NCBI GenBank assembly: GCA_050951325.1
Contig: JBMNIW010000006.1
Location: forward strand, 81,036-145,035
DNA: 64,000 bases
Origin: Clostridia bacterium
GTDB taxonomy: Bacteria; Bacillota; Clostridia; UBA1212; DUPL01
Direction of reading: 5' to 3'
Below the pieces are notes generated by a model. The model was not told the origin of the DNA. It did not search any database and saw nothing but the letters and a program-made list of their open reading frames with translations. Below, piece by piece: positions 1 through 64,000 of this stretch; within the stretch, counting starts at the first letter, position 1; every line of letters starts with the position of its first letter. The translations under genes were made by a program, and so were the position numbers.

Positions 1-99
1 GCGGCAATTGCCCTTGCGTCGTTTTCCGCAAAAAGTGCGGCACTAAGCCCCAAAGAAATGGCAAAGTTGCAGAAAAAGATTGAATATTTCAAAGATTAA
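1..99 (+). CDS. 3' end of a gene entering from the left (hydrophobic stretch then charged tail, possibly a transporter C-terminus)
   Basis: Frame 1 reads AAIALASFSAKSAALSPKEMAKLQKKIEYFKD to TAA at 97-99; a hairpin follows at 159-179. Confidence 0.45.
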   Translation, partial: AAIALASFSAKSAALSPKEMAKLQKKIEYFKD

Positions 100-158
100 A
101 GTAAAGATAAGTATGCAAAATTGGAGTTAGAGAAGGAACCTGAAGTAAATTAGAAAGA

Positions 159-179
159 GCTGTTGCCAATTGCAACAGC
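159..179. terminator. Bidirectional intrinsic terminator
   Basis: GCTGTTGC-CAATT-GCAACAGC hairpin between convergent genes. Confidence 0.7.
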
Positions 180-186
180 CCCTTTA

Positions 187-1203
187 TTAATAACTGTAAT
201 CCACATTATTCTTTGGTTCCATATCAAAATCAAACGGGAACTCAATATATTCCGTACCATATAGTCCTGAGATATAATGGTGTTTGACTTGCAAATCCTC
301 AAACATCCATTTCTTTGTCTCATCTGTTCTGAACTGTTTGTTGGTGTTCGCCCAAACCCATTCAGGTATAGGCCACAAACATACCTTTGGATTAATCTTC
401 ACATAATGTGCTTTCTGAAGACCAGCCTGACCATGGTGGGACATCTGCACCATGTCACTTTGTATGGTATCTTTATACTCCCTTATTAGCTTTGAGCCAG
501 CTTCCGCACCCGCATCACCTGTGAACAGAACTGTCTGGCCCTCAACTTCCATGCGGAAGATAAGGGATGAGTTGTTTATGGGATTGGCTGTAATTTTCTC
601 ATCAGGCACCTGAAGAATTTCAAACTTAACATTGTCTACTTCAATGATGTCGCCAACCTGGACACCCTCATATTCCTGATATGCATTTTCACCGAACAGA
701 GTGTTATATGCAGCTCTGAATCTGTCCATGTATGGTTCACCATTGGGTTCATACTTGGCTATGAACTCATCAGACGGGAAATTGAAGTACACATTGTTTA
801 CAGTAAACTTATCATTCTTTTGTTCCACCATCTTTACAAACTCATAGTAATGATCGTAATGGGCATGGGAGATGAACCAGGCATCGATAACCGGATGTTC
901 CTCTCCACTAATCTCCTGCAACTCTTCCAAAAGATAAGCAGGAGCATTCAATCCATGACCATCAATTCCTCCGTCAATAACAATGAGCTTGTTGTTTTTT
1001 GTCTTAATGACGTAACACATCATAAGGCTAAGTTTTTCAGGAACCACCTGATAAAGAATGGTCTTGCCTTCAACCTCGCTGGTTGATTCCGGTGTTGCTG
1101 TAGCCTCAGGATCACTGTCATTCTTTTTGTTATTCACATCGCAAGATGCTAATGTAAATATGAATACTAAACTAAGAACCAAAGATAAAACTCTTTTCAA
1201 CAT
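187..1203 (-). CDS. MBL-fold metallo-hydrolase lipoprotein (ComEC/Rec2-like subgroup)
   Basis: Lipobox LASC; HxHxDH motif (SHAHYDH); NNSS, LFTGDA and SHHG motifs. Confidence 0.85.
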   Translation of the reverse strand: MLKRVLSLVLSLVFIFTLASCDVNNKKNDSDPEATATPESTSEVEGKTILYQVVPEKLSLMMCYVIKTKNNKLIVIDGGIDGHGLNAPAYLLEELQEISGEEHPVIDAWFISHAHYDHYYEFVKMVEQKNDKFTVNNVYFNFPSDEFIAKYEPNGEPYMDRFRAAYNTLFGENAYQEYEGVQVGDIIEVDNVKFEILQVPDEKITANPINNSSLIFRMEVEGQTVLFTGDAGAEAGSKLIREYKDTIQSDMVQMSHHGQAGLQKAHYVKINPKVCLWPIPEWVWANTNKQFRTDETKKWMFEDLQVKHHYISGLYGTEYIEFPFDFDMEPKNNVDYSY

Positions 1204-1230
1204 TTTTCTACCTCACCTAACTAATTCGAT

Positions 1231-3078
1231 TCATTTATACCATGTCATGGCTTCTTCCATGTATTTTATGAAATACCCATTACTTCCGCTGCGCTCTTTT
1301 GCAAAGGATGCAAGAGAATCATCACCATACACAGCATTCTTCCAAATATCAAAATTCGTATGGGCAGTCCATTCCCATTTTCCTCTGTTAAACATATGAA
1401 ATCTCATTTCAGGAGCTACTGCCTTGTAAATATCATCAAGCTCTTCAATCATAACATTAGGCGGCAAAAGCTCTGTTGCAAGTTTTATGCAGTAGTCTCT
1501 AAACTGCTCCCTGAAATCATCTTCCCTCAAACAGAAATCAAATATCCTTTGTGTAATCAAAGAGTCCGGATACTTATCCCATTCCACGTAAGGGAAGCCA
1601 GAGTGATCTTGGATTTTAATAAAGTTTGCCAGAGTAAACCTGAAGTTCTTGGAATCTGCCCTTGTGTAAAGCTCAACAGGCGCACTAGGTTCGTATGAAG
1701 CCAGAATGTATCTTCCCAAGCCAAGGTCCTGATCCTTGAACATGAACCTCCATCTTCCATCCCTGACAGTTCCTTCTTCCTTGTTTGGTCCTGCATACCT
1801 CCACACCTTTACATTATTATGAGGCCAGTCGGTATTGCAAATAAACAGGTTGAAGGCATAAAACTCGATTATGTTCTGTATGTCGAACTGTTCAGTCAAC
1901 TCCCTGTACGTAATCCATCGGTTACTAATATCAAACCCAATGTTGGTAAAATCTCTAACCTGATCCCCAGGGCCGCTGTCCTGCACGTAGTAGAACCACA
2001 ATCCATCATACCTTCCTCCCCTGGTAACATCCAGCTCGGAAGAGATTATTGCAATATTCTCCACATCTTCAATATCATAAATATTCTTGATATAATCCTC
2101 GTCCTGTCTCTCCCTTATGTTCAGAATACCATAATATCCCCCATTCAGGTAGACAACACAAGGCCTGTAAGACATGGTGTCCACATTTGGAGTAGCAACC
2201 TGAGACATCCTGGCTGCCCAGCCATCCCTAAGATGTGTAGCCCTGTCTCCCTCCACACCTGAAATCAGCGAATCATTTCCACCATTACGCAGTATAAAGC
2301 TGTTGTAAACAGTAAGAACTTCTCCATTTGCCTTCTTCCTGCCGGGGAATATTTCATAGCTGAACTCCCTGGCACCATCATATTTGTCAGTGTTGAAATA
2401 TCCGGTTTCTCTAGCAGATATTCTCAAGGATTTCTGAGGCAGACCCCTTGAGCTTCCACCAAACAGTCTAATGCCCGCATCCTGGGAAAATCCCAAGGTT
2501 CCGTCATTTTCAAAGAACTGAATATGAACCGGTCTTTCCCATTCCCTGCCTTTGTTCTGCCAGTTAACAAATATTCCATTCCTGTTGTTATGAAGATGTT
2601 TATCTTCAGTTACCAGTGAAATTACCGGCATGGTGTATCTTGATTCCTTGTCAGACGTTTTTATGTATGTAGCGGTGGATATCTTGCCCACCATCTCGCC
2701 CTTAATGTTAAAGACAGCCGCTCTGACAACAGTCACAAAGTCACCATTCGATTCGGTGTAAAGTTTTCCTGGAATTCTGACACCTTTTGTCGAGTCGTAC
2801 AGAATCCCCCTCTCCATCGTAGGCTCGCTGCCGTCCATTGTGTAGTATATGCTATGGCCTTTGACTGCATACATGTCGGGGAAATAGATCTTTAGTGTAA
2901 AGTCCCTTTCGTAAAATCCTCCCACATCTGAAAAAACAGGTCGCTGCAAATCAAAGGTCTCAGGATAGTTGCCTGTACCATTGTTCTCTTTTGGTATCTC
3001 CTTTATATCCTTGCACGCTACCAAGAGTGCAATCAACAATACGATAACGGCAATAAGTACTATCTTTGTCCTTGACAA
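1231..3078 (-). CDS. CotH-family kinase lipoprotein with an N-terminal Fn3-associated/chitobiase-like domain
   Basis: Lipobox LVAC; IYYTMDGSEPT; GIRLFGGSSR..PQKSL, VYLNGGYYG, NTDWPHNN and RWRFMFKDQD motifs. Confidence 0.85.
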   Translation of the reverse strand: MSRTKIVLIAVIVLLIALLVACKDIKEIPKENNGTGNYPETFDLQRPVFSDVGGFYERDFTLKIYFPDMYAVKGHSIYYTMDGSEPTMERGILYDSTKGVRIPGKLYTESNGDFVTVVRAAVFNIKGEMVGKISTATYIKTSDKESRYTMPVISLVTEDKHLHNNRNGIFVNWQNKGREWERPVHIQFFENDGTLGFSQDAGIRLFGGSSRGLPQKSLRISARETGYFNTDKYDGAREFSYEIFPGRKKANGEVLTVYNSFILRNGGNDSLISGVEGDRATHLRDGWAARMSQVATPNVDTMSYRPCVVYLNGGYYGILNIRERQDEDYIKNIYDIEDVENIAIISSELDVTRGGRYDGLWFYYVQDSGPGDQVRDFTNIGFDISNRWITYRELTEQFDIQNIIEFYAFNLFICNTDWPHNNVKVWRYAGPNKEEGTVRDGRWRFMFKDQDLGLGRYILASYEPSAPVELYTRADSKNFRFTLANFIKIQDHSGFPYVEWDKYPDSLITQRIFDFCLREDDFREQFRDYCIKLATELLPPNVMIEELDDIYKAVAPEMRFHMFNRGKWEWTAHTNFDIWKNAVYGDDSLASFAKERSGSNGYFIKYMEEAMTWYK

Positions 3079-5618
3079 ACCAGATCTTCCTCCTCAAACA
3101 ATTGAATTTCGCCAAACAATCCGGACATTAGCATTTTTCTGTCCGAATCTATGCGCTGCGGAATGTCAAACATTTTTTCCATGTCTTTTGTTCCAATATA
3201 TCTATTTACAACAGTGTTTTGTACATAAACGTATAGAATATGCCTGCCTTCCTCCACCACTCCCAAATCAACCTTGAAAGGAGCAAAGGAAATCTTTTCC
3301 CCTTCCTGAAGAGGATTAACTCTTTTATCAAGGGAACAGACAAGGCAATGTCCTACCTTTCCAAAATCAACAAAAGCCCTTTTGCCCTTCCATTCAAACT
3401 CAATCTCATATTCGACAAAGCCTGATTGTCCGGGATAACCCAAATCCGCCCACGAGGGCAGTTTTCTCGAATCCGTAATGTATCTTGTGCCATTCGGCAA
3501 GTTTATTGTAACACATTTTATTGAATCTTTGACAACTTTCAGTTTTAATTTTTTCTCTGCATCCAGTTTTGCATTGGAAACAATATAGCACTTGAGCTCC
3601 CCAGGCTCAAAAACACTCCTCACCACCCGTTTGGATTCTGAGAAGATACTGTCTTCCACATACATCTTGCCTGTATTCATATCTATGGAATAAACCTTTA
3701 CATCATCACCCGTTACTCTGAAAGATAACTCACAATCACACTTTCTTGCAGACTCGTTAAGAAAGAGATAAACAAGTCTATCTTTGTCTCTTCTCACACA
3801 CATGGACACTTGCTTGTTATCGCTCTTTAAAGATACGGTAGGCCGTACATACTCATCAAGAAGAAAATAATCCGAACAGAGAATAAATTCATTTGCATAC
3901 CTCTGCAAAATTGATATTACATTCCCACCACTTTTCACAAACCTTTTAAGTCTTACCATGACTTTATCATCAATTGTGGCACCAGGAGGAATTATTATTG
4001 TACGAATAACCTGACCTTTAGCTGTGACAAATCCCTCATCTATTTTCAGCTCACATATAGCTTCATCCCATATATAATCAAAGTCGCAGGGCATGTATGC
4101 TAGTATCCTTGCTATCCTGTCAACCTCATCATATGGAAGAATTGAATTCATATTGTGTGCATCATTGTCCCTTATCAAATGTGCATATATGTCCCTCATC
4201 GGAATGTATACTGCAAGGTCGGATGCAGGCGTACCCGCATTTGCCAGCCCGATTGCCCTTTTTACATGCTCATTTACATTTCTTCCATGCAAATCATTAA
4301 TGTAATTGCCAGGCTTGAACAAGTCATACGTATCTTCTTCATAATCAATACTTGATATCATATTAAAGAATGTATCAATTCCTCGAATCACCTGATGCTC
4401 CATAAGGTATCTCATCCTGTCTGGGGAATGAGCTATTCCCATTATCGCAAAAGTTTCACTCATGGCAGAGTTTTTGCCATAAAGGCGTTTGCAGGACCCA
4501 GCAAACCTTGGAAAATCATAAAATGTGTCAATATCAATATTGCTGCCTATCACATCAATACCAGGAGAATCATTGTAATAACTGTTTTTAAAGAAATGAC
4601 CACTTACCGACGCAAGAGTTTTTGTATGATTATCCATGTCCTGATGTCCTACCGACAAGACTCCTCTTTTATGGCAGTACTTCTGTATCTCACCATAGAA
4701 GTTTTCTGCTACCAGATCGGTCCATACGTCAAAGTAATCAAATACCAGGTTTTTAATAATCAAATCTGCCTCATGGTAACCGGGATGATAGAAATTTCCA
4801 GCATATGCCATAAGAATAGGAAGATTGTCCCTTAAGTCATATCCTTTTCTTTTAATAAACTCGTTCTCAAAACCTTGCGTCCATGGAAAATCAAAGCAAA
4901 CCTCAGGCTCATCATAGAAAAACCCTTTTATTACCGTACCGAAATAATCCTTCAATTCATCATAAAATTTTTCATGTACGACCTTAATAAATCTACTTGC
5001 CGCTTCCTTGTTCATTAAATCAGGAGTACCCAAACTGAAATTTAAAGGATCATTCGTTATAGGAACATGGGAAATAAATGATACGTACTCCCAGGTTACC
5101 AATATGACTCTTTCATACCCCTTGCTTGTGTACTTAACAATATCACCTGTTGAATTTTCTTCTGCAATATCGTTACAACGGCCTGCAGGCGCATAAAAAC
5201 CATAACGGTTCACTGGAATACTCTTCAATGAAACCGTCCTGTCAGGTATCTCAATACTAATTGTCTCGCCAGGTTCCAGAAATCTATCGTAAGATACGTG
5301 AAGTTTCTTGGCTCTTAACTCCTTGTTCTCACAGACAAGACCTGCCGCCACGCAGCTAGGATATCCCCATTCATCAAAAATCCAAACTTCCAAGTCAAGT
5401 TTTTTGGCTTCCTCCACCAATACTCTAGCAGAGGCCAACAGTTTATCGTACCAGTAATCAGGCAAAACGGGGGAGTCAACAGGATTTGAAAAGATTAAAG
5501 CAAATCCTCCAAAACCTCTATCCTTACACCAGCCAACCCATTTTCTCATGTCGCCTTCGCTTTTATTAAAGTCTACATTGAGGTTAATCAATGGACCTGA
5601 AAATTCGGTGCGAACCAT
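3060..5618 (-). CDS. Glycoside hydrolase, GH106 (alpha-L-rhamnosidase)-like, no signal peptide
   Basis: WIFDEWGYPS, GFFYDEP, PGID and SETFA motifs; 852 aa. Confidence 0.7.
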   Translation of the reverse strand: MVRTEFSGPLINLNVDFNKSEGDMRKWVGWCKDRGFGGFALIFSNPVDSPVLPDYWYDKLLASARVLVEEAKKLDLEVWIFDEWGYPSCVAAGLVCENKELRAKKLHVSYDRFLEPGETISIEIPDRTVSLKSIPVNRYGFYAPAGRCNDIAEENSTGDIVKYTSKGYERVILVTWEYVSFISHVPITNDPLNFSLGTPDLMNKEAASRFIKVVHEKFYDELKDYFGTVIKGFFYDEPEVCFDFPWTQGFENEFIKRKGYDLRDNLPILMAYAGNFYHPGYHEADLIIKNLVFDYFDVWTDLVAENFYGEIQKYCHKRGVLSVGHQDMDNHTKTLASVSGHFFKNSYYNDSPGIDVIGSNIDIDTFYDFPRFAGSCKRLYGKNSAMSETFAIMGIAHSPDRMRYLMEHQVIRGIDTFFNMISSIDYEEDTYDLFKPGNYINDLHGRNVNEHVKRAIGLANAGTPASDLAVYIPMRDIYAHLIRDNDAHNMNSILPYDEVDRIARILAYMPCDFDYIWDEAICELKIDEGFVTAKGQVIRTIIIPPGATIDDKVMVRLKRFVKSGGNVISILQRYANEFILCSDYFLLDEYVRPTVSLKSDNKQVSMCVRRDKDRLVYLFLNESARKCDCELSFRVTGDDVKVYSIDMNTGKMYVEDSIFSESKRVVRSVFEPGELKCYIVSNAKLDAEKKLKLKVVKDSIKCVTINLPNGTRYITDSRKLPSWADLGYPGQSGFVEYEIEFEWKGKRAFVDFGKVGHCLVCSLDKRVNPLQEGEKISFAPFKVDLGVVEEGRHILYVYVQNTVVNRYIGTKDMEKMFDIPQRIDSDRKMLMSGLFGEIQLFEEEDLVCQGQR

Positions 5619-5649
5619 CCTTTATCCCCCGCATGCTTTTCTAAAACTA

Positions 5650-5678
5650 ATGATAACACAACGAAAAATGTACGTCAA
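5650..5678 (-). promoter_or_regulatory. SigA-type promoter for the GH-CotH-MBL genes
   Basis: Minus strand TTGACG-17 bp-TATCAT with TG extension; adjacent palindrome TAACAA-A-TTGTTA at 5681-5693. Confidence 0.55.
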
Positions 5679-5706
5679 TTTAACAAATTGTTACGATAGC
5701 ATAAAC

Positions 5707-7056
5707 TTACGTTCCCAATCTGCTTTCAATCAATGCCGCTAATAGCTCAGCCTTGTGTTTAATGTACGCCGTGTTCTCTCCTTCAATCATAACCCTTACA
5801 AGAGGCTCTGTGCCTGAGGGTCTTATCAATACCCTTCCGTTCTCACCAAATTCATCCTCAAGACTTCTGCACATTGCTGCAATGTCATCATCTTCCATAA
5901 ACTTGTGTTTCAAGCTGTCTCTGACTTTTGCATTAACAACTACTTGTGGGAAACGTGTAAAGACCGAGGCCAAATCGGAAAGCCTGCAGCCTTCATTTTT
6001 TAACACCCTTACAAGCTGCACAGCAGTTATGAGTCCGTCCCCTGTAGTGTTGTGCTGTAGCATAATGACATGTCCTGACTGCTCTCCACCAATTATGCAA
6101 CCTGATCTAAGCATTTCTTCAAGAACATATCTGTCGCCTACCTGGGTCTTTACGACATTAATACCGTGCTTCTTGGCAAAAACATCTACTCCCATGTTGC
6201 TCATTACGGTAACTACAATGGTATTGTTTACAAGAAGACCTTTCTTTTTCAAATCCAAAGACAGGATAGTTATAATGGCGTCTCCGTCCACAACCTCTCC
6301 ATTTTCATCAACGCAAATAAGTCTGTCCGCATCACCATCGAATGCCAGGCCTAAATCCGCACCTGTTTCCCTTACTTTTTGACTAATATATTTTGTATTA
6401 CCTGAACCGCACTTCTTATTTATATTTAAGCCATCCGGATTGTCGTTCATTACAATAATCTCGGCACCCAGACGTCTAAACAATTCTGGAGCTACCTTGC
6501 AGCTTGCTCCGTTGGCACAATCCAATACAATCTTCAAACCTGAAAAGTCCACATCCACTGTGCTTTCCACATACTTTATATAATCCTCCCCCGCAGTATT
6601 CAATACTTTCCTACGGCCTACATTCTCAGCAAACGGGAAGTCTGTGCCAGAGTCGTCATGAACCAGCTTCTCAATCATGTCTTCAGTTTCATCCAGAAGC
6701 TTGTGCCCTTGATCACTAAAAAACTTAATACCGTTAAACTCAAAACTGTTGTGGGAAGCAGAAATCATGATTCCAGCGTCCGCCTCATACAGCCTTGTCA
6801 AATATGCCACTGCAGGAGTTGGAACTACTCCAAGACAAATAGCTGATGCGCCCGTAGAGCATATTCCGCTTACAAGGGCGCATTCAAGCATGTCGCAGGA
6901 AATTCTCGTATCACATGCAACTACAATATTTGGTCTTCTAAAAGTACTTTGAGCAAGCACTATCGCACCTGCTCTACCCAACTTGTACGCCAAAAGGGGG
7001 GTAAGGTCCCTGTTGGCAACGCCTCTTACACCATCAGTACCGAACAATCTCGCCAT
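5707..7056 (-). CDS. glmM: Phosphoglucosamine mutase
   Basis: LFGTDGVRG, ISASHN (catalytic Ser), DGDADR, GGEQSGH, RPSGTEP. Confidence 0.97.
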   Translation of the reverse strand: MARLFGTDGVRGVANRDLTPLLAYKLGRAGAIVLAQSTFRRPNIVVACDTRISCDMLECALVSGICSTGASAICLGVVPTPAVAYLTRLYEADAGIMISASHNSFEFNGIKFFSDQGHKLLDETEDMIEKLVHDDSGTDFPFAENVGRRKVLNTAGEDYIKYVESTVDVDFSGLKIVLDCANGASCKVAPELFRRLGAEIIVMNDNPDGLNINKKCGSGNTKYISQKVRETGADLGLAFDGDADRLICVDENGEVVDGDAIITILSLDLKKKGLLVNNTIVVTVMSNMGVDVFAKKHGINVVKTQVGDRYVLEEMLRSGCIIGGEQSGHVIMLQHNTTGDGLITAVQLVRVLKNEGCRLSDLASVFTRFPQVVVNAKVRDSLKHKFMEDDDIAAMCRSLEDEFGENGRVLIRPSGTEPLVRVMIEGENTAYIKHKAELLAALIESRLGT

Positions 7057-7080
7057 GCACGATCACCTGCATCCCCTCTG

Positions 7081-7812
7081 TTACTTTTTCAAATAGGTCG
7101 CGGCATCCTCGTCCACAATAACTGTAACGTCACTGTGTTTCTGAAGCGCCGATGCAGGCATTTTGGGGTCGACAGGACCGTGAATTGCTTCATATACTGC
7201 CTTTGCCTTGTTCTTGCCCGACACAATCATTAATATTTTCTTTGCACGCAGGATGGAACCAATGCCCATTGTAACCGCTCTTTTTGGAACTTCATCAATT
7301 GAATTGAAGAATCTGGAATTATCCTTTATTGTCGATTCTGTAAGATCCACAGTATGAGTTATATCGCTGAATTCGTCTGCCGGTTCGTTAAATCCAATAT
7401 GACCATTGGAACCTATTCCCAAAAGCTGAAGATCAATGCCTCCAGCCCTTTCTATCATCGCTTCATATTCCTGGCAGTATGCATCATAATCCGTCTCTGT
7501 ACCGCTGGGGATGTGGGCGTTTGTGTTTACTATATTGATGTGATTAAACAGATTTTCATACATGAAATATGCAAAACTCTGATCGTGGTTTTTGTCAAGT
7601 CCAATATATTCATCCAAGTTAAATGTTACAACATCACTAAAATCTATTTCCTTGTTTGTATTCATTTTTATTAGATTTTTGTACGTTCCAACAGGTGTGC
7701 TTCCTGTGGCAAGACCCAAAACAAAATTCTTCTTCTTTTTCATCTCTTCGGCAATAAATTCCGCCGCCTTTATGCTCATTTCATCATAATCCTTGCACAC
7801 AATTACTTTCAT
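7081..7812 (-). CDS. nagB: Glucosamine-6-phosphate deaminase
   Basis: LGLATGSTP, FNLDEY, GIGSNGHIGFNEP; start moved to ATG 7812 behind an SD. Confidence 0.96.
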   Translation of the reverse strand: MKVIVCKDYDEMSIKAAEFIAEEMKKKKNFVLGLATGSTPVGTYKNLIKMNTNKEIDFSDVVTFNLDEYIGLDKNHDQSFAYFMYENLFNHINIVNTNAHIPSGTETDYDAYCQEYEAMIERAGGIDLQLLGIGSNGHIGFNEPADEFSDITHTVDLTESTIKDNSRFFNSIDEVPKRAVTMGIGSILRAKKILMIVSGKNKAKAVYEAIHGPVDPKMPASALQKHSDVTVIVDEDAATYLKK

Positions 7813-7886
7813 AAAAACATCCCTTTCTTTTAAAAATCTACCCATATATATTATCACAATTGTGCAATACCATCAATAATTGAGAA

Positions 7887-7911
7887 AACGCCGGCCCTTT
7901 CAGCCGGCGTT
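7887..7911 (-). terminator. Intrinsic terminator overlapping the stop of 7900-8778
   Basis: AACGCCGGC...GCCGGCGTT stem. Confidence 0.55.
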
Positions 7912-8778
7912 CTCTTCATTTGCTTGTTGAAGCAGTTCATAAATTTTCTTGTTCAACGGGTACTCCATATCCACGTATACCCTCTTTCTTTCTTGTGTTT
8001 CCTTGTCTTCCCGGACACAGATTATTAGCGTCCCCTCTGGTGAATACTGAAAATACACAATATTTTTATCAGTTTCGAATCCGAATACAGGCAAAAGATT
8101 GGTTTCAGGTGGAATGTCATAATCTCCAAGCAATCTCCAAAATTCATTTTGAGGCAGCTGGCATAATTTGACCAGTTCCTCATCCGAATTAAGAATGGCA
8201 TCCCTTCTTTCCCTGAATTCCTTTTCCTCCTGGATAACCTTCTGGATAGCTTCCCTTACTTCTTCAAGATTTAAAGGAGCATTGATTTCCCGGACAAAGA
8301 ATCTGTCCTCATGCATGTTCCCGGCTTCATCAAAGTTGTCAATATCGACCAGTTTGTAAAGCTTTCCATCCTTGAACAGAAGCAAAAGTTCATCATCAGG
8401 AAACACCCAAACATCTTCAATTTCACAAACAGGTTTTCCAACCAGTGCTCGCACTTCCTCCTTTGTCAATTCATCATGGATAACCGGCTCATACTTTCTT
8501 TCAACACAGTCATCAAAATTGCAGCTTAACTTTGCATACATTAAAAGGCGGTAATTGCTTTCACCACTCTTCTCAAGTTTACAATCAGCAAGCAATTCAT
8601 CAAGCCACTTCTTCAAATCTTCTTCAGACATCTCTTCGTTCTTTTGTGGTTCTTCCGTCTCCACGACCTGCATTGACATGAAGGGCAGACTCTTGCCATT
8701 TATGAAGCAAGCAACAAGTGCGGCACCTGTTATCAGCGCAAAAGTAATCAGTAAAACCTTTTTCATGTCAATCATCAC
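7900..8778 (-). CDS. Hypothetical exported or lipoprotein
   Basis: 292-aa ORF; N-terminal hydrophobic segment ending in LVAC; no recognised family. Confidence 0.7.
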   Translation of the reverse strand: MMIDMKKVLLITFALITGAALVACFINGKSLPFMSMQVVETEEPQKNEEMSEEDLKKWLDELLADCKLEKSGESNYRLLMYAKLSCNFDDCVERKYEPVIHDELTKEEVRALVGKPVCEIEDVWVFPDDELLLLFKDGKLYKLVDIDNFDEAGNMHEDRFFVREINAPLNLEEVREAIQKVIQEEKEFRERRDAILNSDEELVKLCQLPQNEFWRLLGDYDIPPETNLLPVFGFETDKNIVYFQYSPEGTLIICVREDKETQERKRVYVDMEYPLNKKIYELLQQANEENAG

Positions 8779-8890
8779 CCTTTCTATAATTGTAAAAGTG
8801 CTTTTTCGTCCATATTTGCAATATAATTATACTCCTTTTTACGAAAAATGCCAACAAGAAAAGCTGGCAAATACCGGCACTTTCATAAAA

Positions 8891-9751
8891 TTATTTATAT
8901 CCCTTCACAACAATTTCATCAACCAGTGATGCGCAGTAGTGGTTGAAAAACAGGAAGGATCCCTCCTCCTGCAGCATGTTTTCTTCCCTCCAAATCTCAT
9001 TACCATCATGGTCATGAATGACCAGTTCCTCACCTTCAAATGTGACTTTTAGAATAAGGTAATAGTCCTCTTCCGCAGTGTTCATGTAATATGCAATAAC
9101 ATCACCACAATCGACTACCGTAACGGTATGATTCTCTGTAAAATCCTCAGGCAGATCAATGGTAAAATACTTCAGATTCCACTGCTCCCCATGATACACT
9201 CCTCCACCTCCAGGATAGACATGGGCTTTTGCATCCTTGTTAAAAGCAACCCAGAAGTATCCTATCTTGTCTGCAATAGTGACGTTACCTTCCGGTCCCC
9301 GACATCCAACAAACAGCGAAGACCATGGACTTGTGCCAGAAGAAGCAGAGAATGTAACCGACATTTGATACTGGCTGTGCTCAACACCCAGCTGATAATC
9401 CACTATCGGGCTGTAGGCCGACCAATGCTCTGTAATTATCAGCTTGCCATCTTCAACGGCCATATAACTTCCTTGCAGAGTGAGGTAGTTGCCAAAATCC
9501 TCCTCGTCAAAAGTGTCCTTGAAAAGCTCCTCCGCATCTTCCTGAGGAAATCCCTTCTTGTCTTCAGGAATGGGCTCCACCGTTGGTTTTGGTGTTGGGG
9601 TTGGAGTCGGTTCTGGTGTAGGCGCTTTGGTTGCAACTTCAGTAGGCTCGGGTGTTTCCTTCGGTCCTGTATCCTCTTTGTCACATGCTGTAAAAACCAA
9701 AGCAGCAACCACCAATAGTGATAAAAGAAAAAGATATAGTTTTCGTTTCAT
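8891..9751 (-). CDS. Hypothetical lipoprotein with Pro/Thr linker (paralog of 9787-10650)
   Basis: Lipobox FTAC; PT linker; acidic beta-rich domain. Confidence 0.85.
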   Translation of the reverse strand: MKRKLYLFLLSLLVVAALVFTACDKEDTGPKETPEPTEVATKAPTPEPTPTPTPKPTVEPIPEDKKGFPQEDAEELFKDTFDEEDFGNYLTLQGSYMAVEDGKLIITEHWSAYSPIVDYQLGVEHSQYQMSVTFSASSGTSPWSSLFVGCRGPEGNVTIADKIGYFWVAFNKDAKAHVYPGGGGVYHGEQWNLKYFTIDLPEDFTENHTVTVVDCGDVIAYYMNTAEEDYYLILKVTFEGEELVIHDHDGNEIWREENMLQEEGSFLFFNHYCASLVDEIVVKGYK

Positions 9752-9786
9752 TAAAGACCTCCGTTCATCAGATGCAAGAATACCAA

Positions 9787-10650
9787 TTACTTCAAGCCTT
9801 TAATAACTATCTCGTCTACCGAAGAGTTGCAGTAATGGTTGAAGAACATAAACATCCCGGTATCGGCAATCATGTTCGTCTCTCGCCATATCTCACTGCC
9901 ATCATTGCCAAAAATGACAATTTCATCACCCTCGAAGGTAGCCTTTAGTATCAGATAGTAGTCCTCTTCTTCAGTGTTCATGTAGTAGGCAATAACATCT
10001 CCGCAATCAACCACCGTAACCGTGTGATCCTCTGTAAAATCTTCAGGAAGTTCGATTTCGAAATATCTAAGATTCCAGGCATCTCCTTCATACTGGCCGC
10101 CTCCCCCTGGATAAACAAATGCCTTGTTAGTAAAGTTGAATGCAACCCAGAAATAACCGTTGCTGGTTGCAATGGGTGTGGTAGCATCACCACGGCACCC
10201 AATAAACAAAGATGCCCAGGGATTTGAATCCCCTCCTTCTTCCGCCTTGAATTTAACCGACATCTCATATTGGCTGTGGTCAACTCCCAAGTCATATGTA
10301 ACATCTGGTATGTAAGCGGACCAGTTTTCAGGTATGAGAAGCCTTCCATCTTCAACAATCATGAACTCACCTTGTTTTAACAGATACTGTTCCAAGTTGT
10401 CCTCATCAAAAGTATCCTTGAATAATACTTCTGCGTCTTCCTGTGGCACGCCTTTTTTCTCTTCGGAAATAGGTTCCACCGTAGGTTTGGGTGTAGGGGT
10501 TGGAGTTGGTTCCGGTGTTGGCGCCTTGGTTGCAGTATCGGTAGGTTCCGGTGTTTCTTTCGGACTCTTGTCTTTTACGTCGCATGCTGTAAAAACAAGA
10601 GCCATTACCAACAAAAGCGTTAAAAGAAAAGCAAATAATTTTCGATTCAT
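9787..10650 (-). CDS. Hypothetical lipoprotein with Pro/Thr linker (paralog of 8891-9751)
   Basis: ATG 10650 behind GGAGG; lipobox FTAC; shares segments such as TVTVVDCGDVIAYYMNT with its neighbour. Confidence 0.85.
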   Translation of the reverse strand: MNRKLFAFLLTLLLVMALVFTACDVKDKSPKETPEPTDTATKAPTPEPTPTPTPKPTVEPISEEKKGVPQEDAEVLFKDTFDEDNLEQYLLKQGEFMIVEDGRLLIPENWSAYIPDVTYDLGVDHSQYEMSVKFKAEEGGDSNPWASLFIGCRGDATTPIATSNGYFWVAFNFTNKAFVYPGGGGQYEGDAWNLRYFEIELPEDFTEDHTVTVVDCGDVIAYYMNTEEEDYYLILKATFEGDEIVIFGNDGSEIWRETNMIADTGMFMFFNHYCNSSVDEIVIKGLK

Positions 10651-10750
10651 AACTCGACCTCCGTTTATTCTATATGTGTAAATTATATCTATTTCATGAA
10701 TAAATTGCAACCACATAATTAAACAACAATATATTTCCATATCATCCAAT

Positions 10751-10780
10751 GCATTAATTTCTATTAGATGATAAATACTA
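10751..10780 (+). promoter_or_regulatory. Possible forespore (SigG-type) promoter of sleB
   Basis: GCATTA-17 bp-AATACTA resembles the SigG consensus; sleB is SigG-dependent in B. subtilis. Confidence 0.35.
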
Positions 10781-11553
10781 ACAAAAAAGAAAAAGAGGTG
10801 TTGTCATTGTCCAGGAAAACACTGAAACTACTGAACCTTTTATTCGTTTTGTCGTTTACAATAGGTTTTTTGGGAACAATAATATATTTTAAAAAAGAAG
10901 GCAAAGATATTGCAAACTATGAAACTGTCTTCGACCATGCAAAAAACGAAGAAGATATTGATGTCCTATCAAGAAGAGGTTCAAGAGGACAGGAAGTCAT
11001 ATCTATACAGAGAAAACTTAAGAGATGGGGATATTACAAAGGAAACGTAGATGGAATTTACGGACCCCAGACTGAAAGCGCCGTCCGATATTTTCAAAGA
11101 AAGAACGGCTTGAGAGTAGACGGTATCGCAGGACCACAAACCTTGCGTGCCATGGGAATATTCTCTTCAGCTTCTTCAAATCAAGGTTCATACCAGCAGA
11201 ATGTAGAGCTTCTGGCAAGAGCAATTTACGGAGAAGCACGAGGCGAACCTTATACAGGCAAAGTTGCCGTTGCTGCAGTTATCATCAACAGAACCAAAGA
11301 CAGCCGCTTCCCCAAAACAATAGCAGGCGTCATTTACCAGCCTGGTGCCTTTGACGCTGTAGCAGACGGACAGATAAACCTGCAGCCGGATCAAAGCTCA
11401 TACAATGCAGCAAGAGATGCCTTGAACGGCTGGGACCCCACCTACGGTTGCCTTTACTACTACAATCCTCAAACAGCAACCAACAAGTGGATAAGATCAC
11501 TTCCAATTGTTGTTACCATTGGAAAACACGTTTTCTGCAAGAGCAACACTTAA
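10768..11553 (+). CDS. sleB: Spore cortex-lytic enzyme (PG-binding plus Hydrolase_2 domains); true start probably TTG near 10807
   Basis: DGIYGPQT/DGIAGPQT PG-binding repeats; LLARAIYGEARGEP, VIYQPGAF, YYYNP, IGKHVF. Confidence 0.92.
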   Translation: MINTNKKEKEVLSLSRKTLKLLNLLFVLSFTIGFLGTIIYFKKEGKDIANYETVFDHAKNEEDIDVLSRRGSRGQEVISIQRKLKRWGYYKGNVDGIYGPQTESAVRYFQRKNGLRVDGIAGPQTLRAMGIFSSASSNQGSYQQNVELLARAIYGEARGEPYTGKVAVAAVIINRTKDSRFPKTIAGVIYQPGAFDAVADGQINLQPDQSSYNAARDALNGWDPTYGCLYYYNPQTATNKWIRSLPIVVTIGKHVFCKSNT

Positions 11554-11554
11554 A

Positions 11555-12412
11555 TTATTTCAGTCGTCTTAGAAACTCCCCCGGACAGCTCCATGTGGAC
11601 GTGTGGAGAGCGCCAAATTCATCAAGCCTAATCCACACATTGCCTTCCCTGTCTGTTACCACATAAGTTTCGGAAGCGGGAGTAGTGCTTTCCGCAATTA
11701 ACAAGAGCTTTTCCCCCGTTTCTTTATTGACGCACATGTCCACCACGATGACTGCATGCCCAAGACTTTTATTCATCTGGGATGCAGTCATTACAAATAT
11801 ATCGCCAATACGAATATCCTCATAAGAAACTGGTTCCGCCTGCTTTTGAAGCGATGTGGTGTTTGCGTAGTTATGCACCAAATCCATGTAACGCCTGAAG
11901 GTTTCATAGGAATAGTCTTCTTCAGCATCCTTGTACCAGTAGCATATCTTGTCATCCACATGCAGCCTGTTGCCTTCTGCATAGCTTACATAATCGCACT
12001 CAAAGCCGTTGACAAAATTGAATTTTATCCTGTCATACTCTCCCCTGTAGTACAAGTATTCCGCCCAAAGACGCATCACGGCATCCGCACACTGCTCCAG
12101 ATTTTTAGGAGTTATCTCATTGTCAAAAACACCATATACAGGTGCATTCCTGTTTATTTTCCCATTGTAGTGATATGCCTTACTTCCATATTTCTTCAAA
12201 GGTAAATTCTGAAGGTAATATTCAAAAGAGCCTTCCTCGGTCTTAACCCTTTCATACCCTTCAGGCACCTTGAACCTGGTACTTATCGTATTACCGGATT
12301 TGTTTATGTACTTCTCCTGCTTTGGAGCATGAAATTTGACAAAGATAAAGAATAAAAAAACTGCCGCAGCACATAAGGCTGCAGCAATTACAAATCTTCT
12401 CTTGCGACTCAT
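11555..12412 (-). CDS. DUF4846-like membrane-anchored protein
   Basis: RFKVPEGYER, LEQCADAVMRLWAEYL, GHAVIVVD; N-terminal TM; ATGA overlap with the upstream paralog. Confidence 0.8.
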   Translation of the reverse strand: MSRKRRFVIAAALCAAAVFLFFIFVKFHAPKQEKYINKSGNTISTRFKVPEGYERVKTEEGSFEYYLQNLPLKKYGSKAYHYNGKINRNAPVYGVFDNEITPKNLEQCADAVMRLWAEYLYYRGEYDRIKFNFVNGFECDYVSYAEGNRLHVDDKICYWYKDAEEDYSYETFRRYMDLVHNYANTTSLQKQAEPVSYEDIRIGDIFVMTASQMNKSLGHAVIVVDMCVNKETGEKLLLIAESTTPASETYVVTDREGNVWIRLDEFGALHTSTWSCPGEFLRRLK

Positions 12413-13392
12413 CCAAACCTCCTGATAAACTGGGCAGGACATACCCACTCATTCTTAACAAACTCAAAATTATTGTTTAGTTTGTGCCATGCACCCATCA
12501 TTTCGTCATCATTAAGAACAATATACGTCTCGGTTGCAGGCATGTTTCCTTCGGCCACAAGAAATATCTTCTCTCCGGTTTCCTTGTGGACCGCCATGTC
12601 GACAATAATTGCTGCGTGCCCATAGTCATTGCTCATCTGCTGCGCTGTCATGATAAACACATCTCCGATGGAAAGCTGGTTGACCTGAACGGGAGTCATT
12701 TGCATTTGCAGTGAAGTTGTGTTTGCATACGCATGCACCATATCAAGATATTTTCTGAAAGTCTCGTAACTGTAATCTTCGCCAGCATCGGTTTCAACCC
12801 ATGAAACTTCGTTTCCATCAATTTTCACACGCTTGCCGCTAGCCCAGGATACGTAGTCGCATTCAAAACCGCTTAGGAAGTTAAACGATATTCTGCCGTA
12901 CTCCTCACGTTCATAAAGGTATTCAGCCCATAGCCTCATTATGGCATCAGCGCACTGCTGCAGATCCCTTGGAGTAATATCCTGGTTGAATACGCCTTGA
13001 ATGCTTGCCTCTTCATTTATAATTCCCTCATACGTATATGCAGGCACGCCATAGTTCTTAAGAGGATGATTTCTTAAAAATTCAGCAAAACTGCCTGGCT
13101 CTACAGGAACTCTTTCATATCCCTCAGGAACAGGAAACCTCTCCTTAATGGTGTTTCCTTCCTTGTTTACAGGATATGGAGTTGGTGCAGGTTCCTCCGT
13201 GGCAGTGGGCTCCGGAGTTTCTGTAACACCTGGAGTTTCACTTGGGTTTTTCCTGGCAAGCCAGGGTACATTGTCCCCGAAATAGTAAAGATAGACTAAA
13301 AATCCAATTATGATAATAAGTATGGCGATTACCACTAGCATGATAATGCTTCTTGCATCGAGACCATCTTTTTTCATCATGTTAAATGACAT
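12409..13392 (-). CDS. DUF4846-like membrane-anchored protein with PT linker
   Basis: RFPVPEGYER, LQQCADAIMRLWAEYL, GHAAIIVD. Confidence 0.8.
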   Translation of the reverse strand: MSFNMMKKDGLDARSIIMLVVIAILIIIIGFLVYLYYFGDNVPWLARKNPSETPGVTETPEPTATEEPAPTPYPVNKEGNTIKERFPVPEGYERVPVEPGSFAEFLRNHPLKNYGVPAYTYEGIINEEASIQGVFNQDITPRDLQQCADAIMRLWAEYLYEREEYGRISFNFLSGFECDYVSWASGKRVKIDGNEVSWVETDAGEDYSYETFRKYLDMVHAYANTTSLQMQMTPVQVNQLSIGDVFIMTAQQMSNDYGHAAIIVDMAVHKETGEKIFLVAEGNMPATETYIVLNDDEMMGAWHKLNNNFEFVKNEWVCPAQFIRRFG

Positions 13393-14341
13393 CCCCTTCC
13401 GCTTCTTTTGTAGTTTCTTTGGATTTGTCTGCGCTTTCGTTATCTATGAGATACTTTTTAATAGTATTATTAACGTAAAAGTTGTTTAAGAACCCAATAA
13501 ATGCAGGAGTGATAAATATATACAAAACCGTGGGTATTACCAAGGTAGAATTGCCAAACATAAACAGGAACGGCAGAGCAATCAATACCGCATTCAATAT
13601 GAGTATCAAAAGGTTAGGTATCCACCTTATCAATGACAGTATAATTGCATTCTTGTAAAGCTGTTTGTACGTGACATTGAAGGTAACCATGATGGGGTAT
13701 GCATATAAATTTACCATCATAAGAAGAAGCGACAAAAACAGGATAACTGCAATTGCAATAAACAGTATGAAGGAAGGTACATTGGAAAACTGTCCCTGAC
13801 TGTTGTTGCTGATTGCCATGTAAGCTGCCGCATCCACCATAAGGAAAAAACCTGCCACAAAGTTTGTCAGCCCCACTTTCAATCCTAGTTTGAAATTGCT
13901 TCTTGCCTTTGTTTTGAAATCATGCCACAGAAATACAGGATTCTCCGTGACAATACTTCTGAGCAGGTATGTAAATCCTGCGTAGAAAGGACCAACTGCA
14001 AAAATCGGAACAACAGTGGTTATGATTGCTGTAAATGCTATTACAATAATTATTGTCTGCCTTGCCATTTCCGTTGCGGATTCCCTGTTCTGAAGGAACT
14101 GTGAAATGGCATTGTCCGAACCTTCAAGCGTCACAAACAAAGATGCCGCAACCAGGAATACCAATGTTGCAACAAAAAGAGAAATTATTGCGCTGGGCAA
14201 ATACAAAAAATTCGCACCGATTAACCTATATCTTTTTTCCCAGAATCTGCTCCAAAACCTAAAAAATGCTCTTTTCTGAGGAGCGTCCTTTTCTATACCT
14301 TTTCCGTCTTTTGTAAAATCTAAAAATTTGAACAATTTCAA
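13382..14341 (-). CDS. YesL/DUF624-like integral membrane protein
   Basis: Multiple TM helices; GP..AG..Y, DF..NFK and YP.MVTF..LYKNA motifs; TTG 14341 behind GGAG. Confidence 0.7.
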   Translation of the reverse strand: MKLFKFLDFTKDGKGIEKDAPQKRAFFRFWSRFWEKRYRLIGANFLYLPSAIISLFVATLVFLVAASLFVTLEGSDNAISQFLQNRESATEMARQTIIIVIAFTAIITTVVPIFAVGPFYAGFTYLLRSIVTENPVFLWHDFKTKARSNFKLGLKVGLTNFVAGFFLMVDAAAYMAISNNSQGQFSNVPSFILFIAIAVILFLSLLLMMVNLYAYPIMVTFNVTYKQLYKNAIILSLIRWIPNLLILILNAVLIALPFLFMFGNSTLVIPTVLYIFITPAFIGFLNNFYVNNTIKKYLIDNESADKSKETTKEAEGDVI

Positions 14342-14506
14342 TATTAACACTCCAAATAATACTTGTCTTGCGCACAATTAATTATACCATACGTTTGACT
14401 TTATCCACAACACAAAAAATGGTTCTTTTCAAGAACGTTTTTGCTTTGTACAAAAGTATGCATTATGGTAACATATATTGTACAAGTTATTAAAGGAGTT
14501 GGAAAC

Positions 14507-16237
14507 ATGCCCTATGATGGGATAGTCGCAAACGCAGCAGTATGGGAATTGTCAGGACTGCTGGCAGGAGGAAGAATAGAAAAAGTTTACCAAACGGAGA
14601 GAGATGAAATAACTTTACTCATACATTCCATGGGGGAAAGATTCAGGCTGCTTGCCAGCGCAAACGCCACCTACCCCAGACTTCATCTTACAATCGGGAA
14701 GAAAGAAAATCCTATGAATCCACCACCTTTCTGCATGGTGCTGAGAAAGCATCTTCAGGGCGGAAGAGTTGTGGACATAACCCAGTCAGGATACGATAGA
14801 ATCATAACTCTTACCATTGTAAAAACGGATGAAATGGGCGATCTTGTAAAGAAGCACCTGGTTGTTGAAATAATGGGAAGGCACAGCAATATAATTCTCG
14901 TAAACGATTCCAAAACAATCATAGACTCAATAAAGCATGTAGACGCAAATATTAGCAGTGTAAGGGAAGTCCTTCCGCTGCGTCCTTATGTTCTGCCTCC
15001 GCAGATGGAAAAGCAAAGCCCGGAATTCATAGATTTTGAAAAACTTTTCAACGAAAAGCCAGCACAAAGATTGGACAAGCATCTTGTAAACTGCATATGG
15101 GGGTTCAGTCCTTTCCTGGCCATGGCAATTTGCAACAATGCGGAGGTGGATCCTTTTAAAAACATTTCACATCTAACAGATTGTGATAAACTTAGACTGA
15201 AAGAAACGATAACGGAAACAACGAATAACATAAAAGAAAGGAAATACTCTCCTGCAATAATCCATGGAGACAAGGTGGATTTCCATGTTCTTTCTGTTGC
15301 TCATGGAGAAAGAACAGTCTTGTTCAGCACTGTGAATCTAATGCTGGATGAGTACTATACAAAGAAGGACATAGATGAAAAACTTAACGCGATCAGAGCA
15401 AATATTCTAAAAAGCGTCAATACGGCAATTGATAGAAACACGAAAAAACTTGCTATACATGAAGAAACCATAAGAGAAGCAGCCGATTATGACAAGTATA
15501 GAATATACGGAGAGCTTCTATTTTCAAATATATACAACCTTAAGGAAGGTAAATATGCGGAAGTTTTAAACTACTACGAAGACCCGCCAATCCATGTAAA
15601 GATAGAGTTGGACGAGGAAAGAAGTATAAAAAACAATGCAAACAGGTATTTTAACAGGTACAAAAAGCTAAAGAGCTCGTATGAGAACGCATTAAACCTC
15701 CTTGAAGAGGTAAAGAACGAACTCTTTTACCTTGAGAATGTTAAAACCCATCTTGAGAATGCTACCGATTTTGAAACTTTGGAAGACATAAGACAGGAGC
15801 TATATGAAGGCGGATATGTAAAATTCCAAACTAAAAGCAGAACAGCAAAGAAGTTAGAAACAAAATCAAAACCCATTCATGTTGTTTCAGAAGAAGGTTA
15901 CGACATATATATTGGCAGAAACAACAAGCAAAACGAAGAGCTTTCGCTCAGGTTTGCCTCCCAGAACGACTTGTGGCTGCACGTAAAAGATGCTCCTGGT
16001 TCCCACGTTATAGTGAGAACAGGAGCAAAGAATGGTGTTGTTACTCAAAAAGTTATTGAGGAAGCTGCAGCGTATGCCGCCTTTTACAGCAGTCATCGTA
16101 CCTCAACCAATGTTATCGTCGACTTCACACGAGTCAAACATGTGCGAAAAATACCAAAATCAAAACCCGGCATGGTAAGCTACACAAACCACAAAAGCAT
16201 TGTGGTTAAGCCCCAGGAAGCTAGTTCTCAATCTTGA
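14507..16237 (+). CDS. rqcH: Ribosome quality-control factor RqcH (NFACT/FbpA family)
   Basis: MPYDG, PPPFCMVLRKHL, EIMGRHSNIIL, GRNNKQNE, WLHVKDAPGSHV. Confidence 0.93.
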   Translation: MPYDGIVANAAVWELSGLLAGGRIEKVYQTERDEITLLIHSMGERFRLLASANATYPRLHLTIGKKENPMNPPPFCMVLRKHLQGGRVVDITQSGYDRIITLTIVKTDEMGDLVKKHLVVEIMGRHSNIILVNDSKTIIDSIKHVDANISSVREVLPLRPYVLPPQMEKQSPEFIDFEKLFNEKPAQRLDKHLVNCIWGFSPFLAMAICNNAEVDPFKNISHLTDCDKLRLKETITETTNNIKERKYSPAIIHGDKVDFHVLSVAHGERTVLFSTVNLMLDEYYTKKDIDEKLNAIRANILKSVNTAIDRNTKKLAIHEETIREAADYDKYRIYGELLFSNIYNLKEGKYAEVLNYYEDPPIHVKIELDEERSIKNNANRYFNRYKKLKSSYENALNLLEEVKNELFYLENVKTHLENATDFETLEDIRQELYEGGYVKFQTKSRTAKKLETKSKPIHVVSEEGYDIYIGRNNKQNEELSLRFASQNDLWLHVKDAPGSHVIVRTGAKNGVVTQKVIEEAAAYAAFYSSHRTSTNVIVDFTRVKHVRKIPKSKPGMVSYTNHKSIVVKPQEASSQS

Positions 16238-19145
16238 AAACTCTTTCAGTGGACGGACTTTCCATCTCGAACACAAACGAGAAGCTGTAGGTTCCGTCCA
16301 TGTTAAAGTGGACTGAATATCCGTCATACTCATGAACCGAGTATTCATAGGGCACATATTCTCCATCCACAAGCTCGTATATGTTCGGCTTCTTTATGTT
16401 TGTAAAGCCGTCCACGCACACTACATTGTTGTTCCTTCCACCGGTTATTCTGAACTCAGCCCTGTTGTTCTCGCACTTTATCCTTGGTATGTAGGCATCC
16501 TTCACGACGGTGCCTGTAATAGCCTCTATCTTCAAAGGATTAAGTGCCGAGTCCTCTCTTACCATCCTTACATTGTCATCATGCTTGTCGTTGTGTGAAC
16601 CATATGGAAGCAGAATGAAATCCATCTGAATCTTGTCACCCTTCTTGAAGGTAGTCTTGCCCAGATCCAGAGAAATCGCTCCCGTGTTCAGGTTGCCATC
16701 AAAAGAATCCCTGTATGCAAAGTTGCCCTTGAACTTCTTTCCACCTATTGTAATGTTGCTGCTTTTCAGTATGAATCCGAAGTTCATGACATTCTCGCCA
16801 TTATGCAGGTCAAAATACGAAAAGTATGGATTCTCTGTTCCCAGTGTGAAAATCCTTGAACCCGGCGCCAGAGTATCAACTCTTTCCACCTTTGGATTAT
16901 TGTCTTTGTCAAGATAGCCGGTCTGCTTGAAATATGTAAATCTGCCATCAAAGGCAAAAATGGTAAAGTCCTCCCTCACATTGTCAATGGTCAGATTCTT
17001 CAAGAACTCCAGCGACAGAGAGTAGTACGTTCTGTTTTCATCCAATTGAGGGAATTCCACATGTCTTAATGTGTATTTATATGAACCGCAGTCGGAAACA
17101 TAGCTGTAGTCCATGTCTACATAAGTCTGCCCTGCACAGCGAATATGGCTTCCGGTATACTCGCTGCCAATATTTCTGTCTTTTTGATAAGATAAAAAGT
17201 ACAACCTGCCCACAGAGTTGAACTGTGGCTGGCTATCCCACATTATTCCGCTAGCTCCTCTGAAGTCAGGCAGAGTCCAGCCGTCCTTGCCGTATACAAA
17301 ATATGGAGCTATGCAGTTTGATTCCGTGACACCCGTTGAGAGGTGGTAATAAGAGATGTGGAACTGGATGGAGGACAATTGTTTCAAAGGATAGTTGCCC
17401 CAATTCTGATAGAGATTCAAAAGGGTAAACTCCGCTTCCTCGTTTGCATTAAGTCTCAACGGGAAAAATGTGTCACCGTATGCAGGATCAATTGGGTCGT
17501 AAAACGGCTCCTCAATCTCGCCTTTGAAGTTTTTGCAAACCTGCATTGGAATCGGTATAAGGGTTTTTGTATCATCCAAAAGACCTGCGCATTCAAGACC
17601 GCCTGCATCCGTGTTCATCCAGATGTAGAAGTCCCTGTCATTGCCGTCTGATTTAATCTTTATGGTCGCAGTATAATGTGTGTCAGGTTCTCTGTAATAT
17701 GCCTTATTGAAATTGGAACCATCCATGGTGAACCTGTATGCTCCTCTTAAATGATCATAATGAGCGAATCTTGCATTGGCGTTCGAATCCAGAACATTAA
17801 TATCATTAAGAGGATTTCTTTCCAGGTTTGCTGCTTTATCAATCCCGTCAAAAGAATGGGAAGTGTCGGTGTATAGTCTGTTTCCAAAGGATTCTTCATC
17901 CATTCTCTTGAATGAGTTCTTGGTTAGGTTGGCGTATTGCCTAAGCACATACTTCGAACCTTCTTCCGTCACAACAACTGACTTGGTGCTGCCGTCTGAC
18001 GGAACTATGAATCCAATAACACCCACCTTTTTGATATCAAACGCCACGTATTCCACAGACTCACTGTCCATTTTGGAAATGTCGCTACCCACACCGTTTT
18101 TGTCCCTGAACTGGATTTTGGCCACATTCTTTTTATCAAACGCCGCTTCAAATCCAACATTTTGAATATTGGAAGCTTCGCTTGTTGCAATTACCCTGAA
18201 CTCCTGATGGAGTTTGTCCGGATATGTATGAAAGGTTTTGTCCAGTTTAAAAGGCACAACTCTTGTTGATGTCTGAATCGCTTTTACATATTCTATTGTA
18301 ATTACATCGCCAACAGCGCTTCCTATGTCAAAACGTATTCCCTTCAAAGGAGCGTTGTATTCTCCTGCTCCCGCCAAATCCAAAACGTATGTATGGAACT
18401 TGCCATCATTTTTTACCTGAAAAGAGAGGCGCTGTTCCGCATTGAAATTGCCCTTGTCAGCAGTGAAGTAGTAAACTTCCGCAACTTGAGCCGCTCCATC
18501 AACCTTCATCTTCACTTCTATACCGTTATACTTTGTATTGTCAATATTCAGACCTGACCTGGATACATACGGATCATGAGTATTTGTTACCTTTAAAATT
18601 ACACCATTGTTGTAGACAGGACTCTCCATTTGATGTACTTTCCAATCTTTTGAATCAAGTCCCGTTATATCCACCTTATTGCCTACCAGTTCACCCTCGT
18701 CTGTTGAAAACCCCAGTTCCCTGATATGGCTCTCGTAGTAATAGAAGCCTAATCTGGTAGTGTTCATTCTTCCTGATGAAGGAGACTTGCTTGCATAATA
18801 TCTTCGCCCTTCATTGTTTTCAATAAAGACGTCCAATGAATTTTCAATATAAGTTTTACCTTTTAACGTTTGAAGTTTTGAAACGTTCTTTTCTCCTGCA
18901 AAACCCAGCTCATGTACCAGTTTCATCTGCGTGTTGGCAATGGTATAACTGTCCCTGTCAGGAGTTGTGTAGTATGCCTGGACCGTGTTTGCAATCGTAT
19001 TTGCGTAGACCATCGATTTTGACAATCTTGTATCGTTGCTGGTGTCCCTTGGCTTGGGTTTAGGTTCCTCTGTTGTACAGCCTACAACTGTAGCAAATAT
19101 TGAAATACTTAGCAGAATGCTGAAGATGCGTTTGATTATTACCAT
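16221..19145 (-). CDS. Large hypothetical lipoprotein with an internal CBM-like beta-sandwich
   Basis: 974 aa; lipobox VVGC; module DPY...IRFDI; 3' end overlaps rqcH by 17 bp. Confidence 0.8.
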   Translation of the reverse strand: MVIIKRIFSILLSISIFATVVGCTTEEPKPKPRDTSNDTRLSKSMVYANTIANTVQAYYTTPDRDSYTIANTQMKLVHELGFAGEKNVSKLQTLKGKTYIENSLDVFIENNEGRRYYASKSPSSGRMNTTRLGFYYYESHIRELGFSTDEGELVGNKVDITGLDSKDWKVHQMESPVYNNGVILKVTNTHDPYVSRSGLNIDNTKYNGIEVKMKVDGAAQVAEVYYFTADKGNFNAEQRLSFQVKNDGKFHTYVLDLAGAGEYNAPLKGIRFDIGSAVGDVITIEYVKAIQTSTRVVPFKLDKTFHTYPDKLHQEFRVIATSEASNIQNVGFEAAFDKKNVAKIQFRDKNGVGSDISKMDSESVEYVAFDIKKVGVIGFIVPSDGSTKSVVVTEEGSKYVLRQYANLTKNSFKRMDEESFGNRLYTDTSHSFDGIDKAANLERNPLNDINVLDSNANARFAHYDHLRGAYRFTMDGSNFNKAYYREPDTHYTATIKIKSDGNDRDFYIWMNTDAGGLECAGLLDDTKTLIPIPMQVCKNFKGEIEEPFYDPIDPAYGDTFFPLRLNANEEAEFTLLNLYQNWGNYPLKQLSSIQFHISYYHLSTGVTESNCIAPYFVYGKDGWTLPDFRGASGIMWDSQPQFNSVGRLYFLSYQKDRNIGSEYTGSHIRCAGQTYVDMDYSYVSDCGSYKYTLRHVEFPQLDENRTYYSLSLEFLKNLTIDNVREDFTIFAFDGRFTYFKQTGYLDKDNNPKVERVDTLAPGSRIFTLGTENPYFSYFDLHNGENVMNFGFILKSSNITIGGKKFKGNFAYRDSFDGNLNTGAISLDLGKTTFKKGDKIQMDFILLPYGSHNDKHDDNVRMVREDSALNPLKIEAITGTVVKDAYIPRIKCENNRAEFRITGGRNNNVVCVDGFTNIKKPNIYELVDGEYVPYEYSVHEYDGYSVHFNMDGTYSFSFVFEMESPSTERVFKIEN

Positions 19146-19239
19146 AAAAAAACCCCCAGTTCCATACTCATTAATTTAAAGGTATTGTAACATATTAACA
19201 AACATGGAACAAGGAGCGCAAAATATATTAAGAGATCAA

Positions 19240-20403
19240 TTATCTGTATTTTTTCATAAGTTCCTTGAAGGCTTTTCTGGAATTAACTATAGTATCCATG
19301 CTTATGCAATATGAAAGCCTTAGATAGCCTGGGTACCCAAAACCTGTACCTCCCACCAGCACAATGTTGTACTTAAGAGCTTCTTTTGCAAACTCACTGT
19401 CATCGGGAATCGGGGATTTGGGGAACATATAGAAGGCGCCTTCTGGTTTTCTGCATTCAAAACCCGCATCGACAAGAACATCGTAAAGCGCATCCCTCTT
19501 TGCCTTGTATTCTTCAAGACCTACCACCTCGTCCAGATGTTCGGCTATCACTCTCTGCATCAATGATGGAGCATTTACAAAACCTAGAGTTCTGTTGGCA
19601 AAAATCATTGCCTGAAGCAAGAGGTTTACATCTTCACAATTTGGACTCACTATACAAAATCCTATTCTTTCTCCTGGAAGAGCCAAGGATTTACTGAATG
19701 AATTTATGACTATGGAGTTTTTAAAAATCTTAAGTATTGCAGGAACGCAAACCCCGTCATATACAATCTTCGCATAAGGCTCGTCCGATATTACATAGAC
19801 AGCATGTCCGACACCATCCAAAACATTACTCAAGTCATTTAATGTTTTCTCATCGTAAACCGTACCTGTCGGATTGTTTGGAGAATTCAGTATTATTGCC
19901 TTTGTTTTATCTGTTATTGCATTCTTTATAGCTTCTACATCCAAATTGAAGGAGCCTGCTTGTGCAGGAACAGGCACAACAACACCGCCGTGATTCTCGG
20001 TATAGAATTTATATTCAGAAAAATATGGGGCAATTACAATTACTTCATCGCCCGGATTAAGTATTGACTTTAAAACCACATTCAAGCCACCTGCAGCACC
20101 ATTAACCATGACAACATGATTTGCCGTCACCTCAACCTGACTTTCGTTTGATGCGTGTTCAGCCACCTTTTCCCTTACATCCTGGAAACCTGCATTGGAC
20201 ATGTACTTATGGATTCCCGGTACCCTGACTAGACTCTCCATAGTGGCAAGAATGCCTTCAGAGGGTTCGGGATCAGGGTTTCCCAAAGAGAAGTCAAACA
20301 CATTTTCTTCTCCAAACTGTTTCTTAAGCTGCATGCCCTGCTCAAACATAGCCCTAATCCATGAGCTTTTTTGCAGGTTATCTTCCACCTTTTTGGATAT
20401 CAT
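19240..20403 (-). CDS. PLP-dependent class I/II aminotransferase (aspartate aminotransferase-like)
   Basis: DFSLGNP, NSPNNPTG, SDEPY, SFSKSLALPGERIG. Confidence 0.92.
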   Translation of the reverse strand: MISKKVEDNLQKSSWIRAMFEQGMQLKKQFGEENVFDFSLGNPDPEPSEGILATMESLVRVPGIHKYMSNAGFQDVREKVAEHASNESQVEVTANHVVMVNGAAGGLNVVLKSILNPGDEVIVIAPYFSEYKFYTENHGGVVVPVPAQAGSFNLDVEAIKNAITDKTKAIILNSPNNPTGTVYDEKTLNDLSNVLDGVGHAVYVISDEPYAKIVYDGVCVPAILKIFKNSIVINSFSKSLALPGERIGFCIVSPNCEDVNLLLQAMIFANRTLGFVNAPSLMQRVIAEHLDEVVGLEEYKAKRDALYDVLVDAGFECRKPEGAFYMFPKSPIPDDSEFAKEALKYNIVLVGGTGFGYPGYLRLSYCISMDTIVNSRKAFKELMKKYR

Positions 20404-20404
20404 T

Positions 20405-21058
20405 TTACTTTCCCCCATTTCTCAATACTGAGATTATTTCTCTTGTATCTTCAGCTTTGTAAACTGCAGACCCTGCAACAATAACATTTGCGCCTGCTTC
20501 AATCACATCTTTTACAGTTACTGCATCAACGCCTCCATCAACCTGTATATCCGTATTGAGATTTCTCTCATTAAGCATTCTTCTAAGTTCCCTTATCTTG
20601 TCGGTAACGGAGTGGATATATGATTGACCGCCAAAGCCGGGATTTACGCTCATAAGAAGTATCATATCCACATCTTCCAAAACCGGCTCCACCATGCACA
20701 AAGGAGTTCCGGGATTCAAAGCCACTCCCGCTTTTATACCCAGTTTGTGAATGCTCTGCACTACCCTGTGTATATGTTTTACCGCTTCCACATGTACAGT
20801 AATTATGTCTGCTCCGGCTGCATGATAGTCTTCCAGATATCGCTCTGCATTGTCTATCATAAGGTGGACATCAAAAGGCAGTTTCGTTATCTTTCTTATG
20901 GACTTTATCACCGGCAAACCAATGGTAAGGTTTGGCACGTAATGACCATCCATTACGTCAATATGGACCATGTCCGCTCCAGCTTCCTCTATCTTCCTTA
21001 TCTCATCCCCCAGCATAGCAAAATCCGCCGAAAGTATGGAGGGTGCTATTTTAATCAT
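20405..21058 (-). CDS. rpe: Ribulose-phosphate 3-epimerase
   Basis: [32 protein letters not shown]. Confidence 0.97.
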
Positions 21059-21077
21059 AAAATCATCCTTTCATTAG

Positions 21078-21962
21078 CTATTTGTACTTGTTGAGCTCCT
21101 TTTCCTTAAGCTCTTCGTAAATGTATTTGTATCTGTCATACCTTCCTTCAGGAAATAGGCCATTTTCAATCAGCTCATCCACCATGCATCCAAGCTCTTT
21201 GGTATGGCTGCAGTCCTGGAATTTACAGAATGTTTTTCCATCCAGTTCAGGATAATATTTCTGCAGCTCTATCGGTGCAATTTCACCCAGCTCATACATG
21301 CTGAAACCAGGAGAATCTATAACGTAGCCATCCATCTCCTTAAGCGAAAACATTTCAGAATGCCTTGTCGTGTGTTTTCCTCTTTTGGTCTTGTCACTGA
21401 TATCTCCCGTCTCCATGACTTGTGTCTCTAGAATACTGTTAAGAATAGTTGACTTGCCCACACCTGATTGGCCACACATTACAGTTATTTTATCCTCTAA
21501 AAGACTCTTAAGCTCTTCGATGCCTTCTCCTGTAATGGCACAGGTAATGACAATGCTTTGAAGTGCATGTTTATACTCTTTACGTATTTCATCGCAAGCA
21601 AGCCTGTCCTGGTCCGACTTGTTAATTACAAGAATCGGAGTTATGCCCTTGTACAAGGCGGTAATAATGAGTCTGTCTATAAGGAGGAAATCAGGTTTTG
21701 GAAAAATTGGAGCAATTACTATAGCTAGCTGATCAACATTAGCAACACTGGGGCGGACGAGCTTGTTTCTTCTCTCAAAGACCTCGTCAATGACCGCCTC
21801 CATCTTTTCCTCATCTATTTCCGAAATCTCAACATAATCCCCTATTACAGGAGTTAATGCTTCTTTTCTGAATATCCCTCTTGCCCTGCAGACATATGGT
21901 TTTCCATCTTTCCTTACCGTATACAGACCTCCGACTCCCTTTACAATTACTGCTTCTCTCAT
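21078..21962 (-). CDS. rsgA: Ribosome small subunit-dependent GTPase A
   Basis: NKSD, GQSGVGKST, GKHTTR, DSPG, C-terminal CKFQDCSH Zn site. Confidence 0.95.
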   Translation of the reverse strand: MREAVIVKGVGGLYTVRKDGKPYVCRARGIFRKEALTPVIGDYVEISEIDEEKMEAVIDEVFERRNKLVRPSVANVDQLAIVIAPIFPKPDFLLIDRLIITALYKGITPILVINKSDQDRLACDEIRKEYKHALQSIVITCAITGEGIEELKSLLEDKITVMCGQSGVGKSTILNSILETQVMETGDISDKTKRGKHTTRHSEMFSLKEMDGYVIDSPGFSMYELGEIAPIELQKYYPELDGKTFCKFQDCSHTKELGCMVDELIENGLFPEGRYDRYKYIYEELKEKELNKYK

Positions 21963-24184
21963 ACGTGTTGTTCCATGTAAGGATTTCTGTTAAGTCTGAT
22001 TACGACCTTCGTCTTTCCCCTGAAAGACTTTGGCACCATGTACTTTATCGGGAAGTCGGATTCGTCAAAATGGCCGTCTACCAGGATTGAGAGAAGTCCG
22101 TCTGCAGGAGTGCTGTCAATTCTGACATGCACTCTTCCTGATGCAATACCATAAGGATAAAGAAGGATACATTCCTCATACTCCCTAAGGCTCTCAAAAT
22201 CATAAAAATACAAGTCAACAAACTCGTGCTCATTTAAAGTTGTTCCAGGAGCAGGGTACTGATACACCACCTTGTCCGATGCATAAATCCTGCTTGGGTC
22301 CTTGGTGGGCGTCGGCTCCGGAGTCGGTTCTGTTGGTTCTGGTGTACCTTCCGTTGGTTCCGGAGTGTTGAATATATTGAAAAACTCCTCTTCATACGTC
22401 GAAGTAGGCGTTGGTGTTTCCTCTTCCGTTTCAGGAGGTGTTGGCGTTGATTCAGGCTCCTCCGTTTCGGGTGGTTCAGGTGTTGGAGTTTCAGTCTCTA
22501 CAGGAATTGTTGGTGTTGGCGTTGGTGTTGGAGCAGGAGTATGATCAGGGAACAAATCCGTTATATCAGAATCAGGAAACGGATATACCTTTCCTGTTTT
22601 AAGATTAAGCCTCTCCAACTCTTCCATGGCTTCTTCCAGTGTTAGACCTATCAGGTTTGGAACAGTTACCTTCTTGCTCATAATTCCAATGCTCTTGTAC
22701 AGAATTACAGTGTCCCCGGGGGAAACAATAGTGTTTGCCACAGGAGACGTACGGACAATCTTGCCGGCATCCACCGAGTTGCTGGTAACCTCCCTTATTT
22801 CTGTATGCACTCCTTTTGATTCAAGAGCCTGTTCCACAAGTCTGTAGTCTTCGTTTTTATAGTCTTCAAGAACAAAATCGCCTTCTCCGCCGGACACCTC
22901 AATTTGAAGCTTGTCGCCCTTCTTGATGGATGTTCCTGCCTCTACATTCTGTGAGACAATATACCCGGAAGGAAGAATGTCATCATTTACAATATTCTGA
23001 ACAACATTTATTCCATACTCCTTTAGTATGGGAACAACATCATCCGCTCGCAGACCAACGTAATCCTCTATAACATACTTTTCTGAAACCAGGCCGTTAA
23101 TATTTGCATTCATACGGCTTGTAAGGCCTGCTATGAATATGACAACAACAATGCCCGCAAGGATTGAAATGATGTAAGTGATGGTTTTCATAGTCACGCT
23201 TCTTACAATCTCTGCGGTATTGACATAAGGATATTCCGGCTCTGCGGCCACTTCCTCAACTTCATCCACTTCTCTTACGGCATTTTCCATCAGTGCCGTA
23301 TCGACCGGCTCGTAAGCAGGTTCATATTCCTCGTCCAAAAAGGAATGATGAGGATTTTCAATAACCTTGTAAAGCCTGGAAAGCATGTCTCTTGCAGACT
23401 GAAACCGTTTGCCCGGATCCTTCCTTGTTGCCATGACTATAAGGTCGTTGACACCTTTTGGTATTTCAGGATCCACTTCCTTTGGAGGAATTATCTTCCC
23501 GTCCAAGTGTTTCAAGGCAATTGAAATATGGGAATCCCCATCAAAAGGTACCACACCGGTAATGAGCTCGTACAATGTAATTCCTATAGAATAAATATCT
23601 GAGCGCTCGTCGACAAAACCGCCTCTTGCCTGTTCAGGCGACAAGTAGTGCACGCTTCCTGCGCTGTTATCGTTTGCCTGTATCGTTGAATTGCTTACCG
23701 CTCTTGCTATGCCAAAGTCGGTTAGTTTTATGTCGGAAGAATCCGACACCATTATATTCATGGGCTTTATATCCCTGTGTATTATCTGTTTTTCATGAGC
23801 ATGGTCCACAGCTTCAAGAATCTGTTTTGCTATTACCAGAGTGTCCTGCCATGATATGTATTGCATGGCATCGATATAGTCTTTTAATGTGACTCCGTCC
23901 ACATATTCCATTACGATGTATATTACGTTGCCATCCTGCCCAATATCCTTTACAGATACAATATTAGGATGGTTCAGTTTCATGGCTGCTTCAGCTTCCT
24001 TTCTGAACCTCCTTATGAATTCCTCATCCTGGGCATACTCCTCCTTCAATATCTTTATGGCAACAGTTTCACCAGTCCTGACATCCTCTCCCTTGAACAC
24101 AATGGCAGTGCCACCAAGACCGATTCTTTCTATTAATCTATATTTTTTGTTTAGCATGAATCCCTCAATAGAGTTGTTCATCAC
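21959..24184 (-). CDS. pknB: PASTA-domain Ser/Thr kinase (PknB/PrkC/Stk1)
   Basis: VAIK, HRDIKP, DFGIAR, GSVHYLSPEQARG; one TM; three PASTA-like repeats. Confidence 0.93.
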   Translation of the reverse strand: MMNNSIEGFMLNKKYRLIERIGLGGTAIVFKGEDVRTGETVAIKILKEEYAQDEEFIRRFRKEAEAAMKLNHPNIVSVKDIGQDGNVIYIVMEYVDGVTLKDYIDAMQYISWQDTLVIAKQILEAVDHAHEKQIIHRDIKPMNIMVSDSSDIKLTDFGIARAVSNSTIQANDNSAGSVHYLSPEQARGGFVDERSDIYSIGITLYELITGVVPFDGDSHISIALKHLDGKIIPPKEVDPEIPKGVNDLIVMATRKDPGKRFQSARDMLSRLYKVIENPHHSFLDEEYEPAYEPVDTALMENAVREVDEVEEVAAEPEYPYVNTAEIVRSVTMKTITYIISILAGIVVVIFIAGLTSRMNANINGLVSEKYVIEDYVGLRADDVVPILKEYGINVVQNIVNDDILPSGYIVSQNVEAGTSIKKGDKLQIEVSGGEGDFVLEDYKNEDYRLVEQALESKGVHTEIREVTSNSVDAGKIVRTSPVANTIVSPGDTVILYKSIGIMSKKVTVPNLIGLTLEEAMEELERLNLKTGKVYPFPDSDITDLFPDHTPAPTPTPTPTIPVETETPTPEPPETEEPESTPTPPETEEETPTPTSTYEEEFFNIFNTPEPTEGTPEPTEPTPEPTPTKDPSRIYASDKVVYQYPAPGTTLNEHEFVDLYFYDFESLREYEECILLYPYGIASGRVHVRIDSTPADGLLSILVDGHFDESDFPIKYMVPKSFRGKTKVVIRLNRNPYMEQHV

Positions 24185-24197
24185 ATACCTCCATTAT

Positions 24198-24929
24198 TTA
24201 CAGGCGGACCACAATTATGGTTATATTGTCGTTTCCGCCGTTTCTCTTGGCCTCATTAATGAGGTTGTCACAAATCTCCTCGGGAGATTCGTATTTGCTC
24301 GCAATTTTATATATCATCTCGTCACTTACCATTGAATTGAGACCGTCCGAGCACATTATTAACAGATCTCCTTCTTTATAAGTAAGTTCGAAAGTATCCA
24401 CTGCAATTTCGGGTACAATTCCCAAAGCCCTCGTAATTATGTTTCTGTCGGGATGTTCATTTGCCAGATCCCTGTCAAGAAGGCCGTTCCTTATTAAATA
24501 CTCAATATATGAATGATCGATGGTAAGCTGCTTCCTTTCATTATCGGAAAGAAAATATGCACGGCTGTCACCGACATTGGCAACAATGATGTAGTTTGGA
24601 GTTATGATTGAGATTACAGAAGTAGTTCCCATTCCTGCATAATTGTAATTATCATTGGATGCATCATATATTGCGCAATTAATCTTTTTGAGTGTGTTTA
24701 TTGCGAAATTTCTCACAGATCTTTTTGTTTTGCTGCCCTTGTATTTCCTTGCAGCATCAAGAAAGCTCTCTACGGCCATGCTGCTTGCCACATCGCCGGC
24801 ATTATGTCCTCCCATGCCATCAGCAATGATGAAGAAGGACATCTCGCACTCATCACAAATATACCAACCGTAACAATCCTCATTTGATAGCCTTTTGTGG
24901 CCAATATCGCTTTTTCCGTAGTAAACCAT
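24198..24929 (-). CDS. PP2C-type Ser/Thr phosphatase (Stp1/PrpC)
   Basis: NED, ADGMGGH, GMGTT, NVGDSR, CSDGL, GGNDNIT. Confidence 0.95.
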   Translation of the reverse strand: MVYYGKSDIGHKRLSNEDCYGWYICDECEMSFFIIADGMGGHNAGDVASSMAVESFLDAARKYKGSKTKRSVRNFAINTLKKINCAIYDASNDNYNYAGMGTTSVISIITPNYIIVANVGDSRAYFLSDNERKQLTIDHSYIEYLIRNGLLDRDLANEHPDRNIITRALGIVPEIAVDTFELTYKEGDLLIMCSDGLNSMVSDEMIYKIASKYESPEEICDNLINEAKRNGGNDNITIIVVRL

Positions 24930-24932
24930 ATG

Positions 24933-25952
24933 TTACACCTTTGTCCTTCTAAGCTGCCCGCATGCAGCCTCAATATCAGGACCGAGTTCCCTCCTAACAG
25001 TTACAGATATGCCGCTTAGGCTTAGTATTTTCTCAAACTTCCTTATATTCTCATCCCTGCTTCTTTCATATCTGCTGGTTTCTATCTTGTTTACCGGTAT
25101 CAGGTTGACATGACAAAGCATGCCTTTTACAAGTCTGACCAAATCTTCAGCATGCGTCTTAGTATCATTCACCCCGGATATCATAGCATATTCAAATGTA
25201 ATTCGTCTACCTGTTTTTTCAACATATTTCCTACAAGCATCCATAAGCTGGTCTATGGGATACTTTATGTTTACAGGCATCATTTCTTTTCTTTCCCCAT
25301 CGTACGGTGAATGCAACGATACCGACAAGGTAACAGGCAAATTTTCATCTGCCAGTCTTTCAATTCCGGGAATCAATCCGCATGTAGACAGGGAGATCTT
25401 TCTCAAACTAATTCCAAGGCCGTCTCCCGCCTCTTTAATAAATTTGACTACATTGTCATAATTGTCCAAAGGTTCTCCAATACCCATTATTACCACATTT
25501 CCAACCCTCACACCTGCATCCGATTGCATTGTAAGTATCTGTGAAAGCATCTCTCCCGATGTAAGGTTTCTTTCAAAGGACAGCCCGGTGGATGCGCAAA
25601 ACCTGCATCCCATTTTGCAGCCAACCTGTGAGGATATGCAGGCGGAATAGCCGTATTTGTACTTCATGAGAACACTTTCAATTACATTTCCGTCTCCCAG
25701 ATCAAAAAGATACTTTTTAGTTCCATCTATATTTGATTCCAGCTTCCTTACTATCTCAAGCCTTCCAGTACATGCAACATTGTCAAGTTTCTCCCTTGTT
25801 TCAACTGGAAGATCCGTCATCTTGGAAAATTCAAAAACACCCTTGTATATATTACTCCTTATCTGTGCTGCCCTGTATTTGGGAAGACCCAGTCCAGATA
25901 CATATTCTTTTAGTTCATCCAATGTATAATCGAGAAGGTTTGTCTTCTTCAC
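24933..25952 (-). CDS. rlmN: 23S rRNA m2A2503/tRNA methyltransferase (radical SAM)
   Basis: CISSQVGCKMGCRFC, MGIGEP, AACGQL. Confidence 0.96.
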   Translation of the reverse strand: MKKTNLLDYTLDELKEYVSGLGLPKYRAAQIRSNIYKGVFEFSKMTDLPVETREKLDNVACTGRLEIVRKLESNIDGTKKYLFDLGDGNVIESVLMKYKYGYSACISSQVGCKMGCRFCASTGLSFERNLTSGEMLSQILTMQSDAGVRVGNVVIMGIGEPLDNYDNVVKFIKEAGDGLGISLRKISLSTCGLIPGIERLADENLPVTLSVSLHSPYDGERKEMMPVNIKYPIDQLMDACRKYVEKTGRRITFEYAMISGVNDTKTHAEDLVRLVKGMLCHVNLIPVNKIETSRYERSRDENIRKFEKILSLSGISVTVRRELGPDIEAACGQLRRTKV

Positions 25953-25962
25953 ATTTTCACCT

Positions 25963-26907
25963 TCAATTTAATATTGTTCCAGGAGGCATGGGATGTCCGT
26001 TGTTGTAATCCCAGACATGCATTCTCTTTGCATTTTCTCCCTGTACTTCAATAATTCTGACAACACCCAAACCCGCTTTCACCAATGCACCTGTTTGATC
26101 TATTTCAACAACTTCTCCAGGTCTTGCATCTTCAACATCCATATCAACAAGAGCTGTCTTCCATATCTTAAGCTTCTTGCCATCTACAAAGCAATAACTT
26201 CCTGGAAAGGGATTTGTGCCCCTAACAAGATTATGCACATCCAAAGCGGATTTTTTGAAATCTATTCTTCCCGTTTCCCTTGTTACCATGGGAGCATAAG
26301 TTGCCTCGTCATGGTTCTGAGGTATCCTTTTAAGAGTTCCATCCATAAGCTTATCAATTGTTTCTATGATAACAACACTGCCAAGCTCCGCCAGCACATC
26401 ATGCAGCTCTCCCATGGTCATGTCAACGGGAATGTCAATCTCTCTGGCAAGTAGAATATCACCCGTATCCATGCCCACATCCGTCATCATGGTGGTAATT
26501 CCAGTTTCCTTTTCTCCATCTATTATGCAGTGCCAAAGAGGAGCAGCCCCCCTATACTTTGGCAAAAGGGATGCATGTATGTTTATGCACCCGAACTTCG
26601 GTATTGAGATAATACTCTCAGGTAGTATCTTTCCATAAGCGCATGTCACAAAAACATCCGCACCATAGGATGTCAAGGCATCGTAAAATTCCTTTGCCTT
26701 CACGCTCTCAGGCTGCAGAACATCAATCCCTTTACTCTCTGCATACACCTTTGTACACGGACTGGTTACTTTTCCTCCCCTGCCCTTTGGCTTGTCCGGG
26801 TTTGTGACAACGCAAACCACATCATGATGCACATCCAAAGCTTTCAGGGAAGGCAGGGCGAACTCAGGAGTACCCATGAATACAATTTTCAATCTTTTAT
26901 TCATCAA
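25963..26907 (-). CDS. fmt: Methionyl-tRNA formyltransferase
   Basis: VFMGTPEFA, NIHASLLPKYRGAAP, GMDTGD. Confidence 0.97.
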   Translation of the reverse strand: MMNKRLKIVFMGTPEFALPSLKALDVHHDVVCVVTNPDKPKGRGGKVTSPCTKVYAESKGIDVLQPESVKAKEFYDALTSYGADVFVTCAYGKILPESIISIPKFGCINIHASLLPKYRGAAPLWHCIIDGEKETGITTMMTDVGMDTGDILLAREIDIPVDMTMGELHDVLAELGSVVIIETIDKLMDGTLKRIPQNHDEATYAPMVTRETGRIDFKKSALDVHNLVRGTNPFPGSYCFVDGKKLKIWKTALVDMDVEDARPGEVVEIDQTGALVKAGLGVVRIIEVQGENAKRMHVWDYNNGHPMPPGTILN

Positions 26908-27396
26908 TCACTCATCCTCGTCAGACAATTCTTTATCCTCTTCAAGCTTGGCAAATTCATATGCCTTGTCTTTGTAGAGAACTCCATCCAAATGGTCAAG
27001 CTCGTGACTTAATATGTTTGCTAGCATTCCGTTTGCCTTTATCTCAATCTCTTCACCATTTTCATTCAATGCCTTTACATGTATCTCAGACGGTCTTTTT
27101 ACATAGCCGTAATATCCTGGAATACTGAGACATCCTTCCTTTGACTCCTGTTCTCCGATTTCGCTGACTATATATGGATTTATCAGTGCGTATTTTGCAC
27201 CGTTGTAATCGTCTATGACTACAATTCTGCGAACAATCCCGATTTGGGGCGCTGCAAGGCCGACTCCGTTCAACTCGTACATCGTGTCGAACATGTCTTC
27301 TATAAGTCTTTTTATTCTTGGGCTTATCTCGTTTACCTTCTTGCACTTGACCCTGAGTACGGGATCGCCTTCATATCTTACCTGCCTAACTGCCAT
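26908..27396 (-). CDS. def: Peptide deformylase
   Basis: GVGLAAPQIG, EGCLSIP, HELDHLDG. Confidence 0.97.
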   Translation of the reverse strand: MAVRQVRYEGDPVLRVKCKKVNEISPRIKRLIEDMFDTMYELNGVGLAAPQIGIVRRIVVIDDYNGAKYALINPYIVSEIGEQESKEGCLSIPGYYGYVKRPSEIHVKALNENGEEIEIKANGMLANILSHELDHLDGVLYKDKAYEFAKLEEDKELSDEDE

Positions 27397-27474
27397 AATT
27401 CTCTTCCTTTATATTGATATTTTATATTTTATTTTGTCAATATATATTACCATATACGACATCTCTTTTCAATT

Positions 27475-29715
27475 CTATATCATAAAGCCGGGATTTATGT
27501 CATACATCATACTTATGTCGTTTTTAACGTACTTGTTATCCTTCCTTATTTCCTCCAAGTACTCTCTAAATAAATCAACCAACAAGTCCCGGTCTGAACA
27601 TTTTACAATAAGGCGCCATCTGTATTTGTTGTTTATCTTGGGAATACCGCTTCTGGTAGGACCTAACACCTCCGTCCCTTTATCCTTCACAAGACCCACC
27701 AGAACCTTCCTATGCAATGCCGCCATATCATAAACATCCTTGTCGTTCACTCCACTGAACCTGACAGCTCCAATTTCGCAAAACGGAGGATACCACAGTT
27801 TTTGTCTTACCAGTATTTCATTTCTGTAAAAATCCTCATACACTCCATTGGCAGCACATTCAATTGCATAGTCATCTATATTATATGCTTGAATTATAAC
27901 TCTGCCAGGAAGTTCATCCCTGCCTGCACGACCAGACACTTGTGTCAATAGCTGGTACGCTTTTTCCTGCGCCCTGTAATCCTGCAGATTAATAAGGGAA
28001 TCTGCATTAATAACTCCTACTAGTGTTACCAATGGAAAGTCATGACCTTTTGCAATCATCTGGGTACCGACCAAAAAGTCAGCCCTTTCATCCCTAAACT
28101 TTTGTATCATCTTTGCATGCCCGTCCTTTACGGAGGTTGTGTCCGTATCCATCCTTACAACAGTGCACCCGGGAAACTGTTTTTTAAGCGCCTCTTCAAC
28201 TTTTTCCGTACCTATCCCCTTTCTTATAAAAGAAACACTCTTGCAGTGGGGGCATGTCTTTGGAGCTGGCGCGGTATTGCCACAGTAGTGGCAGACAATC
28301 CTCTCCTGCTTCAAATGCAGTGTCATTGGTATATTGCATCGTCTGCATTTCATGGTCTTTCCGCAGCTTTGGCACTGCAAATTTCTCGAAAAACCCCTTC
28401 TGTTTATGAAAAGAACTGTCTGCTCGTTTGCTTCAAGGTTCTTTTTCATCTCCTGCAGGAGTCTTTGTGAGAACATGTTGTCGCCAAGCCCCATTTCCCT
28501 TCGCATGTCAACTATCTCAATTGGAGGGAGCAAAGACACATCCTTCGCTCTTTGTTTAAGAGTGAACAGATGCACATCTCCCTTTGTCGCCCTATAATAT
28601 GTACTGATATTGGGTGTGGCTGAACCATAAATGACGATGGCACCATTCATTTTCGCCCTCATCACACAGACCTCATGGGCAAGATATCTTGGCGCCAAGT
28701 CATCTGACTTGTATGTATCTTCCTGCTCTTCATCTATTATGAAAAGAGAGACATTGTCAAACGGAGCAAAAACGCAACTTCTTGCGCCAACCGCCACCGA
28801 CACCTCTCCCCTTCTTATACTTTTCCACTCCATGTTCCTTTCATTATCAGTAAGCCTTGAGTGAAGTATTGCCACCTTGTTTCCAAATCTGCCGGTGAGT
28901 CTTTCCACCATCTGGGGTGTAAGGGATATCTCAGGAACCAAAAGTATGGAGTTTCCTCCCTTTTCCATAACCTTGGCTATGAGCTGCATGTACACTTCCG
29001 TCTTGCCACTGCCTGTAACTCCATGCAATAGTACTTCTGCAAACTCTTCCTTTTCAATCATCCTGCAAACTTCTTCATAAACAGCTTTCTGCTCGTTGTT
29101 AAGCACCAACGGCTCGGATGTAATCTCAATATTTTTTGGTTTTTCTTCCTCCAACACACGTTCCTTGTATACTATTATGTGCCCATTGTCCTTAAGTTTG
29201 TTTATTATATACATGCTTGCCTGGGTTGCATTCATAAGCTCGCTTGTCAGCATTGGTCCTTCGAAAAGTGCTTGCAACACCTTTATGTACTTAATATTCC
29301 TAAACTCTTCTGATTTGATAATCTGCCTGGTTTCTTCCTCACTTCCTGCAAGTTTTGCCACATTCTGCAGTCTGCCTTTGTTTCCTTCAGGAGGTATCAT
29401 ACACCTTGCCGCCTCTCCGATGGTGCAGAGATACGTCTCATGCATTTTCCGAGCCAAAACCATCTCCTTTTCTGTCAACGGTTCAATATCTGCAATACTT
29501 TGAATCTCCTTAAGCTCATATTCACCTGAATAACTTTCCTGAAGCTCCCAGACAAGAGCTGCAACCTTTTTGTTACCCTTCCCAAAAGGCACGGTGACAA
29601 ACACACCTTCCGACACATCATTCGCCAGGTGCTTTGGTACAATGTAACTGTATTTGTTATCATATATGAAGTTGCTATCAAGAAGGTATACGTTTGCTAT
29701 CATCTTTCTCCCCAA
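27475..29715 (-). CDS. priA: Primosomal protein N'
   Basis: GVTGSGKT, DEEQ (DExH variant), four CxxC pairs, GTQMIAKG, QVSGRAGR. Confidence 0.96.
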   Translation of the reverse strand: MGRKMIANVYLLDSNFIYDNKYSYIVPKHLANDVSEGVFVTVPFGKGNKKVAALVWELQESYSGEYELKEIQSIADIEPLTEKEMVLARKMHETYLCTIGEAARCMIPPEGNKGRLQNVAKLAGSEEETRQIIKSEEFRNIKYIKVLQALFEGPMLTSELMNATQASMYIINKLKDNGHIIVYKERVLEEEKPKNIEITSEPLVLNNEQKAVYEEVCRMIEKEEFAEVLLHGVTGSGKTEVYMQLIAKVMEKGGNSILLVPEISLTPQMVERLTGRFGNKVAILHSRLTDNERNMEWKSIRRGEVSVAVGARSCVFAPFDNVSLFIIDEEQEDTYKSDDLAPRYLAHEVCVMRAKMNGAIVIYGSATPNISTYYRATKGDVHLFTLKQRAKDVSLLPPIEIVDMRREMGLGDNMFSQRLLQEMKKNLEANEQTVLFINRRGFSRNLQCQSCGKTMKCRRCNIPMTLHLKQERIVCHYCGNTAPAPKTCPHCKSVSFIRKGIGTEKVEEALKKQFPGCTVVRMDTDTTSVKDGHAKMIQKFRDERADFLVGTQMIAKGHDFPLVTLVGVINADSLINLQDYRAQEKAYQLLTQVSGRAGRDELPGRVIIQAYNIDDYAIECAANGVYEDFYRNEILVRQKLWYPPFCEIGAVRFSGVNDKDVYDMAALHRKVLVGLVKDKGTEVLGPTRSGIPKINNKYRWRLIVKCSDRDLLVDLFREYLEEIRKDNKYVKNDISMMYDINPGFMI

Positions 29716-29782
29716 TTAAAAAGGCGGTACACATTATTATGAGTATCCGCCATTTTGTTCAATATTCCTTTTATTTAATGAC

Positions 29783-30193
29783 TCAAACAGCATACTCCTT
29801 AATAAATTCAGGAATATTGTTTTCATCTCCATTAATACTCATATAAAAGTTAACGTCATGCTCTTTGGAAATCTTGGATACGCCTTCGAAAAACTTTTTT
29901 AATGACTCTGCGTCCTGGTGAACTATATACGTAAGTCCATCTATGAAAATCGTTTCTATGTCATAATTCTGGGAAACCACACCGCATAGAAAACCTAGAA
30001 ATGCTTCAGAACCGTAAACAGGATAATCGAGAATGTTGATAAATCTGATCTTGTGAGACAATTTTATGAGCAGCTCGTTGCTGTCATCAATGAATACAAC
30101 AACTCCGGAACTTTCCCTGGCAAGATTGTTTGCATCTTCCAACATCTTCTTAGTCTTGCCCGTTCCTTTACTGCCATAGAGTACCTTAACCAT
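29783..30193 (-). CDS. Small conserved clostridial P-loop protein
   Basis: N-terminal GSKGTGKT Walker A; NYDIETIFIDGL. Confidence 0.8.
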   Translation of the reverse strand: MVKVLYGSKGTGKTKKMLEDANNLARESSGVVVFIDDSNELLIKLSHKIRFINILDYPVYGSEAFLGFLCGVVSQNYDIETIFIDGLTYIVHQDAESLKKFFEGVSKISKEHDVNFYMSINGDENNIPEFIKEYAV

Positions 30194-30247
30194 AATAGCA
30201 TCCCTCCGATATTTTTCTATACTCATATTCTACTATATTTACAAAAA

Positions 30248-30895
30248 TTATTCAAGAAAATTATCCGGCCTCGGTGTTACCAATTCCACCCTGGAAACCG
30301 ACACCTCATAAGCCACCCTTGTTTCCGTCTCTCCCGAGGGCAGCACTTTCTCATATTCCCTGCTTTGCACCCTTCCAAAAATCCTGATATTGTCCCCAAC
30401 GGACAAATTCTTGGCAAATCTTGCATTTCTTCCCCACAAAATACAGGGTATGTAATCTGAACGATTGTATGGACGGTTTACCGCAAGTAGAATATCAGCT
30501 ATTTCACGGTTAAAGGGAGTAACTCTGTAAACAGGCTGTTTGCAGATAAAACCATTCAATTCAATCTGATTCATATCCGGCTTATCCGGTTTTGTATCAG
30601 CAATATTAATATCCTTCACGAATAAAGTAAGCATCAACCTGGATTCTCCGTCCGCCATGTTGTATGATCTAAACTGACCGTTCACTTCCACGTATTTGCC
30701 CTTTTGAAGCTTTTCTATGGGTACAATTCTTTCGGAAATTGTGACAGGTATTGTATCATAACTTTTGCTCAGTCTCATTACGACAACATAAAAATTGTAA
30801 AACGACTCTCCATATATCTTATGACTGTATTCAATTTCGGAGGATATTATTCCTGATATTGACGCAACATTATTCTCTGCAAGTTCAGCTGACAC
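30248..30895 (-). CDS. Clostridial double-OB-fold single-stranded DNA-binding protein
   Basis: Two OB-like halves (GQFRSYN; GRVQSREY); SDYIPCILWGRNA. Confidence 0.85.
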   Translation of the reverse strand: MSAELAENNVASISGIISSEIEYSHKIYGESFYNFYVVVMRLSKSYDTIPVTISERIVPIEKLQKGKYVEVNGQFRSYNMADGESRLMLTLFVKDINIADTKPDKPDMNQIELNGFICKQPVYRVTPFNREIADILLAVNRPYNRSDYIPCILWGRNARFAKNLSVGDNIRIFGRVQSREYEKVLPSGETETRVAYEVSVSRVELVTPRPDNFLE

Positions 30896-30987
30896 AAAAA
30901 AACTCCCTTCTCTGTTGTAATTAAAACAAGTTTTTTCCTATGGCGACTTCCATTATATACAATAACAAAGGTTAATGCAATTACTTT

Positions 30988-31755
30988 TTAACCTCTTTTG
31001 CCTCTCTGGATTCCCTGGTGGTCTATGTAGTAATCGGTCTTGTATATAAGTTCGGAAACCTTGACAAAATCATAGCCTTCATTCTTCAAATGCTTGATGA
31101 TGACCGGCAGAACATCCTTTGTATGTTTTGTGTCATTATGGAAAAGAAGTATGCTGCCGGACCTTGTTCTTCCTGTGACCCTGTCTATAATGTTCTGGGC
31201 AGTCATCGAATCTTTCCAGTCTATGCTGTCAACAGTCCATTTTATAGTATACAATCCTTTCCTCTGGGTAAGCGTCAAAAGCTCCTCCGTATGGTCTCCT
31301 GAAGGAGCCCTGTATAACAAAGGCCTGAATCCTACAATCTTCTCTATTGCATCATTTGCCTTGTCTATCTCCTCTTCCATCTGTTTCACAGATATTCTGG
31401 AGGGCAGCTTGTGGGAATATGAATGATTTCCAATCTCATGACCTCTGTCATGTATCAATTTAAGCATCTCAGGATTCTTCTCCGCCCAGATTCCTAGAAC
31501 AAAAAACGTAGCCTTTACCTGTTCCCTGTCCAGAATATCAAGTATCTCAGGTATGTCATCAGCACCCCAGGCACAGTTAATTGTAAGAGAGATTCTCATG
31601 TTATCATCGTCCGTACCATATATGGGTAGAAGGGTTTCCTGAGCCCTTCCCAAATGATCCTTTACCATCGACACAACCGCCAGCATCATTACAATAACCA
31701 GGACAAGAGAAATAATTAAAAATTGCCTGCCGTGTTTTATGTATATCAGTTTCAT
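30988..31755 (-). CDS. Polysaccharide deacetylase (CE4, PdaB-like)
   Basis: N-terminal TM; LTINCAWG, ATFF, HEIGNHSYSH, RAPSG, DSIDW, ILLFHN. Confidence 0.85.
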   Translation of the reverse strand: MKLIYIKHGRQFLIISLVLVIVMMLAVVSMVKDHLGRAQETLLPIYGTDDDNMRISLTINCAWGADDIPEILDILDREQVKATFFVLGIWAEKNPEMLKLIHDRGHEIGNHSYSHKLPSRISVKQMEEEIDKANDAIEKIVGFRPLLYRAPSGDHTEELLTLTQRKGLYTIKWTVDSIDWKDSMTAQNIIDRVTGRTRSGSILLFHNDTKHTKDVLPVIIKHLKNEGYDFVKVSELIYKTDYYIDHQGIQRGKRG

Positions 31756-31851
31756 AATAAGCTCCAAAACCTTGTTTGCTAAATATTACGCAAAACACGA
31801 ATGATTTATGACAAACAATATGGCGGGCACAGCCCGCCTCATTATTTCTAT

Positions 31852-32292
31852 TTATGATATTCTGAGACTTATCGTATCCAGCCTCTTCATATTTTCCTTC
31901 ATGTCTACTGAGTATATCGGCACACCAGGCGCCATGTTCATTATCTGTTCCAAAAACGACCCTGCTCCCAAATTGCCCGGGAGACCGGTCACCATAATCA
32001 TTGGTTTGAATCTTTTTATAGTATCGTGCGCTGCCTCATACATGTCATCTGAGTATACAACTGTAAGTTCGGCATCCGCACTTTTTGCAGCTTCGCTTAG
32101 TTTCTTAAGGTCGCTTGCGCGATTGTTCCAATCGCCCTTGATGCTTCCCTGTATGCTAACAATTACAAGTTCCACCTTGTTATCATCAGCCAGTTTTCTT
32201 CCTGCGCTGACGATACTTTGGCAGGCATCGGGATTGGTTACCCAAACCAATACGGTTTTCTTCCTCTCTTGTTTTCTTGTCTTCATCGACAC
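31852..32292 (-). CDS. Universal stress protein-like domain protein
   Basis: VLVWVT...GRKLA and AELTV pattern resembling KdpD/Usp-like small proteins. Confidence 0.6.
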   Translation of the reverse strand: MSMKTRKQERKKTVLVWVTNPDACQSIVSAGRKLADDNKVELVIVSIQGSIKGDWNNRASDLKKLSEAAKSADAELTVVYSDDMYEAAHDTIKRFKPMIMVTGLPGNLGAGSFLEQIMNMAPGVPIYSVDMKENMKRLDTISLRIS

Positions 32293-32422
32293 TTTCCTTT
32301 CTATATAATTTTAAAGGTTCAAATTAAAGCAAATCGCCTCCTTATGCACTTTACGCATTTCACTGTTCCCAGTATAACATATCTATCTCCATTTTTCAAT
32401 CAAAAATCATTAATCGAAATTA

Positions 32423-32451
32423 TTGACTTATAAATTTTTATGTAATATTAT
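32423..32451 (+). promoter_or_regulatory. SigA-type promoter
   Basis: TTGACT-17 bp-TATTAT, 30 bp upstream of ATG 32482. Confidence 0.55.
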
Positions 32452-32481
32452 TTTATCTAACAAGCTTAAGGAAGGGATAAC

Positions 32482-33576
32482 ATGATAACTCCAAACGAAA
32501 AAATATTGAGTCAGTTTGCTTTTAGTGGCAAGCACATAAGCACAGAGCCAATAATTGCAGGTCACATCAATAATACTTTTCTAGTTACATACGACAAGGC
32601 AAAGTATACGCTGCAGCGCATCAACACAAATGTTTTCAAGGATCCGTACAAACTAATGAGCAACATTCAAGGGATAACCAAACACATATACAACAAAATG
32701 AAATCATTAGGCAATGATCCGGAAAGAGCAACTTTAAGGGTTGTGGAAACCATTAATGGACAACCTTTGTTCAAGGACGAAGATGGCCATTTCTGGAGAG
32801 CCTATTATTATATTGACGATGCGAAAGCTTATGACATTGTTGAAAACCCGAGTCTTTTCTATGAAGCAGGAGTTATACTTGGAAAATTCCAAAAACTTTT
32901 GGAAGACTATCCTATTGATTTACTTCATGAGACAATACCTGATTTTCACAACACTCCAAAAAGGTTTGAGAATTTTGTAAAAGCCCTTGAGCAAAACGCA
33001 TCACGCAGAGCCCATGAATGCAAGGAAGAAATAGAATTTGTTCTTTCCAGGGAAAAATACTGCCCAATTATTGTTAATCTGATGAATGAGGGAAGAATAC
33101 CAAAAAGAGTTACACACAATGACACAAAACTGAACAATGTCCTTATCGACAACAAGACAAACAAGGCAATCTGTATTGTCGACCTGGACACCGTAATGCC
33201 CGGCTCTGCACTTTACGACTTTGGAGACAGTATACGATTTGGAGCAAGTTCAGCCCTTGAAGACGAAAAGGACCTTGACAAGGTATATATGGTAACTGAA
33301 TTGTTCGAAGCGTATGCAGATGGCTACCTGAGCCAGGTCAAATCATCCCTTACAAAGGACGAAATTGACAACCTTGCCATGTCCGCCATAATTATTACTT
33401 TGGAAATAGGAATGCGCTTTTTGACTGACCATTTGGACGGAGATGTTTACTTCCAGATTCACAGGGAAAACCACAACCTCGACAGAGCAAGAACCCAGTT
33501 TAAACTGGTGGAAGACATGGAATCAAAATACGATGAAATGGTGGAGATTATAAATAGAACAGCGAGCAAGTATTAG
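32482..33576 (+). CDS. APH-fold phosphotransferase, N-acetylhexosamine 1-kinase-like
   Basis: GHINNTF, LQRIN, HETIPDFHNT, THNDTKLNN, DLDTVMPG, RFLTDHL. Confidence 0.8.
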   Translation: MITPNEKILSQFAFSGKHISTEPIIAGHINNTFLVTYDKAKYTLQRINTNVFKDPYKLMSNIQGITKHIYNKMKSLGNDPERATLRVVETINGQPLFKDEDGHFWRAYYYIDDAKAYDIVENPSLFYEAGVILGKFQKLLEDYPIDLLHETIPDFHNTPKRFENFVKALEQNASRRAHECKEEIEFVLSREKYCPIIVNLMNEGRIPKRVTHNDTKLNNVLIDNKTNKAICIVDLDTVMPGSALYDFGDSIRFGASSALEDEKDLDKVYMVTELFEAYADGYLSQVKSSLTKDEIDNLAMSAIIITLEIGMRFLTDHLDGDVYFQIHRENHNLDRARTQFKLVEDMESKYDEMVEIINRTASKY

Positions 33577-33603
33577 AAAGCCGTTGCATAATGCAACGGC
33601 TTT
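33577..33603. terminator. Bidirectional intrinsic terminator
   Basis: AAAGCCGTTGCA-TAA-TGCAACGGCTTT between convergent genes. Confidence 0.8.
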
Positions 33604-33606
33604 CTT

Positions 33607-34365
33607 TTACACAATCACATCTATTCCCATTTCTCTTAAATACTTTTTTAAATCTATAATCTCAATTTCTTTAAAATGGAACAGCGATGCAGCCAAAAGC
33701 CCTCTAGCTTTCCCTTCTTTTACAACCTCGTAAAAATGCTCCTTTTTACCAGCACCTCCGGAAGCAATAACGGGTATGCTTACATTTTCAGCTACTAGTC
33801 TTGTAAGTTCTACATCATATCCGTTTTTCGTTCCATCTCTATCCATACTTGTAAGGAGGATTTCTCCAGCGCCAAGCTCTTGCACTTTTTTCGCCCATTC
33901 AACCACATCAACACCGGTGTTTGTTTTTCCTCCGTTTATCATCGTATCGTAGCCTGAACCGTCTTCCCTTTTCCTGGCATCTATTGCAACAACAATGCAC
34001 TGTTTACCAAACCTTTCAGCACACTCCCTGATTATGTCCGGATTCTTGAATGCAGCGGTGTTTATTGCCACCTTGTCCGCACCCTGCCTGATAACCTCCT
34101 TTACATCCTCAACTGTACGGATGCCCCCACCTACGGTGAATGGTATGTCCACATTTTCAGAGACTTTTCTTACCATGTCCAAGTGAGTCTTTCTGTGCTC
34201 GGTGGTTGCAGTTATGTCGAGAAAAACAAGTTCGTCCGCACCAGCTTTTGAATACGCTCTACCTACCAGTACAGGATCACCTGCATCAATCAGATTCTCA
34301 AAGTTTACTCCTTTTACTACTCTTCCCCTGTTAACATCAAGACAGGGTATCACTCTTACCTGCAT
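33607..34365 (-). CDS. hisF: Imidazole glycerol phosphate synthase cyclase subunit
   Basis: [41 protein letters not shown]. Confidence 0.96.
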
Positions 34366-34492
34366 GGGCTTTTAGCTCCTTTAAAAAAGTTTACCTGTTT
34401 AGTATAGCAAAGCGTTCATTTTTAGTAAAGAAGGTTTACAGAAGAAGAAAGATATAATATACTTTAATATAAGAAACATGGAGGGGTTGTTC

Positions 34493-35008
34493 ATGGCCAG
34501 AAAAAAGTTGAATGAAATAGAAATATACGAAAAGAAAAGAAAAATAAAGCTGATAATATTCCCTTTGTTGGTAATAATTATAACTCCAATGATAGTTTTT
34601 GCCGCTTCCCGCTTGACCACTCTATCTGAGCAGCTTAATGCCAAACTGCCTCACACTATGATAATCTACAGGGCAAGGGACCAAAGAAGCCGGGAAGTGT
34701 TTGACCAAAACGCACTTAAAGACATCACCAGAAGAATCAATATGATGCCAAAAGAAAAGGTTTACGATCAGAGAAATGTATACATAGATTACGAAAACGC
34801 ATACTACCTTACACTTCAATTCGAAGATGATTACGGTTACGACTACACTGAGCAGTACCTAATTTCCGGTACATACATGAGCGTATCCAAGGATGGAGTT
34901 ACAGAACTATATAAAATCAAATCAAAAGATGATGTAGACAAACTCATAAGTTCAATCAACACCGTTCTGAGGCCCAGAAGAAATCGTGGAGATTGGTCTC
35001 AAAACTAG
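34493..35008 (+). CDS. Hypothetical single-TM protein
   Basis: ATG behind GGAGGGG; basic N-terminus followed by a TM helix. Confidence 0.75.
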   Translation: MARKKLNEIEIYEKKRKIKLIIFPLLVIIITPMIVFAASRLTTLSEQLNAKLPHTMIIYRARDQRSREVFDQNALKDITRRINMMPKEKVYDQRNVYIDYENAYYLTLQFEDDYGYDYTEQYLISGTYMSVSKDGVTELYKIKSKDDVDKLISSINTVLRPRRNRGDWSQN

Positions 35009-35069
35009 ATATTTTCTTTGATACAAGGTATAATAGATGTTAAATTTTATTTCAACAAGGAGAATCAGT

Positions 35070-35549
35070 ATGCACAGAATTCTTGAACTTTTGGAAAATA
35101 ACAGCAATCTGACCCCTGAAGACATAGCAGTCATGATTGACAAAACCCCTGATGAAGTAAGGGCAGCAATAAGTCAGTACGAGAAGGAAGGCGTCATTGT
35201 TGGCAAGAAAACCATTATCAACTGGCAGAAAGCTGACAAGGACCTTGTTACAGCTTTTATAGAAATAAAATGCACACCGCAGTATGGAAGAGGTTTTGAC
35301 CAGATTGCAGAACGCTTCTACCAGTATGAGCAGGTCAAATCCGTTTATTTAATGTCGGGTGCATACGATCTTGCTCTGATTGTTGAAGGCAATTCACTTA
35401 CCGAGGTTGCTTCCTTCGTATCAGGCAAACTTGCTCCCATGGACACCGTTATAAGTACATGCACCCACTTTGTACTCAAGAAGTACAAAGACAACGGAGT
35501 CATGCTTGAAACGCCCCCAAAAGATGAAAGACAGGTGATGGCGTTTTGA
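35070..35549 (+). CDS. Lrp/AsnC transcriptional regulator (YugG/AlaR-like)
   Basis: N-terminal HTH; VYLMSGAYDL, THFVLKKYK. Confidence 0.9.
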   Translation: MHRILELLENNSNLTPEDIAVMIDKTPDEVRAAISQYEKEGVIVGKKTIINWQKADKDLVTAFIEIKCTPQYGRGFDQIAERFYQYEQVKSVYLMSGAYDLALIVEGNSLTEVASFVSGKLAPMDTVISTCTHFVLKKYKDNGVMLETPPKDERQVMAF

Positions 35550-36721
35550 AACTCTCTCCAAAAGATCAGATAAATTCAGTTGTTGCGAATTTGCCCCCAT
35601 CAGGTATTCGCAAACTTTTTGATATTGCTTCAGGCATGGACGGTGTAATTTCCTTGGGAATAGGTGAACCAGACTTCATAACTCCCTGGCATATTCGCAA
35701 TGCCGGTATCATGTCTTTGGAAAAAGGCAGAACCCAATACACCTCCAACGCCGGGCTTGTGGAACTCAAGCAGGAAGTCGCAAACTATATGAAGAGGCGC
35801 TTTGGCCTATCATATGAACCAAACAACCAGGTTTTGATTACTGTTGGCGGCAGTGAGGCCATTGACCTGGCAATACGTGCATTTGTGGAGCCAGGTGATG
35901 AGGTGCTGATTCCCATCCCCTGTTTTGTCTGCTATGATCCAATAACAAGACTTGCAGGAGGAGTCCCTGTCCTTTTGGAAACTAAAGCGGAGGACAACTT
36001 CAAACTCACTCCCGAGCTTCTTAAAAAGAACATCACAGACAAAACAAAAGCACTGATTCTGCCCTTTCCCAACAATCCCACAGGAGCAATAATGGATAAG
36101 GAAGACCTGGAGAAAATAGCAGAGGTTCTGCGCGATACGAATATAATGATAATATCGGATGAGATTTATGCTGAACTTACTTACACTGACAAAAGGCATG
36201 TCTCCATTGCTGAAATAGATGGCATGTATGATAGAACCGTTGTAATAAACGGGTTTTCAAAAGCTTATGCCATGACAGGCTGGCGTCTGGGATTTGCCTG
36301 TGGACATCCTGATGTAATCGGACCTATGATAAAAATACACCAGTATGCTATAATGTGTGCTCCAACTACAAGCCAGTATGCTGCAATAGAAGCTCTTAGG
36401 TTTGGAGACAAGGATATTGAAGACATGAAGACCGAGTACAATTACAGAAGAAAGCTCATTGTTAACGGCTTCAACAAAATGGGACTTGACTGTTTTGAAC
36501 CAATGGGTGCCTTCTACTGCTTTCCAAGCATAAAGAGAACAGGCCTTTCATCTGAAGAGTTCTGTGAAAAACTTCTTTTGGAAGAGAAGATTGCACTGGT
36601 TCCTGGAGTCGCTTTTGGAAAGAGCGGCGAAGGTCATTTAAGAGTTTCATACGCCTACTCCGTGGAACATATTAAAAAAGCTCTGGAAGGTGTGGAAAGA
36701 TTTATATCTAAATATATATGA
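35546..36721 (+). CDS. Class I/II aminotransferase (YugH/AlaT-like)
   Basis: PSGIRKLFD, LGIGEPDF, PNNPTG, SDEIY, GFSKAYAMTGWRLG; overlaps the Lrp stop. Confidence 0.9.
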   Translation: MKLSPKDQINSVVANLPPSGIRKLFDIASGMDGVISLGIGEPDFITPWHIRNAGIMSLEKGRTQYTSNAGLVELKQEVANYMKRRFGLSYEPNNQVLITVGGSEAIDLAIRAFVEPGDEVLIPIPCFVCYDPITRLAGGVPVLLETKAEDNFKLTPELLKKNITDKTKALILPFPNNPTGAIMDKEDLEKIAEVLRDTNIMIISDEIYAELTYTDKRHVSIAEIDGMYDRTVVINGFSKAYAMTGWRLGFACGHPDVIGPMIKIHQYAIMCAPTTSQYAAIEALRFGDKDIEDMKTEYNYRRKLIVNGFNKMGLDCFEPMGAFYCFPSIKRTGLSSEEFCEKLLLEEKIALVPGVAFGKSGEGHLRVSYAYSVEHIKKALEGVERFISKYI

Positions 36722-36733
36722 ATAGAATAAGAC

Positions 36734-36753
36734 AGGGGCTCTCACGAGCCCCT
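36734..36753 (+). terminator. Intrinsic terminator
   Basis: AGGGGCTC-TCAC-GAGCCCCT followed by TTATTT. Confidence 0.75.
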
Positions 36754-36757
36754 TTAT

Positions 36758-37003
36758 TTATGATTTTCTCTTCTTAACCACAACCACCACTACTACACCT
36801 GATACCAAAAGAAAACCCCACTATATGGAGGTTGACACAGGAGATGTCTTGGGGGTTGGTGATGTCTTTGATGTAGATGACGGAGTCTTGGTAGGTGTAG
36901 GACTTGGTTGCCGTCTTATAATCTTAATGTAGTACATGGCAGAAGTCTTCATATCGGATGCAGTTACTAATATTTCCGGTACAATAACATAGATTTGCTG
37001 CAA
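36758..37003 (-). pseudogene. Remnant of a C-terminally anchored surface protein
   Basis: ILVTASDMKTSAMYYIKIIR, a PT/S linker, an in-frame TAG at 36821-36823, then WGFLLVSGVVVVVVVKKRKS and TAA. Confidence 0.6.
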
Positions 37004-37035
37004 AAGCTATATGAAAAAAAGATGTCATAAAAAAA

Positions 37036-37066
37036 GTCACATTAGTCGATAATCGACTAATGTGAC
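37036..37066 (-). terminator. Intrinsic terminator (15-bp perfect inverted repeat)
   Basis: GTCACATTAGTCGAT-A-ATCGACTAATGTGAC followed by T7 on the minus strand. Confidence 0.75.
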
Positions 37067-37080
37067 CTCTTCGTGATTTC

Positions 37081-38421
37081 TTATCCTTTTTTCTTTTTCA
37101 TTACTACGGCTACTGCAGCACCTGCTACAACCAAAACAGCTACAACTACAATTATGATAACAACGCGTGTATTTGAACCGCCATCTTCTTTTTTATCCTC
37201 TTCAGTTTCAGTTGGATCTGGACTGTCTGTCTTATCTGGAGTTGGTGTTCTTTCAGGTGTAGGTGTTGGCTCTGGTGTAGGTGTTGGTTCAGGAAGTGAT
37301 GATACATCAAAGTTTCTTGCAGCCTCCTCGGTTCCAAAGAACAGTATGTAGGCTATCTCAAAAACATATTCCTGATCGGCACTTGGAAGTATATCAAACC
37401 TGAAGGACAAAAGATCTCCCTTCCAGTGTTTGTTTGTTGAAAAGTCGATTATGACATCCTGCCATTCGGTGGTATCCTCATAGCTGAATACTACCGAACC
37501 TCCGGGAGCGGGACCTTGGAATTCGGTTGTGTTAAAGAATATCTCTGCTGATCTTGGCGCACCTTCCGGTCTCTTGATACCAATTCTCATTATTGGATAC
37601 TCCTCACAAGGAACAGGTTCCAATTCGTCTAACAGTAAGTGGAACTGAGGGTCTCCAATACCTGGTACTACCTGTACTATGAGTTTTCCATCCTCTATGT
37701 ACAAATCCTCAATATCATGTTTATCTATCTCTGTAAAATAATACTCAGCATTCGGATCCGAAAATCTCATAAGAGCACCTTTGAATGGCTCTGGATCAGT
37801 GTTGACTTCGCCAGTTTCAACCTTTACAGGTGTAAGATTACCATAAGGAACCTCTGGAGCTTCGCCCTTGAACTCAACGTACATTCTAGCCGAGAGGCCT
37901 TTGTTGTAATGACCGTCCTCAAAAAAGTTCTGGCCAGGATACGGCTTATGTGACCAAATACCTACACCAGGATTTATCGCACTTCCCGTTTCATCATACG
38001 CATCAGTTATCTCAATTACATATTCACCTGCTGCGAGAGGATCAGCCTCTGTAAATTCGAAGCCGAGATAGGAATTATCCTGATAATCTTCAAATGTATG
38101 CTTTATAATCGGATCTTTGGAGACACTAGTTGCATAGTCTGTGTCAAAAGCATACAAAGCCAGTGTTAGTTCTCCAATATCATTGTTCCAGCTTGGACAA
38201 CCTATTCCTACATAAAGTGCATCAGCAGCCAGCGAAAATTGAATGCCGACTGTTTCATCCTCCTTGATGGAATATGCACTGTTTTCATCTCCCGAAAAAT
38301 TCGGATCAATTTTTGAATCTTTTTGCGGAATTTCTTTTGGTGTTCCTTTGGCCTGTACCATTGTAACTGCCAAAATGGAAACAACAATTAAAATAATTGC
38401 GACTACGAGTTTGGATTTCAT
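37081..38421 (-). CDS. Secreted two-domain surface protein with PT linker and C-terminal TM anchor (paralog of 38571-39896)
   Basis: Signal peptide (VQA); CBM-like module ending WKGDLLSFRFDI; TM plus KKKKG tail. Confidence 0.85.
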   Translation of the reverse strand: MKSKLVVAIILIVVSILAVTMVQAKGTPKEIPQKDSKIDPNFSGDENSAYSIKEDETVGIQFSLAADALYVGIGCPSWNNDIGELTLALYAFDTDYATSVSKDPIIKHTFEDYQDNSYLGFEFTEADPLAAGEYVIEITDAYDETGSAINPGVGIWSHKPYPGQNFFEDGHYNKGLSARMYVEFKGEAPEVPYGNLTPVKVETGEVNTDPEPFKGALMRFSDPNAEYYFTEIDKHDIEDLYIEDGKLIVQVVPGIGDPQFHLLLDELEPVPCEEYPIMRIGIKRPEGAPRSAEIFFNTTEFQGPAPGGSVVFSYEDTTEWQDVIIDFSTNKHWKGDLLSFRFDILPSADQEYVFEIAYILFFGTEEAARNFDVSSLPEPTPTPEPTPTPERTPTPDKTDSPDPTETEEDKKEDGGSNTRVVIIIVVVAVLVVAGAAVAVVMKKKKG

Positions 38422-38451
38422 AACATGCCTCCTTTTGTTGTTGGTGGTTAT

Positions 38452-38479
38452 ATTTTAACATATTCATAACAAAATGCAA
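38452..38479 (-). promoter_or_regulatory. SigA-type promoter (extended -10)
   Basis: TTGCAT-16 bp-TAAAAT with TG; near-identical to the one upstream of the paralog. Confidence 0.55.
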
Positions 38480-38526
38480 ACAATAGCCTTTAAAAAAAAC
38501 AATTATTCATCTAATAAAATATAAAA

Positions 38527-38559
38527 AAAGGAGCTGCAGCGAAAAGCTGAAGCCCCTTT
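38527..38559 (-). terminator. Probable intrinsic terminator
   Basis: Imperfect GC stem followed by a T-run on the minus strand, after the stop at 38571. Confidence 0.5.
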
Positions 38560-38570
38560 GATTAAATTTG

Positions 38571-39896
38571 TTAACTATTTTTCTTCTTGGCTATAAATAC
38601 AACAGCAACGCCAGCAACTACGAGAACGGAAACACCAACGATAGCAATTATCATTCCTGTATTTTGTCCGCCTTCTTCCGTTTCTTTCTCTGTTTCAGTT
38701 GGAGAAGGACTCTCTGTCTTCTCTGGAGTTGGAGTTCTTTCAGGAGTTGCAGTTGGTTCTGGTGTTGGTGTTGGTTCAGGAAGCGTGCTAACATCAAAGT
38801 TTCTAGCAGCCTCTTCTGTACCAAAGAACAGAATATATGCAATTTCAAACAAGAATTCATCTTCTGAGCTTTGGAGAATGTCAAACCTGAATGACAAAAG
38901 ATCTCCCTTCCAGTTTTTGTTTGAGGAAAAGTCAACTATGACATCCTGCCACTCGGTGGTATCCTGGTAGTTGAAAGTAACAGAACCACCTGCAGCAGGT
39001 CCTCCAAACTCTGTGGTATTGAAGAATATCTCCGCACCTGTAGGAGCACCCTCAGGCTTCTTCAGACCAATTCTCATAATTGGATACTGGTCGCAAGGTA
39101 CCATTTCCAACATATCGCTAACAAGTATATTGAACTGTGGGTCGTGGCTAGGCATGACCTGAACAAACAGCTTGCCGTCTTCAATATACATGTCACCTAT
39201 GCCAAATTTGTCCTGCTCGGTGTAATAGAATTCTGCACTTGGATCAGAGAATCTCATGAGAGCTCCCTCAAAAGGATTGGGATCAGTATTTACTTCACCA
39301 TTATCACTCTTTACAGGTGTCAGGTTGCCATATGGAACCTCTGGAGTTCCACCTTTGAACTCGACGTACATTCTTGCGGACAAACCTTTATTGTAGACAC
39401 CGTCTTCATAAAAGAACTGACCAGGATACGTCTTGTGGGACCAGAGTCCTACACCTGAGCCGCTTTCATCAAACGCATCACTTAATTCAATTACATATTC
39501 ACCTGCTTTAAGGGGAGCAGCTTCAGTAAACTCAAAACCAATATATGAGTTATCCTGATAGTCCACAAATGTATGCTTCACTATTGGATCCTTGGAAACA
39601 CTGGTAGCATAGTCAGTATCAAAAGCATACAAGGATACTGTAAGTTCTCCAATATCATTACTCCAGCTAGGACAGCCTACACCTACATAGAGGGCATCTG
39701 CCGCTAATGAGAATTGTATTCCAACAGTTTCTCCCTCATTAAGGGGGTATGCACTGTTGTTTTCACCTGAAAAGTTAGGTTCTAGTTCTGAATCCTTTGT
39801 TACAATTTCTTTAGGCGTCCCACTAGCGCTTACCATGGTAACTGCCATTATTGACGCAATAATAAAAGCTATTATTACTATAAGTTTTGATTTCAT
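38571..39896 (-). CDS. Secreted two-domain surface protein with PT linker and C-terminal TM anchor (paralog of 37081-38421)
   Basis: ATG 39896 behind AGGAGG; long identical stretches with the neighbour (e.g. TVGIQFSLAADALYVG). Confidence 0.85.
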   Translation of the reverse strand: MKSKLIVIIAFIIASIMAVTMVSASGTPKEIVTKDSELEPNFSGENNSAYPLNEGETVGIQFSLAADALYVGVGCPSWSNDIGELTVSLYAFDTDYATSVSKDPIVKHTFVDYQDNSYIGFEFTEAAPLKAGEYVIELSDAFDESGSGVGLWSHKTYPGQFFYEDGVYNKGLSARMYVEFKGGTPEVPYGNLTPVKSDNGEVNTDPNPFEGALMRFSDPSAEFYYTEQDKFGIGDMYIEDGKLFVQVMPSHDPQFNILVSDMLEMVPCDQYPIMRIGLKKPEGAPTGAEIFFNTTEFGGPAAGGSVTFNYQDTTEWQDVIVDFSSNKNWKGDLLSFRFDILQSSEDEFLFEIAYILFFGTEEAARNFDVSTLPEPTPTPEPTATPERTPTPEKTESPSPTETEKETEEGGQNTGMIIAIVGVSVLVVAGVAVVFIAKKKNS

Positions 39897-39916
39897 ATAC
39901 AGCCTCCTATAATTTC

Positions 39917-39955
39917 GTTTGCAGTATATTTTAACATACTGCAAACAAAACGCAA
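39917..39955 (-). promoter_or_regulatory. SigA-type promoter overlapped by an 11-bp perfect inverted repeat
   Basis: TTGCGT-16 bp-TAAAAT; GTTTGCAGTAT-N8-ATACTGCAAAC at 39917-39946. Confidence 0.55.
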
Positions 39956-40023
39956 CAGGTTAATCACTAGTTCACAATTGAATCAAAATATAGTACAAAA
40001 AGTTCCGAATTTAGTACAATCCA

Positions 40024-40776
40024 TTAATCCTGTTTCTTTTTCCTTAACATAACTAAAACAATAACTATTGCAGCAATTACCACAACTCCAACTATTGAGG
40101 CAACTATAATCGGTGTTATATTGGATGATTCGCCCTTTGTACTTTCTTCTGCCGTTTTTGTTGGAACTGGTGTATCGGTAGGATCCGGAGTTGGCGAAGG
40201 TTCTTCCGTAGGTTCCGGTGTAGGCGGTACGTATGAGGAGTCGGAAAAGATTATTTCCGTAATCGCAACGCCGTCCTGCCTGTCGCCAATTTTGGCCATG
40301 GTAAGTGCAAGGTAGACAACCCCATTGTAATCTGTATCAAGTTCCATCACCACTTCATTATCAGCTACCGCCCAATTACCGTATGGATTCTCCAGATTCA
40401 CCTGTGCAATTATCTCCACATCTTCTATGGGATTATACGCACCGTCTGTGGTGGGACCGTTTTTGGTAAGAGCAAACCAAGCGCTCTTTTCGTCATCGTA
40501 GAACTGGGCTCCCTGGTCTGCCCCATAACGAATAGTCACTGTATCATATTTACTCAGATCAATTTCACCAAGACAATGATAATCTCCAATATTGCCCATC
40601 TGTAGAACATAGTCATTATACCCAGCTGCAGTGAAGATATGTACGTTGCCCTTGCCCTCCTGTTCCTGCAAGGCTTCAATGTCAAGCTCCAACGGAGGAT
40701 TTGCAGCAAATACATTTGCAACCAACAGAAGCATGCATACAGTTAGTATTACTGTGAAAAACCCAGCTTTTCTCAT
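40024..40776 (-). CDS. Secreted beta-sandwich surface protein with PT linker and C-terminal TM anchor
   Basis: Signal peptide (VFA); GEIDLSKY...YG motif; TM plus RKKK tail. Confidence 0.8.
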   Translation of the reverse strand: MRKAGFFTVILTVCMLLLVANVFAANPPLELDIEALQEQEGKGNVHIFTAAGYNDYVLQMGNIGDYHCLGEIDLSKYDTVTIRYGADQGAQFYDDEKSAWFALTKNGPTTDGAYNPIEDVEIIAQVNLENPYGNWAVADNEVVMELDTDYNGVVYLALTMAKIGDRQDGVAITEIIFSDSSYVPPTPEPTEEPSPTPDPTDTPVPTKTAEESTKGESSNITPIIVASIVGVVVIAAIVIVLVMLRKKKQD

Positions 40777-40965
40777 ATATATCACCCTTCCATATATTTA
40801 TATTTTAATTTTAATATTTTCTATGCTATTGTCAAACAATATATTAATATTGGTAAAAATACTTCATTGATTTAACACATTAATGTATTGCAATGATATA
40901 TAGAAGAATATATAATGTATTTTTGTATACTACATATACATTAATCAAAGAAGTAAGGAGAGTTC

Positions 40966-41769
40966 ATGATCATGAAAAGAACAATAATAGTTTTGTTAAT
41001 GGCCGTTATAATGGTGCTGTCTTTATTCTCAGGATGTACAAAGAATGATGAGAATACACTATTGGTTGCAACAAATGCGGAATTTGCACCATGGGAGTTT
41101 CTCGAAGATGGCGAAATAGTTGGCTTTGATGCTGATTTGATCAAACTGGTTGCTGAAAAGATGGGCATGAAGATCAAATTCGAAAACATGGAATTTGACA
41201 GCGTACTGGTTTCAATTGCTTCAGGTAGTTGCGATGCAGCTATCGCAGGCCTTACTATCAACGATAACAGAAAGAAATCTGTTGACTTTTCCACCCCATA
41301 TTACATAGGAGCATCCCAGATTCTGATTGTAAGGGAAGATGACGATGTATTCACTGGCACAACCAAGGAAGAGCTTGACGAACAGCTGAAGAATAAAACC
41401 ATAGGTGTTTGTATTGCATTTACTGGCGAAGCATATGCCAAGGGAGATGACGAATGGGGCTTTAAAGGCATCGAAGGAGCCGATGTCAAGGTATATGACA
41501 ATGCAAGCACTGCCGCAGAGGATCTCAAAAACGGTACCCTTGATACAATCATTATGGACGACACAGTTGCATACAAACTTGTGGATACAGAAAGTTTTAA
41601 GGGAGTTCTGAGGGTTGTTGACATTCCTCTCACAACAGAAGCTTACGGGATAGCTGTAAAGAAAGGCAACAAAGAATTACTGGAGAAGATAGACAAGGCT
41701 TTGAAGGAACTTGAAGAAGAAGGAAAAATCAAGGAATTGTTTGAAAAGTGGAATATAGATCAAGAATAA
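40966..41769 (+). CDS. Polar amino-acid ABC transporter substrate-binding lipoprotein
   Basis: Lipobox FSGC; ATNAEFAPWEF, GFDADL, VDFSTPY, EAYGIAVKKGN. Confidence 0.92.
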   Translation: MIMKRTIIVLLMAVIMVLSLFSGCTKNDENTLLVATNAEFAPWEFLEDGEIVGFDADLIKLVAEKMGMKIKFENMEFDSVLVSIASGSCDAAIAGLTINDNRKKSVDFSTPYYIGASQILIVREDDDVFTGTTKEELDEQLKNKTIGVCIAFTGEAYAKGDDEWGFKGIEGADVKVYDNASTAAEDLKNGTLDTIIMDDTVAYKLVDTESFKGVLRVVDIPLTTEAYGIAVKKGNKELLEKIDKALKELEEEGKIKELFEKWNIDQE

Positions 41770-41780
41770 AGGATATTTAA

Positions 41781-42479
41781 ATGTTTGACGATTTTTGGGG
41801 AAAGTTTCACAGGATATTTATAGTACAAGAAGGATACAAGGACATACTTGCAGGACTCGAGAATACCATAATCATTGCTCTGGGAGCTTTGATTTTAGGT
41901 ATATTGCTCGGAGTCATAACTGCTACGATAAAGATTCTTCCTAAAAAAGGTGTGTTAAAACGCACTCTACATCTAATTACAGATTTATACATAACCGTTA
42001 TACGCGGCACTCCCGTAGTGGTGCAGCTCCTTATAGCCTATTTCGGCATTTTTGCAAAACATAGAACAATCGACGCTATCACAGTAGCCATATTGGTTTT
42101 TGGTATTAATAGCGGTGCATATGTAGCGGAAATAGTGAGAGCTGGAATTCTTGCCGTAGACAAGGGACAAATGGAAGCAGGAAGGTCTTTGGGACTATCT
42201 TTTGGAACAACCATGTCAAAGATAATCCTTCCGCAAGCTATTAAGAACATCATTCCAGCATTGGGCAACGAATTCATTACACTGATTAAGGAGACATCGG
42301 TAGCAGGCTTTATAACAGTTACTGATGTAACCCGTGCAGCTAGAAGTCTTGCCGGCAAGCACTATGAGGCTGGTGTCATATACCTGGTTCTTGCGGTTGC
42401 ATACCTGGTGCTCGTGCTTGCTGCCACTGCCCTTGTCAACTTTATAGAAAAGGAGCTGAGGAAAAGTGATACGCGTTAA
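41781..42479 (+). CDS. Polar amino-acid ABC transporter permease
   Basis: [36 protein letters not shown]. Confidence 0.94.
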
Positions 42480-43188
42480 TAACATACACAAGTCCTTTGG
42501 TGATTTGAAGGTACTCAAGGGAATAAACTACCACATAAAAAAAGGCGAAAAGATTGTGGTTGTTGGTCCTTCAGGTTCAGGCAAAAGCACCTTCTTAAGG
42601 TGCCTTAATCTATTGGAGGTTCCTGAAGAAGGAGAAATATTCTTTAAAGGTGAGAAAGTCAACTGTCCTGAATGCAATATTAATGAACTGAGAAGAAATA
42701 TTGGGATGGTGTTTCAACAATTCAATTTGTTTCCACACCTTACAGTACTTGAAAACATTACCCTGGCTCCTGTTACCCTCAAGTTACAAAGCAAGAGCGA
42801 TGCTGAAGAGAAAGCAAAAAACCTTCTTAAAAGAGTCGGCCTTCTTGACAAGGCCAAAGCATATCCCAATCAGTTATCCGGTGGGCAGAAACAAAGAATA
42901 GCAATAGTTAGAGCCTTGGCAATGAATCCAAGCGTCATGCTTTTTGATGAGCCAACCAGTGCACTGGACCCTGAGATGGTGGGTGAAGTTCTAGATGTTA
43001 TGAAACAGCTTGCCGAAGAAGGATTAACCATGTTTGTTGTAACTCACGAAATGGGGTTCGCAAGAGAAGTTGCTACAAAGGTTCTGTTCATGGACGAAGG
43101 TATGATTCTTGAAGAAGCAAGTCCTGATGAGTTTTTCTCAAACCCGCAGCATCCAAGATTAAAAGAATTCTTATCGAAAGTATTGTAA
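42466..43188 (+). CDS. Polar amino-acid ABC transporter ATPase (GlnQ-like)
   Basis: [36 protein letters not shown]. Confidence 0.95.
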
Positions 43189-43195
43189 AAAAAAT

Positions 43196-43221
43196 GCTCC
43201 TCTGCATAACTCAAGAGGAGC
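43196..43221. terminator. Bidirectional intrinsic terminator
   Basis: GCTCCTCT-N10-AGAGGAGC flanked by A and T runs. Confidence 0.75.
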
Positions 43222-43230
43222 TTTTTTATT

Positions 43231-44727
43231 CTAATTCTTTTTTCTTAATACTAGAACAATTGTCACTATTCCAGCTACAATCGCCACGGAAGAAATTATA
43301 ATAATGATTGTATTTGAATCAATTCCCTTGTCGTGTTTTTCATCCTTGGTATTCCCTCCGTTATTCTCACCATTGTTCTCATCGCCGTTCTCATCATTGT
43401 CTCCAACCTCATCCGTTGGCTCAGGCTTCTGCTCAACATAGGACACTACAAGACAGTTCAGCACCTGCCTTTCAGCACCACCTTTGTCTGCAGGATTGTT
43501 TGCAACCTTGTACTCATTCTCATCCAGAACAACTGTCGTGGCAGATCCTCCACCATCAAATATGAAGGCATCAACAAGGTCCAGATCCTTGACAAGGTCC
43601 TTGTAAGAGGCAATTCCCACGCGGCCGCCATCATGCTTACTGGAACCGTATGTACCCATGATTATTTTTCCTTCCGAAGTGATTCCAATAAAAGCTGTAG
43701 GATAGGAACCACCAGGGGAAACATTTTGAAATCTTCCATTTACAACAAAGGGGATATGTCCACCGGTCGCAACCTTTGCTCTTCTCCACTCTTCTGTAAA
43801 TCTTCCGTTTTTGTCCCTTACATCAACCTTTATATTTATCTCATCCCCTATCTGGTAATCGGAGATTTTGGATACTCTTGAACCTCTTGCGGTAAGTATG
43901 ATCTTGTTTGAATTAGCTTCCATAACAGGATTGTCTTTATCTTCAGGTCCGTATATGGCAATAACTTTTCCCGTTATATCCGTTCCATGCTTTATGACAT
44001 AATCCGGCGTAGATGTAATGTCAATAACAACCTCAAAGGCATCATCCAGCGCATAATTGTTGGCACACCCTTTGTCAGTATACATGACAAGAGCATTGTT
44101 TGCCGGAAGTCTGTTTATTCCATCAGCTTTCGCATTTGTGTTCTTTGTCAAGTTCGTAATATTCACAGTTGCAGTAGGATTGGACAAGATAGGAATATTG
44201 TCCTCGGTAATTCCGAAACTCCAAAAATCACCTTCAAAAGGAGTTTCCTGCCGCATATGGGATGTGGATACTATTTCTCCGTCAATAACATTATATCCTC
44301 TAGGTAATGCCAAACCCTTCTTCACCACAGGATCGTTGTATCCACCATAGGAGGTTTCGCTGCCCAATACTCTGGAATGAGCATATGTAACCGTCCAAAG
44401 TTCTGCATTTATTGCAGCCAAAGCCTTCTTTCCATCCGTCCCGTTAAACTCCTTTATCATATCAGAAGTTCTCTTCCATGCATGGGTTATAAAAGGGCTG
44501 CCGTAAACATTATCAAAAACTATTCCTTCTTTTGAAAGGTCCACTTCTATCAGGTCAAACTGTACGTTGTTGTAATTCTTACCCGCCTTGATTTGAGTAT
44601 ACTTGACTCCGTCAGCAAGCTCCCTTTCAGCTGTGACCCTGTTATTCTCGCCGGTCAACGTATAAGCAAAAACACTCGAACATCCAACAATAGCGACAAT
44701 TAATAAAACAACTAGAATTTTTTTCAT
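43231..44727 (-). CDS. Phosphodiester glycosidase (NAGPA/DUF2233-like) surface protein with C-terminal TM anchor
   Basis: AAINA, TAFIGIT..G, AFIFDGGGSAT, NNPAD..ERQVLN; signal peptide. Confidence 0.75.
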   Translation of the reverse strand: MKKILVVLLIVAIVGCSSVFAYTLTGENNRVTAERELADGVKYTQIKAGKNYNNVQFDLIEVDLSKEGIVFDNVYGSPFITHAWKRTSDMIKEFNGTDGKKALAAINAELWTVTYAHSRVLGSETSYGGYNDPVVKKGLALPRGYNVIDGEIVSTSHMRQETPFEGDFWSFGITEDNIPILSNPTATVNITNLTKNTNAKADGINRLPANNALVMYTDKGCANNYALDDAFEVVIDITSTPDYVIKHGTDITGKVIAIYGPEDKDNPVMEANSNKIILTARGSRVSKISDYQIGDEINIKVDVRDKNGRFTEEWRRAKVATGGHIPFVVNGRFQNVSPGGSYPTAFIGITSEGKIIMGTYGSSKHDGGRVGIASYKDLVKDLDLVDAFIFDGGGSATTVVLDENEYKVANNPADKGGAERQVLNCLVVSYVEQKPEPTDEVGDNDENGDENNGENNGGNTKDEKHDKGIDSNTIIIIISSVAIVAGIVTIVLVLRKKN

Positions 44728-44963
44728 GTTTCACCCTCACACATTATATTTTTTTAATTATCTCACAAAAATCCTTTCATTACAAGAAATCAAATCTTAA
44801 TATAAATTCTCCGTCCTCAACATCCCCATCTCATAAAAGCCTTCCACAGACAGAACACAAACAACATTCTACTACTTTTTAGAAAAAATGTTATGATAAT
44901 TGAAAGATTTGCAGTACTTTTTTTGAAGTATATTAATGGGGGAAGAAAAAAGGAGGATATGGC

Positions 44964-45563
44964 TTGGATGAACTAATAGTTGACATACTAAAGAAAAACC
45001 CACAGAAGGGGTTAAAACTCATTATTGACCAATATACCGGATTAATTTACACAATATGCCATAACAAGCTTAAAGGAGTCATGTCTCACGAAGACATAGA
45101 GGAATGTGTTAGCGATGTTTTTGTTGATATTTACAAGCAGCGAGATATCATTGATCTTGCCGAAGGCTCGCTAAGAAGCTATTTGTGTGTCATTGCAAAG
45201 CGTAAAGCAATTAATTTATACAACTCGATGTCTTTAAAAAAGAATATTGCTGCAAAAAATGCAATACCTCTGGAGGACGACTTGCTGAACAAAGTGCAAG
45301 ATGAAAACCTCACCCCCGAAGAGATATACATAGAGTATGAAAACAGAATTGAAGTTGCCAAGGCCATAAGAGACTTGGGGGAACCAGACTGCGAGATACT
45401 TGTCAGAAAGTATTTCCTAATGGAAAGCTCAAAAAAAATAGCAGAGTGTTTTGGCATGAGTGCCAACGCAGTAGATATAAGGGTACATAGAGCTCTTAAG
45501 AAACTAAAAACAATGCTTGGAGGAAACGAAAGTGAAAAAAGAGAAACTGTCAAATCTATTTGA
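44964..45563 (+). CDS. ECF RNA polymerase sigma-70 factor
   Basis: TTG behind AGGAGG; region 2 (DIEECVSDVF, SYLCVIAKRKAIN); region 4 HTH (SKKIAECFGMSANAVDIRVHRALKKLK). Confidence 0.92.
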   Translation: MDELIVDILKKNPQKGLKLIIDQYTGLIYTICHNKLKGVMSHEDIEECVSDVFVDIYKQRDIIDLAEGSLRSYLCVIAKRKAINLYNSMSLKKNIAAKNAIPLEDDLLNKVQDENLTPEEIYIEYENRIEVAKAIRDLGEPDCEILVRKYFLMESSKKIAECFGMSANAVDIRVHRALKKLKTMLGGNESEKRETVKSI

Positions 45564-47253
45564 CGATCCTACTGTCGAAGAAACTGAAATTCTAGTTACT
45601 GATAATATTAAGACTGAGGAATTTGAATCCAGGAAAGGAATCATAACCAAAAAAGTATTGAAACAGATTCCGTCAGTTAAGAGAGTTTTTGTCGTGAGTA
45701 AAAAAGGTGTTTTTGCGGCAGCCGCTACAATAATTGCTCTATTTGTTATCTCACTTACAATAATTTTAGTCATGGATCGAGATCCAAGTAATGGTACAAT
45801 AATAAACAACCCAACTCCAACACCATCTATAACAAACCATATTACAACAACACCAAGTGTGATTCCGACAGCCACAGCGCCATCAACCACAAAGACGCCA
45901 GCACCTACAAAAACATCCACTCCAGCACCAGGAACTCCAACTGCAACAGCCGAGCCTACATCAGAACCCACTTCCACTCCTAAACCAACACCTTCTCCCA
46001 CCCCCATACAACCAAGAGAAGGTATTGAAAAAGACTGGCCGGATGATAATTGGGCACCCGCGAGCGCAACAGTATTTCTGGCAGATTATCCACCAGAATA
46101 CAGTTATTTTGATAACCGGTTTATGTTTGAGCTTCAAAATATTGTGAGTCAAAAAACAGTATTGGCTCTGGAGAAATTTTCGTATGGCACTGCATACGAG
46201 TTGTTAAAACAAGGAGGGAATGTAAACTACAGTCCATTAAGTCTGTACTTTGCACTGAGCCTGTGCGCTCAAGGTGCGGAAGGGGAAACTTTTGAGGAAC
46301 TCATGAATGTGTTGGGCCTGAACAATATGTCAAAAGAGTTCCTGATGGATGAGACAAGGAAATTGTACAACAGACTTTACATTGATCATGAGTTTGGAAA
46401 GTTAAAGATAGCAAACTCGGTCTGGCTGTCCAATCTTAATGGCGTTACCTATAAACAAACCTTTATTGACAACGCAAGACAGCATTTCTATGCAACCTTG
46501 TTCAGTGTGGATTTTACAGATGAAGATACAAGCAAACTAATGAAAAAATGGATATTTGACAACACCGAGGGAACACTTGCACCAGATTTTCCGCATGACC
46601 CTACAACCATATTTAAAATAATCAACACAATATATTATAGAAATCAATGGAACGAAGAGTTTGAAGAAGAAAACAACTATCTCGACAAGTTTTATGGATG
46701 CACTGAAACAACAGATATGGAGTTCATGAAAAGAACGGATGTGCAAGCAGAATACTATAAAGGCGAGGACTATACATGTACAACCCTGAGGGTTAAAGGC
46801 GGAAAGATGGTGTTCTTGCTGCCTGATGAAGGAGTCAGTATAGAAGACTTCCTGACCAGTCCGGGAAAACTGGAAGCAGCAATCAAATCCCCCACTATTT
46901 ATGCACCACTATTTGATGGGTATATGGTTACTTTGCATTTACCCAAGTTTGGATTTGAAAGCAAACTTGACCTGCTTGACATGGTCAAGAACCTAGGGCT
47001 GAATGATGCCTTTACAGATGTCGCAGATTTCTCAGCCATTACCGATATCGACTTGTTCTTGACCGATATTAAACAAGACACATATATTCAGGTTGATGAA
47101 AAAGGCATAACCGCATCAGCGGTAACCAATATCAGCGGTGGTATGGGTTCTCCAGAATGGATGGAAGTTGAAGTAAATCTGAACAGACCTTTTATTTACT
47201 GCATCATGCATGAAGAAAAAATGCCCATTTTCCTGGGCGTGTTTGCAAATTAA
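45532..47253 (+). CDS. Membrane-anchored serpin in the anti-sigma position (cytoplasmic N-domain, TM, PT stalk, serpin)
   Basis: GTG behind GGAGG, overlapping the sigma gene; serpin motifs YSPLSLYFALSLCAQGAEGET, INTIYYRNQW, LPKF, VDEKGITASAVT, LNRPFIY. Confidence 0.88.
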   Translation: MKKEKLSNLFDDPTVEETEILVTDNIKTEEFESRKGIITKKVLKQIPSVKRVFVVSKKGVFAAAATIIALFVISLTIILVMDRDPSNGTIINNPTPTPSITNHITTTPSVIPTATAPSTTKTPAPTKTSTPAPGTPTATAEPTSEPTSTPKPTPSPTPIQPREGIEKDWPDDNWAPASATVFLADYPPEYSYFDNRFMFELQNIVSQKTVLALEKFSYGTAYELLKQGGNVNYSPLSLYFALSLCAQGAEGETFEELMNVLGLNNMSKEFLMDETRKLYNRLYIDHEFGKLKIANSVWLSNLNGVTYKQTFIDNARQHFYATLFSVDFTDEDTSKLMKKWIFDNTEGTLAPDFPHDPTTIFKIINTIYYRNQWNEEFEEENNYLDKFYGCTETTDMEFMKRTDVQAEYYKGEDYTCTTLRVKGGKMVFLLPDEGVSIEDFLTSPGKLEAAIKSPTIYAPLFDGYMVTLHLPKFGFESKLDLLDMVKNLGLNDAFTDVADFSAITDIDLFLTDIKQDTYIQVDEKGITASAVTNISGGMGSPEWMEVEVNLNRPFIYCIMHEEKMPIFLGVFAN

Positions 47254-47621
47254 TACGCCTACCACGTTCGATGCTACAGGGATAAAAACACTTGTGAGAT
47301 CCAATGGCGAATCCATCTATCCGCATATAAATATTGTAAGTATAAAAACATGGAGTAACCTTGCAGAAGGCGATTGGCTTCAAGTCAGCAGCATGTCAGT
47401 AGCATATTTTTTAGAGGATGTTGCCGGACAATTACCCACCTTGATTTAAGAAGAGGATTTCTCCGTGGAATACAGCGCCAATGTTTCGTTTTACTTTGTA
47501 GACATTTACACAAGTGATTTTACCCGCATCCATCACTATAGAGAAAGGAAACTATGTCGAGGAAGCAGACGATTATGAAAGCGCAACCTTGGAATGTACA
47601 TTCACTTTAATAAAGAATTAA
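47243..47621 (+). pseudogene. Disrupted ORF remnant between the serpin gene and the terminator
   Basis: Coding-like frame broken by TAA at 47447-47449, continuing EEDFSVEYSANV..., then another frame ITIEKGNYVEEADDYESATLECTFTLIKN ending TAA 47619-47621. Confidence 0.45.
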
Positions 47622-47627
47622 ATCTTT

Positions 47628-47652
47628 AATGGGGCTGTCAGGCAGCCCCATT
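47628..47652. terminator. Intrinsic terminator closing the sigma-serpin unit
   Basis: AATGGGGCTG-TCAGG-CAGCCCCATT then TT. Confidence 0.75.
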
Positions 47653-47657
47653 TTGCT

Positions 47658-47861
47658 TTAAATACCAATACTGGAAATACTGTCGACAAATGCCTGCATT
47701 TCCGCCTTTGATTTGATTCCCCTGGTTCTGCCAATAACACTTCTTTGCTTGTCAGGACTCAATGAAGAGAAGTACTGCATGGAATTCATATTTTGTGCAA
47801 GAGCCATGGCAAAACCAATGGGGACTTCTCCATTTGTCAAATTTTTCTCCATTCCAGCCAC
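47658..47861 (-). CDS. Small conserved clostridial hypothetical protein
   Basis: PIGFAMALAQN...SKAEMQAFV pattern. Confidence 0.7.
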   Translation of the reverse strand: MAGMEKNLTNGEVPIGFAMALAQNMNSMQYFSSLSPDKQRSVIGRTRGIKSKAEMQAFVDSISSIGI

Positions 47862-47905
47862 CCCTGATTATTTTCCACACAAAAAAATATTATATCCATG
47901 AAAAA

Positions 47906-48214
47906 TCAAACCATTTTTAAGAGAGCTTTTTTACCTGGCATCCCTTTTGTTATTCCAAGTTTTTCAGCTTCATTAGTAACAGACTCCAAAGGAGCTTCAA
48001 GAAGTTCCTCGATAGTTCTAACTCCAACTGCTCTTCCCGCAATAATTTTCCTGTCTTTCAATTTTTCATTTAATAAAGAAACATCCAAAGCACCGCACAT
48101 GATATATCCTTTATCTGATGAAACAACAAGCAGGGTGGTTTTAGGAAGCTGTACAGAAACAGCAATAAATACATAACCATCCAGATTAATTGGTTTTACA
48201 TCAATCATCCGCAC
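47906..48214 (-). CDS. YunC/DUF1805 family protein
   Basis: LPKTTLL, GYIMCGALDV, AGRAVGVRTIEELL. Confidence 0.88.
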   Translation of the reverse strand: MRMIDVKPINLDGYVFIAVSVQLPKTTLLVVSSDKGYIMCGALDVSLLNEKLKDRKIIAGRAVGVRTIEELLEAPLESVTNEAEKLGITKGMPGKKALLKMV

Positions 48215-48253
48215 ATCCCCTTTCGTTTATAGATTATGCGTTTAAAAACAATA

Positions 48254-48281
48254 TTGCCACTTTGGAAAATTCTGATATAAT
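48254..48281 (+). promoter_or_regulatory. SigA-type promoter of the frameshifted lipoprotein
   Basis: TTGCCA-16 bp-TATAAT with TG extension. Confidence 0.6.
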
Positions 48282-48317
48282 TGCAATTAACACAGAATAA
48301 AAAGGTGCGTGATTCAA

Positions 48318-50274
48318 ATGAGAAAGCTGGTATTAATTTTAATACTTGTTATTGCATTAGTAACAACATCCTGCGGAATAGTTGCAGAAGACATCAGAAT
48401 CCCAAAAAAAAACCCCCGAAAAAACCGCTGAGAAAACCCCTGAGAAAACATATGGCAATTCAATTATCCCTCCATATCCTACACCTGTTAATACGTCACC
48501 AGACTTTGTAACAATAATGGATAGAACAGATACGTCAAAATCAAAAATAAAAAGGGAATTTTCAATTATGCTTGAAAAGAAATATATTGATCATTTTGTT
48601 GATGGTGAGTATGTCTATCTGTTAATGAGTGGTTCAACCAAAGACAATGTGATTTGGGTTTTCACAAACGGCACTTTTGAGACAGCGAGCACCTTTGAAG
48701 CACCAGAAAGCTCAAAACTCCTGTATGTGGAAGGAGATACCTTGTACATAGGAACATTCGACACAATCTACGAATATGACAAAAACACTTATGAGCAAAA
48801 AAAGAAACATACGATTAATGTCATGACGAACAACATGCTGGTATATAACGGGATTATATATATTTCCGCTGTTAGAACAGGTGGGCAGCACATAATCGCC
48901 ATACCACCAGAAGGTCCAGGCTTTTCTGCAAGGGTGGATAATACAGAAGGCATGTGTGTTAATAAGGATGAAGGCATTCTTTATGTAGCAGGAAAATCAA
49001 AGCTTTATGCTTTCAAGCTGGATAACCTGGAACTCATAAAAGAGATAGACCTCCCTCACAATCAGGAAAAGAAGATGGTCTTCTACGACAGTGGAAAAGT
49101 TTATACGGCAGGCTGCGTATATGACAGCAGCAATCTGGATAATTTTATAGCGTTGATCGAAATAAATCCAGCCAAAGAAAAAGAAACATATTATGCAGAC
49201 TCAAACTATGTTATTACAGAGGAAGGAGTCTTCGACAGCCAGACTCTTGACATAATAATGCCATTGGAACGAAAACTGCACCGCTGCTTTATAACCAGCT
49301 CAGGAAACGTTTTTATTATCCCGAGCCAATCAGGAACCATTATAGATATTCAAAACATAAATGATTACCTGGACGACATAAAAAGCAAAACTTTCTACAC
49401 AATTGTAGAAAAGGATGCATCCCTTGCCTGGAATGGAAAGCCCAAAATTACAAGCTACTTGCTGAATGATGAAGTGATTGACATGGCAGGAACAGACAAA
49501 ATATGCTACTTGGCAACATCCAATCAGAACAAGCTGATTGCCTTCAAGGTGGATACCATGGAAGTTGTTTTCTCTTTCCTGCTGCCTGGCGTTCCCGGCA
49601 GGTTGGTTATATATGATAGTGAGGCAATGATTTCCTTCCCTGATCTAAAAGTTATAAAATGCTATGATAGGACAACGGGCAAGTACTTAAGGGATATACC
49701 CCTTGAAAACCAGGTATACTCGTTTGCTGTACATGGCAGCTTTCTTTACTATACCATTAAAGGCTCATCATACATCTACAAACACAACCTTGGTGACAAC
49801 ACATCAATTTCCAAATCCGTCAGTTCTGATTTGGATTTCGTTATAAATGCGGAGGATGAAGTAATATATGCAACAAATGATCGTAATCTGTACGTTCTGG
49901 ATATGCATGAACTTAATATTTTCTCAATATTCAGTAGTGACAGCTATGCTGGCAAAAGCACAAGAACCGTATTCTATATAGACTACAAGATATATGCATT
50001 AGGCCATGCTTTTGATAAAAACGACACAACAAAACCAATAATGAATTATAGTACATCAAAAAGCGACATGAAGGTACTTTTCGCAGATAATGAATATGTT
50101 GTATGCATTGACGGCATCTACTCAAGAAAATCAGGCGAGCGGCTAATAACGATAGACCTGAATTTGCTAAATGCCTGGATCGAAAATGGATACTTTGTAG
50201 GCTTTGTAAAAGGATACACAAAATCCGGAAGCAAACTTTATGTTGGCTCCATGTCTTCAATGGTAAATGGATAG
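48318..50274 (+). pseudogene. Beta-propeller-like lipoprotein frameshifted at an A9 tract (phase-variable, pseudogene or read error)
   Basis: ATG 48318 encodes MRKLVLILILVIALVTTSC but stops at TGA 48429-48431; removing one A from 48404-48412 joins it to the long ORF ending at 50274. Confidence 0.8.
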
Positions 50275-50283
50275 AATACAAGA

Positions 50284-50306
50284 CGGCAAGTTCATACAAC
50301 TTGCCG
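50284..50306. terminator. Intrinsic terminator
   Basis: CGGCAAGTT-CATAC-AACTTGCCG between convergent genes. Confidence 0.65.
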
Positions 50307-50344
50307 CCTTGCATAGTTATGAGTAAGCTTTTTATCAAAGGTAT

Positions 50345-50875
50345 TCACTTTTTCAAGCCTTCACCGCTAATCTCCAGGTAAAACTGAGGCTCAAAATCTG
50401 AATCAACCTCTCCTGAAGCAAAATCCATATGCCTTATAACAACTCTGATAAATTCATCTTCGGTTCCCGGTTTATACTTTACACCGTCACTGTAAAAAGA
50501 ACCTTGCCATGCATGGTCATTATCAAGATAATCATTTAGTTTATCAACAAATGCATCAATTTGGTCCTCAGTTATCATGTTCCAGTAAATAGTTATAACG
50601 TTGCCATAGGACCTTTTGTCGCTCACTTTTGTAACTTTCCCCAGATTCGGAAAACCATCCGGCAACATTTCAGTTGGCCAATCCTCATTATATGTTGGAA
50701 CCGGATCTCCCTTCTTGTCTGTAGAAGCAGGAGTAGGCGTTGCATCCGTTTGATTCGTTTCTGTTTTTTCAGGTGTCTTGTTTTCACCGTTATTGTCATC
50801 AATATTAGATATACAAGCCGTCAAAGAAAAAGCCACAAAAATGAGAACGCACCATATGACAAATTTTTTAAACAT
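50345..50875 (-). CDS. Hypothetical lipoprotein
   Basis: Lipobox LTAC; T/P linker; WPTEMLPDGFP motif. Confidence 0.8.
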   Translation of the reverse strand: MFKKFVIWCVLIFVAFSLTACISNIDDNNGENKTPEKTETNQTDATPTPASTDKKGDPVPTYNEDWPTEMLPDGFPNLGKVTKVSDKRSYGNVITIYWNMITEDQIDAFVDKLNDYLDNDHAWQGSFYSDGVKYKPGTEDEFIRVVIRHMDFASGEVDSDFEPQFYLEISGEGLKK

Positions 50876-50887
50876 TCAATCAACTCC

Positions 50888-51316
50888 TTATTTAATTATT
50901 TTTATCTTGCCAATAACGGGAAGAGGCTTCTGTTCCCCCTTATTTGCACTTATCATGCACATAATGGCAAGCACAAGAATCAGTATCCACCATATCCAGG
51001 AAATAAAAGATATAAAAGCTCCAAATAACCAATAAATAGCACCAGCTATAAGCGACAATATACCTAGAACAATCTGCCCTGCAACTGACAAAATAAATAG
51101 CAGTAAACCTTGGTTTGCATGAAACCTGCCAACTTTAGAGTTTGGACAGGCGACCAATGGCAGGAAAAACAATATGCCCAGATATGCCAGTATAAATATT
51201 ACTTTGTTGTCTTCCACTTCTTTTACAGCTGGCGTATTTCCAGCTACAGTTGAGCCGCATTTGTTACAAAACTTGGCCTCCTCATTATTTTCCGCTCCAC
51301 AGTTCGAACAGTACAT
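50888..51316 (-). CDS. Zinc-ribbon plus DUF4870-like membrane protein
   Basis: CSNCG...FCNKCG; LAYLGILF, RFHANQGL, PLPVIG. Confidence 0.85.
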   Translation of the reverse strand: MYCSNCGAENNEEAKFCNKCGSTVAGNTPAVKEVEDNKVIFILAYLGILFFLPLVACPNSKVGRFHANQGLLLFILSVAGQIVLGILSLIAGAIYWLFGAFISFISWIWWILILVLAIMCMISANKGEQKPLPVIGKIKIIK

Positions 51317-51344
51317 AATATCCCCCTTCTCACACTTTTATCAT

Positions 51345-52073
51345 TCATTCTGCAAGATTTACAACAACGGACAAGGACTCAGGCGATGCTGCAAACTCAA
51401 CCTTATCACCATTCTCGTTGCTCGCCGAAAATATGTATATATCATTGATTTCAGCAGTTTGAATGTCTACTACAAATCCGCACGCCTTGATTTCTTCCAC
51501 GTAATCCAAATAATCCGCCAAAGGTTCCAGTGTATAAGCTGTTTGTTTATTAATGGACCAGTAGTTTACAACTTTTGTACCAGGATCAGGCAGTCCGGCC
51601 ATCTTGCTACTATCCCACTTTCTATTACCACCAATAATTACTTCATCATCCTCATTACCGGTAGGCTTTTCACCCTTGCTTGCAGTAATGGTGCCGTCAC
51701 CACTTTCCTTGTCATACCAAAACGATATTGTTTCTCCATCCTTGTTGGTGCCAGTGTAACTGTACTCTTCAAACACAAGTTTGTTGAATGTAAATCCTTT
51801 CTCCTGAAGCATTTCTATGTATGCTTCCGCATCCTTTTCTTTCATTTCAGAGAAAAAGTACATTGCTCCTTCTTCAGTGCTGACACTGCTGGTCAGTTTT
51901 GCTTTCGGCGCATCAAGACCAAACATTTCCTTTTTGTCCCATTTTGTCTTTCCGATTTGAATTTCTCCATCCTTATCCCCTAGTTTGATACTACCGTCCC
52001 AAAAACAGCTGGTAACTAAAAGAGCAAGGACTATGCTCAGCAGAATAAATAAAATGATTTTTGACAATCTCAT
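51345..52073 (-). CDS. Hypothetical lipoprotein with two tandem repeats
   Basis: ATG 52073 behind GGAG; lipobox VTSC; repeats KWDKKEMFGLDAP and KWDSSKMAGLPDP. Confidence 0.8.
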   Translation of the reverse strand: MRLSKIILFILLSIVLALLVTSCFWDGSIKLGDKDGEIQIGKTKWDKKEMFGLDAPKAKLTSSVSTEEGAMYFFSEMKEKDAEAYIEMLQEKGFTFNKLVFEEYSYTGTNKDGETISFWYDKESGDGTITASKGEKPTGNEDDEVIIGGNRKWDSSKMAGLPDPGTKVVNYWSINKQTAYTLEPLADYLDYVEEIKACGFVVDIQTAEINDIYIFSASNENGDKVEFAASPESLSVVVNLAE

Positions 52074-52200
52074 GCAAACACTCCATTCTTTATTAGTTTT
52101 ACATGGCAAACATACCATTTTCGAACATTGGCCACGTTTCCTTAATCAGCTTATGATTTAAGAGCGATTATGGCAATTAGTTAAAAGACATGAAGGCATA

Positions 52201-52238
52201 AAAAAAGCACCTCATTAGTTCTAATGAGGCGCTTTTTT
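52201..52238. terminator. Intrinsic terminator after the TM-LuxR gene
   Basis: AAAAAAGCACCTCATTAG-TT-CTAATGAGGCGCTTTTTT. Confidence 0.8.
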
Positions 52239-52255
52239 GACAAATATAATTGCAT

Positions 52256-53677
52256 TTATTCTATGTAGTCCTTAAAAAGAATTAACAATTCCGTCCTGCT
52301 GTTGATATTCAACTTTCTGTAACAGTTTGTGCAATACGTATTAACCGTCGAGTAGGATATGGAAAGCATGGCTGAAATCTGCCTAAGTGTATGTCCTTTC
52401 AGCAAAAGTCTGCACACTTCAATTTCTCTTTTGCTTAACTGATATTTTTCAAACAAATACATTTTGTCATTATCAATATCTATTATCTCCGTATCCTTTG
52501 CCCAGCCATCATAGATATGTTCTTGTGCAAGCAATGGTGACATTATCATAAAGGTTATTAAAAACAATGCGGATATGATTGACGCAAACATTGAGACCTG
52601 GGTGCTGTTAACATACTGAAGAAGATTCCCCAGAACCATGCCTCCAACACCACCTATAATTCCTACAAAAAGGATGGCTAGTTTCAAATATTTCAAGCTG
52701 TTAATCTTCTTTCCAACAATCCCAATAACATAAAACATTACAATCATGCCTGCCCCATTCCCTATTCCAAGGAGCAAGGCAAACAAGACAATAACTTCGG
52801 AAGCTTGGGCACCAAAGGCACTGCAGAGAAAGCCAAGAGAAACAAATCCAAAAGATATGTTCCCTACAATAAGGATTGCTTTTGGAAACAATGCATATAT
52901 AGTATAAAAGATAACGCAGCCAATCACCCCTCCTACAAAATACCAAACCGCAACATTGCTTCCAAACTTTTTTATGGAAGTATTCAGGACCCCAACTCCG
53001 ATACCTATGCATATAATTACAAAGGAAGCGTTGAAAAACAGTGTTGAATAAATATTAAATCCAACTTTCGGAATGTTGTCATCCTTTCCCTCTTCATATA
53101 ACACAACTGTTTTCCTGTTTATGAAAATTATTGTTGCTATAGCAATAATAACAACCGGGAGGAACAAAATCAGATCACTCGCAGGAGGGAGTATCTTCCC
53201 ATTGTGCATGTTCTGAATTATCAAAAGTATGGACACACATATATTTGAGATAATGCTGGCATAAAGCTTTTCAGTATTATTCAAACGAAAGACCATAGGT
53301 ATAAACACTAACAGGCTGACACACCCCAACGAAATTCCAAATACAACAAGGCCAATAACCCGGGGAATAACTGATGTTGCAAGGAAGAATAGTGCCAAAC
53401 CAAAAAGGGAAAAGGCCGCAATGATTCGTGACACTTTTACAAACCACTTTTTTTTTATAAAAAACATGAAAACAAGAGAAGATGTCAATAAAGCGGATTG
53501 AATGAGGATTCTGTCAACAGAACCAAAGACATTTTTCACATTGGGAGATGCTGTCCACCAAGAAGCAAAGGCAACAATCCATGCGTAAAATATAACCCAC
53601 ACCAAGACATAAGGGATGTTATGCCTTTTCAACCCTCTGAAATAAACGACATTGGACTTTAATCCATTAAAGTTCAT
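52256..53677 (-). CDS. LuxR-family regulator with a multi-pass (about 12 TM, MFS-like) N-terminal domain
   Basis: Long run of TM helices, then LSKREIEVCRLLLKGHTLRQISAMLSISYSTVNTYCTNCYRKLNINSRTEL. Confidence 0.85.
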   Translation of the reverse strand: MNFNGLKSNVVYFRGLKRHNIPYVLVWVIFYAWIVAFASWWTASPNVKNVFGSVDRILIQSALLTSSLVFMFFIKKKWFVKVSRIIAAFSLFGLALFFLATSVIPRVIGLVVFGISLGCVSLLVFIPMVFRLNNTEKLYASIISNICVSILLIIQNMHNGKILPPASDLILFLPVVIIAIATIIFINRKTVVLYEEGKDDNIPKVGFNIYSTLFFNASFVIICIGIGVGVLNTSIKKFGSNVAVWYFVGGVIGCVIFYTIYALFPKAILIVGNISFGFVSLGFLCSAFGAQASEVIVLFALLLGIGNGAGMIVMFYVIGIVGKKINSLKYLKLAILFVGIIGGVGGMVLGNLLQYVNSTQVSMFASIISALFLITFMIMSPLLAQEHIYDGWAKDTEIIDIDNDKMYLFEKYQLSKREIEVCRLLLKGHTLRQISAMLSISYSTVNTYCTNCYRKLNINSRTELLILFKDYIE

Positions 53678-53749
53678 AATAAGAGCACCTCTTTTTCTCC
53701 ATAATCTTATGCTCTTCAAATCAATAAATTTCGACTAAAAAACATAAAC

Positions 53750-54484
53750 TCAATCAAGAAGGTATTTGAGCATGCCTTCCGGATTGTTCAAAAACTGTTT
53801 TGTCAGAACATAATGTTCTGTATCCTTGTAATGAGTAAGCCTGATGTCGTTTTCAGTTAGCTCGTAAATATCCGCATTAGGGTATGAAAGCAAAATAGGA
53901 GAATGCGTAGAGATAATAAACTGAGAGTTTAACTTCACCAGTTCATGGATGTAAACCAAAAGACTCATTTGCCTTACTGGTGACAGAGCCGCCTCCGGCT
54001 CATCCAGTATGTACAGACCATTACCAAAGAAGCGATTTTGAACGAGAGATATAAAACTTTCACCATGGGATTGTCCATGCAAGGATTTGCCTCCATAGGA
54101 CTCCAGCAATGGATAAGGGTATTCTTCGTCGAGTTTGTCAATCTCAGTTGCTACATTGTAAAAGCTTTCGGCTCGTAGGAAAAAACCGTCCGCAGGTCTT
54201 GAAACACCTCTTGTAAGAGTAATAAATTTGTACAGCTCTGAATGGGTGGTCTCCGTAGAAAAATTAAAATTCCTGGATCCCCCTTCTGCATTAAACCCAT
54301 ATTTTACAGCAATTGCTTCAAGTATTGTGGATTTTCCCGTCCCATTTTCACCCACCAAGAAGGTAACCGGTTTGTTGAAACGGAATCTTCCAATGTGCTT
54401 TACGGCTGGCAAATTGAAAGGATAGTGGGTGTCATCATGACCTTCCAAATCCAGCTCAATACCAGTTAAAAAAAGCTTACTCAA
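53750..54484 (-). CDS. Stand-alone ABC/AAA-type ATPase (COG3910-like)
   Basis: GENGTGKST, FFLRAES, SHGESF, LDEPEAALS, STHSPIL. Confidence 0.88.
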   Translation of the reverse strand: MSKLFLTGIELDLEGHDDTHYPFNLPAVKHIGRFRFNKPVTFLVGENGTGKSTILEAIAVKYGFNAEGGSRNFNFSTETTHSELYKFITLTRGVSRPADGFFLRAESFYNVATEIDKLDEEYPYPLLESYGGKSLHGQSHGESFISLVQNRFFGNGLYILDEPEAALSPVRQMSLLVYIHELVKLNSQFIISTHSPILLSYPNADIYELTENDIRLTHYKDTEHYVLTKQFLNNPEGMLKYLLD

Positions 54485-54546
54485 CTATTATCACCCAATT
54501 GTATTTTATCACATAGTTTTCAAAAAAACTACACAATTTTAAAATT

Positions 54547-55368
54547 TTATACACCCGACCATGAAAAATGAAGAAAATATCCCAATTGTCCTCCCTCATC
54601 TAAAATATTGTTTATTGAATATACAGAACCATCCTCCATGCAAAGTTCAATGGCGACAGTTTTTCTTTTATGCTCCTCAAGATAAAACACCGTTAAAGTT
54701 TTGCCAGGCTCATCTAGCTCCTTAGTATAATGTATATTCTTGCTGTCAATTTTATTATTCTCAGTCAATAAAAATTCTTTGTAATACATATTTTCTGATT
54801 CCACTGTGATAAATTCCCTTGCAAACAAAAAAGTAACTTTCTTTGTATCATAATCAATCAAAATGGTGTTTCGAACAAACTCTGTACCTGCTATTCCGCC
54901 TGTTATTCTTACCGGACTTGAATAGTCCTCTATAATTACATCCGCATCTTCTGCAAGCATATAGATATTCTGCGCAACTTTCTGTACAAACCGTTCCTTA
55001 TCACGTGCTTCTTTATACTCCGAAATCCCTCTCCCTCCAAAAAGAAAAGCTACAAGAGCAACAGTTATAAATGCAGCTACACCTAAAGGTATATTGCTCG
55101 CCTTTTTCTTTGTTAGTCGGACACAGAAGTAAATTAAATACACAAATTGATATATCATGCATATAGGCAGTATCGGAAAAATTACAAGCTCTATAGTTGT
55201 TTCAATCATGCCATATACAAACGCCGACAAGCCGAATATCTGTGTTGTATCCATAATAAAATGAAACCATATACCATTTATTGCAGCATCAAAACCACGA
55301 TACAGTATGTATGAATATGGCAGCAAAGTTATTAGAAAGAACAATCCAAATTTATCAGTTTTTTTCAT
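54547..55368 (-). CDS. Hypothetical membrane protein
   Basis: Several N-terminal TM segments and a soluble C-terminal domain; ATG behind GGAG. Confidence 0.7.
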   Translation of the reverse strand: MKKTDKFGLFFLITLLPYSYILYRGFDAAINGIWFHFIMDTTQIFGLSAFVYGMIETTIELVIFPILPICMIYQFVYLIYFCVRLTKKKASNIPLGVAAFITVALVAFLFGGRGISEYKEARDKERFVQKVAQNIYMLAEDADVIIEDYSSPVRITGGIAGTEFVRNTILIDYDTKKVTFLFAREFITVESENMYYKEFLLTENNKIDSKNIHYTKELDEPGKTLTVFYLEEHKRKTVAIELCMEDGSVYSINNILDEGGQLGYFLHFSWSGV

Positions 55369-55539
55369 ACACAATCTCCAGTTTAATTGAAGTATATTCC
55401 AATAATATCAAATATCAGGCAGTAAATCAATATTTTTCTACAAGAAAAGTCACTGTTGGATGTTACACCTTTATCGATTGCAATTTTTTTACCTTGCTTC
55501 TATTTCTATAAATCGCAGCTTTAATAATACAATAGCCTC

Positions 55540-55586
55540 TTGACAAACTAACGACCGTTAGTTATAATGATGCTAACACTTGTTAG
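55540..55586 (+). promoter_or_regulatory. Consensus SigA promoter with two palindromic operators
   Basis: TTGACA(55540)-17 bp-TATAAT(55563); AACTAACG-AC-CGTTAGTT at 55546-55563; CTAACA-CT-TGTTAG at 55573-55586. Confidence 0.85.
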
Positions 55587-55691
55587 TGAAGGCTTTGTTA
55601 CATATTTTTATATCAAACTATTATTTAAACAATATTTATTTGACTAAAAGCTTGTCCTAAAAGTAAGTGTAATTGATTGCGAGGGATGTTT

Positions 55692-56300
55692 ATGACAACC
55701 AAAGATTTAATATTTTATACAGCGCTACGACTTTTTTCCGAACGTGGTTATGATGGTGTTTCCATGCGTGATATAGCGGCCGCAGTAGGTATCAAAGCAG
55801 CTTCAATATATAATCATTTTGCAAGTAAGGAGGATATTTTTAATAGTCTTCTATTGGAAATGAAAAGCAGGTATGAACATATGGTTAGTGTAGTTGGTGT
55901 CCCTAATGGAAGTGCTAACGAATCTGCACAACAATATATTGGAATGCCGGTAGAGCAATTACAGATGATTGCACAAGGGCTTTTTCAGTATTTTGCTAAA
56001 GATGAATTTGCCGCACCCTTTCGTAAGATACTTTCTTCTGAGCAGTATCGTAATTCTGCAGCAGGTGATGTTTTTAGAAGTATGTTTATTGATGGTGCAT
56101 TGGAATATCAAACAGACCTTTTTAAAGCTCTTATAGAGCAAGGTGAATTTATTGACGCCGATCCCGAGATTATTGCGTTACACTTCTATTCACCTATATT
56201 CTTGTTACTTCAAAGTTACGATGAAACTCAAGAGCAAACAATAATGCAAAAATTAGAAAAGCATGTTAGTCAGTTTTCAAGACTGTACGTTAGGAGGTAG
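55692..56300 (+). CDS. TetR/AcrR family regulator
   Basis: ALRLFSERGYDGVSMRDIAAAVGIKAASIYNHFASKEDI. Confidence 0.93.
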   Translation: MTTKDLIFYTALRLFSERGYDGVSMRDIAAAVGIKAASIYNHFASKEDIFNSLLLEMKSRYEHMVSVVGVPNGSANESAQQYIGMPVEQLQMIAQGLFQYFAKDEFAAPFRKILSSEQYRNSAAGDVFRSMFIDGALEYQTDLFKALIEQGEFIDADPEIIALHFYSPIFLLLQSYDETQEQTIMQKLEKHVSQFSRLYVRR

Positions 56301-56304
56301 TGGA

Positions 56305-56979
56305 ATGAAAATTACTGTTATACACGGTCAAAAGCGCTATGGAAGCACATGGAATACAACTAAGTTGTTGCTTGATTTCCTTGTTTCCCAGGATGATGAA
56401 TATAATGAGTTTTTTGTAAATGACATATCAAATTGCATTGGTTGTTTTACCTGTATTATGGATGATGAGGAGAAATGTCCGCATCGAAGCTTAACAAAGC
56501 CTATCATTCAGACAATTGAACAATCTGATATAATAATTGTCGCAACCCCAAATTACTGTATGGGTATGACCGGACAATTAAAAACTTTTTTTGATCATAT
56601 GGCTTATCGCTGGATGAGTCATCGTCCATTAGATGAAATGAAAAACAAAGTAGCAATTGCAGTATCGACAACAGCCGGTGCCGGTGCGGGTGTAGCTACA
56701 AAGCAGATTGCAAAGCAACTGTTTTGGTGGGGAATTCCCAAGGTATACCGGCTCAATCAGGCTGTAGCGGCTTCAAAATGGGAAGATGTAAAGCCTAAAA
56801 CAAAAGCAAAAATAAAACAAAAAGCAATGAAAATTGCTAAAAAAGTAAAGAAAAAACACGGAAAGGTTGATCGTGGATTGCGCCAGAAGTTTATCTTCAA
56901 AATGATGGGTGCTATTCAAAAATCTGGTTTGGGAACGCCTAAGGACGCCTCTTACTGGAAAGAACACGGCTGGATATAG
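56305..56979 (+). CDS. Flavodoxin-family NAD(P)H-dependent FMN reductase (iron-sulfur flavoprotein-like)
   Basis: ATG behind AGGAGG; CIGCFTC...C; ATPNY, QLKTFFD. Confidence 0.85.
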   Translation: MKITVIHGQKRYGSTWNTTKLLLDFLVSQDDEYNEFFVNDISNCIGCFTCIMDDEEKCPHRSLTKPIIQTIEQSDIIIVATPNYCMGMTGQLKTFFDHMAYRWMSHRPLDEMKNKVAIAVSTTAGAGAGVATKQIAKQLFWWGIPKVYRLNQAVAASKWEDVKPKTKAKIKQKAMKIAKKVKKKHGKVDRGLRQKFIFKMMGAIQKSGLGTPKDASYWKEHGWI

Positions 56980-57006
56980 CAAATCCGATTTAGATTAATA
57001 AATATG

Positions 57007-57057
57007 AAAAAAGCGAGATACAAGAATGTCGGCTGGACACTCTGTACCTCGCTTTTT
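57007..57057. terminator. Probable bidirectional terminator
   Basis: AAAAAAGCGAG...CTCGCTTTTT long imperfect hairpin between convergent genes. Confidence 0.55.
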
Positions 57058-57091
57058 ATCGGTACTGTTTTCCCAGTGAGCGATACTTCAT

Positions 57092-57886
57092 TTATAACTC
57101 AAAGTTTTTATGCTTCATTCCTAAAATGAAAGAGACAATTAATTCTATAAGAAATATCAGATAAACTTTCCAATTTAGATTTAATTTTAGGTAACCCTCA
57201 CTGCCTATATATACTGCTAAACCGATACAGCCATTAAACCATGCGTGACTTAACACAGTTAAGAATATACTCTTGGAGTATTTGTAAAAAGTTGTGAAAC
57301 TGAAGCTTAAAATTATTGCAAGAAATGTATATGCTGTAAAAGGCAGTGCGCTTTGTACCGTTCCACTTATTAACCACAAAGGCAAATGCCATATACTCCA
57401 AATAACACCAACTATAAGCACAGAAGCCAAATAACCCGTTACTTTTTCTAATTTGGGTTGTAGAAATCCACGCCAACCTATTTCCTCAAATCCACCTCCA
57501 ATAATGAAAAGGGGTAGATTCAGAAACATATATATTATAGAAATCGGCTCTTGAATACCAAATGCAAGCCAAACCATTATAAAACGCCAACAAGTAAATA
57601 GCCCAAAGATCAACCATGTTTTCTTGTCTATATCTCTTCTAAAAACAAGCTTAGTAAAAGACTTTAATGCAAAGCCTTTATTAGGTTGTCTATAAATCAT
57701 GTAGGCACCAATAGCTGGTCCAAGGGAAGCGATTAGCATGGGTATCCAGGTTAAAAGTTCTCCATACCAAAGTGTATCAAAGAACCTATTAGCTATTATA
57801 ATTACAAGCCAAAATAACCATGATACAGAGAATGTATATATCAGGAATAATATAGTTTCTTTTAATGATTTTTTGTTTTCAGTCAT
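57092..57886 (-). CDS. CPBP (Abi/CAAX) family intramembrane metalloprotease
   Basis: EEIGWRG, WSIWHLP, HAWFN. Confidence 0.9.
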   Translation of the reverse strand: MTENKKSLKETILFLIYTFSVSWLFWLVIIIANRFFDTLWYGELLTWIPMLIASLGPAIGAYMIYRQPNKGFALKSFTKLVFRRDIDKKTWLIFGLFTCWRFIMVWLAFGIQEPISIIYMFLNLPLFIIGGGFEEIGWRGFLQPKLEKVTGYLASVLIVGVIWSIWHLPLWLISGTVQSALPFTAYTFLAIILSFSFTTFYKYSKSIFLTVLSHAWFNGCIGLAVYIGSEGYLKLNLNWKVYLIFLIELIVSFILGMKHKNFEL

Positions 57887-58022
57887 ATTTGTTTATGGTA
57901 GACTAGAATCCCAGCACTCCGGAAGTTAAGAATCCGAGCAGTTTGGAAAAGTAAAACTCCATTGCTTCGCACCTCGAGATAATATATCCTTTTAGTGACT
58001 AAACTGAAAGGAGATAAAGGAG

Positions 58023-59561
58023 ATGTTAACAATGGAGCAAATATATAATATCAGAAATATGTATAAAAATGAAGGAAAGAGTTTGAGGCAGATTGCAAGG
58101 GAGACAAAACACGATTTTGAGACTGTAAAGAAATACGTAGAAATGGAGGACTTTAGTCCCAAGGTTCCTGTAAAGGTTAAGCGTAGCGGCAAGACATCTA
58201 AATATCGAGAAAGAGTGAAACAATGGCTTACGGATGATCTATCTGCCCCTCCAAAGCAACGTCATACAGCACATCGGGTTTACACCAGATTAAAGGAAGA
58301 AGCTTTAAAAGAAGGTGAAGAGTTTAATGTATCTGAACGCGCTATACGTACTCTCGTTGCTGATATTAGGCAAGAAATAAAAGAAATAAAAAATACTCAT
58401 TTACCCCTTGAGCATCCTGCAGGTGAGGCACAAGTCGACTTTGGTAAAACTGAATTTTACGAAAATGGAATACTTTATGAAGGACATCATTTAGTAGTAA
58501 CATTTCCTCATTCAGATGGCAAGTTTGTACAGCTGTTTAAAGGTGAAAATTTAGAGTGCTTGATGCAGGGACTCAAAAATGTCTTTGAGTATCTAGGCAA
58601 GGTGCCTACAATAATTCGTTTTGATAACATGAGTACAGCAGTAAAAAGAATTAAATCGTACGGAGAAAGAGAAGTCACTGATGGCTTCAAGAGACTAATG
58701 TGCCATTATGGCTTTAAAAGCAATTTTTGCAACCCAAACTCTGGTCATGAAAAAGGATCTGCCGAGAATTATGTTGGAACAAGCCGAAGAAATATGTTTG
58801 TACCTGTGCCACGTATAGAGGATTTATCCGAGTACAATAAGATTCTTTTAGAGAAATGTTCAAGTGATATGATAAGAGAACACTACAAGTACGAAAGACA
58901 AGTATGTGACCTTTTCAAAGAGGATTTAGCAGCAATGAACGAACTGCCAGCTATTGACTTTGATGCTTGCAAATTTGTTTTTGCTAAAACTGACAAATAC
59001 GGACGTGCAAAATTTGAAACCAATTTGTACTCCACGAGCAGTTACTACGGGCAGAGTGAGGTAATGCTACAGGTATCTGCTATGTCTGTCAGAATATTAA
59101 ATGCTAATTCTGAGTTAATTGTTGAACATCCAAGGTTATATGGCAAAAACCAAGAATCCATTAAGTGGGAGACCTATCTCCCTTTGATAGCAAAAAGACC
59201 GAAGGCGTTAAAGTATACAATGTTTTATGAGGAGTTGCCAGAAGAAACAAGAGAATTTTTTAAGCAAGCAGATCTACCAGATGCACAGAAAGCATTAAAG
59301 TTCTTTGCAGAACGAGCTGAGATAGAAGGCTATGAAAAAGCAATGGAGTTCTTCAATAAGGCAATAACTTTAGGCGCAAACAGCTCAGAAAGCATACAAG
59401 CTGCATATAGGTACATAATCGATCCTGTGCTTCCTGAAGCTAATATCGAGACAAACGTAAAGTTTCCCAAACATGCAGAGTATAAAGTAGATTTACAAGC
59501 GTATATGTCTTTAGTTCGAGAAAGGGGTGTGGATAATGAGCAAGCAAAGAATAATACTTGA
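58023..59561 (+). CDS. istA: IS21 transposase
   Basis: N-terminal HTH; PPKQRHTA, GEAQVDFG, FDNM, GHEKGSAE. Confidence 0.93.
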   Translation: MLTMEQIYNIRNMYKNEGKSLRQIARETKHDFETVKKYVEMEDFSPKVPVKVKRSGKTSKYRERVKQWLTDDLSAPPKQRHTAHRVYTRLKEEALKEGEEFNVSERAIRTLVADIRQEIKEIKNTHLPLEHPAGEAQVDFGKTEFYENGILYEGHHLVVTFPHSDGKFVQLFKGENLECLMQGLKNVFEYLGKVPTIIRFDNMSTAVKRIKSYGEREVTDGFKRLMCHYGFKSNFCNPNSGHEKGSAENYVGTSRRNMFVPVPRIEDLSEYNKILLEKCSSDMIREHYKYERQVCDLFKEDLAAMNELPAIDFDACKFVFAKTDKYGRAKFETNLYSTSSYYGQSEVMLQVSAMSVRILNANSELIVEHPRLYGKNQESIKWETYLPLIAKRPKALKYTMFYEELPEETREFFKQADLPDAQKALKFFAERAEIEGYEKAMEFFNKAITLGANSSESIQAAYRYIIDPVLPEANIETNVKFPKHAEYKVDLQAYMSLVRERGVDNEQAKNNT

Positions 59562-60264
59562 GCTCTGTAAGCAATTAAGACTAGGAACATACATGGCCGA
59601 AGCATACAAAACAATAGAAGCTGAGACTAACGAAGATTTCTTAATAAGTTTACTGAGGGTTGTTGTTGAAGAAAGAGACATAGAACGTAAAAACCGATAT
59701 TTAAAACAGGCTGGTTTTGATGTAATTAAAAGCTTTGCCAACTATTCCTTTGATTATGTACAACTGCCTGAAGAGCTATCAGTAAACGATTTAAAAGAAT
59801 GTACATTTATCGAAAATAAACAGAACTTAATACTTTTTGGAAAGCCTGGAACCGGAAAGACTCACTTAGCAACCGCTATAGGTGTTGAAGCCTGCAGGAA
59901 AGGAAATAGAGTTGCTTATTACAAGACTAGTAGATTGGTTAACGATTTAGTTGATGCAATGGCCTCAAAGAATCTAGAGAGCATCTGGAAGAAGCTCTTA
60001 AATGCAAAACTTGTCATATTGGATGAGTGGGGCTATATCCCGTTTGAAAAGACTGGTACTCAGTTACTGTTTGAGGTAATTTCGGAATGCTATGAGCAAC
60101 GTAGTGTAGTAATTACTACAAACCTGCCTTTTAACGAATGGAACACTATCTTTTATGATGAAAAGCTAACTAATGCAATTCTGGACAGAATGGTACATCA
60201 TGGTTATTTAATATTGCATAATGGACCAAGCTTTAGGCTTGCTCATTCAACAATGAGGGCTTAA
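59536..60264 (+). CDS. istB: IS21 helper AAA+ ATPase
   Basis: GKPGTGKTHLA, ILDEWGY, ITTNL, AILDRMVHH. Confidence 0.95.
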   Translation: MSKQRIILELCKQLRLGTYMAEAYKTIEAETNEDFLISLLRVVVEERDIERKNRYLKQAGFDVIKSFANYSFDYVQLPEELSVNDLKECTFIENKQNLILFGKPGTGKTHLATAIGVEACRKGNRVAYYKTSRLVNDLVDAMASKNLESIWKKLLNAKLVILDEWGYIPFEKTGTQLLFEVISECYEQRSVVITTNLPFNEWNTIFYDEKLTNAILDRMVHHGYLILHNGPSFRLAHSTMRA

Positions 60265-60467
60265 GTTGTACATAAGAGAGAATGGCTGGAGGTGGTAAAA
60301 TGCAATTCAGAAATAGAACAAGCAAAATGTGCATGTTGTTGTGCATTTCATTGTTCTCAATTGAACGAATAATGTTCAAGAGAATATAGTCATTAGAAAA
60401 AATAAATAGTTTAAAAATCAAAAAAGAAATACCATGAGAAGTTAAATGTGCGCATCTTCATAGAACA

Positions 60468-61361
60468 TTATATTTTGCTTATGAGTTTAGAGTTATTTTT
60501 GTACTCAGCAGGTGTAACATTGGTGTATTTTTTGAAAACAGTACTAAAGTACTGGGATGATGAAAAACAAAGCATATGAGCTATTTCCGTTATTGTCAGG
60601 TCACTAGAGTCTAGCAATTCCCGTGCACGTTCAACTTTTTTACGCATAATGTACTCTCTTGGTGGATATCCTGTATATTCCTTAAACTTTATCTGGAATC
60701 TTGATTTACTTAATCCTGCTATATTAGCTAAGTAATCAATATCAATATAAAAATCAACATTCTCCTCTATATAATCTATGACAGGTTTTAAATAAAAGTC
60801 TGTAGTGTCTTTTATTACAGCTGAACACGCTAGCATTTCAATTAGTAGGTTTGTTAATGAGTTCCTTACAATAGTCATTTTATACATACTATCTGACTCA
60901 TAGGTATGAAGGATGGTATTAAAATAGTTTATTGCATTGCGACCAAGCTGTATAACTCTATTATTCTTAAATGTCTCTAAACATGCATTTAATAATCTTG
61001 TTCGTTCTTCTTCAAGAGGTGAAAGAAAATATCCATTGAAGTTTTTCAGTTCTACAATCATATAAAAAAACTCAGATTTATCAAAAGGTTCTCCACCTGT
61101 GCTATGCTCTTCGTCCGGTAGAGTTACAAATGCCTCCCCTGCATGAACAGTATATTTTTTGCCATCTACCTCATAAACTTGCTTTCCCTTAGTCATATAT
61201 GTAATTTCAAAGGCATCTTTATGAGTTTCTACACCTAAAGGAACGCATTTTCTAAGATATACAACCTTTCCAATTCTTAAAGGAAAGCTCTTACCAAAAA
61301 ACCTATATTCAGCGATCTCTCTCCTACCATATTTATCTTGTTTTTTATAGAGTTTATACAT
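60468..61361 (-). CDS. AraC family regulator (cupin plus HTH)
   Basis: Cupin His motifs; LTITEIAHMLCFSSSQYFSTVFKKYTNVTPAEYK. Confidence 0.92.
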   Translation of the reverse strand: MYKLYKKQDKYGRREIAEYRFFGKSFPLRIGKVVYLRKCVPLGVETHKDAFEITYMTKGKQVYEVDGKKYTVHAGEAFVTLPDEEHSTGGEPFDKSEFFYMIVELKNFNGYFLSPLEEERTRLLNACLETFKNNRVIQLGRNAINYFNTILHTYESDSMYKMTIVRNSLTNLLIEMLACSAVIKDTTDFYLKPVIDYIEENVDFYIDIDYLANIAGLSKSRFQIKFKEYTGYPPREYIMRKKVERARELLDSSDLTITEIAHMLCFSSSQYFSTVFKKYTNVTPAEYKNNSKLISKI

Positions 61362-61497
61362 TTTCTCACACTCCTTTGTTTAAAATTCTATCATAGTTAT
61401 TTCCTAGAGGCAATAACCGGCATACACTGGGTAATTTCAAAGTAAGCGTAAAATAGTGCACACCCCAATTTAATTGGAGTGTGCAATTTTTGAGTAA

Positions 61498-63111
61498 TCA
61501 AGCTTTTAAGAATTCCGGTAAGTTGTCAGACCAAGGAAGAAACTCGTCTAGCATTTCCTTATCACCCAAGTCAACATTTGGCAGTTTATCAAAAAGATAT
61601 TCCAAGTATAAATATGGATTCAAACCATTTTCTTTTGAAGTTTCAACCATGCTGTATATTATGGCGCTAGAGTTTGCTCCGCTGGGAGTATTGCTAAAAA
61701 TCCAGTTCTTTCGACCAATTGTGAATGGCCTTATTGAACGCTCGGCACGAATATTGGTCATTTCCAATCGGCCATCCAAAAGAAATCCTTCAAGCTTTTG
61801 CATCTGATTTTTGCAATAAGCTATTGCCTTACCTAAAGTACTCTTAGGTAATACCCTTGGATAATGATAATTAATCCACTTCTTAAACTCTTCTATGATT
61901 GGCCTGCTTTTTTCTTGGCGAATTCTGTAGCGTTCTTCATTGCTTAATTCTTCAATAGCTTTCTCAATAGCGAACAGCTGTGTAAAAAAGCGCAATCCCT
62001 CCTCTGCGAGTGAACTCTTGCTGTCATTGTTAGGAGGCATGGCTTTTATTACATTGGTAAACATGCGTTGGGCATGAGCCAGACAGCCAACGTTGATAAT
62101 TCCAGGCATGTCATTATACCCAGAATAACCATCTGTGGATAAATAACCTTTATATCCATCAAGGAATTCTCTGGGGTGTTTGCCTGCTCGCGTCATTTGA
62201 TAGTTGAATAAAACGATGTGTGGTCCTTCTCTTCCAGTCCGATAAAGCCACATGTATGATTTTGTGCTTGCAGGTCTGCCTGGTTCGTGTAGTACCTGCA
62301 AGGTAGTTTCATCAACATGTAGAATATCTCTTTGAATCAGATATTCTCTCATCCGCTCATACAGTGGTTTTAACCATCTGTCAGAGCTAAGGACCATCCA
62401 GTTCGACATTGTTTGCCTGGAAATTTTAAATCCTAATCTTGCCCAGTCTTGCTCCTGGCAATATAAAGGTAACCCCTTCACAAACTTCTCGCACATTACA
62501 TAAGCTATTGCTGATGCTGATGCAAAACTGTTTGGGAGGGCTGGATTAGGCATGGAAGCCTTTTTTATTGTTGCTTCCGTATCTTTCTTTTCACAGCATC
62601 TGCAGGAATATATGTACCTTACATGCTCCTTAAGCTTGACCTTTGCTGGGATTATCACAACTTCTCTTCTGGTTTCCTTGCTCATTACATGAAGTTTGCA
62701 GTTGCATTTATCACAAAACTGTTCTTCTTCCGGAAGAACGTATTCTATCGTTTCAACAGGAAGATTTTCAAACATCTCTTCCCTATGACCTTTTTTCTTT
62801 TTGTTTCTTGTGTAAACTATGGTTTCCTTCTCTTCTGACGTATTTGAATCATACTCCATCTCTGCTTCATTAAAGATAGGAAACGATAGTTGCTCACATA
62901 CACTTGTATCGCTGGAACGGCCGAAAGTCTTGCTCTTGCCAAGACGCAATTGTTCAAGTATAAATTCGATTTTCTGATTCAACTCATTATTCTCATGCTT
63001 TAACCTGGCAATCTCATTGTCTAACTTTTCTTTCTCAAGATTTGCACGATTAAGCTCTTCCATTAGTTTTTGATTTTCCTTTAGGTAATCTTCGATATTT
63101 GAATGCGTCAT
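61498..63111 (-). CDS. tnpC: IS66 transposase TnpC
   Basis: Coiled coil then FGRSS; Zn finger; HVDET, YMW, TDGYSGY, AERSIRP, GRKNW. Confidence 0.9.
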   Translation of the reverse strand: MTHSNIEDYLKENQKLMEELNRANLEKEKLDNEIARLKHENNELNQKIEFILEQLRLGKSKTFGRSSDTSVCEQLSFPIFNEAEMEYDSNTSEEKETIVYTRNKKKKGHREEMFENLPVETIEYVLPEEEQFCDKCNCKLHVMSKETRREVVIIPAKVKLKEHVRYIYSCRCCEKKDTEATIKKASMPNPALPNSFASASAIAYVMCEKFVKGLPLYCQEQDWARLGFKISRQTMSNWMVLSSDRWLKPLYERMREYLIQRDILHVDETTLQVLHEPGRPASTKSYMWLYRTGREGPHIVLFNYQMTRAGKHPREFLDGYKGYLSTDGYSGYNDMPGIINVGCLAHAQRMFTNVIKAMPPNNDSKSSLAEEGLRFFTQLFAIEKAIEELSNEERYRIRQEKSRPIIEEFKKWINYHYPRVLPKSTLGKAIAYCKNQMQKLEGFLLDGRLEMTNIRAERSIRPFTIGRKNWIFSNTPSGANSSAIIYSMVETSKENGLNPYLYLEYLFDKLPNVDLGDKEMLDEFLPWSDNLPEFLKA

Positions 63112-63247
63112 ATTTGAGTCCAATCTGCAAGTGTTTTGCTTTATTTTTCTTGTTTTTATTATATCATTCCAGAGCAAAAAAATCAAGCAAAAAAGGCTCG
63201 AAAACGCTTGTATTGCTTGATTTTCTTAACTTCCGTATTTCATTTTT

Positions 63248-63604
63248 CTAGGATACTACACAGTACTTTAGTTCTTTAAATCTGCTCTTTTGCTCTATTG
63301 GAATCCCGTCCAAAAGCCATCTTAATTCTCTTGCAGTAATCTCCTTTATGCTGTCATCATCTTCTTTTGGCCAGGCAAATGTGCCTTTCTCTAGCCTTTT
63401 GTAGTATAGCCAGAATCCGTTGCTTTCCCAGTGTAGTATTTTTATTTTTGTCCTGTTTCTATTACAGAATACAAACAGGGCAGCTGAAAACAAATCCAAA
63501 TTAAAACTCTCTGAAACTATTAAGGATAAACCATCGATGGACTTTCGTAAATCAGTAGCTCCACAAGCAAGGTATACCTTACAGTTTCCCAAACCATTTA
63601 TCAT
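63248..63604 (-). CDS. tnpB: IS66 accessory protein TnpB
   Basis: TDLRKSIDGL, LFVFCNRNR, GFWLYYKRLEKG. Confidence 0.93.
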   Translation of the reverse strand: MINGLGNCKVYLACGATDLRKSIDGLSLIVSESFNLDLFSAALFVFCNRNRTKIKILHWESNGFWLYYKRLEKGTFAWPKEDDDSIKEITARELRWLLDGIPIEQKSRFKELKYCVVS

Positions 63605-63918
63605 ACTGTTTTCAACACCCTTAAGAGATCTTCCAACAATCTAGTATCCACATCTTGTGATATTTCAATTTTGAATTCTTTGTATTTGATAACTATTGGA
63701 CTATGTTGAGTAGTATCATCCAATACCTGAAGCGGCAGCCACCGGCTTTGTCCCTGTTCCTTATCATTCTTTTCTTGTATTACTTTTCGCCAATGTCTAA
63801 AAGTACCGTATACTTCTCCATTTTCCTGACACCATTGGCGCATGCTTAGTCCACTTTTATCAAACTGTTCTACCTTCTTTTCCCACATCAATAGTTTTTC
63901 ATCTCGCGTCATCTTCAA
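63601..63918 (-). CDS. tnpA: IS66 accessory protein TnpA
   Basis: SGLSMRQWC...TFRHWR HTH; ATGA overlap with tnpB. Confidence 0.85.
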   Translation of the reverse strand: MKMTRDEKLLMWEKKVEQFDKSGLSMRQWCQENGEVYGTFRHWRKVIQEKNDKEQGQSRWLPLQVLDDTTQHSPIVIKYKEFKIEISQDVDTRLLEDLLRVLKTV

Positions 63919-64000
63919 TACCTTCCTAACTTATGAAAGTTCTGCTTTAATACATCTTTTTGCTCTATCATTCTCGCAAACATTCATTCATCTCACAAGG

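What the first reader, a model, noticed from the sequence alone, without database searches (positions are those of the whole stretch)
44964..47253. ECF sigma factor paired with a transmembrane serpin in the anti-sigma slot: candidate protease-sensing system
Seen: the ECF sigma gene overlaps by 32 nt a gene (GTG 45532, SD GGAGG) encoding about 57 cytoplasmic residues ending in basic KRVFVVSKK, one TM helix (GVFAAAATIIALFVISLTIILVM), a roughly 70-aa Pro/Thr stalk and a complete serpin. A terminator at 47628 closes the unit. The serpin keeps shutter and breach motifs and a small-residue hinge (EKGITASAVT, P14 Ile), which puts P1-P1' near M-G/G-S in NISGGMGSPEW. Established: ECF sigmas are usually controlled by the co-transcribed downstream membrane protein; RsiV both binds/inhibits lysozyme and senses it; C. 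thermocellum RsgI proteins carry sensor domains on Pro/Thr stalks; serpins change conformation sharply when cleaved. Inference: the serpin may trap an external protease and trigger release of the sigma factor. I do not know of a described serpin anti-sigma factor, but could not search for one.
Basis: partly seen in the sequence, partly recalled or inferred. Interest (0 to 1): 0.9.

Follow-up and report, generated by a model that had tools for sequence, protein, structure and literature searches.

The report
Membrane serpin doubling as anti-sigma factor
A bacterial protease inhibitor (serpin) is built onto the membrane protein that holds a transcription factor in check, so that attack by outside proteases could directly switch on production of more inhibitor; this pairing recurs in many anaerobic bacteria and was not found described in the papers searched.

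Summary
An ECF sigma gene (44964-45563) overlaps by 32 nt a 573-aa gene (45532-47253). That gene encodes a roughly 56-residue cytoplasmic head, one TM helix, a disordered Pro/Thr stalk and a complete serpin. A terminator lies at 47628.

The anti-sigma reading is well supported:
- The nearest relatives of this sigma (38-45% identity) are followed by non-serpin partners with the same two-helix head plus TM. Their ectodomains are DUF4179, DUF5643 or RsgI_M, the kinds found in known anti-sigma factors.
- The predicted complex of sigma with residues 1-60 scores 0.86, against 0.03 for the best control.
- In 27 of the 80 best serpin loci from other Clostridia, a different ECF clade overlaps a TM-serpin. 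None of 45 serpin ORFs with a lipobox, a short signal anchor or an unclassified N-terminus has a sigma.
- A conserved head motif is intact in 21 of 21 coupled genes and decayed in 0 of 7 orphans.
- The serpin tree needs at least 8 switches between coupled and uncoupled forms.

The inhibitory-type hinge is kept. Conserved promoter-like motifs sit upstream, and whole-genome scans find them essentially only at the operon itself.

That protease attack releases the sigma remains inference. No description of a serpin anti-sigma factor was found in the literature searches. I rate it a new variant of known kinds, of high interest.

The parts
44901..44910 (+). -35-like promoter element TGAAAGATTT, 63 nt upstream of the sigma start
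   Evidence: TG[TA][AC]AGATTT lies 53-103 nt upstream of 9 of 17 related sigma genes. Shuffled upstream regions give a mean of 0.04. The motif was defined after looking at the data.
44950..44956 (+). Shine-Dalgarno AAGGAGG of the sigma gene
   Evidence: Sequence read directly.
44964..45563 (+). ECF-type sigma factor, 199 aa (sigma-2 and sigma-4 domains only)
   Evidence: Pfam Sigma70_r2 and Sigma70_r4_2; TIGR02937 above its cut-off; no close paralog in the genome.
45519..45523 (+). Shine-Dalgarno GGAGG of the serpin gene, inside the end of the sigma gene
   Evidence: Sequence read directly.
45532..45699 (+). Cytoplasmic head of the serpin protein (residues 1-56): proposed sigma-binding anti-sigma module
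   Evidence: It aligns with the heads of non-serpin partners of related sigmas (A5). Predicted complex ipSAE 0.86 against 0.03 for the best control, with contacts to both sigma-2 and sigma-4. It has no Cys or His, so it is not a zinc-binding anti-sigma domain.
45700..45774 (+). Single transmembrane helix (residues 57-81)
   Evidence: Hydropathy; AlphaFold2 helix 57-81 at pLDDT 86-89.
45790..46011 (+). Disordered Pro/Thr-rich stalk (about residues 87-160)
   Evidence: Sequence; pLDDT below 50.
46039..46176 (+). Clade-specific N-terminal extension of the serpin (about residues 170-215, 'YPxxYxF...')
   Evidence: Conserved in both lipoprotein and sigma-coupled relatives, with P187 invariant in A1 and A3 and in at least 90% of rows in A6.
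46177..47253 (+). Serpin domain, to the stop codon
   Evidence: Pfam Serpin E = 5.7e-64; confident fold; Foldseek and phmmer hits to tengpin, conserpin, miropin and alpha-1-antitrypsin.
47098..47157 (+). Hinge and reactive-centre loop (E523 = P17 to E542 = P3')
   Evidence: Hinge count; low pLDDT over 531-542.
47628..47652 (+). Intrinsic-terminator-like hairpin closing the unit
   Evidence: 11-pair stem followed by a T run. RNA-library contig X15 record 4 ends at 47611.

Best explanation
This is a self-contained two-gene module. An ECF sigma factor is paired with its cognate single-pass anti-sigma factor, and that anti-sigma factor's extracytoplasmic domain is an inhibitory-type serpin displayed on a Pro/Thr stalk.

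In the resting state the 56-residue cytoplasmic head clamps the sigma between its sigma-2 and sigma-4 domains (supported by prediction and comparison). The sigma mainly drives its own promoter, so the output of the switch is more sigma and more surface serpin (weakly supported by motif scans).

Release of the sigma is proposed to follow proteolytic loss of the ectodomain. Extracellular proteases either consume the serpin as suicide substrate or exceed its capacity. The stalk or juxtamembrane region is then cut (site 1), a membrane M50 site-2 protease clips the TM stub, and the sigma is freed. This last chain of steps is inference.
For: Pairing and binding
- Translational coupling: 32-nt overlap with an SD inside the sigma gene.
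- Predicted complex of sigma with residues 1-60: ipSAE 0.87, 0.86 and 0.84 in three runs; best of 3 controls 0.03. That mark was reached by 58 of 80 solved complexes and 2 of 110 mismatched pairs. The runs agree in at least 90% of contacts and partner pLDDT is at least 77. The interface covers sigma residues 13-83 (sigma-2) and 117-152 plus 181 (sigma-4). Solved sigma/anti-sigma complexes exist, so part of the score may reflect likeness to them.
- The closest sigma relatives (38-45% identity; 5 loci in the same order; further ones among 398 genomes scored of 400 sampled from the class) are each followed by a partner with the same head and TM (A5). Of 10 partners scanned, 6 match DUF4179 (2 above the Pfam cut-off), 2 also match DUF5643 weakly, 1 matches RsgI_M (117.9 bits), and 3 have no real match.
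- DUF4179 is the TM-proximal domain of RsiV and other Firmicutes anti-sigma factors (passages of PMC6066255; PMC7826278).

Conserved synteny
- Of the 80 best serpin loci (out of at least 569 relatives in genome contigs), 27 have an ECF sigma directly upstream of a TM-serpin: a 4-nt overlap in 24, gaps of 13 and 21 nt in 2, and one continuous frame in 1.
- None of 45 serpin ORFs with a lipobox, a short signal anchor or an unclassified N-terminus has one.
- Two further pairs occur among the 19 serpin loci fetched from the 40 same-order genomes.
- Head motif [FLMYI][DNH]A[IMV][TS]: 21 of 21 main-clade coupled serpins, 0 of 7 orphans nested in that clade, 0 of 45 others.
- Serpin tree of 85 rows: the sigma label needs 17 changes, at least 8 forced by well-supported branches. 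The window's serpin is sister to a lipoprotein serpin (SH-aLRT 96). The fusion therefore arose or was lost repeatedly, with at least two unlike sigma clades (22-27% identity).

Serpin still looks inhibitory
- The hinge E-x-G-[VI]-x-A-[SA]-A-x-T is kept alike in coupled and lipoprotein forms, and the RCL is exposed.

Autoregulation
- Conserved promoter-like motifs: 9 of 17 and 19 of 25 loci, against shuffle means of 0.04 and 0.15.
- The full main-clade motif occurs only at the operon in 4 genomes, plus one extra site with no gene behind it.
- In the window's genome, 2 of 73 copies of the -35-like word sit in promoter position: the operon's own and one before a probably unrelated gene.
- No conserved third gene follows the pair.

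Other support
- A Peptidase_M50 homologue is in the genome (173.4 bits).
- RNA-library contigs bridge the gene junction in 3 of 4 runs laid.
- Precedent: serpin transcription in Bifidobacterium breve is induced by added protease through a neighbouring two-component system (passages of PMC8012564).
Against: - Nothing here shows protease-dependent cleavage or induction.
- RCL cleavage leaves the serpin body on its tether, so a separate site-1 cut is needed, and no such site or protease was identified.
- The window protein gave no DUF4179 match at E up to 0.01. The RsiV-type signal-peptidase switch therefore cannot simply be assumed.
- P14 is Ile (Val in relatives) where Thr or Ser is usual, and P1 is a small residue (Gly by count). 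Inhibitory activity and target are untested.
- The promoter motifs and the head motif were defined after seeing the data. Related genomes are not independent.
- The regulon scans used strict patterns and could miss weaker sites.
- RNA-library contigs cannot prove a single transcript and may contain DNA.
- hhalign did not show homology between the window-type head and the main-clade head beyond the basic and TM stretch.
Confidence: 0.55

Rival explanations
1. A true sigma/anti-sigma pair, but the serpin is only the output and not the sensor. The anti-sigma factor would be degraded in response to a general envelope or secretion stress, or simply turned over. The serpin would ride on it as a convenient membrane anchor, so that inhibitor synthesis is self-limiting.
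For: The binding and synteny evidence fits this equally well. RCL cleavage alone cannot shed the ectodomain (established serpin mechanism). The regulon appears to be the operon itself, which fits plain homeostatic autoregulation.
Against: Most related serpins manage with a lipobox or a plain anchor (45 ORFs). Repeated acquisition of a sigma-binding head from at least two ECF clades suggests selection for linking the ectodomain's fate to transcription. A protease-labile suicide substrate on a disordered stalk is an obvious proteolytic trigger.
Confidence: 0.27
2. The serpin domain is a non-inhibitory ligand-binding sensor, as in hormone-carrying or chaperone serpins. It would report some molecule other than a protease.
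For: P14 is Ile or Val rather than Thr or Ser, and the P1 residues are small and unremarkable. Non-inhibitory serpins exist (recalled; Foldseek hits include corticosteroid- and thyroxine-binding globulins).
Against: The inward-facing hinge positions P12, P10 and P8 are Ala, Ala and Thr, as in inhibitors. The hinge is conserved equally in the lipoprotein paralogs. The RCL is exposed in the model. The closest solved relatives by sequence are inhibitory serpins such as tengpin, miropin and alpha-1-antitrypsin.
Confidence: 0.08
3. The adjacency has no regulatory meaning. The N-terminal head would be only a membrane-targeting leader, and the sigma would be controlled elsewhere.
For: The head has no Pfam or NCBIfam match and is modelled with low confidence on its own (pLDDT 35-44).
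Against: Predicted complex 0.86 against 0.03. The same head occurs on DUF4179 and RsgI_M partners. There are 27 coupled loci with 4-nt overlaps. The motif is lost in 7 of 7 orphans.
Confidence: 0.05

Closest known systems
SigV / RsiV (Bacillus subtilis and other Firmicutes; ECF30)
   Same: It is a single-pass anti-sigma factor whose ectodomain directly binds the hostile enzyme (lysozyme). Binding triggers site-1 cleavage, then RasP, and the freed sigma induces resistance (passages of PMC6066255). Several partners of the window sigma's relatives carry DUF4179, the RsiV TM-proximal domain.
   Different: The ectodomain here is a serpin, not the RsiV lysozyme-binding fold. No DUF4179 was detected in the window protein. 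The enemy enzyme would itself be a protease, and so could make the site-1 cut. The window sigma reaches no NCBIfam model at its cut-off other than TIGR02937; SigV is not among the 25 best listed.
SigI / RsgI of cellulolytic clostridia
   Same: A conserved cytoplasmic head and TM carry swappable sensor ectodomains, often on Pro/Thr linkers. One relative's partner carries RsgI_M.
   Different: SigI-like sigmas have a SigI-C domain in place of a canonical sigma-4 (passage of PMC7826278). The window sigma has Sigma70_r4_2. The RsgI sensors bind polysaccharides (recalled).
Bacterial serpins: tengpin, miropin, thermopin, siropins, Bifidobacterium serpin
   Same: Same fold and an inhibitory-type hinge. 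Tengpin is the best structural match (2pee_A) and miropin is among the sequence hits (5ncs). Many are cell-associated. Serpin expression in B. breve is protease-inducible (PMC8012564).
   Different: None of these is described as fused to a sigma-binding head. In B. breve the sensor is a separate two-component system, whereas here sensor, anchor and effector would be one polypeptide. The serpin phylogeny paper classes prokaryotic serpins by signal peptide, including 'membrane anchored', and does not mention sigma factors (passages of PMC8233489).
RseA/SigE and RsiW/SigW regulated intramembrane proteolysis
   Same: A single-pass anti-sigma factor is removed by sequential site-1 and site-2 cleavage. 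An M50 protease is present in this genome.
   Different: In those systems dedicated site-1 proteases (DegS, PrsW; recalled) sense the signal. Here the ectodomain is itself a protease bait.

Membership tests
ECF (group 4) sigma-70 factors | Only sigma-2 and sigma-4 domains, about 200 aa | tested here: met
   Pfam Sigma70_r2 21-86 and Sigma70_r4_2 130-181; 199 aa. TIGR02937 scores 66.8 bits against a cut-off of 42.9.
ECF (group 4) sigma-70 factors | Co-transcribed cognate anti-sigma factor directly downstream | tested here: met
   32-nt overlap; predicted binding; RNA-library contigs bridge the junction in 3 of 4 runs (weak).
ECF (group 4) sigma-70 factors | Autoregulated promoter with a group-specific -35/-10 | tested here: inconclusive
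   The -35-like word is conserved in 9 of 17 relatives, but the -10 is ill-defined in the window and no transcription start was mapped.
A named ECF group (ECF30 / SigV, ECF258 and the like) | Assignment by the ECF Hub group models | not testable with these tools
   No NCBIfam model other than TIGR02937 is reached at its cut-off. The ECF group HMMs are not available here, and supplements are closed.
Single-pass anti-sigma factors | N-terminal cytoplasmic domain that binds sigma-2 and sigma-4 | tested here: met
   By prediction only: ipSAE 0.86 against 0.03, with contacts on both domains.
Single-pass anti-sigma factors | Zinc-binding HxxxCxxC motif (ZAS subclass) | tested here: not met
   There is no Cys or His in residues 1-56, so it is not a ZAS. 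Other sigmas in the genome do have such partners.
Single-pass anti-sigma factors | Inactivation by regulated intramembrane proteolysis | not testable with these tools
   Only the presence of a Peptidase_M50 gene could be shown.
DUF4179 / RsiV-like anti-sigma factors | DUF4179 amphipathic helices after the TM | tested here: not met
   Pfam reports only Serpin at E up to 0.01. The TM is followed directly by the Pro/Thr stalk.
Serpins (inhibitory) | Full serpin fold | tested here: met
   Pfam positions 6-368 of 370; core pLDDT mostly above 90; Foldseek TM-score 0.83 on tengpin.
Serpins (inhibitory) | Hinge with small residues at P12-P9, no charged or bulky residue at P14, and an exposed RCL | tested here: met
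   G-I-T-A-S-A-V-T: P14 Ile, P12 Ala, P10 Ala, P8 Thr. The RCL is low-confidence and exposed. P14 Ile is unusual.
Serpins (inhibitory) | Covalent SDS-stable complex with a target protease | not testable with these tools
   This is a bench assay.

The most novel reading that the evidence does not exclude
A consumption-coupled switch. Serpins are one-shot suicide inhibitors, so tethering one to a sigma-binding head would turn each inhibitor molecule spent on, or destroyed by, a protease into one released sigma factor. That would give protease-proportional resynthesis of the inhibitor, with sensor, effector and anti-sigma factor in a single polypeptide. The design would have evolved several times, on at least two unrelated ECF clades and at least two serpin clades.
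Probability: 0.35. Interest if true: 0.85.

Novelty: new variant of a known kind. Interest (0 to 1): 0.78.

Why it matters
Both fields would gain from this.

For ECF signalling, it would add a sensor domain whose ligand is a protease, and whose own chemistry (irreversible trapping and conformational change) could generate the signal.

For serpin biology, it would be a first case of a serpin wired directly to transcription. It would also explain how bacteria replace a stoichiometrically consumed inhibitor.

The module is small: two genes plus their own promoter. It recurs in digester, rumen and gut Clostridia, and it is easy to test in a heterologous reporter. It could serve as a protease biosensor chassis.

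It also shows that anti-sigma heads and ectodomains are swapped as cassettes. The same head carries a serpin, DUF4179/DUF5643 or RsgI_M in different genomes.

Tried and rejected
- Regulon search in the window's genome, first attempt: my -10 filter was too strict and excluded even the operon's own site. The result is void.
- Looser scan: only 2 of 73 sites are in promoter position, so there is no convincing second target. The -35-like word near the tandem lipoprotein serpins on C1 points the wrong way.
- First whole-genome motif scan of 5 other genomes: I gave the wrong spacer (14-18 instead of 12), so it missed the known sites. I repeated it correctly. In G432 the pattern could not match because its site reads CCCGTCT.
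- hhalign of A4 against A2: meaningless, because both alignments begin with the window sigma.
- hhalign of the two head types: it aligned only the basic and TM stretch, so common descent of the heads is not shown.
- Remnants of a sigma gene upstream of the orphan TM-serpins: none found. L050, L088 and L100 have too little upstream DNA to judge.
- A conserved third gene downstream: none.
- An RNA family in 44500-48300: none.
- NCBIfam on the head and on partners: nothing.
- RsiV-like signal-peptidase site after the TM: I saw no AxA-type site by eye. This was not tested formally.
- Depth and gaps in the RNA-library contigs are not used as evidence of transcript ends.
Supplements of papers are closed. 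The supplementary group tables of the ECF re-classification (PMC7826278) might list a serpin in some group's gene neighbourhood, and I could not see them. Its main text has 0 occurrences of 'serpin'.
Full report
**What is there.** The window holds, on the + strand, a 199-aa ORF (TTG 44964 to 45563) and a 573-aa ORF (GTG 45532 to 47253) that overlap by 32 nt. Each is preceded by a strong Shine-Dalgarno sequence. The first has Pfam Sigma70_r2 and Sigma70_r4_2 and passes the ECF superfamily model TIGR02937; no other NCBIfam model is reached at its cut-off. The second has one Pfam match, Serpin, over residues 216-572 and nearly the whole model.

An AlphaFold2 model built on 56 relatives gives the following:
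- a low-confidence head over residues 1-54;
- a confident helix at 57-81, the TM;
- a disordered Pro/Thr-rich stretch over 87-159;
- a serpin core mostly above pLDDT 90, with residues 531-542 of low confidence.

Residues 531-542 correspond to P9 to P3' when counted from the hinge glutamate E523. Foldseek's best match is native tengpin, and phmmer finds conserpin, miropin, tengpin and alpha-1-antitrypsin. A terminator-like hairpin at 47628-47652 follows.

**Is the serpin protein an anti-sigma factor?** Three independent lines say yes.

First, I searched the sigma against 45 genomes of the same order and 400 of the class, of which 398 were scored. Its nearest relatives (38-45% identity) are each followed, with overlapping or abutting reading frames, by a single-pass protein. 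The N-terminus of that protein aligns with the window's head: two short helices, a basic stretch, then the TM. The ectodomains of these partners are not serpins. Of 10 scanned, 6 match DUF4179 (2 above the Pfam cut-off), 2 also match DUF5643 weakly, 1 matches RsgI_M strongly, and 3 match nothing real. DUF4179 is the TM-proximal domain of RsiV and of other Firmicutes anti-sigma factors (passages read in PMC6066255 and PMC7826278). So the head belongs to a family of anti-sigma heads, and the serpin is one of several alternative ectodomains.

Second, the predicted complex of the sigma with residues 1-60 scored 0.87, 0.86 and 0.84 in three runs, against 0.03 for the best of three controls. That mark was reached by 58 of 80 solved complexes and 2 of 110 mismatched pairs. 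The runs agree in at least 90% of contacts and partner pLDDT is at least 77. The head touches both sigma-2 (residues 13-83) and sigma-4 (117-152, 181). Sigma/anti-sigma complexes have been solved, so the score partly reflects likeness to them. It supports binding but does not show it.

Third, the synteny recurs. A scan of one genome per species found at least 569 relatives of the serpin, and I examined the best 80 loci.
- In 27 loci an ECF sigma lies immediately upstream of a serpin that has a cytoplasmic head and a TM. The overlap is 4 nt in 24, there is a small gap in 2, and in 1 (L101) both lie in a single open frame.
- None of 45 serpin ORFs with a lipobox, a short signal anchor or an unclassified N-terminus has a sigma upstream.
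- Of the rest, 8 were classed as head-plus-TM without a sigma, and 6 were partial. One of the 8 is a mis-started lipoprotein, and 3 have too little upstream DNA to judge.
- Among the 19 serpin loci fetched from the 40 genomes of the window's own order (L005-L023), 2 more pairs turned up (L006, L014); the others have lipoprotein-type, truncated or unclassifiable N-termini.

**Two sigma clades, repeated fusion.** The sigmas of the 27 loci form a uniform 185-aa clade ('MEDxQIIELYW...'). They are only 22-27% identical to the window's sigma. Their serpins carry a different, shorter head ('MKEKKlFDAITnvxDElIEEA'). Profile comparison did not show that the two heads are homologous beyond the basic and TM stretch.

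A maximum-likelihood tree of 85 serpin domains interleaves coupled and uncoupled forms.
- The sigma label needs 17 changes, at least 8 of them forced by well-supported branches.
- The window's serpin is sister to a lipoprotein serpin (SH-aLRT 96).
- L014 sits inside a distant lipoprotein clade.
- It was a quick search under LG+G4 and some long branches are flagged, so the exact number of events is soft. A single origin is nevertheless excluded by the supported branches.

Seven orphan TM-serpins are nested within the coupled clade and have no sigma upstream. All seven carry a visibly decayed or deleted head motif: 0 of 7 intact, against 21 of 21 coupled and 0 of 45 others. The motif was defined after seeing the data, and kin are not independent. 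The pattern is still what one expects if the head is kept only while it has a sigma to hold.

**Does the serpin still look like an inhibitor?** The hinge E-x-G-[VI]-x-A-[SA]-A-x-T is conserved alike in coupled and lipoprotein forms. By established serpin structure, the inward-facing positions are P14, P12, P10 and P8. Here they are Ile, Ala, Ala and Thr, which is compatible with loop insertion, although P14 Ile or Val is unusual. By hinge count P1 is Gly539 with Met at P2; relatives mostly have Ala, Ser or Gly. The loop is 3 residues longer than in alpha-1-antitrypsin, so the scissile bond is uncertain. Activity and target cannot be judged from sequence.

**Regulation.** Upstream of the window sigma lies TGAAAGATTT (44901-44910). 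The word TG[TA][AC]AGATTT sits 53-103 nt upstream of 9 of 17 related sigma genes, where shuffles give a mean of 0.04. The main clade has GAATAT-N12-CCTGTCT in 19 of 25, where shuffles give 0.15.

Scans of five whole genomes of main-clade members found the full motif only at the operon itself in four. There was one extra site with no gene behind it, and in the fifth genome the pattern could not match its variant. In the window's genome, 2 of 73 copies of the -35-like word are in promoter position: the operon's own, and one before an unrelated-looking gene. No third gene is conserved downstream.

The simplest reading is a self-contained, autoregulated two-gene cassette whose product is surface serpin. 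The strict patterns could miss weaker targets.

The genome encodes a Peptidase_M50 homologue. The stretch occurs in anaerobic-digester, bioreactor and sludge metagenomes, with 20 rows from 19 studies, some of which may be the source of the assembly. Contigs from RNA libraries bridge the sigma-serpin junction in 3 of the 4 runs laid. This is weak evidence of expression, since such libraries can hold DNA and contigs do not prove a single transcript.

**How it most likely works.**
- Shown or well supported: a sigma/anti-sigma pair with a serpin ectodomain.
- Weakly supported: autoregulation.
- Inferred: release of the sigma by proteolysis of the ectodomain.

It meets a difficulty. Loop cleavage removes only the last roughly 34 residues, which remain part of the fold, whereas site-2 proteases normally need the ectodomain gone.

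I therefore favour one of two variants. In the first, protease in excess of local serpin cuts the disordered stalk or juxtamembrane segment (an overflow sensor). In the second, the spent serpin-protease complex is cleared by a site-1 cut, so that each consumed inhibitor frees one sigma (a replenishment circuit).

The main rival is that the serpin is merely the output and some other stress removes the anti-sigma factor. Against it stands the fact that most related serpins use a plain lipid or TM anchor, while the sigma-binding head was acquired repeatedly.

**Novelty.** The following full-text searches found no description of a serpin as an anti-sigma factor or in an ECF operon:
- 'serpin' with 'anti-sigma': 18 papers, 17 listed, none relevant by title or abstract start;
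- 'serpin' with 'ECF sigma': 3 papers, none relevant;
- 'bacterial serpin' with 'sigma factor': 2 papers, none relevant;
- 'prokaryotic serpins' with related terms.

The serpin phylogeny paper notes membrane-anchored prokaryotic serpins but has no occurrence of 'sigma' (passages). The main text of the ECF re-classification has no occurrence of 'serpin'; its supplements could not be read. The nearest functional precedent is the protease-inducible serpin of Bifidobacterium breve, which is controlled by a separate two-component system (passages of PMC8012564). I class the finding as a new variant of known kinds: an ECF/anti-sigma pair with a new sensor-effector domain.

**Verdict.** The anti-sigma role is strongly supported. 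The protease-sensing mechanism is plausible but untested. Interest is 0.78.

Noticed in passing
G000 C1:222048-224110 (outside the window; loci L001, L003): Two tandem lipoprotein-type serpins lie in the same genome. The second is only 324 aa and matches positions 2-278 of the 370-position Pfam model. No sigma lies beside them, and the -35-like word nearby points the wrong way.
   Followed up: partly
L101:2574-4649: In one Oscillospiraceae MAG the sigma and the TM-serpin lie in a single 721-aa open frame with no stop between them. This is either a natural sigma/anti-sigma fusion or a sequencing error.
   Followed up: no
window 47254-47627: The 374 nt between the serpin stop and the terminator hold only frame-broken ORF scraps and no Rfam family. 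RNA-library contigs run through to 47611. It may be a decayed gene or a long 3' UTR.
   Followed up: partly
window 44862: Contigs of two RNA libraries (X15, X16) both break at 44862 and continue upstream with the same sequence, which is unlike the window. This suggests a strain variant just upstream of the promoter region (table 7).
   Followed up: no
L106, L108, L118 (upstream of window-type sigma genes): A palindrome GAATCGATTC follows the -10 region in three relatives. It could be an operator or a 5'-UTR element. It is not present in the window.
   Followed up: no
G000, several contigs (e.g. C8:167575-168704, C7:46918-48852, C12:329054-330142): The genome has about a dozen ECF-like sigmas. 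Most are followed by a single-pass partner; some partners are zinc-finger type and several have Pro/Thr-rich stalks like the one here.
   Followed up: no
L082:1620-5028; L049; L030: Serpin paralogs often sit in tandem. In L082 a lipoprotein serpin lies directly upstream of the sigma-serpin pair.
   Followed up: no
L045, L078 (Gorillibacterium) and L035, L040, L050, L053, L054, L069, L094: These TM-anchored serpins are nested among the coupled ones but have no sigma upstream, and their cytoplasmic head is lost or decayed. The serpin evidently persists as a plain surface inhibitor after the regulator is lost.
   Followed up: yes
window 43231-44727 (-) and 48382-50274 (+): The neighbours are a 498-aa NAGPA (phosphodiester glycosidase) protein with a C-terminal TM anchor, transcribed divergently, and a 630-aa protein with no Pfam match. 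Neither is conserved next to the module elsewhere.
   Followed up: partly
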